IMG/VR virus record: IMGVR_UViG_3300020045_004362
Span: 1 to 31,479 of that record
Source: a virus
Taxonomy: Duplodnaviria > Caudoviricetes
Length of the DNA stretch: 31,479 bases
Strand: one strand, 5' to 3'
The notes under the pieces: model-generated
Told to the model about the DNA's origin: nothing
The model's database searches: none
Seen by the model: the letters and a program-made list of their open reading frames with translations, nothing else
Shown: positions 1-31,479 of the stretch, one piece after another
Layout: each line of letters begins with the position of its first letter
How positions within the stretch are numbered: position 1 is the stretch's first letter
Translations under genes and position numbers: made by a program

Positions 1-479
1 TCTATAGCCGTGGCACTGCACTGGATGACATTAAGTCGCTCAAGAACGTCTTAGATCAAGCCAGTTCACGCGGTGAGCGTGCATGGAAGGAACTGCAAGG
101 CGCGACCTTGGAGCACATCCGCGATCAGGCATATAAGGGCGTAACTCGGGACGAATCCGGAAAGCCTGTTATTTCCGCCGCCGCGCTTAACCGCGTGGTC
201 ACGGAACTGGATACATCCGGAAAGCTTGATTACGTACTAGGCCGCAAGACGGCTGACTTGTTGCGCACGATCAATGATGTCGCAAATGACGTTGTGACTG
301 CGCCGCCGGGGAGCATCAATACTTCGGGAACGTCCAGTGCCATCCTGAATGCGTTGGACACTGCGGCGACCTTTGGGGTTAGCGGCGTGCCAATCCCTGC
401 CGGAAAGCTTATTGGCTCATTCAAAAACGCCATGCAAAATCGCGAACTTCGTAAAGAAGTTAAGCGGCTCTTGGATTAA
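1..479 (+). CDS. 5'-truncated virion protein, probable DNA ejection/transfer protein (C-terminal part)
   Basis: Frame is open from base 3 (YSRGTALDDIKSLKNVLDQASSRGERAWKELQGATLEHIRDQ...) to TAA at 479; lies directly before the tailspike, as ejection genes do in P22-like podoviruses. Confidence 0.55.
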   Translation, partial: YSRGTALDDIKSLKNVLDQASSRGERAWKELQGATLEHIRDQAYKGVTRDESGKPVISAAALNRVVTELDTSGKLDYVLGRKTADLLRTINDVANDVVTAPPGSINTSGTSSAILNALDTAATFGVSGVPIPAGKLIGSFKNAMQNRELRKEVKRLLD

Positions 480-488
480 GGACGCCCA

Positions 489-2231
489 ATGACCGAAATC
501 ATCAATCCATTCCCATACCTGCCCGAAGCTGGGACCGGCGGTTATATCTATATCGGCACGGCCAATATGGATGCGCGGACTAATCCTGTTGTGGTGTATC
601 GCGACGAGGGGCTAACCATGCCTTGGGCGCAGCCTATCCGCACGGTTGACGGCTATCCGGCGTATCAGGGGGCTAAGTCCCCGATCTATTCCAACCTGTC
701 CGATGTCTCGATTACCGTGCTCGACAGCAATCAGCGCTTGGTGGCGGTTGATACGTTGGTGCCTGTCGTGACCGACGCTGATGAAATCAGATTTTCGCAG
801 AGCGGCGCAGGCGCAGTAGATCGCACGGTGCAGGACAAGTTGCGCGATATTAACAGCGTCAAGGATTATGGCGCGGTTGGCGATGGCGTGACCGACGACA
901 CGGCGGCAATTCAAGCGGCACTCGACGTGGGCGGTTCCATCTACATTCCTGCGGGCACGTACAACCTCACCGCCAAGATCACTTCTGCGGGCAAGGCTGT
1001 TTCCATCGCGACCGATGGGGCTGCTATCCTTAGTTGGGATTCCAGCGCAACAACGCAGGGATTGGACTTCACGTTCTCGAACCTGACGACGCAAACGCTT
1101 TCGATCGGTGACATTGAACTTGTCACTGAGAAGGAAGGCGGAGGGTCGGCAATCAAGGCTGTTTGGCCCACCGGCGCAAGCGGATTTAACCGGCTTTGGC
1201 AGTTGGGCAAAATCCGCGTTCGTGGCTCCGATATTGTCGGGCAGGTCGGATATTGGGACTACGGCCTCGACACGACGAACGGATGGCTTGGTTTCTGCGA
1301 GACGCTGGACTTCTACGGCAAGGGTTCCGGCGTCACACCGCTTTCGACGGCGGCATGGGTGGCGCGTGGAACGTCCACTGATAGCCGGGTTCATATCCGT
1401 GCGCGCTATGCCAAGGCCATGCTGCTTATCGCCGGTTTCTCGGAAGGCTTGGACGTATCCGGATCGTTCGCAGTCGCTTGCGATTATGGCGTCGATTGCA
1501 CTGGAACGAGCGGCCTCAATACTCCGGGCTTTGTCTGGATCGGCGGGCACTGCGCAGCGTTCAAGGGCGGCATTCGTTCGGTCAATATCCTGCAAGGCAA
1601 TGTCTCGGACCTGCTAGTCTACAAGCGGCCAGACAGCGCACAGAACTTCATTGCGTTCGACTTCGATAGCGCTTCGACCGAATGGCAGATTTCCAACTGC
1701 AAGGTCTTCAGCCTCGGAAATCCCGGTGGTGGCAATACAACCGCCATCAAGGACGCAGGCGTCAACAACGTAACTGCCAATCTCCGGACCGTAGGCTGCG
1801 ACGTTGACATTAACCTTGTTAGCGGTGCCTCCGGGTTCCAGCATGCATTCAGTAAGTCCGAAAACGCCCGTGGCGCAATTACGCAAGGCGATGCGGACGG
1901 GCAGGTTATCTGCCTTCCTGGTGGGGCAGTCGGCGCAACGACCAGCTACTTCGACACGCTGACTGCGAACAGCGCCACACCTTCAATCCTCGGCCATCGC
2001 AAGTGGGGTTCGTGCGGCCATATCCTGACGGCCAATTCGTCCGCCACGACGATTACAGACTTCACCGGAGGATTCCCCGGCGATGAGTTCGTTTTGCAGG
2101 CCAATGACGCGAATACAACGGTGCAGCATAGCGCTACGTTGCAGCTTAATGGGGCTGTCAACAAGGTACTCGCCAGCGCCGAAACCATTCGACTTCGCCG
2201 TGTTTCGTCAACAGCATGGAAGCAAATCTGA
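489..2231 (+). CDS. Tailspike: P22-like head-binding N-terminus plus pectate-lyase-like beta-helix (putative depolymerase)
   Basis: N-terminal GYIYIGTANMDARTNPVVVY...AQPIRTVDGYP; GAVDRTVQDKLRD linker; SVKDYGAVGDGVTDDTAAIQAALD beta-helix start; TAAGGA SD upstream. Confidence 0.85.
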   Translation: MTEIINPFPYLPEAGTGGYIYIGTANMDARTNPVVVYRDEGLTMPWAQPIRTVDGYPAYQGAKSPIYSNLSDVSITVLDSNQRLVAVDTLVPVVTDADEIRFSQSGAGAVDRTVQDKLRDINSVKDYGAVGDGVTDDTAAIQAALDVGGSIYIPAGTYNLTAKITSAGKAVSIATDGAAILSWDSSATTQGLDFTFSNLTTQTLSIGDIELVTEKEGGGSAIKAVWPTGASGFNRLWQLGKIRVRGSDIVGQVGYWDYGLDTTNGWLGFCETLDFYGKGSGVTPLSTAAWVARGTSTDSRVHIRARYAKAMLLIAGFSEGLDVSGSFAVACDYGVDCTGTSGLNTPGFVWIGGHCAAFKGGIRSVNILQGNVSDLLVYKRPDSAQNFIAFDFDSASTEWQISNCKVFSLGNPGGGNTTAIKDAGVNNVTANLRTVGCDVDINLVSGASGFQHAFSKSENARGAITQGDADGQVICLPGGAVGATTSYFDTLTANSATPSILGHRKWGSCGHILTANSSATTITDFTGGFPGDEFVLQANDANTTVQHSATLQLNGAVNKVLASAETIRLRRVSSTAWKQI

Positions 2232-2359
2232 TGACCTACGCGCTTCTCCTCGCCTGCTACCGCTCGGGCCAGATGACCTATCCGCAACTGGCGCAGCACA
2301 TGCGCGATGATCCGGCATTCGCTGCCTACGTCGGGAAAGAAACATGCAATGTCGCTTAA
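2231..2359 (+). CDS. Small hypothetical phage protein (42 aa, MTYALLLACYRSGQMTYPQLAQHMRDDPAFAAYVGKETCNVA)
   Basis: TGATG overlap with the tailspike stop; translated by hand, not in the ORF track. Confidence 0.6.
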   Translation: MTYALLLACYRSGQMTYPQLAQHMRDDPAFAAYVGKETCNVA

Positions 2360-2480
2360 TAGGCTCATCAGGTATTCCAATCCACCAACGCCAATCCCGC
2401 CGGGTTTTGCGTTTGTAGTTGATCGTTTTGGCCGCTATGTTGTCGATGAATTCGGCGCTTATGTCATTGTAGAGGTGTAA
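2349..2480 (+). CDS. Small protein (43 aa), possible tail fibre adaptor
   Basis: MSLNRLIRYSNPPTPIPPGFAFVVDRFGRYVVDEFGAYVIVEV; internal VVDxxGxY repeat; stop lies 1 nt before the next ATG. Confidence 0.55.
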   Translation: MSLNRLIRYSNPPTPIPPGFAFVVDRFGRYVVDEFGAYVIVEV

Positions 2481-2481
2481 G

Positions 2482-4182
2482 ATGACAACCGTACCTTTTG
2501 ATGACACTGCCGACGATTGGGCTGCGCGCCGTCAAGGTGAAGTATATGGCAATGCCCGAATTCGCGCGACCTATGCCGAACTGGCCGCTGAAACCGGCTG
2601 GTCAAATAATGAAAACGGCATGGTTACGGCTGCGGATACTGAAACTCATGCCAGTGTAACTGGAGACATTGGCGAAAGCGGCGGGCAGACACCTAACAGC
2701 GGATATTACGTCTACTCCACTTCATTGACCGCACTTGTGCGCGTTGGTGCGCTTGAAAGCGTGGCTTCGCAGGCTAGTGCGACTGCGGCAGACGCAAGCG
2801 CATCCTTCGCTGAAGAATTCAGCGGCCCCGCGTATGCAAACCAAGCGGCAGGCGAAGCAGCTACCACCGCAGGCCAGTTCTTCCGCGTCTGGAACGGCGA
2901 CACTCCGCGCACATATACCAGGTACGAGCGGACGGCGGGGGGGTCTGCTATTGCTGTACCTTTGGCGACAAGCGCGTCTGTCAATGCCTTGATGCAAAAG
3001 GCATACATCGACTTTACAACCAAGCCTGATGGCACTCCACCCAGTGTGCTTGACACCGGCCAACCTGTATATTTTCACCAGAATGTTACGGGGCGTGAGC
3101 CGCAAATACTAAGCGGGCGCTTGGTGGTCAAAAACCCGCCTGCTTCTGGTGGTCTGGCTGACTACTATCAGGCTGATATTGCGTTACCTCTGGTCCGTAT
3201 CGGGGCCGAGTGGACGCAACCCACAGGGGTTGATGACGGCAATGGCAACATAACGATTGCGGCATGGGACGCTGAGTATCAGGCGAACTTAGGTCTTAAC
3301 GTGCCAAGATCATGGTGCCACCTGTCGATTGTGCCGACCACCGATGGAACGGGTCGTGCCATTTGGTTTGTATGTAACGGCACGGGTAACCTGTTTTCCA
3401 TCAAAGAGCAGGCATTTACCAACCCTGCCGCTGACGGAAAAACCCGCTGGCAGTGCGAAGCCTACTTGGATGTTAACGGCGGCAAGGGGTATGCTTGGCT
3501 TCCTGATGGCTCTGTGATGACTGTCACAGACGCAAATATCGCAACGGCATGCGCCGCGTTGGGAATCGCTACACTTACGTTCGCGGACTTGGAATCTAAG
3601 TTCCTCATGTGCGAGCATTTCGCCACGACTGGGGCGAACACTGCCAAATTTGGTGGATTTACAGCAATGTGGGGGGAGGCAAACTCCACATTAGCTACCA
3701 GTTACAAGAGCCAAGCACCAACTGCATTTGACGTAACTCGCCGGTCGGCTGCTTTAGCTGACAGAATTTCTGCTCCGCCTGTGGCTCAATCATACGCGCC
3801 AACAACTGCGATGTCTGTCGCTACCACTAATGCAGCGGCTAACGTGGACGCCACCAACGCCAAGGTTGATTTCACCGCTGGGGCAACCGGGCGGGCCGTG
3901 GTTGACGTGTCTGTTTATTACGAATGGTCTGCCACTGATGTAGTGTTCTGGAAGCTCGTAGGCACAGGTATAAGCACTCCAACGCGGGTGGCGGACGTAG
4001 GGTTGTCTGGCCAAAAGCGAGTGGCTCGGCAAATGATCGTCATCACCGGACTTGTCCCCGGCCAGCCCTATTCTGCCGCGTTGCAACATTGGAGCGTCAC
4101 AGCCGGTTCAGCCACAGCCAAGGCCGGTGGTTCTGGTGCTGGAATGCTGCCGCCGCTTACAATCACTGCTATGCCCGCATGA
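2482..4182 (+). CDS. Second receptor-binding protein / tail fibre
   Basis: 566 aa, Ala/Thr/Gly-rich; YANQAAGEAATTAGQFFRV tail-fibre-like motif; GAGGTG SD; located in the tail module. Confidence 0.7.
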   Translation: MTTVPFDDTADDWAARRQGEVYGNARIRATYAELAAETGWSNNENGMVTAADTETHASVTGDIGESGGQTPNSGYYVYSTSLTALVRVGALESVASQASATAADASASFAEEFSGPAYANQAAGEAATTAGQFFRVWNGDTPRTYTRYERTAGGSAIAVPLATSASVNALMQKAYIDFTTKPDGTPPSVLDTGQPVYFHQNVTGREPQILSGRLVVKNPPASGGLADYYQADIALPLVRIGAEWTQPTGVDDGNGNITIAAWDAEYQANLGLNVPRSWCHLSIVPTTDGTGRAIWFVCNGTGNLFSIKEQAFTNPAADGKTRWQCEAYLDVNGGKGYAWLPDGSVMTVTDANIATACAALGIATLTFADLESKFLMCEHFATTGANTAKFGGFTAMWGEANSTLATSYKSQAPTAFDVTRRSAALADRISAPPVAQSYAPTTAMSVATTNAAANVDATNAKVDFTAGATGRAVVDVSVYYEWSATDVVFWKLVGTGISTPTRVADVGLSGQKRVARQMIVITGLVPGQPYSAALQHWSVTAGSATAKAGGSGAGMLPPLTITAMPA

Positions 4183-4892
4183 CCGACCTCGGCAACCGCC
4201 TCACCCTGCCCGCGCTGCAAGCTGACTGCGGAATCGGCGCGGGCACACCCGGCTTCGGTGAGGTGTTCGGCCCGCGCAGCCGTGCGGCACTCACCGCCAA
4301 ACTGTCCAACCCGCGCGCAGCGGCACTCACCGAAGCGGACTTCAAAGCCGCTGCGGATCGTCTCGGCGTCCCGGTGGGGCACATCAAGGGTGTGCGCAAG
4401 GTAGAAGCACCTCGCGGCCCGTTCGACACAGACGGCAAGCCTTCGATCCTTTACGAGCGCCACAAATTCCGCAACCACACCGTGCCGCCCGGTCGCTTCG
4501 ACCACACCAATTCGGCGTTGTCCGGTGGGTCTTATGGGCGCGGTGGTTACGGGGCCTACAGCGCGCAGTATGGTAAACTGTTCGACGCCATCGCCCTCGA
4601 TCCGCACGCGGCGTTCAACGCTTGCTCGTGGGGCGCGTTTCAGGTGATGGGTGAACATGCCGAAACGCTCGGCTACGTCAACAGCTACGGTATGGCAAAG
4701 TCGCTGGTGACGGGTGAAGCGGCACACCTCGAAACATTCGTCCGCTATGTCGAAGTGTTCAAACTCGTGGATGAACTTCGGGCGTGCCGTCCGGGCGATC
4801 CCGCATCGTGCGTTCCGTTCGTCAAGGGGTATAATGGCAAGGGGTACGCGACCTTCAAATACGATGCCAAATTCGCCGCCGCAATATCATAG
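4179..4892 (+). CDS. Endolysin, N-acetylmuramidase (DUF3380 / Muramidase family)
   Basis: ATGA overlap with the upstream gene; motifs KVEA, ILYERHKF, SWGAFQVMG, YNGxGY. Confidence 0.9.
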   Translation: MTDLGNRLTLPALQADCGIGAGTPGFGEVFGPRSRAALTAKLSNPRAAALTEADFKAAADRLGVPVGHIKGVRKVEAPRGPFDTDGKPSILYERHKFRNHTVPPGRFDHTNSALSGGSYGRGGYGAYSAQYGKLFDAIALDPHAAFNACSWGAFQVMGEHAETLGYVNSYGMAKSLVTGEAAHLETFVRYVEVFKLVDELRACRPGDPASCVPFVKGYNGKGYATFKYDAKFAAAIS

Positions 4893-4908
4893 GATAGTGA
4901 CACGCCGC

Positions 4909-4944
4909 CCACTTCAAGGTATCTAACCTCTTACCTTGAAGTGG
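4909..4944 (+). promoter_or_regulatory. Perfect 13-bp hairpin immediately upstream of the holin-like start
   Basis: CCACTTCAAGGTA (4909-4921) pairs with TACCTTGAAGTGG (4932-4944); 10-nt loop. Confidence 0.55.
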
Positions 4945-4948
4945 AACC

Positions 4949-5320
4949 GTGATGACAGGTATCGAAGTAAAAGCCCTACTCGCTGCGCTGATCATCGCGC
5001 TCGGAATCACCGCGCCCATCCCCGATTTTCTCGGTGGTATGATTATCGCGCTTGGCTGCTCCTACGGCGTGATGATCGTGTCGGAACCTCTCAACCGTCT
5101 GTCCGTTTGGTCCACACTGTTCCTTGGCTTCATCGCTTCGCTGCTTGCCGCCGTGCTGCACAAGCACATACCGTTCATCAACTCTCTGCCGTTGCAGGCT
5201 GTGATGGGTGGTGCTGGCGGGCTTTCAAAGTTTATCGCTGAGGCAACAATCGGGTTTGGGAAAAGCGCCAAGGATCGTATAACAGACCTCCCGAACAAAT
5301 TTAAGTTGCCGGGGGAATAA
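4949..5320 (+). CDS. Putative holin (multi-TM membrane protein)
   Basis: Several hydrophobic segments and a basic C-terminal tail; follows the endolysin. Confidence 0.6.
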   Translation: MMTGIEVKALLAALIIALGITAPIPDFLGGMIIALGCSYGVMIVSEPLNRLSVWSTLFLGFIASLLAAVLHKHIPFINSLPLQAVMGGAGGLSKFIAEATIGFGKSAKDRITDLPNKFKLPGE

Positions 5321-5323
5321 AAC

Positions 5324-5626
5324 GTGGTTGGATCACCTGAAAACGCCGTCCTAGCCGCAACACAATTCGCCGTCGCGGTCGCGCTGTTCCACTTCGCCAT
5401 ACCTAGCGTCATTCGAGACGGGCGGGCAAAGGCGTTCCGAATGTGGGCTTTGGCGTTATCTATCGCGCTGTTCGGCGTGGACAGATTCACGGCTTTCATG
5501 CTCGGCACACCAATCAGCACCATGTCGCTTTTCGCGCACGTTTCGCTTGTTGCGTATGGTGCATTGCGTTTCGCGGCTATCGCAAGTTGCGGTCTGACAA
5601 AATGGGGCGAGACGCTCGATGATTGA
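5324..5626 (+). CDS. Membrane protein of the lysis cassette (holin/antiholin candidate)
   Basis: About 3 hydrophobic segments; lies between the holin-like gene and the spanins. Confidence 0.5.
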   Translation: MVGSPENAVLAATQFAVAVALFHFAIPSVIRDGRAKAFRMWALALSIALFGVDRFTAFMLGTPISTMSLFAHVSLVAYGALRFAAIASCGLTKWGETLDD

Positions 5627-5960
5627 ACCGCGCGTCTGGTATTCGACCATAGCCGCAGCGTGCGCGCTGGTGCTGCTCGTTCTCATCCTCTCGGTTGGTA
5701 AATGCGGTCGCGACCGCACGGCAGAGCGTCAAGCGGAACAGACGAGCCGGAGCGGTGCCGCCGCTGCGCAAGCTGGTGCCGAAGCCGTCCAGATCGTCAC
5801 GTCTCAGGCGGCAGGGGAAGCCGCTGCGGACCGGGACACTGCTCAAACCGTGGGGGTTATCCATGAAGCGACTGATGCTGATGCTGTGCGCCGTGCCGTC
5901 CTTGAGCGCCTGTGCAAGCAAGACTCCCATCGTCTCGATCCCGCCTGCCGCGTGCGCTGA
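5619..5960 (+). CDS. Inner-membrane spanin (Rz-like)
   Basis: N-terminal TM helix, Ala/Gln-rich helical periplasmic part, two C-terminal Cys; 3' end overlapped by a lipoprotein gene. Confidence 0.7.
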   Translation: MIEPRVWYSTIAAACALVLLVLILSVGKCGRDRTAERQAEQTSRSGAAAAQAGAEAVQIVTSQAAGEAAADRDTAQTVGVIHEATDADAVRRAVLERLCKQDSHRLDPACRVR

Positions 5961-6192
5961 TCTGGTGCCCGCTGAGTGGGCGCAAGGTGTACCGGCTGCG
6001 GACGTGCCAGACAACGCGTCTGTAATGCTCGGAGCGCCCCTGACGGCGGCTCTGGTGGCTCAGATCATCGGCCCGTGGGCAGCGGCATATGTCACAACGT
6101 CCGGCGCGCTTGAGACGGCCAACGAGCGGACTGCTCGATCTATCGAAATTGTGAAGCGCTGTGAGGCTCTGGCAAACGCTGCAAGGCCGTGA
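5863..6192 (+). CDS. Outer-membrane lipoprotein spanin (Rz1-like)
   Basis: MKRLMLMLCAVPSLSAC signal with LSAC lipobox; Pro-rich; overlaps the Rz-like gene in another frame. Confidence 0.75.
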   Translation: MKRLMLMLCAVPSLSACASKTPIVSIPPAACADLVPAEWAQGVPAADVPDNASVMLGAPLTAALVAQIIGPWAAAYVTTSGALETANERTARSIEIVKRCEALANAARP

Positions 6193-6263
6193 GGCTGCTG
6201 GTGGCGCTCGTGCTGCTCACCCTCATCATTCTGCTGACACCGCCCATAATTATGAGGGTGTAA
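6189..6263 (+). CDS. Possible 24-aa single-TM peptide (MRLLVALVLLTLIILLTPPIIMRV)
   Basis: GTGA overlap with the spanin stop; almost entirely hydrophobic. Confidence 0.35.
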   Translation: MRLLVALVLLTLIILLTPPIIMRV

Positions 6264-6339
6264 CTCACACGCTGCAACCTGTCCGCACGATCTGATTGTG
6301 GGTCGCCTTACGGCCAATTACCAGCGTGTGAGTATCTCG

Positions 6340-8373
6340 CTATGCGATGATGAGTTTTCGCGCTTCTGCTATGTAGTATTCATAATTTACATTGTCAAAC
6401 CGGAACGTCGCTGCATCGTTGCATTCCGCTACTTTCCAACCCGCTTCGATCCCAGTGCGCCTGTCCTCATATACGGACTTGTTGCCGGTGCAAACGTCAG
6501 CGTTCCACTGCCAGCCGCATTGTTCCATCGTGGCGTCATACATCGCCTGCGTTACGCCGTTCTTACGCTTGAACGCTCCGATACGCGCGCCAGCGGGTGG
6601 TGGGCTGATCTTCGTCAACGATCCACCCTGCATCGCGACATAGTAGCGACTGGTAGACTGTATCTGCTGGTCGTCAAGCATGAGACGGCTGCTGCGATCT
6701 ACCTTGGCGCGGCACATGAAGTCAAACGGATCGGTATGCGTCCGTATGAACTGCTCAGGTGGGATACCGTGTACCATTGCGGCAACTGCGGCGCGCACGC
6801 TCACGACGTTACCTAAATCCTTGTGCCATGCTGGCGGCTGACACTCTGCAATACTCTGCGTGTAATTCAGCGGATCGGGATGCCACAAGCGCCCCTTTTG
6901 CTTCACGTTACCGTCCGTATCAATCGCTACATACGTGTTCACGTCAGAGATGAACATGCGGTCGTACTTCACATCTTCAAGCACGAGACGCGAGAAGTCC
7001 TGCCACTCACGTTCGATCTGTTGCGCTTGCGGCAAATGCTGCTCGTGTATGAAGTACGAGATGCCGTCCGTGTTGACCTGCACAATCGAGAGCGTTGGGA
7101 CGGTTGCGAGACGTTCCGCCAACATACACAGCAACAGTTGTCCGTTGATGGTAATCGTCATAGTGAACTGCGAGTCGTACAGCACGCTAAACTTGCTGTT
7201 AGACTTTCCGTATGCACCGTTCGCGGCAAGTTTGATGCTGTTCGCTTCGACGCACTTCTTACCCTTCTTCGCCTGCCACTCTTTACGCTCGGCAGGGAGT
7301 GAGGCGTATGCGGCGGTGAATGCTTCGCCAAGGTGTGCCGGTGCCAGATTGTTGACGATGGCGATGGACGGGTAAAGGCTCGCAACGTCAATGTCGCGGA
7401 TGATCCACCTGTTGCCCGACTGAAACCGTTTGCTCGAAACCGATGCGTGGACGCCACCTGTGCCGAACTCGAACGACACGCCGCCGACGTTCGCGCTCAG
7501 ACCCTTGAACACACCCTTGGTCTTGATGTCGGCGTCCGGGTCTTCCAGATCGTCCGGTGTGAGGACTTGCTCTTGCAGGTACGCCAGCACGCGCTGAAAC
7601 TCTGGATTGTCAAACCGCACATACGGGAAAATAATGTCGCGCAGTGCGATGCTGCGGCGGATCGTCTGGCGTTTCTGCCGTCGCCCGTTAGCGTCTCGGG
7701 TGTAGCACACGTCATCACCGAGACGCTTTTCCAGCATCTTCTCGCCAATTTTCGTGTCATTATAATTCAACACGTCCATGCCGAATTGTTCGACTAGACC
7801 GATGCGAAAATCCAGCGCGCTCATGCTGTATTTAGCAAAGCGCTTCGTCTCTTTCACGTCATGGACATTGTAAGGAATTACATCGCCGACAATCTGTTCC
7901 AGCGTCAAATACGTACCAAACGGGACGCGGCTCTCAAGAACGGTGCGAGAGCGCATGTTGATTTGCAGCGCTTTGAGGCTGGTCGTCTTGGCGCGGTTGT
8001 CGAAGTGGTGCAGCGTGTATAGGTCCACCTGCGGGACAAGTCTGTCGCGCTCCCATATCGTGCCACCAAAGCGATCCTGCGAGGCAAATATGGAGTTGTT
8101 GAACTCGTACAGTTGCTCGACCGTCACGTTCGGATTTTGCAACAGGTAGTGCAGCATCCGGTAGTCGTAACCGAGATTGTTAAACCCGATCATCGGCGTG
8201 CCGGTGCTGCGCAACCAGTCGATCCACGCAAACAATTCACGCCGGTCGTCCCGATGGTGACTAATTTCCCATGTGCTGCACTGTTCCGTGTTCATCGGTT
8301 CGGCGGACAGGAGAAAGCAATTCGGGAATTGCTCTATGTCATAGACCGGCGCGTTAGCGAGCGAGAGTGTCAT
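6340..8373 (-). CDS. DNA polymerase, family B, with 3'-5' exonuclease domain
   Basis: Exonuclease motifs YDIE, GFNNLGYD, YNVHDV; polymerase motifs DIDVASLYPS, KLAANGAYG, NTDG. Confidence 0.93.
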   Translation of the reverse strand: MTLSLANAPVYDIEQFPNCFLLSAEPMNTEQCSTWEISHHRDDRRELFAWIDWLRSTGTPMIGFNNLGYDYRMLHYLLQNPNVTVEQLYEFNNSIFASQDRFGGTIWERDRLVPQVDLYTLHHFDNRAKTTSLKALQINMRSRTVLESRVPFGTYLTLEQIVGDVIPYNVHDVKETKRFAKYSMSALDFRIGLVEQFGMDVLNYNDTKIGEKMLEKRLGDDVCYTRDANGRRQKRQTIRRSIALRDIIFPYVRFDNPEFQRVLAYLQEQVLTPDDLEDPDADIKTKGVFKGLSANVGGVSFEFGTGGVHASVSSKRFQSGNRWIIRDIDVASLYPSIAIVNNLAPAHLGEAFTAAYASLPAERKEWQAKKGKKCVEANSIKLAANGAYGKSNSKFSVLYDSQFTMTITINGQLLLCMLAERLATVPTLSIVQVNTDGISYFIHEQHLPQAQQIEREWQDFSRLVLEDVKYDRMFISDVNTYVAIDTDGNVKQKGRLWHPDPLNYTQSIAECQPPAWHKDLGNVVSVRAAVAAMVHGIPPEQFIRTHTDPFDFMCRAKVDRSSRLMLDDQQIQSTSRYYVAMQGGSLTKISPPPAGARIGAFKRKNGVTQAMYDATMEQCGWQWNADVCTGNKSVYEDRRTGIEAGWKVAECNDAATFRFDNVNYEYYIAEARKLIIA

Positions 8374-8633
8374 TCCGCTAAAACTTCCGCCAATTTACGG
8401 GAGTAATGCGCGGCCTTACCGGCGTTATCAGCCGGTGCGTCCTTATCGTGCAGCCGCATTGTGTATTTCAGAAGGTTCCCGCGATAGAAACCGATGCGCT
8501 CGGCAAGCGGCCAAGTATCAATCACATCCCACGGCTGTATCGCCATGCGCTTGTAATGGTCGCCGCCGTGCTGTTCGTCTCGTGCGGGGCGGCACTCACG
8601 GCTACCGTCAGCGTGCGCATACGGATCGCTCAT
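8370..8633 (-). CDS. DUF3310 family protein (related to the T7 gp1.7 nucleotide kinase)
   Basis: QHGGDHYK, IQPWDVI, GFYRGNLLKY, KAAHY; GAGGA SD supports the start at 8633. Confidence 0.8.
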   Translation of the reverse strand: MSDPYAHADGSRECRPARDEQHGGDHYKRMAIQPWDVIDTWPLAERIGFYRGNLLKYTMRLHDKDAPADNAGKAAHYSRKLAEVLAE

Positions 8634-8681
8634 CGTCGTCTCCTCAGTATCGAACACAATCGTTAAGTGTCGCGTCGTAGT

Positions 8682-8720
8682 TGCAGTGCGGCCAAGCACA
8701 GGGCCTTACGCCGCACTGCA
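8682..8720 (-). other. 11-bp stem-loop downstream of the SSB-like gene (mRNA stabiliser or attenuator)
   Basis: TGCAGTGCGGC (8682-8692) pairs with GCCGCACTGCA (8710-8720); no U-tract. Confidence 0.4.
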
Positions 8721-8729
8721 TTGCTGCGA

Positions 8730-9653
8730 TCACCGGGGTGGCATAAAACCCGGCATCTGTCCCGGCTGCATCGGTGCTGCGGCGGGTGCCATCCCCATGC
8801 CCGGCATACCCTGCGGAGCCGCACCGGGTGCCTGCATCGGCACACCGGGTTGCACGAAGTCATAGGCGGGCTGGACGGGTGCCTGCATCGGTGCCGCCTG
8901 AGGAGCGTACTGAGGTTGAACGGGCGCTGCGGGTGCCTGCATCGGTGCTTGCTGGTACACAGGTGCCGCCTGAGGAGCGTACTGCGGCTGCATCGGTGCT
9001 GCTGCGGGCATACCCATCCCCGGCATACCCATAGCCGCTGCACCGCCGACAGGTGTTGCGCTCGCGCCGGGTGGCAACTGGTGCTGACGGCCGCCGAACA
9101 GCGCCGCAGGGTCCGCACCGCCGCGCGATACGATGTGCGCGCCGTAGCCGATCAGTTCGACAGCCTTGGGATTGATGTACAGACCGGGCTTGTTGGGCGA
9201 CTTCTGGTTGTTGTACGCAACCTCGATCCCGACCGCCACATAGTCCCCGCACTTGAGCGCATCAGCGGCAAGCTGGTTGTACTTCGTACCGTCAAACTGG
9301 TACAGCGGTACACTGTCAACTTCGGTGCTGACCGTCAGGACGATGTTACCGGCATACCCTTCGCGCGCGGCATAAGGCTGACCGTTTGCGTCGATTCCAT
9401 CACCGTCCACGTACTTGTAGGCGAACGTCGGCGGCACGCTGTTGTTGAACGCCTGCGCTGCAACGTTGTAAAGCGACGGCCACACCGACGCCTGAAACTC
9501 TGCCTTGGGGATCGCAATACCGAAGCTGATCTGCTTGCGCGGATTGCCCAACTTGTCCATCTTCGGCTGCTTGTTGTCGTCAAGGACGGGGTTTGGAATG
9601 AGCGGCTTCTGACCCCATACCACGCGGCCAACTGGTGTCGTAAGTTCAACCAT
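8730..9653 (-). CDS. Single-stranded DNA-binding-like protein (DUF2815-like) with a Pro/Gln/Ala/Met-rich repetitive tail
   Basis: TPVGRVVWG, YKYVDGD, CGDYVAV, PGLYINP, ELIGYG motifs; sits between polB and the DUF2800 nuclease. Confidence 0.7.
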   Translation of the reverse strand: MVELTTPVGRVVWGQKPLIPNPVLDDNKQPKMDKLGNPRKQISFGIAIPKAEFQASVWPSLYNVAAQAFNNSVPPTFAYKYVDGDGIDANGQPYAAREGYAGNIVLTVSTEVDSVPLYQFDGTKYNQLAADALKCGDYVAVGIEVAYNNQKSPNKPGLYINPKAVELIGYGAHIVSRGGADPAALFGGRQHQLPPGASATPVGGAAAMGMPGMGMPAAAPMQPQYAPQAAPVYQQAPMQAPAAPVQPQYAPQAAPMQAPVQPAYDFVQPGVPMQAPGAAPQGMPGMGMAPAAAPMQPGQMPGFMPPR

Positions 9654-9655
9654 TT

Positions 9656-9895
9656 TTAAGATGCTCCCATTTGTGCGGCGGTGATATTACCGCAAGCAAG
9701 TTGTTCTCTGCCGTAAGACGGCTTTGCGACACAAAGCGCAAGTTGCAGATCGCGGATATGCCAGCCCGTCATGTGCTGATAATACGCGATGGTGTTTGCA
9801 GGATGTGGGCAGGGCGTCGCATTGTCGCGCGCAACCCTACCTTGCTTCAACCAACTCTCAAGTTGGTCCACCACCTGCGGTTCGCTAAGTGTCAT
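9656..9895 (-). CDS. Hypothetical protein with an Rmf/CrpP-like G..A....CP.......GW pattern
   Basis: QGRVARDNATPCPHPANTIAYYQHMTGW; tight spacing within the operon. Confidence 0.5.
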   Translation of the reverse strand: MTLSEPQVVDQLESWLKQGRVARDNATPCPHPANTIAYYQHMTGWHIRDLQLALCVAKPSYGREQLACGNITAAQMGAS

Positions 9896-9898
9896 CAG

Positions 9899-10966
9899 TT
9901 ACCCCTTTTTCAACAATTTACGCGCGCGAGCATCAGCGCTCACGCGAACCAGTTTCTTACCCGTCATAGGCCGCTCGGTGATCAGCTTGATCACGTCAGG
10001 GGATGCACCGCGCCGCTCAAGTTCTGCGGGTGTAACGAGTTTTTCCTCAGTGCAGGATATGCCTGTAAGCGCCCTGATCGCTGCACCGTCGAACACCTTG
10101 TTAAACCGGCGCTGCCCAAGCGGTGCGTCCACCGTGTATTCAGGGATTACCGCACCGCTGGCAATCTTGTGCATCGCCAATTCCTGCAACGCCTTGAGAC
10201 GCGCCGTGATAACGTCCGACGCCTGCCCTAGCTGGTCCAACTCTGCGGACAGCACTTCGGGCGGCAAGTCATCGTTAAACGCCACAGTCGCTACGTCAAT
10301 CGCGTTCATCGACGCTTCGCGATATGCAGGGCAAATGTAGATCGCGTGGCAATTGACGCACTGTGGCCCGGTTTGCAGTGTAGTGTCATCTTCACGGGAC
10401 AATCTGGCGTCAATGCGATGATACAGCGCCGTGAGGTCCGCGTAACTGATACGCCATTCACGCAAATGACCTTCCGGGTGATACCGGCGCGGTTGGTGGA
10501 TGCGCAACACTATCTCGTCTGGTGCGATACCGTGCAGCACGCAATACCCGATAGCGTGCGCTATGAGCGTCCAGTTCATTTCAGGCGATACGAGACGGTG
10601 CCCGTATTTGAAATCGTCCACGGTGAGGATGTTGTTACGATACCCAACATGATCGGCGCGGGCGTTGACGATCCAGCGTTCGGTTTGCACCGTGGTAACG
10701 CTTTCCATTTCGCCACAATCCAGCGCGCTAATGTAGTCGCTGACGTGGCGCACCATATCGTTGTCGATCACCACACCGTTGTAGGCGCGCGTCCCGGCAA
10801 GTTCGGACATGCTCGCACCGCCAAAGACTTTCTGCGCGAGCCAGTGTGCAGCGTTACCCTCGTCGCGCGTCGTCTGGTCACTCTCGACCGTAACAGTCGT
10901 CGGCATATTGCGCGATCCGAAGCACTGCATCAGGCGCGGGAGGTGTGTGGCGTCCGTTATGAACAT
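9899..10966 (-). CDS. DUF2800 / Cas4-like PD-(D/E)XK exonuclease
   Basis: EGNAAH, ARAD...DDFKYG, IHQPR, and a C-terminal CxxC...CP cluster. Confidence 0.8.
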   Translation of the reverse strand: MFITDATHLPRLMQCFGSRNMPTTVTVESDQTTRDEGNAAHWLAQKVFGGASMSELAGTRAYNGVVIDNDMVRHVSDYISALDCGEMESVTTVQTERWIVNARADHVGYRNNILTVDDFKYGHRLVSPEMNWTLIAHAIGYCVLHGIAPDEIVLRIHQPRRYHPEGHLREWRISYADLTALYHRIDARLSREDDTTLQTGPQCVNCHAIYICPAYREASMNAIDVATVAFNDDLPPEVLSAELDQLGQASDVITARLKALQELAMHKIASGAVIPEYTVDAPLGQRRFNKVFDGAAIRALTGISCTEEKLVTPAELERRGASPDVIKLITERPMTGKKLVRVSADARARKLLKKG

Positions 10967-11160
10967 CAGGCGGTTGCCACAGTGACCGTCACGAAACCCT
11001 GCACCCGGACCTCGTTGAACACCGATTCCGATACGGCAATGTCAAACGTACCGGGCACCGCCCACCATGCGCCGGTCTGTTGCGTCACCTTGAGGTAATA
11101 CTGGATCGTCCCGTCCATCTCGACGGTGGATTTTCCGACAATGCGGTATCTGTCACTCAT
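10966..11160 (-). CDS. Hypothetical protein
   Basis: Stop overlaps the start of the nuclease gene. Confidence 0.55.
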   Translation of the reverse strand: MSDRYRIVGKSTVEMDGTIQYYLKVTQQTGAWWAVPGTFDIAVSESVFNEVRVQGFVTVTVATA

Positions 11161-11238
11161 CTGACGCATCCTGTGCAAGTGTGCCGGGTATATCAGGACC
11201 GCACCCGGCAGCGGCCTTCCACGGCTATGCCGCCTGAA

Positions 11239-12045
11239 TCACCACTTAGCGTTCGCCTGCAACACCTGCACTGCGTATGCCAGCTTCTGCGGATCGCTAC
11301 CAACGTCCGTGATAGCGCCGATCAGCGCGTGACCGTGCGGAGTGAACGCGGCGTTTATCGCACCGACCACGGCGATCAGGTCATCTGTCGTCACGCGACC
11401 CTGCGACATGAGCGTGGTAAGGTGCGCCATGAACCCCGCCATGTCCAGATCACCGGACGGCGCAGCAACCGGCTCTGGTGCGGGAGCGGGCTGCGGAGCC
11501 ATGACAGGCGCAGCAGCAACCAGCGCGGGCGGCATCTGCATCACAGGTGCAGCGACCGGCTCAGGCTGTACCAGCGGCGGCGTGAGAGCGGGCGGCATCT
11601 GCATGATCGGCGTCTGCGCAACAGCCGCTTCGACTGCGGGCATCATCGGAGCAAGCGACGGCATCTGCATTGCGGGCATCTGGATCGGTGCGGGAAGTTC
11701 CACGGGAGCGCCGCGAAGTTCCGCTTCGATTGCGGCGAACGTCACATCTGAGACACCCTTGCGCTTGCGCCACTTGTTGCCCGCGACCATCGCCTTGGAC
11801 GCTGCGTGAATGCGCTCGTCCCACGGAAGGCCGGTGCTGTCCAGAGCAGGTGCGTCGGTTGCTGCCGGTGCGTCATCATCGTCCGTGGATGTGAGAGCGG
11901 GCATCTGTGGAACTGATGGCAGATCGACGGTGGCCGGGGCCGGTGGCACGTCCGCGTATCCCGTGTCAAGCAGATCAGCGGGAACCGTCGTCAAAAATTG
12001 TGCAATCGCCGCAGGGCTACCGCAAAGGGAAAGTGTGATACGCAT
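11239..12045 (-). CDS. Pro/Ala-rich phage protein with a DSTGLPWDERIH...WRKRKGV domain
   Basis: GGAGAA SD before ATG 12045; a compact domain embedded in low-complexity linkers. Confidence 0.7.
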   Translation of the reverse strand: MRITLSLCGSPAAIAQFLTTVPADLLDTGYADVPPAPATVDLPSVPQMPALTSTDDDDAPAATDAPALDSTGLPWDERIHAASKAMVAGNKWRKRKGVSDVTFAAIEAELRGAPVELPAPIQMPAMQMPSLAPMMPAVEAAVAQTPIMQMPPALTPPLVQPEPVAAPVMQMPPALVAAAPVMAPQPAPAPEPVAAPSGDLDMAGFMAHLTTLMSQGRVTTDDLIAVVGAINAAFTPHGHALIGAITDVGSDPQKLAYAVQVLQANAKW

Positions 12046-12146
12046 TAGTGTCTTCTCCGGTGTTGGTGAAATATCCATAGCGGCGGGTTGACGGTGCTGC
12101 AACAAATATCTTACATGCTGGTCAGGATTTAGAGGGCTTTACCGAC
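12046..12146. promoter_or_regulatory. Divergent promoter region between the two replication operons
   Basis: Non-coding gap between divergent genes; TTGACG at 12088; -10 element unclear. Confidence 0.4.
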
Positions 12147-12740
12147 ATGGCTGAATTTTTCATACCCTGCGAGACATTCCTGCGTTTGAGCAAGGTGGCC
12201 GGTGATGATGCGTCATGGCAGACGCTACGGTACGATAACGGTTGCATCGTTGCTACAGATCGTCGGTTTATGGCAATTGAACAGGTGTCCAGTGCGCCGG
12301 GTGTGTTTCATCTCGTGCTGGACGAAGCGCTGATTAAACAATGCGAAATCGAACGGGACTTCAACAGCCGTATCGTCTTTACCGTCAATGAAATGCTCGG
12401 CTTTGCAGTCGGTAAAACATCGCTCGGCTACGTCACTACCGCTAACATGCTGTACGGTGGCCCGGTTCATACGGATTGGAACCGCTGGCGCGAGATTGTG
12501 ATGCAGTGCGCAACACCTGCCGCTAAACCCAACGGTGGTATGTTTTGGGATTTGGACGGTGTTGCGCGTCTGGCGGCAAGCAGCCCGTCAGGTTTGATCG
12601 TGTTTGAGGAAGTGATCGACACGAACCGCCCGACACTGGTGCGCGATGTCAAAGATTACCAGTGGCTCGGCGTTTTCAGCCCTAACTCGGCGGCGGACCA
12701 CTATTCACCTGCATCACTGCCGACGTGGATGACGGCATGA
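12147..12740 (+). CDS. Beta sliding-clamp-like protein (partial DnaN-like fold)
   Basis: IVATDRRFMA resembles DnaN VATDGHRLA; WNRWREIV resembles YPDWRRVI; replication context. Confidence 0.55.
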   Translation: MAEFFIPCETFLRLSKVAGDDASWQTLRYDNGCIVATDRRFMAIEQVSSAPGVFHLVLDEALIKQCEIERDFNSRIVFTVNEMLGFAVGKTSLGYVTTANMLYGGPVHTDWNRWREIVMQCATPAAKPNGGMFWDLDGVARLAASSPSGLIVFEEVIDTNRPTLVRDVKDYQWLGVFSPNSAADHYSPASLPTWMTA

Positions 12741-12931
12741 GAATGACACTCGCGGAAGCTGCTGCACTTGCAAGGGCAGAACAGACACGCCGCCGTCAGG
12801 AACGGATCGAGCGACTTGCCGATCTGGTGGCAGATGGCGCAACAATCCGTGCCGCCGCGTACAAGATGGGAATTGGCGAGAGTACGGCACTTGCCTATTG
12901 GGCAGAAATCAAGAGGGGGAACCAATGTTGA
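12737..12931 (+). CDS. Small HTH DNA-binding protein
   Basis: GATIRAAAYKMGIGESTA HTH pattern; ATGA overlap. Confidence 0.6.
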   Translation: MRMTLAEAAALARAEQTRRRQERIERLADLVADGATIRAAAYKMGIGESTALAYWAEIKRGNQC

Positions 12932-13089
12932 GATATATCAGGCGTTGGATTAACATGGCGATCTGTAGCATGATGGGGCACTATCTAATCGCGGATTTCA
13001 AACGGGTGTCCGACGCGCAACACATCCCCGTCCGATGCAAACGCTGCCACCATCGCGAGATGGTAAACATTCGGGATATTGTTACGTGA
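12925..13089 (+). CDS. Small Cys/His protein
   Basis: ICSMMGH...CKRC; overlaps both neighbours. Confidence 0.5.
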   Translation: MLRYIRRWINMAICSMMGHYLIADFKRVSDAQHIPVRCKRCHHREMVNIRDIVT

Positions 13090-13508
13090 CGCCACAGCAC
13101 TGTCGCGTGAAGCACGCACCAGACGACGGCACATATGGCGACTGCCTGCGCGCCTGCATCGCTTCGTTGCTCGATCTGCCACCGGAACATGTACCGCATT
13201 TCGCGCATGACGGAGCCGACGCCGACACCGTGACGGACAGGTTGCGCGATTGGCTGGCACAGATCGGGGTTGGTCCGTGGTGGTCGCACTTTGACGGCGA
13301 GGAGCCGATGGACGTGGTGCTGGATACGATGGGTGCGAACAACCCCGGCGTCCACTACCTGTTGTTCGGCTGCACGGCGGGTGATGAACCGCATGTGGTG
13401 ATCTGCCGGGACGCTGCGGTCGTCTGGAATCCGGCGTGGTATGGCGGCTCTCTCGTGCGTGCCGGTGTGCATGGTGCATGGTCTGTTATGGTGTTGGCGC
13501 GGGTATGA
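13086..13508 (+). CDS. Hypothetical protein, possible papain-like (C39-like) fold
   Basis: GDCLRACIASLL, HVVI, WNP; GTGA and ATGA overlaps at its ends. Confidence 0.55.
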   Translation: MTPQHCRVKHAPDDGTYGDCLRACIASLLDLPPEHVPHFAHDGADADTVTDRLRDWLAQIGVGPWWSHFDGEEPMDVVLDTMGANNPGVHYLLFGCTAGDEPHVVICRDAAVVWNPAWYGGSLVRAGVHGAWSVMVLARV

Positions 13509-16078
13509 TCTCTCTCAGACCGGATCAAGCGGACGTTAAGCAACGTGTGTATCGCTCATGGGCTAACGGCAATCGCGTCGTCCTTGCCGTCAAACCCACC
13601 GGCGCGGGCAAGTCGATTTTGCTCAGTGACATCATCCTCGACGCGCATAACGTCGGTGCGTGGCAAATCGTCGCTGCACATCGCAACGAACTCGTCACGC
13701 AAATGTCAATGCACATCGCACGTCGCGGCATTAAGCATCGCGTCATCGGTTCCGCTTCGACAGTAAGCGAAGCAACCGCCATGCACCGCGAGGAGTTTAA
13801 CGGTCGTTCATTCGTCAATCCCGATGCTAATACGGCGGTTGCTTCAACTCAAACGCTGCTCGCCCGCGCCGCTAAGATTGCTCCGTGGGCTGCACAGGTC
13901 AATCGCTTCTATGGAGATGAGTTCCATCATTATTTACGACAAAATTCTTTTGGTAAAAGCGTTGAATTGTTCCCGAATGCACAAGTGCTTGGCGTCACAG
14001 CAACTCCGCAACGTGCGGACGGCTTCGGGCTTGGTGCAGACTATGACGGCATAGTTGACGATATGGTGGTCGGTATCTCCATGCGAGAACTGATCAACCT
14101 TGGCGCACTGTCCGACTATGAAATTGCCATACCGGAGAGCGACTTTGAGATAGACGACGCGACCCTTGCGCCGTCTGGCGACTGGTCCACTGCGCGGATG
14201 CGGGAAGCGTCGAAGAAATCGCACATCGTTGGTGACGTGGTTCGCGAATATGCGCGTCGTGCGCTCGGTAAGAAATTCATCTGTTTTGCCACGGACGTTG
14301 AAACCGCTACCGAAATGTCAAACAACTTTACCGCTGCTGGTATCCCTAGCGCAGCGGTAAGCGCTAAAACACCTGCTGCGACCCGTAACGAAATGCTCCG
14401 TCGTTTCAAGCGCGGTCAATTGCTCGGTCTGGTCAATGTTGATCTGTTCGGAGAGGGCTTCGATTGCCCTGCCGTTGAAGTCGTCATTATGGCGCGCCCT
14501 ACCGCCAGTCTCGCCGTCTATCTTCAACAGTTCGGACGGGGAATGCGATCCTTTAACGGCAAAGACTGTGTGGCTCGCGGAAGTCTCATCTTGACGCAAC
14601 GTGGTCTGGTGTCTATCGAAGAACTTACTCGTTCCCACAAGGTTTGGGACGGGGAGAACTTTGTAGAACACGGCGGCGCAATCTGCCGAGGGGTCAGAAA
14701 GGTTATCGAGTATGCTGGACTCATCGCAACTCCCGACCATGAAGTCTGGACGGCGAAAGGTTGGCGCACCTTTGGGTACTGTGCCGCCAAACAAATCCCC
14801 ATCTCACAGACCGGATTTGGTCGGATTGCAGTTCGGGAGCGTGATAATTTCTTCACCGAACATGATCTGGAAAGGGACGAAACCGAAACGAATGTATGTC
14901 GAGACGAAATGTCTGATGTGCCGTCGGGAGAATTTGGTCATGTATACCAATCTGACCGGAGGTCGAACGAAAGGTTGTCGTGCTTGCAATCAGCCGATCA
15001 GATTTCCGCGATGGTTCTACGCTCGTGTTCAAACACAAGAGCAGCGCTGCAACAACCCGCTCAATGGATCGTATCACAAATATGGCGGGCGTGGGATTCG
15101 CTTCAACTTTACTTCGGTCACAGAGGGAGCGCTCTGGATTCGGGACAATCTCGGAGTAAGCGAGCATCATCGACATCTGGAGTTGGACCGCATCGAAAAC
15201 GACGGGCATTACGAGCCGGGAAATATTCGCTGGTCAACACCTTCGCAGAACTATTCGCACACTCGCAAAAAGAGGGTAGCTGTAGCGGTGAACAAATTTC
15301 GACTGGAACATCCAGACATTCGGTACGCGGACGCAACGCTGAAAGGGATGTTTTCGCGCGACATGACACCGGCGGAAATCATAGAGCGATACCACCAGAA
15401 GTCCTGCAAACCGAAAGGGAAGTATGGGACATACTCGACTGCGGACCTCTTTCTCGTTTCACTGCACAAGGACTCCTAGTCCATAATTGCGGACTCGTTA
15501 TTGATCACGTCTCAAACTATAAACGCCACGGCTTCCCGGACAAGGCGCACGCATGGTCCCTCGCGCGGCGGGAGAAGCGCAGCAGCAAGAAAGAGAAAGA
15601 CCCTGAGGAAATCGACCTCACCGCGTGCCGGGAGTGCAGCCGCCCATACGAAGCGTGTCTACCAGCTTGCCCATACTGCGGGGCCGTCCTGCCGCTCCCC
15701 GATCCGACAAGCCGCAAACCCGAAACGGTTGACGGCGATCTGGTGTTGCTCACCCGCGAGATGATTGCCGCTATGCAGGCCGCTGCGGTGCTGGAAAGCC
15801 CTGCCGCGATGCACGACCGCGTTTCACACGCAGCGGGGCCACTTGCCGGTAAGGGCGCGTTGAACCGCCAGACCGAGAAGATTCAGGCGCAGGAGAGACT
15901 GCGGGAAGCCATTGCGCTGTGGGCAGGTATCCAGCGCCAGCGCGGGCGGTCGGACAGCGAGAGTTACCGGCGCTTCTACCTCTCAACGGGTGTGGACGTG
16001 TTGAGCGCTATGGCACTTGACGACCGTGCAGCATATGAGACGATGGCGGCGCGTGTGGAGGAATGGTGCAATGTCTGA
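13505..16078 (+). CDS. Superfamily 2 DNA helicase precursor containing an intein (857 aa; about 550 aa after splicing)
   Basis: LRPDQ, PTGAGKS, DEFHH, TATP, LFGEGFDCP, RPTASL, QQFGRGMR; C-terminal CRECS...CPYCG zinc finger; ATG 13505 overlaps the upstream stop. Confidence 0.92.
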   Translation: MISLRPDQADVKQRVYRSWANGNRVVLAVKPTGAGKSILLSDIILDAHNVGAWQIVAAHRNELVTQMSMHIARRGIKHRVIGSASTVSEATAMHREEFNGRSFVNPDANTAVASTQTLLARAAKIAPWAAQVNRFYGDEFHHYLRQNSFGKSVELFPNAQVLGVTATPQRADGFGLGADYDGIVDDMVVGISMRELINLGALSDYEIAIPESDFEIDDATLAPSGDWSTARMREASKKSHIVGDVVREYARRALGKKFICFATDVETATEMSNNFTAAGIPSAAVSAKTPAATRNEMLRRFKRGQLLGLVNVDLFGEGFDCPAVEVVIMARPTASLAVYLQQFGRGMRSFNGKDCVARGSLILTQRGLVSIEELTRSHKVWDGENFVEHGGAICRGVRKVIEYAGLIATPDHEVWTAKGWRTFGYCAAKQIPISQTGFGRIAVRERDNFFTEHDLERDETETNVCRDEMSDVPSGEFGHVYQSDRRSNERLSCLQSADQISAMVLRSCSNTRAALQQPAQWIVSQIWRAWDSLQLYFGHRGSALDSGQSRSKRASSTSGVGPHRKRRALRAGKYSLVNTFAELFAHSQKEGSCSGEQISTGTSRHSVRGRNAERDVFARHDTGGNHRAIPPEVLQTEREVWDILDCGPLSRFTAQGLLVHNCGLVIDHVSNYKRHGFPDKAHAWSLARREKRSSKKEKDPEEIDLTACRECSRPYEACLPACPYCGAVLPLPDPTSRKPETVDGDLVLLTREMIAAMQAAAVLESPAAMHDRVSHAAGPLAGKGALNRQTEKIQAQERLREAIALWAGIQRQRGRSDSESYRRFYLSTGVDVLSAMALDDRAAYETMAARVEEWCNV
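14567..15487 (+). mobile_element. Intein (307 aa) inserted just after helicase motif VI
   Basis: Block A CVARGSLILTQRG, block B LIATPDHEVWT, blocks F/G EVWDILDCGPLSRFTAQGLLVHN, followed by Cys+1; removal restores GRGMRSFNGKD-CGLVIDHVSN. Confidence 0.92.
14712..15479 (+). CDS. HNH-type (His-Me finger) homing endonuclease encoded in the +1 frame inside the intein
   Basis: DLVGLQFG, CLMC, GCRAC, RCNNP...YHKYGGRGI, LDRIENDGHYEPGNIRWSTPSQN; SD GAAAGGT (14697-14703) 8 nt before the ATG. Confidence 0.85.
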   Translation: MLDSSQLPTMKSGRRKVGAPLGTVPPNKSPSHRPDLVGLQFGSVIISSPNMIWKGTKPKRMYVETKCLMCRRENLVMYTNLTGGRTKGCRACNQPIRFPRWFYARVQTQEQRCNNPLNGSYHKYGGRGIRFNFTSVTEGALWIRDNLGVSEHHRHLELDRIENDGHYEPGNIRWSTPSQNYSHTRKKRVAVAVNKFRLEHPDIRYADATLKGMFSRDMTPAEIIERYHQKSCKPKGKYGTYSTADLFLVSLHKDS

Positions 16079-16280
16079 GGAATGCCTGATCCTGCTGGTC
16101 AAGGAACCGCCTGAGAACTGCGACATCGAAGGGATGATTGCCGAAGTGCTATGCCGCTTTGCAGTCACCCCGTCCGATGCATACCTGCACGATCTGGCGG
16201 CGAAACATCCCCGGCACCGTGTCTATTGTCTGCCGGGTGGCGCAACGTGGTATAGCGGGAGCCGTGCCGGTGAGTTCTGA
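16071..16280 (+). CDS. Hypothetical protein
   Basis: Overlaps the helicase stop; GGAGGA upstream. Confidence 0.5.
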   Translation: MSEECLILLVKEPPENCDIEGMIAEVLCRFAVTPSDAYLHDLAAKHPRHRVYCLPGGATWYSGSRAGEF

Positions 16281-16668
16281 GACGGTCAACCAGCAGCAGG
16301 CGCGCTTGCTCGTGGCGCGGATAGGAGGTCAGGCTTGGCGAAATAATAGCGGTTGCTATGTGGACGAGCGAGGGAACCATGTAAGATATGGTCTGTCCAA
16401 CGATTCCGCGCAACTCAATGCACAAATAAAATCATCGGACCTCGTGGGGATCGTCCCAACGCTGATCCAACAGCATATGGTCGGGTATCACCTTGGCGTC
16501 TTCACAGCGCTCGAAGTGAAGCCGTCCGGATGGAAATTACAACCGTCCGACAAGCGCGGACATGCGCAGGCCAAATTCCACCAGATTGTCAGGGATGCTT
16601 GCGGCTTCGCAGGATTTGTGACAGACCCAACAGACGTAATGAGGATCATAGGTCGTGAGCAGGGTTAA
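16270..16668 (+). CDS. VRR-NUC domain nuclease (putative Holliday junction resolvase)
   Basis: WRNNSG, RYGL, SSDLVGI, FTALEVK, AQAKF, GFAGF. Confidence 0.85.
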   Translation: MSSETVNQQQARLLVARIGGQAWRNNSGCYVDERGNHVRYGLSNDSAQLNAQIKSSDLVGIVPTLIQQHMVGYHLGVFTALEVKPSGWKLQPSDKRGHAQAKFHQIVRDACGFAGFVTDPTDVMRIIGREQG

Positions 16669-16954
16669 TTCACATGGCGCAAGGGTGAGGGCTGCGATTA
16701 TCGCGGTCGGCCTTGACCTGTGGCGCACGGACCCTTCCAGCGTCTCGGCTCGTGGCATCGGCGCACGGCTCAAGATGACGCACTCTGCGGTCCTCTATCA
16801 CTTCGGCTCTGCACAGGCTCTCAAGCACGCTGTGGCGGCTGAGGCGGTGCGTATGGGGGATACCGGGGTCGTACCGCACCTGATCGTCACCGGGCACCCT
16901 GCGGCGGCTCTGCTGACCCCTGAGCAGCGTGCAGGCTATCTGAGCGGCTGCTAA
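16655..16954 (+). CDS. TetR-like HTH protein
   Basis: VSARGIGARLKMTHSAVLYHFGS. Confidence 0.7.
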   Translation: MSRVNSHGARVRAAIIAVGLDLWRTDPSSVSARGIGARLKMTHSAVLYHFGSAQALKHAVAAEAVRMGDTGVVPHLIVTGHPAAALLTPEQRAGYLSGC

Positions 16955-17050
16955 CCCGTCACAATCCAGAGTAACCAGCGCTTGTGACACATCGTGACGT
17001 GCGGGTATTTCCGCGTGATCCGAAGCATCTGGCGGTAATGTCGGATACGC

Positions 17051-17215
17051 TCAAACATACGGCCACTCCAGATAACTGATCGCTACCACAGTCGGCGTCA
17101 TGCTCGACCGGGCGACAGCTTCGTCGGCAAGCCACCCCGGTAGATCGTCCCGGTTGCAGGTGCCCTGACGGACAATATCCCTGCCGCGCGTCTCACGCAC
17201 GAGGAATTTACCCAT
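17051..17215 (-). CDS. Hypothetical protein
   Basis: Member of a tightly packed leftward small-gene cluster. Confidence 0.45.
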   Translation of the reverse strand: MGKFLVRETRGRDIVRQGTCNRDDLPGWLADEAVARSSMTPTVVAISYLEWPYV

Positions 17216-17216
17216 C

Positions 17217-17441
17217 TCAGGGTGCCAGCGAACTTGCCGCTTGTCCGGTTCCCCTGCACGCGGCATCCGATAAGTATAAATCACAGGCACGGTTGTATTC
17301 CTCTCCGTTAACATAGCACACTGTGCCGTCGCGCTTGATCTTATCGTACATGGCGGTTCGGTATCCGACAATCCGCAAATACGTCTCACCGTCAAATGTG
17401 AATGTCTCATCGACATAATCGTTAAGTATGGGGTGTTTCAT
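17217..17441 (-). CDS. Hypothetical protein
   Basis: GGAGA SD; tight packing. Confidence 0.5.
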   Translation of the reverse strand: MKHPILNDYVDETFTFDGETYLRIVGYRTAMYDKIKRDGTVCYVNGEEYNRACDLYLSDAACRGTGQAASSLAP

Positions 17442-17616
17442 TGCGTTACTTTCTCCCATATCCGTTGCAGCATCTCACGACCGCCGCGTGCGAACACCCT
17501 GTCATAGCGCCAGATGATATAATAGCCGCCACCGTTCGACGGTGTAAGCGTCCACGGTCCATGCGTGCGGGACGGTATCAGCGCGCCGGGGTTCGGGTTC
17601 CAGCGGTGGAACAGCG

Positions 17617-17868
17617 TCACGGGTGGTCGCCCCCATCCGCAACATCCCAACGCCTGCCACAACTGCACGCATATTCGTCATGCTCCTGACGGACGGCATG
17701 GCGAAACAGCGGGCCGTTATCCGCAAGCGGCAAGTCCCGCTGCGCACTCGGCATACCGCGCCGTTCGTTGAGCGCTTCGGTGATCAACTGTGCGGCACCG
17801 TCGTCAATACAATCGGCAAAGTGCTTACCGTTGCGCAGGACTTGCTTGGCGTTCGCGGTGTATATCAT
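17617..17868 (-). CDS. Hypothetical protein (CxCGxxW motif)
   Basis: GGAG SD; tight packing. Confidence 0.55.
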   Translation of the reverse strand: MIYTANAKQVLRNGKHFADCIDDGAAQLITEALNERRGMPSAQRDLPLADNGPLFRHAVRQEHDEYACSCGRRWDVADGGDHP

Positions 17869-18022
17869 TTCAGCGCTCCCACCACCACACCAGATGTCAG
17901 GTATGCGAACGCCACCGTCACCAATCCGAGAACCGGAATCTGTTGAAACCCCGTCGCCTCGACAACAGTTGTCACCGAAAACGACAGAGCGACGGCAATG
18001 ACGAACAATAAAATGTATCGGA

Positions 18023-18259
18023 TCATATGGCAGTTTCCCCGTTAGGTGCAGCGTCCTTCATACCTGATACGATCTGCGCTAGTGCGTCGAGTGTATCGGG
18101 CTGTCCATCGTCTATCGCTCCGACAATCTTGCGGGCGATAGCGTCATTGTCCGCACCGTGAGCAACGAGCCACCCGCGAAGTTCGTCCTTCCACGCATCA
18201 TACTCGTTGTCGAAGATGTTGCCAGTATCGGCGGTGAACTTTATCGTCTGTTTTACCAT
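18023..18259 (-). CDS. Hypothetical protein
   Basis: Starts 1 nt after the upstream stop. Confidence 0.55.
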   Translation of the reverse strand: MVKQTIKFTADTGNIFDNEYDAWKDELRGWLVAHGADNDAIARKIVGAIDDGQPDTLDALAQIVSGMKDAAPNGETAI

Positions 18260-18260
18260 G

Positions 18261-18566
18261 TCACATGAACTCCGGTTCGGTCGGTATCGGATTGCGAGGA
18301 ACGCGACTGAGCCTCGTTGAACCGTCATATTCCGACACGAAAAATATCCAAGAATCTGTGTAAGCGTAAAACGGGTAGCAATCCGCACCACCGTAACCAC
18401 TGTCGAAATCTTCATCGAGAATTGACAACGCTACATCGCGCGCGAGCGGGACATTCAGCATGTCGGTGTTGCGTTCATCGTCATAATGTTCACCGATGAT
18501 GATTTCATTGATCGTTTCATCGACTTCAATTTCGGCGCTGCACAACCATTGCTTTAGATTTGCCAT
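18261..18566 (-). CDS. Hypothetical acidic phage protein
   Basis: FDSGYGG...FYAYT...EYDGST...VPRNP; GGAG SD. Confidence 0.65.
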   Translation of the reverse strand: MANLKQWLCSAEIEVDETINEIIIGEHYDDERNTDMLNVPLARDVALSILDEDFDSGYGGADCYPFYAYTDSWIFFVSEYDGSTRLSRVPRNPIPTEPEFM

Positions 18567-18571
18567 GTCCG

Positions 18572-18844
18572 CTACTCCGGTTCGTTGACGGGCGTGAAAC
18601 GAGTGGTGAGTTCCTCAGCGGTTTCCCACATGCGCGCGCCGTCGCACCGAGTTCCGTGGTGTTGCGCGTCGATTGACGAAATCTGAAACTCCGCGTCCGG
18701 GTCAGCACCGCGCATCGCAATAACCATCAGGGACGCCACACCGTGGCAGGCGTTGAAATCTTCTGCGCCGATCCAAGCCGGGTTGCTGATGCGGACTTCA
18801 CCGTTTTTGTAGCGGAAGAATTCTACCTTAAACTGCTGTACCAT
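18572..18844 (-). CDS. Hypothetical protein
   Basis: GAGGAG SD; first gene after a leftward promoter. Confidence 0.6.
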   Translation of the reverse strand: MVQQFKVEFFRYKNGEVRISNPAWIGAEDFNACHGVASLMVIAMRGADPDAEFQISSIDAQHHGTRCDGARMWETAEELTTRFTPVNEPE

Positions 18845-18870
18845 GTTACGTCTCCTCTATCTCTCCCGCC

Positions 18871-18898
18871 ACCTTACAACGTCAAACTAGGCCGTCAA
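18871..18898 (-). promoter_or_regulatory. Putative sigma70-type leftward promoter
   Basis: TTGACG-N16-TAAGGT. Confidence 0.5.
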
Positions 18899-19055
18899 GA
18901 TAAATTCCCCACGCGCCATAAAATTCCAACGTTCGCGTGGTATTGTTGCGCTCTATCGTCATTGTAACAGTGCGACCATTTTGCACAACTCCCGTGATCC
19001 GCCACTGTGTTTCGGATGCTGGGGGTGCGGGCTTGCGCCACGGCCATATCGTCAT
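18882..19055 (-). CDS. Hypothetical protein
   Basis: AGGAG SD before ATG 19055. Confidence 0.5.
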   Translation of the reverse strand: MTIWPWRKPAPPASETQWRITGVVQNGRTVTMTIERNNTTRTLEFYGAWGIYLDGLV

Positions 19056-19134
19056 CGTGCAATCTCCTGAAAACGACATGACCGTATCGCACGAGACAAG
19101 TACGGGCAAGGCGAAAAATACCGATCTTTACCGC

Positions 19135-19164
19135 TTGACCATCCCGCAACGCGACGGCTATCAG
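19135..19164 (+). promoter_or_regulatory. Putative rightward promoter of the primase operon
   Basis: TTGACC-N18-TATCAG. Confidence 0.4.
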
Positions 19165-19190
19165 ATTTTCTCAACAGGGGTGGGAACTAC

Positions 19191-19367
19191 ATGAAACCGT
19201 TACTCAACGGCAAGCAAACCGCTGAACGTCTTTGCATCACCGATAAGACACTGCGCACATGGCTGCGCCAAGGCACCTGCCCCGTCGCACCGATCCCCGG
19301 AATGAAGCCCGCCAAGTGGCGCGCGGCGGACGTGGACGCATGGATTGCCGGGGGCGCTGCACAGTGA
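19191..19367 (+). CDS. Excisionase/AlpA-like HTH DNA-binding protein (58 aa)
   Basis: MKPLLNGKQTAERLCITDKTLRTWLRQGTCP...KWRAADVDAWI; translated by hand; GTGA overlap with the primase. Confidence 0.75.
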   Translation: MKPLLNGKQTAERLCITDKTLRTWLRQGTCPVAPIPGMKPAKWRAADVDAWIAGGAAQ

Positions 19368-21667
19368 CACAAGACTTTACAAGTGCCGCAGCGTTCGTCG
19401 GTGCGCTCGGTGGCGACATCATGGAGTGGCGCTGCATCCATGATCAGAACCTCGCAATCCCGGCAATCCCGATCCGTGGCACCCTGCAAGAATGCTGGCC
19501 GTCCCTCGTCTCGTACAACGCGCAAGGCTACGGCATATTCGCCACACCTGCCGCGATGGACGGCGTGGGGCGCAAGCTGGAAAACGTCTCGTATCTGCGG
19601 GCGCATTACGTCGATCTGGACGAAGCGGACGCCACGCAGCAATACGAGCGCGCCAGTGCATCGTATCCGGCACCGGGCTTCGCGGTCCAGTCGTCCCCCG
19701 GTAAATTTCACGTCTATTGGCCCGTCGCACCGTACACCGGCAACGACCGCTTCGAGTTAACACAGCGCAAACTGCGCCAGATGTTCAACGGCGACAAGAC
19801 GATCATCGACCCTACCCGCGTCATGCGTGTGCCGGGGTTCTACCACTGCAAGGGTGAGCCGCACCTCGTCAAATGTTGGGCGCTGGCAGGCTACGGGCAA
19901 CCCCTCACGGTCGAGACGCTTGAAGCGGCTCTGGTGCATGTCAACGTCATTGACGGCGGCGTGGGGCAGCGTCACGAGTTGGGCGATCCAGACCTTGCTG
20001 CACCGTCCGTCGAGTGGCTCAAGCGCGCTATGGACCTCACCGACCCGAACAGTCTGGATCGTGGCGAGTGGATCGCGCATACCGCCGCGTTCAAGCAGGC
20101 CGGTTGGACGCTACTCGATCCCGATGCGCTTTTCTCGCTGTGGAACGAATGGTGCCTGCGTTACGAGCATAACGACGCGGGCGAAAACCATAAGCAGTGG
20201 CACAGCATCCGCAACAGCGAATTGGGTTGGAAGTCGCTGGTGAAGCGCGTCCCGTCGTTGCAGGCTATCGTGTCATTCGGCGCGCGTGAGGCGTCCGTGG
20301 CGGCACAGAGCGCGCCAGAGGGTGCGCCAGTACCCGACATGCCCGGCCCGCCTCCCATCGACTGCTCAGGCGAGTTCCTGACACACATGGAACAGCAGGA
20401 GTGGTTCAAAGACTGCACCTACGTTCTCAACATCGGGCTGGTGATGGGGCCGAAGGGCGTCTTTATGAACCAGTCGCAATTCAACGTCGAATATGGCGGC
20501 AAGCAGTTCATCATCAACAGCGCCGGTAAGACCAGCACCGAAGCGTGGGCAGCGGCAACGCGCTCGACGCTCTGGACGATCCCCAAGGTCCACCACATCC
20601 GCTTCCGTCCCGATCTACCGTATGGGGCGCGCGTGAAGGACGACCGCAGACGAGAAGGTGTCAACGTGTACGATCCCGCAGATGTGCCGCGCGTGGCAGG
20701 CGACGTATCGCCGTTCCTGAATCACATCGCAGCCTTGCTACCGGACGCCAACGACCAGAAAGTGCTGCTCGATTATCTGGCGCATAACTTCAAGTTCCCC
20801 GGTTATAAAATTCCGTGGGCACCCGTCATTCAATCCACGGAAGGCGCGGGGAAAGGCGTCCTCAAGAAAGTCATATCGCACTGCTTGGGCGCGTCATATG
20901 TGTATTTCCCGAACGCCAAAGAACTGACCAACAGCGGGTCACAATTCAACGGTTGGATGCGAAACAAACTGTTCATTCTTGCCGATGAAATCAAGGTGGA
21001 CGACCGACGCGACCTCATCGAAGTTCTCAAGCCAATGATTTCTGAGGACCGCATTGAAATCCAGTCCAAGGGCGTCGATCAGGTGCTTGAAGACAACTTC
21101 TCAAACTGGTGTTTTTTCACCAACTACAAGGACGCTGTTCCGATCAGCAAGAATGGGCGTCGTTTCGCCATATTCTTCTCACCATTGCAGCGTACCGAAG
21201 ATATGCTCGAACGCGGTATGAATCCTGCGTACTTCACGGCGCTGTACGATTGGCTCGCCAATGGCGGCAATGCGATCATCGCTGACTGGTTTATGAACTA
21301 CCCTATCGAGCGCGGCGGTATTCCGATGCGTGCGCCGGTCACGACAAGCTGGCAAGAGGCTGTCGTGGTGTCGCGCTCGCCTATCGAGCGTGTCGTGCAC
21401 GAGGCGCTTGAGGACGGTCTGGACGGCTTCAAGGGCGGGTGGATCAGCAGCCTCGCGGTGATCAAGCGGTGCCGGGAGACAGGCTCGCTACAGCGCGTCC
21501 CGTCGTTGCAGATCGTGGCGCAGTGCCTCGAAGGTATGGGCTACGTCAACTGCGGGCGCGCGAACAGGGCTTACATCGCAGAGGACGTGCAGGTGCGCCC
21601 GACGCTGTTTTATTTTGGGACGGTTGCCGATCCTGCGGGATATGGTCGCGCACAGGGGTATGAATGA
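19364..21667 (+). CDS. Primase-helicase (RepB-like primase, PriCT-2, DUF5906/D5-like NTPase)
   Basis: YVDLD, SSPGKFHVYW, DPTRVMRVPGFYH, RGEWI...W, EGAGKG Walker A, ILADE, RRFAIF. Confidence 0.88.
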   Translation: MTQDFTSAAAFVGALGGDIMEWRCIHDQNLAIPAIPIRGTLQECWPSLVSYNAQGYGIFATPAAMDGVGRKLENVSYLRAHYVDLDEADATQQYERASASYPAPGFAVQSSPGKFHVYWPVAPYTGNDRFELTQRKLRQMFNGDKTIIDPTRVMRVPGFYHCKGEPHLVKCWALAGYGQPLTVETLEAALVHVNVIDGGVGQRHELGDPDLAAPSVEWLKRAMDLTDPNSLDRGEWIAHTAAFKQAGWTLLDPDALFSLWNEWCLRYEHNDAGENHKQWHSIRNSELGWKSLVKRVPSLQAIVSFGAREASVAAQSAPEGAPVPDMPGPPPIDCSGEFLTHMEQQEWFKDCTYVLNIGLVMGPKGVFMNQSQFNVEYGGKQFIINSAGKTSTEAWAAATRSTLWTIPKVHHIRFRPDLPYGARVKDDRRREGVNVYDPADVPRVAGDVSPFLNHIAALLPDANDQKVLLDYLAHNFKFPGYKIPWAPVIQSTEGAGKGVLKKVISHCLGASYVYFPNAKELTNSGSQFNGWMRNKLFILADEIKVDDRRDLIEVLKPMISEDRIEIQSKGVDQVLEDNFSNWCFFTNYKDAVPISKNGRRFAIFFSPLQRTEDMLERGMNPAYFTALYDWLANGGNAIIADWFMNYPIERGGIPMRAPVTTSWQEAVVVSRSPIERVVHEALEDGLDGFKGGWISSLAVIKRCRETGSLQRVPSLQIVAQCLEGMGYVNCGRANRAYIAEDVQVRPTLFYFGTVADPAGYGRAQGYE

Positions 21668-21996
21668 TGCACACTTGCCCATCCTGCGGGTTTGACCTGC
21701 AATCCGAGAGTGAGATAACGCTGGGTCGCTGGCGCATCGTGCCGCGCGATGCCGCATACTATGACGGTGTGCCGGTCGTTACGCGCGCTACATGGTTGAA
21801 CATCATGCTCAGTCTGGCGCGGGAGAACGGCAGAGCGTTACGCGCTGAAACGCTGCTTAACCGTGTATCCGATAGCGACGATACCAACATCATCGCCGTC
21901 CATTTGAGCCGCATCAAAAAGTCGTTACGCGCGCTCGGTATCGAGACGCCGATCAAGGTACGCTACTGTACGGGGTATTACTGGCGTGTGGATTGA
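21664..21996 (+). CDS. Winged-helix (OmpR/PhoB effector-like) protein with N-terminal CxxC
   Basis: CPSCG; LLNRV...NIIAVHLSRIKKSL...GY. Confidence 0.7.
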   Translation: MMHTCPSCGFDLQSESEITLGRWRIVPRDAAYYDGVPVVTRATWLNIMLSLARENGRALRAETLLNRVSDSDDTNIIAVHLSRIKKSLRALGIETPIKVRYCTGYYWRVD

Positions 21997-22696
21997 CCCA
22001 ACAGGTTACGGCACGGTGCATCTCGGAGACGCCGTTGCGCTGCTCGCTTCTATGCCAGATGAATCGGTCGATCTGGTCGTTACCGATCCGCCGTATCGTG
22101 TCATCAGCGGTGGTAACAACAGCCCTGCATCAACGGCAAATTACGGTTGGAAATCCAGCGTCCTAGCGGCAAACGACGGGCGCATATTTTCCAGCAACGC
22201 GCTGCGATTTAACGACTATCTACCACACCTCTATCGTGTGCTGAAACCCGGATCGCACTGTTACGTCATGGTGAATAATCTAAACCTGCGCGAACTGCTC
22301 AATGTAGCGGACAGCGTAGGTTTCGGTTTCCACAATCTGTTGCGGTGGGACAAGAACACGGTCAACGCTAATCGTTGGTACATGAAAGACTGCGAATACA
22401 CCGGGTTCTTCTACAAGAAGCCCGCCAAGTCCATCAACTTCCCCGGCTCGAAACAGGGTTACGCCTGCAAGACCCTGCGCGGTACGGACAAGGTGCATCC
22501 GACGCAAAAGCCGTTGGACTTGATGCGCCACTATATCGAGAACAGCAGTCAACCGGGCGATCTGGTCCTAGACCCGTTCGCAGGATCGGGCGCAACAGCT
22601 CTTGCAGCGCGTGGCGCGGGCCGACGCTATGTGACGTGCGAGGTGGACATGCAGTGGTACGTGGCGACCGTTGCGGCGCTGTGCCAGCGGGTGTGA
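21986..22696 (+). CDS. Orphan DNA methyltransferase (N6-adenine/N4-cytosine, beta class)
   Basis: VTDPPY, HPTQKP, LDPFAGSG in beta-class order; no cognate restriction endonuclease nearby. Confidence 0.92.
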   Translation: MWIDPTGYGTVHLGDAVALLASMPDESVDLVVTDPPYRVISGGNNSPASTANYGWKSSVLAANDGRIFSSNALRFNDYLPHLYRVLKPGSHCYVMVNNLNLRELLNVADSVGFGFHNLLRWDKNTVNANRWYMKDCEYTGFFYKKPAKSINFPGSKQGYACKTLRGTDKVHPTQKPLDLMRHYIENSSQPGDLVLDPFAGSGATALAARGAGRRYVTCEVDMQWYVATVAALCQRV

Positions 22697-22892
22697 GACG
22701 CAGCGGCCCGACTCGTATCGTTTGAAGCGTTTGAAGCGTTTGTGGGTCAGTACCGGCACACCCTTGCGGGGATAATCTCCTAGGAGCGCCGCTGCGTCTC
22801 AGTCGGCAGACAATATGTCCTCATTGCGTCCCTGCGGTCTGCCAGCGCCGCAAGCCATCCGAGTGCCAGAAACTTACCACACTGTCAAACGC

Positions 22893-22930
22893 AAAACCCC
22901 GGCACGATCCCTACGATGCGTGCCGGGGTT
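22893..22930 (-). terminator. Rho-independent terminator for the leftward accessory operon
   Basis: AACCCCGGCACG / CGTGCCGGGGTT inverted repeat ending in a short T run on the minus strand. Confidence 0.65.
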
Positions 22931-22955
22931 CCATGAGAGTCGAGGAGACGACTTC

Positions 22956-23177
22956 TCAATAGTGCGTCATAACCTGCGCGGCTGTCAAGGACGGATCGTT
23001 CATCATCGCCATGAAGCGCTCACCACGCGGTGACATCTTCCAAGTCTGCCGACATACCGGGACGATCAGGCTTCGCCGCTGCAACGCCTGCACCACGTTA
23101 CCATGAAGCGTGCAACCCTCAGGGTTCCGTTCCAACTTATACAGTGCTTCACGCTGCGCAGTGGGAATGTCACGCAC
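22956..23177 (-). CDS. Hypothetical small winged-helix-like protein
   Basis: ALQRRSLI...WKMSPRGERF; overlaps the exonuclease stop. Confidence 0.5.
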   Translation of the reverse strand: MRDIPTAQREALYKLERNPEGCTLHGNVVQALQRRSLIVPVCRQTWKMSPRGERFMAMMNDPSLTAAQVMTHY

Positions 23178-23790
23178 GACGCGATGCACCTGAGTCGGCA
23201 TAAGCCATACAGATTGCACGAGCCTGCACGATAGCGTCGTCAAGCGCATGATGGTACACCTCTGCACCAGTGCTGCACGCCGTCAGGTGCGCGCTATGGT
23301 CCTCGATCCCCGCCATGTCAAAAGCTGTCCGGGTGTCGCGCGGGGCACGGTAGAACCACGGGACGGGTAGGCCGACCGCATGATACGCCGCTTCGAGGAT
23401 CGGTGCGTCAAATGCTGCACCGTGCGACCAGACGCGCAAGTCGCGGGGATTGTCGCACATGGTACGCAACCACTCTGAGAACATCTGCAAGCCGCCCAGC
23501 AGATCGACAGGGTTCTCGAATGCTCCCTGCGCTTCGGGTGACTGCTCTGACCACCATTGGACGGTGCTGGGATCGCGCCAGAGGGGGTATTTGTATGGCT
23601 CCCACTGACCGAGTGTGCCTTGTCGCGGGCGCTCTGGATTCTCGACAGCGACATAGAACGCGCCGGGTGATCCAGCGGGAGAGACGTGGCCGGTGTGCGG
23701 ATTGAAACACACCGCGCCGATGCTGCGGATGTCACATCCGGCGCGCTTACCCCATGTTTCGAGGTCGAGGGAGATGTGGGTAATGCTCAT
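23170..23790 (-). CDS. DEDDh 3'-5' exonuclease (Rv2179c/DUF5051-like)
   Basis: SLDLET, WSHGAAFD, RDTRT, HHALDDA. Confidence 0.85.
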   Translation of the reverse strand: MSITHISLDLETWGKRAGCDIRSIGAVCFNPHTGHVSPAGSPGAFYVAVENPERPRQGTLGQWEPYKYPLWRDPSTVQWWSEQSPEAQGAFENPVDLLGGLQMFSEWLRTMCDNPRDLRVWSHGAAFDAPILEAAYHAVGLPVPWFYRAPRDTRTAFDMAGIEDHSAHLTACSTGAEVYHHALDDAIVQARAICMAYADSGASRRA

Positions 23791-23949
23791 GGTGCTTCCT
23801 TCTTCACACCGACACAGCGGAATCGTGCTGATTGGTGATCGGCAAGATGTGCTTGCTGCCTGCCCACCATGATACAAGCGCCTTTCGACGGCATCTCAAC
23901 CGGAATGTTGCAGCTACCTGCATAACAAAAGACCAAAAACCACAGCATA

Positions 23950-24279
23950 TTACGTTTCCTTCTTCATGGCTCGGATGGCCGGGACCAGTCCGGCACCTGC
24001 GGGATATGTCGATGCGGTGTTCGCCGGGAACCATGCTTCGGCCACCCTCACAGCCGCCTCAATCGCCTCGTTCCAAGCCTTGTCGGCATCCGTCACGCCG
24101 TCCCAATCTTCCAGCGCAGCCAACGGCCAAACCTGCACGCTGCCCGGCTCATGCAGGCTTACAACCGAATAGCCTTCTAGCGTCTGGTCGGTGGAATAAT
24201 CGCCCACCACAACGCCGCGCCATGATGATCCGCGTTTCTTCTGGACGCAGTCGCCTAGCTTGTAGCGGGGTGCGCTCAT
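23950..24279 (-). CDS. DfrB/R67 dihydrofolate-reductase-like SH3-fold domain fused to a helical phage module
   Basis: YKLGDCVQKKRGSSWRGVVVGDYSTDQTLEGYSVVSLHEPGSVQVWPLAALE aligns without gaps to R67 [52 protein letters not shown] (recalled). Confidence 0.82.
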   Translation of the reverse strand: MSAPRYKLGDCVQKKRGSSWRGVVVGDYSTDQTLEGYSVVSLHEPGSVQVWPLAALEDWDGVTDADKAWNEAIEAAVRVAEAWFPANTASTYPAGAGLVPAIRAMKKET

Positions 24280-24539
24280 GGCTTGCCCTTCATGGCACGG
24301 ATGGCTTGGACGCATTGATCACCGAGTGTGACGTGTCTTGTCTGTGCACACGCCATGTAAGCCACCCTCGCAGCCACTTCAATCGCCTCATTCCATGCGG
24401 TTTCCCGCGCTGATGCTAGTTCGGCTTGCAGGGTGGTGATGGCGGTGGCTGCTTCGGAAGCTTGGTCAAGCCACCCTTGGTAACTTCCGGGCCTCCATGT
24501 TTTCAACCGATCCACCAACTCGCTGTAATCACTCTGCAT
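24276..24539 (-). CDS. Hypothetical accessory protein (AWNEAIE...AIRAMK module)
   Basis: ATGA overlap; shares a module with the DfrB-like gene. Confidence 0.6.
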   Translation of the reverse strand: MQSDYSELVDRLKTWRPGSYQGWLDQASEAATAITTLQAELASARETAWNEAIEVAARVAYMACAQTRHVTLGDQCVQAIRAMKGKP

Positions 24540-25050
24540 GGCTGGCTCCTAATCGGCAGGCTTCGCAGCAATCGTTGTAGTCGTAGCGGATATTGTGCCG
24601 CTCGCAGAGATAAGGTAGCACCCGCTCCACCACATCCCCGCTCGGCTCAAGTGCGTCGGCTGCGCGGGTGAGCGCTTCAAGGCACCGGACCAGCAATGGG
24701 TCGGGTTGGCCGTAATCCATAATATCGCCGCGCGTTTCACGTTGCCGTTCTATCTCGGCCCGCAACTCGGCAATCAGATTATCACTCATCGCTTGTGCTT
24801 GATTCCGCAAAGTCTGCAACTCAGCCTTGGTGGCTTCGTGGGACAAACATTCCTCAGAAAAGTTCTTTACCGCCATATCGGTATGTTCGAGGGCGCGGGC
24901 GAGATGATGTTCTGCCATTGACGGCGTAATATCGCGTTGTCGGCCAGCCAAAGCCCGCGCCTGTTCCATGTAATCAGTCATCGCTTGCGTCCTTTGCTTT
25001 GAGTGAGGCGGCTGCGCTGCTTCGATGCGGGCGGTTAGGTCACTGGTCAT
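24529..25050 (-). CDS. Hypothetical mosaic accessory protein
   Basis: Coiled-coil segments; start uncertain (25050 or 24981). Confidence 0.5.
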   Translation of the reverse strand: MTSDLTARIEAAQPPHSKQRTQAMTDYMEQARALAGRQRDITPSMAEHHLARALEHTDMAVKNFSEECLSHEATKAELQTLRNQAQAMSDNLIAELRAEIERQRETRGDIMDYGQPDPLLVRCLEALTRAADALEPSGDVVERVLPYLCERHNIRYDYNDCCEACRLGASHAE

Positions 25051-25273
25051 GGCTGAGGCTTTCGGGTTTGTAGGCGATGATGTCGGTGGCGGGCGACATG
25101 CAGCTTTCGTGATACCAGTCCAGCGCGTTCGTATCTCGAACTGAACGCGCACCCGGTTCTGTTACAGTCCCGTTCCGCCGCATGATTCCGGGCTTGTCCC
25201 GTAAGCGCCCGGACCATGGACCGGCCTTCCAAGGCTTCCACCCATCGGCGATCATTTCAGGCGTCAGTGACAT
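25040..25273 (-). CDS. Hypothetical protein (W.H...DIIAY motif)
   Basis: GGAGG SD; GWKPW...WYHE...DIIAYK. Confidence 0.55.
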   Translation of the reverse strand: MSLTPEMIADGWKPWKAGPWSGRLRDKPGIMRRNGTVTEPGARSVRDTNALDWYHESCMSPATDIIAYKPESLSHDQ

Positions 25274-25487
25274 TGCGGGCCTCCTGTGACCAACCGGCAA
25301 GCAACTCTTTGGCGCTTTTGTGGGTGATTCCGGGTGTTGCGACGGATGCCCAGTGAAGCCTATCAGCCGCCAAGCCCAACGCATCCTCCAACTGCGCAAT
25401 CCGCCCAACCATGCGTTACCGTTGGCGCGAAGTCTCGGATACGCGCCAACGCCTCAAGCATCGCACGCTCTCTGTCTGTCAGGTTGC

Positions 25488-25745
25488 TCATTGGGGTGTG
25501 TCCTGTGGGAGGTGTTCGCCGCGCTTGATCATGTAGGCAAGGAAGTTTGCCTCTCTCGCGATGGAATAATCACCGTAGCTAAATGCCGGTGAGCGCAGCC
25601 AAGCCACGATTGCCGCACGTTCCTGCGCCATAGCCTCCCGCACAGCGTCGAGGATGGCAGATCTGGCCGGTCCATCGTAGTATGATAGGTCATCGCCAGC
25701 AGCCCGCAGGATCGCTTCGGCGTGGTGTTCGGTCTGGTTGGTCAC
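25488..25745 (-). CDS. Hypothetical accessory protein (TNQTEHHAEA ... ERAAIVAWLR)
   Basis: GTGA overlap with the upstream gene. Confidence 0.55.
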   Translation of the reverse strand: MTNQTEHHAEAILRAAGDDLSYYDGPARSAILDAVREAMAQERAAIVAWLRSPAFSYGDYSIAREANFLAYMIKRGEHLPQDTPQ

Positions 25746-25912
25746 GGCCGCATCCCATGCTGTTCGAGGAACTCTGACCGTGCCCACTCCCGCGTCCACT
25801 CAGACGCGTTCGGACACCTTGCGATTTCCGCGAAGTCATAGTCACGGCACGGGTGGCGTGGGCTGACAGAACAGTGGCGGCAGTAATCAACGCCTGATCG
25901 TGCGCGGGTCAT
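25742..25912 (-). CDS. Small Cys-rich hypothetical protein (56 aa)
   Basis: GGAGGA SD; MTRARSGVDYCRHC...; translated by hand. Confidence 0.5.
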   Translation of the reverse strand: MTRARSGVDYCRHCSVSPRHPCRDYDFAEIARCPNASEWTREWARSEFLEQHGMRP

Positions 25913-25923
25913 CACTATCCTCC

Positions 25924-26100
25924 TTAGTCTGCAAAAGCACAGTCAACGGCCCACATCGCGCCGTTGCGGTATGCACGAACCCAGCGCTTAGCTTCGTCCT
26001 TGTTATCGTGCGCGTAGATGTGCTGATCCCTGAGATAGACGTTCCATCCGCCGTCGCTGCGTGGGGTTATGCGGTATCCCAGAAAAGTATCTGCCTGCAT
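25924..26100 (-). CDS. Small hypothetical protein (58 aa) divergent from the RHH gene
   Basis: GGAG SD; MQADTFLGYRITPRSDGGWNVY...; translated by hand. Confidence 0.55.
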   Translation of the reverse strand: MQADTFLGYRITPRSDGGWNVYLRDQHIYAHDNKDEAKRWVRAYRNGAMWAVDCAFAD

Positions 26101-26113
26101 GGTATTTACTCCG

Positions 26114-26205
26114 TAACCGATATCGCCTATCTATAACCGGTATCGGAAACAGTCAATAGGCGATATCGCAAATGAGCGGACTTGCAGAAAAAAAGATATC
26201 GGTTA
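26114..26205. promoter_or_regulatory. Operator array and divergent promoter
   Basis: 13-bp inverted repeat 26118-26130 / 26156-26168; TAACCG(A/G)TATC copies at 26114, 26134 and inverted at 26195-26205; minus-strand TTGACT-N17-TAGATA. Confidence 0.6.
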
Positions 26206-26372
26206 GTCAGGGGCGAATGGGACGCCCACCGCTCGGAATCGTCGCGACTGTGATCCGGTTGCCGCCTGAACTGCTCACGCGCATTGACGCGCTGGAGGGG
26301 CCGGGGAAGCGCGCTGATTTCATCCGCAAGGCTGTCGAAGCTGAACTGACGCGCCGCGAGACGAAGGACTGA
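26172..26372 (+). CDS. Ribbon-helix-helix (CopG/Arc/MetJ-like) regulator
   Basis: MGRPPLG.VATVIRLPPELLTRIDAL...RADFIRKAVEAEL; alternative start at 26217. Confidence 0.8.
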   Translation: MSGLAEKKISVSQGRMGRPPLGIVATVIRLPPELLTRIDALEGPGKRADFIRKAVEAELTRRETKD

Positions 26373-26520
26373 CCACACGTCTTATCCATGACTGGCCTCC
26401 CGCAGTTTTGCGTTCTCTGCCCGCAGTTCGACAACCTCATCACGTGATGCTGCAAGCGCCTTATCAATCAGAGCGATCGACGTTTTAATCCGCTTGTGCG
26501 CCGGCCAGTTATCGACACGT

Positions 26521-26937
26521 CTACCCATCATTTGAGCAATCGCGGGCCTTCACTCGCCAGCATTCCGCAACGTCGCGCGCCACCAGATCGGCATCGCGTG
26601 CTGCAAAGGCGCGTTGGATGGTGAGAGCGGCGGCTTCATAGTCAAATTCATCGTCGAACATTGATGCTGCACCATCAATGTCGTGAGCCAGTTCCACCGC
26701 CCACTGCTCAGGCTGCTCGGCGTGGTGTTCGGTATCGTTCGAGCGAGCATCTTCAACCCGGTGCGCATCAATCGCCGCCGCAAAGTCGCGCTCCCAGTCG
26801 TTCGGGTTGTGATCCTCACTCATCATCCAGTGGCGGACCAGATCAAGCGTGGTCCCGCCTGCAAAAGGTTTGCCGTCCATGATGGCACGTACTTGGGCTA
26901 TGGTTGCTTCGGCGTGGTGTTCGGTCTGGTTGGTCAT
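26521..26937 (-). CDS. Chimeric accessory protein built from modules shared with neighbouring genes
   Basis: TNQTEHHAEA, QPEQWAVEL and AALTIQRAFAARDADLV modules. Confidence 0.6.
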   Translation of the reverse strand: MTNQTEHHAEATIAQVRAIMDGKPFAGGTTLDLVRHWMMSEDHNPNDWERDFAAAIDAHRVEDARSNDTEHHAEQPEQWAVELAHDIDGAASMFDDEFDYEAAALTIQRAFAARDADLVARDVAECWRVKARDCSNDG

Positions 26938-27143
26938 GCTTCATACTCCGCAATCCGACGATTCTTTTCGGCAGCGCCAAAAACATCTTCGCATTCACCG
27001 CCGCACGCAGGGCAATATCCCAAATCCAGCGGCATATGCCGGGTCGGGTGTTCCTTGAGTTCCCATAAGCCGCCCATCCATCCGCATTGCGGGCATTCGG
27101 TCCACTTTTCGTCGCGGTAATCTGTTTCGGTCTTATCGGTCAC
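26934..27143 (-). CDS. Small zinc-ribbon protein
   Basis: CPQCG...CPACGG. Confidence 0.6.
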   Translation of the reverse strand: MTDKTETDYRDEKWTECPQCGWMGGLWELKEHPTRHMPLDLGYCPACGGECEDVFGAAEKNRRIAEYEA

Positions 27144-27397
27144 GGCCGGTCCTTTGGGGTGTGAAGGCGTCGGCGGGCTGCAATCTGCGCAAGATGAGAT
27201 TGCGAAACCTTACCGCCGTTGATTGTGCGGATGCCTGTAGCCTCGCAGTAATCACAGCGACCCTTCATGCTGAAATACCCGCCGCCGCAACCAGCGGTGT
27301 AGGTTTGCAGATATTCCCCTTCACCCGCGCACATGGTGCAAGTTTCGAGGTAATCCATGCCTGCGATGAGGTTGCAGTTTCGTTCGCACTTATCCAT
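27140..27397 (-). CDS. Small protein with DnaJ-like CxxCxGxG zinc motifs
   Basis: CTMCAGEG...CDYCEATG. Confidence 0.55.
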   Translation of the reverse strand: MDKCERNCNLIAGMDYLETCTMCAGEGEYLQTYTAGCGGGYFSMKGRCDYCEATGIRTINGGKVSQSHLAQIAARRRLHTPKDRP

Positions 27398-27680
27398 GAC
27401 TGACCTCGCGTGATTTGAGGGCGGCAGAAATGACCTGCATCGCGTCGTCTGCATCGTCGGGGTTTTGGAAACCAATGACCAACTTGCGGGCGCGGTGTTC
27501 GCCAACGTGATGAGGCTCGGTCATCATGAACCCACCCTTTGCCAAAGCCCCCACCAGATCGGCCTCGCGTGCTGCAAATGCGCGTTGGATGGTGAGAGCG
27601 GCTGTTTTACCATCGTCGCCATTCATCATGCAGATTTGGTAGTAAAGTTCCACCGCCCACTGCTCGGGTTGCGTGGTCAT
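27390..27680 (-). CDS. Hypothetical accessory protein
   Basis: GGAGG SD and ATGA overlap; QPEQWAVEL and AALTIQRAFAAREADLV modules. Confidence 0.6.
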   Translation of the reverse strand: MTTQPEQWAVELYYQICMMNGDDGKTAALTIQRAFAAREADLVGALAKGGFMMTEPHHVGEHRARKLVIGFQNPDDADDAMQVISAALKSREVSHG

Positions 27681-28171
27681 GACGATGCCTCCGGTGCCGC
27701 ATAGTGAAGCACCACACCGCGCACATGCTGCAACTCGCCAGACAGGTGCCGCGAGATGGTGGGGGACGATACACCGAGAGCGTTTGCCGCTTCGCGCTGG
27801 TTTGCAAAAACCTCTCCGGTGCTGCTCACGATCCGGCGCAGTCCGCCATAGAGCGCAAAGCCGTTGCGGTTGCACACCGGCAACGGATCGTACTTCCGCG
27901 ACTGTGCCACGGCAAGTTGCAGCGCTTTCTTGCGGTCGTCAGCCGTTGCGACGATGCGGACCATGACGTGTCCGCCGCTGGCAAAGATACGCGTCCATTC
28001 GCTGTTGATGCGCCCTTCGAGCAACTTGTACACGTCCACCAGTTTGGACGATCCGACCATGATGCACACGGGAGGCTCGTCCGCTTTCAACGTCGCCCAA
28101 TGCTCGTAAACGCACCACTGCGACAGGACGGTTTGGGTGTTGACGATGATGCTGCAATTATCGTGGTTCAT
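27677..28171 (-). CDS. Degenerate GIY-YIG-like domain plus NUMOD1/IENR1-type HTH
   Basis: CVYEH...IMVGSS...CN; C-terminal TGEVFANQREAANALGVSSPTISRHLSG; AGGAG SD. Confidence 0.6.
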   Translation of the reverse strand: MNHDNCSIIVNTQTVLSQWCVYEHWATLKADEPPVCIMVGSSKLVDVYKLLEGRINSEWTRIFASGGHVMVRIVATADDRKKALQLAVAQSRKYDPLPVCNRNGFALYGGLRRIVSSTGEVFANQREAANALGVSSPTISRHLSGELQHVRGVVLHYAAPEASS

Positions 28172-28192
28172 GTGTCGTCTCCTATGTTGCGT

Positions 28193-28220
28193 AACATACG
28201 TAAAGTTTTGTGCGTGTCAA
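28193..28220 (-). promoter_or_regulatory. Putative sigma70-type leftward promoter
   Basis: TTGACA-N16-TATGTT. Confidence 0.5.
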
Positions 28221-28224
28221 GCAT

Positions 28225-28292
28225 CTGCGGCATTCTCCCGCCCCTGAAATTCTTCCCCTCCTGCGGCATTCTCCCGCCCCTGAAATTCTTCC
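28225..28292. repeat. Two 32-bp direct repeats, 36-bp period
   Basis: CTGCGGCATTCTCCCGCCCCTGAAATTCTTCC at 28225 and 28261. Confidence 0.95.
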
Positions 28293-28444
28293 GCCCCACG
28301 ATTTAACCAGATTGGCACTTTTCGACTATTGCGAACGATTATCGTTACATTTGCAACCACTTTTCCGCTATTGCGACGCATTATTAGTTTCATTTGCAAC
28401 CAGTTTCGGGTGAAAAATGGCGGTTTTCTGCGGTTTTTCGGCCC

Positions 28445-28627
28445 TGAGCAGCGCCCTGCGGCCCTGTGCAGGCCGGACGTGGATGAGCAGCGCCCTGCGG
28501 CCCTGTGCAGGCCGGACGTGGATGAGCAGCGCCCTGCGGCCCTGTGCAGGCCGGACGTGGATGAGCAGCGCCCTGCGGCCCTGTGCAGGCCGGACGTGGA
28601 TGAGCAGCGCCCTGCGGCCCTGTGCAG
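28445..28627. repeat. Perfect 39-bp tandem repeat, 4 full copies plus 27 bp
   Basis: TGAGCAGCGCCCTGCGGCCCTGTGCAGGCCGGACGTGGA at 28445, 28484, 28523, 28562; partial copy at 28601. Confidence 0.97.
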
Positions 28628-28731
28628 CTTACCAGCGTCAATGTGACATGGCGTTACGGCTCCCTAAACAAATAAGACGCGCCGAATTGCTAGGGCGCGT
28701 CTCAGTTACTCAGGCGGGGATCGTGTGGCGG

Positions 28732-28920
28732 TTAATCGCGTTGTTCCACCGAATAAACATTATCGGGGAATCTTTCACGCAATTCAGAAGCGCGTTGTTC
28801 AGCTAAGCCACGCTCGCTTTCCTGATAGTTGAAAGAATCGCAATGGTCCGGGCGCGGATATGGCCTACCGCATAAAATAGGGCCAATACCGTCAATTGTG
28901 GCGGTTATTACATATTTCAT
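28732..28920 (-). CDS. Hypothetical early protein
   Basis: GGAGAG SD; ATGA overlap. Confidence 0.55.
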   Translation of the reverse strand: MKYVITATIDGIGPILCGRPYPRPDHCDSFNYQESERGLAEQRASELRERFPDNVYSVEQRD

Positions 28921-29126
28921 GCTACGGACTCTCCAAGAATTGCTTGGCGCGCCTGCCAATGGTTGCGAGCAATGACGCGCGCCTTGCGCTCGCTTGTCGC
29001 ATATCCGATATTATCGCCACGGAAAAACACGGCCCAACTAGGGCGCGCTAAACCGCGATAAGCCCGCGCAATATTGTATCCGTGGCGCATTGCCTTGAAG
29101 CGATAGGCTTCTGATTCTATCGTCAT
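28917..29126 (-). CDS. Hypothetical early protein
   Basis: GGGAG SD; overlapping chain of genes. Confidence 0.55.
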   Translation of the reverse strand: MTIESEAYRFKAMRHGYNIARAYRGLARPSWAVFFRGDNIGYATSERKARVIARNHWQARQAILGESVA

Positions 29127-29377
29127 GTTACGGACTCCCATTCCGGCAAAATATCGTCAAACAGGAAAGCTTTGCAGTCTTCTGACAATGCCAGCGCTGC
29201 GGGGCCGTCGTCATGTTCCGGGCAATCCGTGTCGATCAAGTCGCCGGTTTCATCAAATTCAAACCAATACGATCTATCCCGCAACGTGCTGCAAGGCCAT
29301 TGACGATTAAACGCCCGGACGGATTCACGCGATACGATAACTTTACGGCTATCGCCGTTCCATATAGTGATGCTCAT
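29123..29377 (-). CDS. Hypothetical early protein
   Basis: FNRQWPCS...FEFDETGDLID; overlapping chain of genes. Confidence 0.6.
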   Translation of the reverse strand: MSITIWNGDSRKVIVSRESVRAFNRQWPCSTLRDRSYWFEFDETGDLIDTDCPEHDDGPAALALSEDCKAFLFDDILPEWESVT

Positions 29378-29754
29378 ACCATGCCCCCTACGCCAGCTTG
29401 CACGCGTTGCTCAGGCGATAACCAAAGCCCGCGCCTGTTCAATTCGTGCAGCATAGCCTTTTGCGTTTCTCCGCGTTCATGGATCGCTTGAATGATAACT
29501 TGCCAGCCATACCGCAACCGATGTGCACGGATAGCAGCGTCAATCGCTGCTATAGTTTGGCGCATGGTACGGCGTTGCATGTGGCTGTTAACCAAACCGC
29601 CTGTGCTGCCTTGTGCGTACAAGCGCGGGCGATACGTTCCCCAGCCTGCAACATCGGCCCATTGCAAATATCCGCAATCTTCGCGCTTGAAATGCAACGC
29701 GGCATTGTACCGTGCGCAAGCGTCTGTGACGTGCTTGTGAGTTATGCGGTTCAT
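29374..29754 (-). CDS. Hypothetical early protein
   Basis: ATGA overlaps at both ends. Confidence 0.6.
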   Translation of the reverse strand: MNRITHKHVTDACARYNAALHFKREDCGYLQWADVAGWGTYRPRLYAQGSTGGLVNSHMQRRTMRQTIAAIDAAIRAHRLRYGWQVIIQAIHERGETQKAMLHELNRRGLWLSPEQRVQAGVGGMV

Positions 29755-30338
29755 GCGATGTTCCCTTCGCTGTCAAATTCGTATTCGTTGCACAGAATGC
29801 AATCGTCAACGTATTCGTCGCTGTTAAGATAGTCCCACTGCGCGGAAACCTGCATTGCAATCCAATGCGCAAAGTCTGTCAACGGTTCGGCAATATCTTC
29901 GCAATCCGATTCAACGCGCTGCGACGTTCCGTCACGTCCGCGAGTCTCACAAGTTGCGGTAATGCGATAGAAATTGCGACGTTGAACGGATTGCAACGTA
30001 TCCGCGATAGTGTGCAACGTCTCGTCCTGTGGCGCGTGCGCACGGATTGCTTTAGGTGCGCCCTTTGCGTAGCTATACCAGCCCGCGAATGCAGCGCTAT
30101 CGGGATTTAGCGCCCAGTAAATGACAGGATCATGGCGCGTTGAACCGCCCATGAGGGGGACTCGTTCCGTCTTAAATTCAATCCCTAGAATCCGTGCGAT
30201 AGTTTGCCAGTCGTCATAATCGGGCAGTTCATCCGGTTCAATGCAACCGCGAAACCAGTTGCGCGCTGTTCCCTTCGCGTCTTCGCTCAATTCCGCAAAC
30301 TGGTAAAGTGTGCGCTGCGATGTTTCAATGCGTGCCAT
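29751..30338 (-). CDS. Conserved acidic phage/plasmid protein (family often labelled 'antitoxin of TA stability system')
   Basis: LYQFAELSEDAK..ARNW at the N-terminus and YLNSDEYVDD.I..NEYEF..G at the C-terminus; GGAG SD. Confidence 0.65.
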   Translation of the reverse strand: MARIETSQRTLYQFAELSEDAKGTARNWFRGCIEPDELPDYDDWQTIARILGIEFKTERVPLMGGSTRHDPVIYWALNPDSAAFAGWYSYAKGAPKAIRAHAPQDETLHTIADTLQSVQRRNFYRITATCETRGRDGTSQRVESDCEDIAEPLTDFAHWIAMQVSAQWDYLNSDEYVDDCILCNEYEFDSEGNIA

Positions 30339-30351
30339 GTGGTTAACTCCG

Positions 30352-30696
30352 TTAAAGAATTGCGGAAATTGCCACCATTGCGGCAATGCAACCGAGCGCT
30401 ACAAATTCCGCAGCACGCGTCAAATGTGCGCCAAGCGCGCGGTCCTGTGCAAGCCATGCGTCGAAAGCGTGCCGCGCGCTACCTGTGCCGATGTTGAGGA
30501 AGGCGACAGTGCGACCCGTGCGGTTGTCCATAATGTCAATGCAATTGCCGCAATGGACATAGCTATACCTTGGACGCTTGCGAGTCTGTGCCAGATATAC
30601 CGAACCGCCTAGCGCGCCAATGCGCCAATGGTAAAGCCCGCCGATACGTTTCACGCTAACCAGCTTGCGGCGCTTGAATGTTACGTTAGTGTCCAT
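30352..30696 (-). CDS. Hypothetical protein with C-terminal hydrophobic segment
   Basis: GGAG SD; KRIGGLYHWRIGALGGS. Confidence 0.55.
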   Translation of the reverse strand: MDTNVTFKRRKLVSVKRIGGLYHWRIGALGGSVYLAQTRKRPRYSYVHCGNCIDIMDNRTGRTVAFLNIGTGSARHAFDAWLAQDRALGAHLTRAAEFVALGCIAAMVAISAIL

Positions 30697-30725
30697 GTCA
30701 GTTACTCCGGTTTCGTGGCGTTACG

Positions 30726-31021
30726 CTCTCTTAACGTCAAAGCGTGCGGCATGTCAAGCGTTACAGTTGATCCAATCCAACAATGCCGCGCGGGAAATAC
30801 GCTTATCGTCTAGTTTGTAATTCCACCGCAGGCACGCACCTGTCGCCATTCCTCGATTGATCATTGCGGATGTTAGTTTCATCTCCAAAACTTTACCAAT
30901 AATTACCCCTTTGACGTTGGCGTAACCCTTGACTTGATACTGCGAAAGCGCCAATCCTTCCAAGCTGGCAAATGCGGTTTGAGGCGTCATGTCTGTCACT
31001 CTCTTAACGTCAAAGCGTGCG
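30726..31021. repeat. 23-bp direct repeat upstream of two consecutive leftward genes
   Basis: CTCTCTTAACGTCAAAGCGTGCG at 30726-30748 and 30999-31021. Confidence 0.9.
30754..30999 (-). CDS. Hypothetical protein
   Basis: ORF lying between the two 23-bp repeats. Confidence 0.55.
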   Translation of the reverse strand: MTDMTPQTAFASLEGLALSQYQVKGYANVKGVIIGKVLEMKLTSAMINRGMATGACLRWNYKLDDKRISRAALLDWINCNA

Positions 31022-31250
31022 CAATCTTAGACGTGAAGACGGTCCTAAGGTAGCACGCGCGTATGACGAAGCGTTCGGACATTCACCGCGCGCAACGGCT
31101 ATGCTTTTCAAGCACGCGCCCGACTTGCTACAAGCGTTGCGCGCGGTAATAGACTGTGCAGGCATTACCAGCTTGCCGGGATATAAACCGGAATTAGACG
31201 CTGCAATGCGTGACGCGCGCAACATCATCGATAAGGTAGACGCCACATGA
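31017..31250 (+). CDS. Hypothetical phage protein (APDLLQAL motif)
   Basis: APDLL.AL motif common in phage accessory proteins; start uncertain. Confidence 0.5.
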   Translation: MRNLRREDGPKVARAYDEAFGHSPRATAMLFKHAPDLLQALRAVIDCAGITSLPGYKPELDAAMRDARNIIDKVDAT

Positions 31251-31479
31251 CACAACACACCCCCGCAGCGCTTGCAGCGCACGCTACAACCCCGCCCCTG
31301 TGTCCCTATCTACAAGCCAGCCACAGGACGCTAGCACGCCATGCCGCACGGCCTGACTTCGACCGTAACGCGGCCCTCCGACTGTTGCGCAATAACGCGC
31401 GCGATGCGATCCGCAGCTATTGCCGCCTGCATCGCATATCGCGCGCAACATTCGACGATAGCGCGCTAGAACGTGTGAC
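31247..31479 (+). CDS. 3'-truncated hypothetical protein
   Basis: ATGA overlap; frame open to the end of the window. Confidence 0.4.
   Translation, partial: MTQHTPAALAAHATTPPLCPYLQASHRTLARHAARPDFDRNAALRLLRNNARDAIRSYCRLHRISRATFDDSALERV

Follow-up and report, generated by a model that had tools for sequence, protein, structure and literature searches.

A phage helicase intein with a predicted HNH-family nuclease gene nested in its +1 frame

Several inteins have been described in which a nuclease is encoded in a reading frame other than that of the splicing domains. According to the accessible part of one report, all annotated brucellaphage genomes carry, within the terminase gene, an intein-encoded HNH gene in another reading frame than its host (PMC4422536, Virol J 2015). 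The available text of Gosselin, Arsenault and Gogarten (2025) describes antisense and frame-3 nucleases in actinobacteriophage inteins and cites Gorbalenya (1998) for earlier cases (bioRxiv 10.1101/2025.01.02.630785). Per-frame dN/dS values have been reported for a cyanobacterial dnaX intein by Phillips, DeSimone and Gogarten (2026; bioRxiv 10.64898/2026.09.14.751524), and both of these recent preprints describe such out-of-frame nucleases as rare. Hidden HNH genes also occur in phage methylases without a splicing domain, as related in the accessible portion of Arsenault et al. (2025; PMC11855218). A sequence-only reading of the locus presented here had known of no intein of this architecture, a claim of novelty overtaken by the first three of these publications.

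The window, by which we mean the whole 31,479 nt stretch of DNA analysed, is an entire linear virus record with a completeness estimate of 57%. The nearest named relatives of the phage are the Rhizobium phages RHph_X2_24 and P106B (Rigallicvirus), whose DNA polymerases are 62% and 60% identical to that of the window, respectively, and whose helicases are 58% and 54% identical in the N-terminal part. The window also encodes a tailspike-like gene (489-2231), a muramidase (4089-4892), a family B polymerase (6340-8373, minus strand), a ssDNA-binding protein (8730-9653, minus strand), a DUF2800 exonuclease (9899-10966, minus strand), a primase (19259-21667) and an N6/N4 methylase (21986-22696). Two long antisense ORFs are probably shadow frames: one of 327 aa over the tailspike-like gene (612-1595, minus strand) and one of 330 aa, without a Pfam match, over the ssDNA-binding gene (8667-9659, plus strand).

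ATG 13505, which overlaps the stop of the preceding gene, is the most likely start of the helicase gene, whose end is at 16078. From this start the precursor is 857 aa long, and the helicase predicted to remain without the intein is 550 aa. Its 354-aa N-extein (13505..14566, plus strand) is an SF2 helicase of the DExH type with Walker A, DEFHH, TATP and motif VI; the 196-aa C-extein (15488..16078, plus strand), whose first residue is Cys+1, is 51-54% identical to the Rigallicvirus helicases. Between them, 6 residues past motif VI, lies a contiguous class-1-type intein of 307 aa (14567..15487, plus strand) that is missing from homologous helicases. When aligned over this position, the Rigallicvirus and viral-contig helicases stay collinear and have no insert, as in a clean insertion.

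All residues named in the sequence-only reading for this intein (Cys1, TxDH, His-Asn and Cys+1) are in place: the element begins with Cys1, carries T55-P-D-H58 as block B and D288 in block F, and closes with His306-Asn307 followed by Cys+1. C1, T55, H58, D288 and N307 are invariant among 60 aligned family members, and Cys1 is found in 163 of 163 family representatives, a count partly built in by the boundary rule, which included a Cys at position 1. The helicase frame has no stop across 14400-15700 and, with the class-1 residues complete, splicing of the helicase is predicted. Within the element we distinguish an N-terminal splicing region (14567..14866, plus strand; Cys1, with TPDH at 14729-14740), delimited by dN/dS and a weak TIGR01445 match, a stop-free passenger peptide in the middle (14867..15397, plus strand), and a C-terminal splicing region (15404..15487, plus strand; Asp288, His306 and Asn307), recognized from selection and the family alignment and overlapped by the tail of the +1 ORF. 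A profile search of the intein frame for Hint, which that reading had suggested, returned weak intein matches: TIGR01445 was matched below threshold (E 0.008), and a profile of the 60 family members matched solved RecA, DnaE and DnaX inteins with a best E of 0.003. Pfam gave no match in either the intein or the +1 frame, and neither Pfam nor PHROG placed a known domain in the in-frame middle, which had indeed been read as free of nuclease motifs. Because the intein frame yields just these weak matches, standard annotation overlooks both products. A canonical intein with an in-frame homing endonuclease was rejected on the domain-free middle, its dN/dS of 1.67 in the intein frame, and the lack of any intact relative with an in-frame nuclease; a split intein (fractured gene) was rejected on the single open frame.

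In the +1 frame, stops occur only at 14592, 14664 and 15477, leaving an open span at 14667-15476 inside the intein. From ATG 14712 this frame encodes a 255-aa protein (14712..15479, plus strand) that we assign to the HNH family (His-Me finger) of nucleases. A profile search of the +1 frame, likewise suggested beforehand, matched four PHROG families, three named HNH endonuclease (E 5e-20 to 1e-9) and one restriction endonuclease, the best match being phrog_374 (E 5e-20). The protein has a Cys4 zinc site (C67, C70, C89 and C92), an RC..YGxRGI block, a core formed by D159-R160-Y167-N171-N180 and a helical C-terminal part, and every family-invariant residue is present in the full-length ORF. The HNH hallmarks quoted in the sequence-only reading were borne out by the motifs and the PHROG matches, except that the catalytic His is an Arg. 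Asp-Arg occupies the position of Asp-His in HNH enzymes, and Arg160 is found in 161 of 163 representatives; the site is therefore not of the I-HmuI type. Tyr167 (161/163), Asp159 (159/163) and Asn180 (135/163, with Gln in 22) are likewise conserved. The best fold match, with weak fold support, is PacI, and the nuclease probably uses Tyr instead of the usual His in a PacI-like manner; Tyr167, as the putative general base, and Asp159 and Asn180, as putative metal ligands, were tentatively likened to PacI residues through the matched fold range and PacI numbering. The tail of the ORF (15404-15479) traverses the C-terminal splicing region, and in 83 of 163 representatives the ORF stops 8 nt short of the end of the intein. 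Both frames are constrained over this tail, which is nevertheless modelled as disordered.

A ribosome-binding site and ATG are predicted for the +1 ORF at 14698..14714 (plus strand), corresponding to intein codon 49, the commonest start position in the family; alternative +1 starts are ATG 14739 and TTG 14772. In 69 of 163 representatives the best Shine-Dalgarno start falls at codon 49, where the pairing energy is -10.4 versus -7.1 in recoded sequence, with no excess at two other ATG-prone control positions. Stops in the +1 frame are depleted from about codon 48 onward, and amino-acid-level selection on that frame begins near codon 64. Where a stop is present at codons 59-62, the start lies at 62-65 in 16 of 23 members, versus 15 of 140 others, although the 23 are related. 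Mini-inteins retain the codon-49 signal too, which, like the late onset of selection on +1 and the weak signal of the window, speaks against a separate start. A separately initiated nuclease is nevertheless most likely. The sequence-only reading had claimed two separate polypeptides, which are likely here; the start signal is common in the family and weak in the window. In Bacillota-type PolA members such as L026, L148 and L315, a short GC-rich inverted repeat at about codons 73-78 (5-bp stem, 5-nt loop) recurs shortly upstream of codon 86, where a +1 ATG is conserved; it could be a translational control hairpin or a mere dual-coding effect.

Selection was compared between frames in 34 disjoint pairs without gaps, chosen among 588 candidates, with identities of 68-97%; the window is in none of them. 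The dN/dS ratio of the middle region is 0.12 for the +1 protein and 1.67 for the intein reading, whereas over codons 1-45 the values are 1.15 and 0.13, respectively. Intein-frame dN/dS stays at 0.11-0.13 over codons 1-62, constraint is shared from about codon 63, and both frames are constrained at codons 63-84 and in the last 28 codons. An intein-frame ratio above 1 is the expected by-product of selection on the +1 frame. On these ratios, selection on the middle acts through the +1 protein alone, and each end is doubly constrained. When the +1 protein was recoded synonymously from intein codon 85 on, 42 sites were at risk of a stop, and 10.6 intein-frame stops were expected versus none seen (P about 10^-5.6). 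The middle of the window's element is 60% and 54% identical to its two nearest relatives in the +1 frame, versus 33% and 28% in the intein frame.

Both frames are open in the window, an intact +1 HNH ORF is present in 193 distinct relatives, and the purifying selection on +1 that the sequence-only reading had proposed to look for is evident, so its claim of dual coding holds. Of the contrary evidence it had named, compensating indels did not appear in four near-identical read contigs, nor did scattered stops in the relatives. Among the 8 of 16 records listed from one public run, four short contigs of 93-99% identity cover the intein without gaps, and a fifth, partial and divergent, shows two offsetting gaps; the run may share the source of the window, so these contigs are perhaps not independent. 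Of the 10 variants listed for the middle region in the near-identical contigs, 7 leave the +1 protein unchanged and 9 alter the intein frame. Premature +1 stops occur in the core region in 3 of 193 relatives and near the end in at least one more.

The family, which we call APSE-1 type, was assembled by searching viral, metagenome and genome contigs and named phages. Matches to the N-terminal splicing region numbered 363; once 5 that lacked a C-terminal region, 3 truncated ones and exact duplicates were removed, 278 distinct complete elements were left: 193 intact with a +1 HNH ORF, 9 intact with a +2 HNH ORF, 60 intact minis of 106-181 aa and 16 that are not open. The last comprise 4 split around a +1 HNH gene, 5 split around a GIY-YIG-type gene (2 of the 5 were scanned) and 7 damaged copies, including L217, in which a one-base offset moves part of the nuclease into the intein frame and wrecks both products. 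Among these 278 elements no intact member has an in-frame nuclease. Searches seeded with just 65 splicing-domain residues, from which the best 80 of 88 and the best 80 of 246 loci were taken, recovered 153 distinct complete elements, of which 113 were large and intact, 34 intact minis and 6 broken; all 113 large intact elements carry the +1 HNH ORF. Host genes were sorted roughly, by matching patterns in 172 flanks: about 43 are SF2 helicases with the element after motif VI and 4 carry it at motif V, more than 100 are PolA at several sites and 4 are DnaB-like proteins at Walker B, with 20 unsorted. Named members include APSE-1, Streptococcus Javan, Gardnerella AB1 and Caulobacter GB2A (+1), and a Salmonella Jerseyvirus and EBPR siphovirus 2 (+2).

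Nucleases of the nine +2 members (L029:2001-2897, L028:2001-2873 and 7 others) are mostly nearer to each other than to the +1 ones. In four split PolA forms (L089:1587-2593, L153:1927-2939, L171:1954-2954 and L218:1966-2987), the N-half stops, the +1 HNH gene overlaps both halves and the C-half restarts in +2. The GIY-YIG split inteins (L073:917-2128, L083:917-2128, L298:429-1628, L307:437-1628 and L309:405-1628) enclose a gene of some 300 aa; they are found in PolA of Bacillota-type prophages and share their insertion site with the split HNH forms. In minis such as L337, L428 and L300, the N-terminal DNA of full inteins is nearly unchanged and the codon-49 ATG and Shine-Dalgarno sequence are kept, which suggests recent nuclease deletion. 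Some PolA genes (L004, L005, L155, L218, L282 and L297) hold two or more family inteins at different sites.

With the nuclease in +1, no residue pair in the 163 proteins forces a stop in the host frame. The same proteins placed in +2 would bring 1.46 forced stops on average, and just 23 of 163 could be stop-free. The preference for +1 (193 versus 9) fits this absence of stop-forcing pairs, and shared ancestry also contributes to the excess.

The insertion site was examined in the 80 nearest helicase loci, of which 12 were unreadable by pattern; the rest reduced to 62 distinct rows, including 3 false matches. No row contains the intein, which is missing from all nearest helicases read and present in more distant ones. 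Among 42 parsed empty helicases, none has Cys, Ser or Thr at +1 (12 have Tyr, 9 His, the remainder other residues); Thr was read there by eye in an unparsed row, L484, and the residue is Phe or Tyr in both Rigallicvirus helicases and L436. The Asp|Cys junction of the window is the junction of its nearest intein relative (L034), which sits in a more distant helicase. Because the nearest empty alleles lack Cys+1, we propose that this Cys arrived with the intein by co-conversion. Cys+1 was probably imported in this way, a reading that would fail if some clade outside the sample has a native Cys. Since the nearest empty alleles differ at both -1 and +1, the joined flanks of the window may not be the natural target.

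The element is likely a selfish intein whose splicing protein is made in the helicase frame and whose nuclease, of the HNH superfamily and likely a homing enzyme, is encoded in +1 and probably made from its own internal start. The 857-aa precursor would excise the 307-aa intein, passenger middle included, to yield the 550-aa helicase, as its class-1 residues imply. Initiation by ribosomes, most likely at ATG 14712 inside the N-terminal splicing region, would give the zinc-binding nuclease of about 255 aa. This enzyme, with Tyr probably replacing the usual His as in PacI, would cut or nick, close to the insertion site, helicase alleles without the intein in co-infecting phages, and repair would copy the element plus some flank, delivering the Cys+1 required for splicing. 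We extend this reading to the family more tentatively, as rather less likely than not: the APSE-1-type inteins (more than 200 distinct members in helicases, PolA and DnaB-like proteins), largely unannotated, may home only via an out-of-frame, His-less nuclease of the PacI type, with +1 favoured as the sole frame that can always be kept stop-free, and cutting may copy in Cys+1 so that sites without Cys, Ser or Thr are invaded.

An alternative to internal initiation is programmed +1 ribosomal frameshifting in the N-terminal splicing region, which would fuse the nuclease to the helicase's N-terminal portion. Selection on +1 starts near codon 63-65, where most members lack a conserved start codon and many have a purine-rich stretch at codons 63-64, and the start signal of the window itself is weak. 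Even so, frameshifting seems unlikely: the aligned DNA (about half of 163 rows) contains no conserved slippery codon, many members have a strong Shine-Dalgarno sequence and ATG at initiation spacing (-13 kcal/mol in L026 and L137), start codons recur past blocking stops, and the same nuclease family forms a separate ORF in the split relatives. It is also quite improbable that an active nuclease is retained chiefly because co-infecting phages compete, or as a parasite of the intein, so that homing would be a side effect. Related HNH genes are free-standing in many phages (308 records), and the partners can part, since the splicing domains also exist as minis or split with a GIY-YIG gene; against this, a family intein encloses 42 of the 45 best viral nuclease matches, 2 of the remaining 3 have an N-terminal splicing region, the nearest nucleases occupy the same helicase region, and nuclease and splicing-domain distances are correlated (Spearman 0.53), although kinship alone could yield this.

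That the +1 protein of the window is catalytically dead, whether as a DNA-binding relic or a recent pseudogene, we regard as very unlikely. The replacement of the catalytic His by Arg and the premature stops in at least 4 of 193 relatives would fit such a protein, but its ORF is full length with the family-invariant residues all kept, the variants of near-identical contigs are mostly silent in +1, and PacI, in which Tyr serves as base, is active though His-less according to the accessible text of two reports (PMC5714182, PMC4081073). There is a negligible chance that the overlap is a sequencing or assembly artefact or that the insert is an RNA intron. An artefact might look like the offset in L217, which shifts half of the nuclease into the intein frame, but that offset breaks both products; the 193 independent intact copies, the dN/dS values and the four gapless read contigs (93-99% identity) refute the artefact reading. 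A self-splicing intron was rejected because the window contains no Rfam match at gathering score and the ends of the 106-181-aa minis mark a protein-splicing unit. Judged by sequence, the nested layout is confirmed as real and under selection, and a mobile intein carrying its nuclease out of frame explains it well.

In a large family, overlooked in both frames by gene callers and Pfam, this layout is the rule, and intein surveys therefore probably undercount mobile inteins and phage overlapping genes. Since minis, contiguous +1 and +2 forms and splits with two nuclease types coexist, the proposed route of nuclease entry becomes testable on one tree. The element is a natural example of about 770 nt of dual coding, with a probable tyrosine-based homing nuclease.

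Among known systems, the brucellaphage TerL intein likewise belongs to a phage and has, within the host gene, a putative HNH homing endonuclease gene in a different frame; it differs in its terminase host and, in the accessible part of the report, is an annotation-level note without selection analysis (PMC4422536). The actinobacteriophage non-canonical inteins share, in the available text, a contiguous intein, an unstructured in-frame middle, a nuclease ORF in another frame and a model of origin by invasion of the intein by a free-standing nuclease gene. Their out-of-frame nucleases are described there as antisense LAGLIDADG, antisense Vsr-like or frame-3 endonuclease VII-like, with HNH in frame and no helicase host, and the layout is rare among them but the rule in the APSE-1-type family. 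The cyanobacterial dnaX intein resembles this element in its overlapping same-gene frames, frame-dependent dN/dS, putative Shine-Dalgarno sequence and coexisting mini-inteins, but is a LAGLIDADG case in one chromosomal gene at one site, whereas the present family is HNH-type and occupies many sites in three host proteins. The intein of APSE-1 DNA polymerase P45 (GenBank AF157835.1), whose nested ORF (L024:2431-2853) is annotated P46 without a function, differs from that of the window in its PolA host and distant nuclease subgroup. The literature searched, a scope that left out InBase, preprint supplements and most subscription papers, gave no account of the nested nuclease of this family or of a helicase host, and none of a family ruled by this layout, a His-less PacI-like active site, a codon basis for the +1 preference or nearest empty alleles devoid of Cys+1.

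The methylase insertions of ShiLan and Pacc40 also hide an HNH gene while the host frame stays open, and the Pacc40 nuclease is a distant relative (29%) of the +1 protein; as described in the excerpted text they lack a splicing domain (PMC11855218). In fractured genes, as the accessible part of Dassa et al. (2009; PMC2677866) presents them, a nuclease gene lies between splicing halves with frame overlap; nine family relatives have this split form, whereas the intein of the window is contiguous. PacI-type enzymes (group 20) share the absent His, an invariant loop Tyr after Asp, the RC helix and the zinc site, but PacI is, in the portion of that account available, a dimeric restriction enzyme of 142 aa (PMC5714182), and the +1 protein is extended by an N-terminal zinc ribbon and by helices at its C-terminus. 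The architecture itself is already known, and what the present analysis adds to it is the scale of the family, its hosts, the probable PacI-type chemistry, the frame preference and the probable import of Cys+1.
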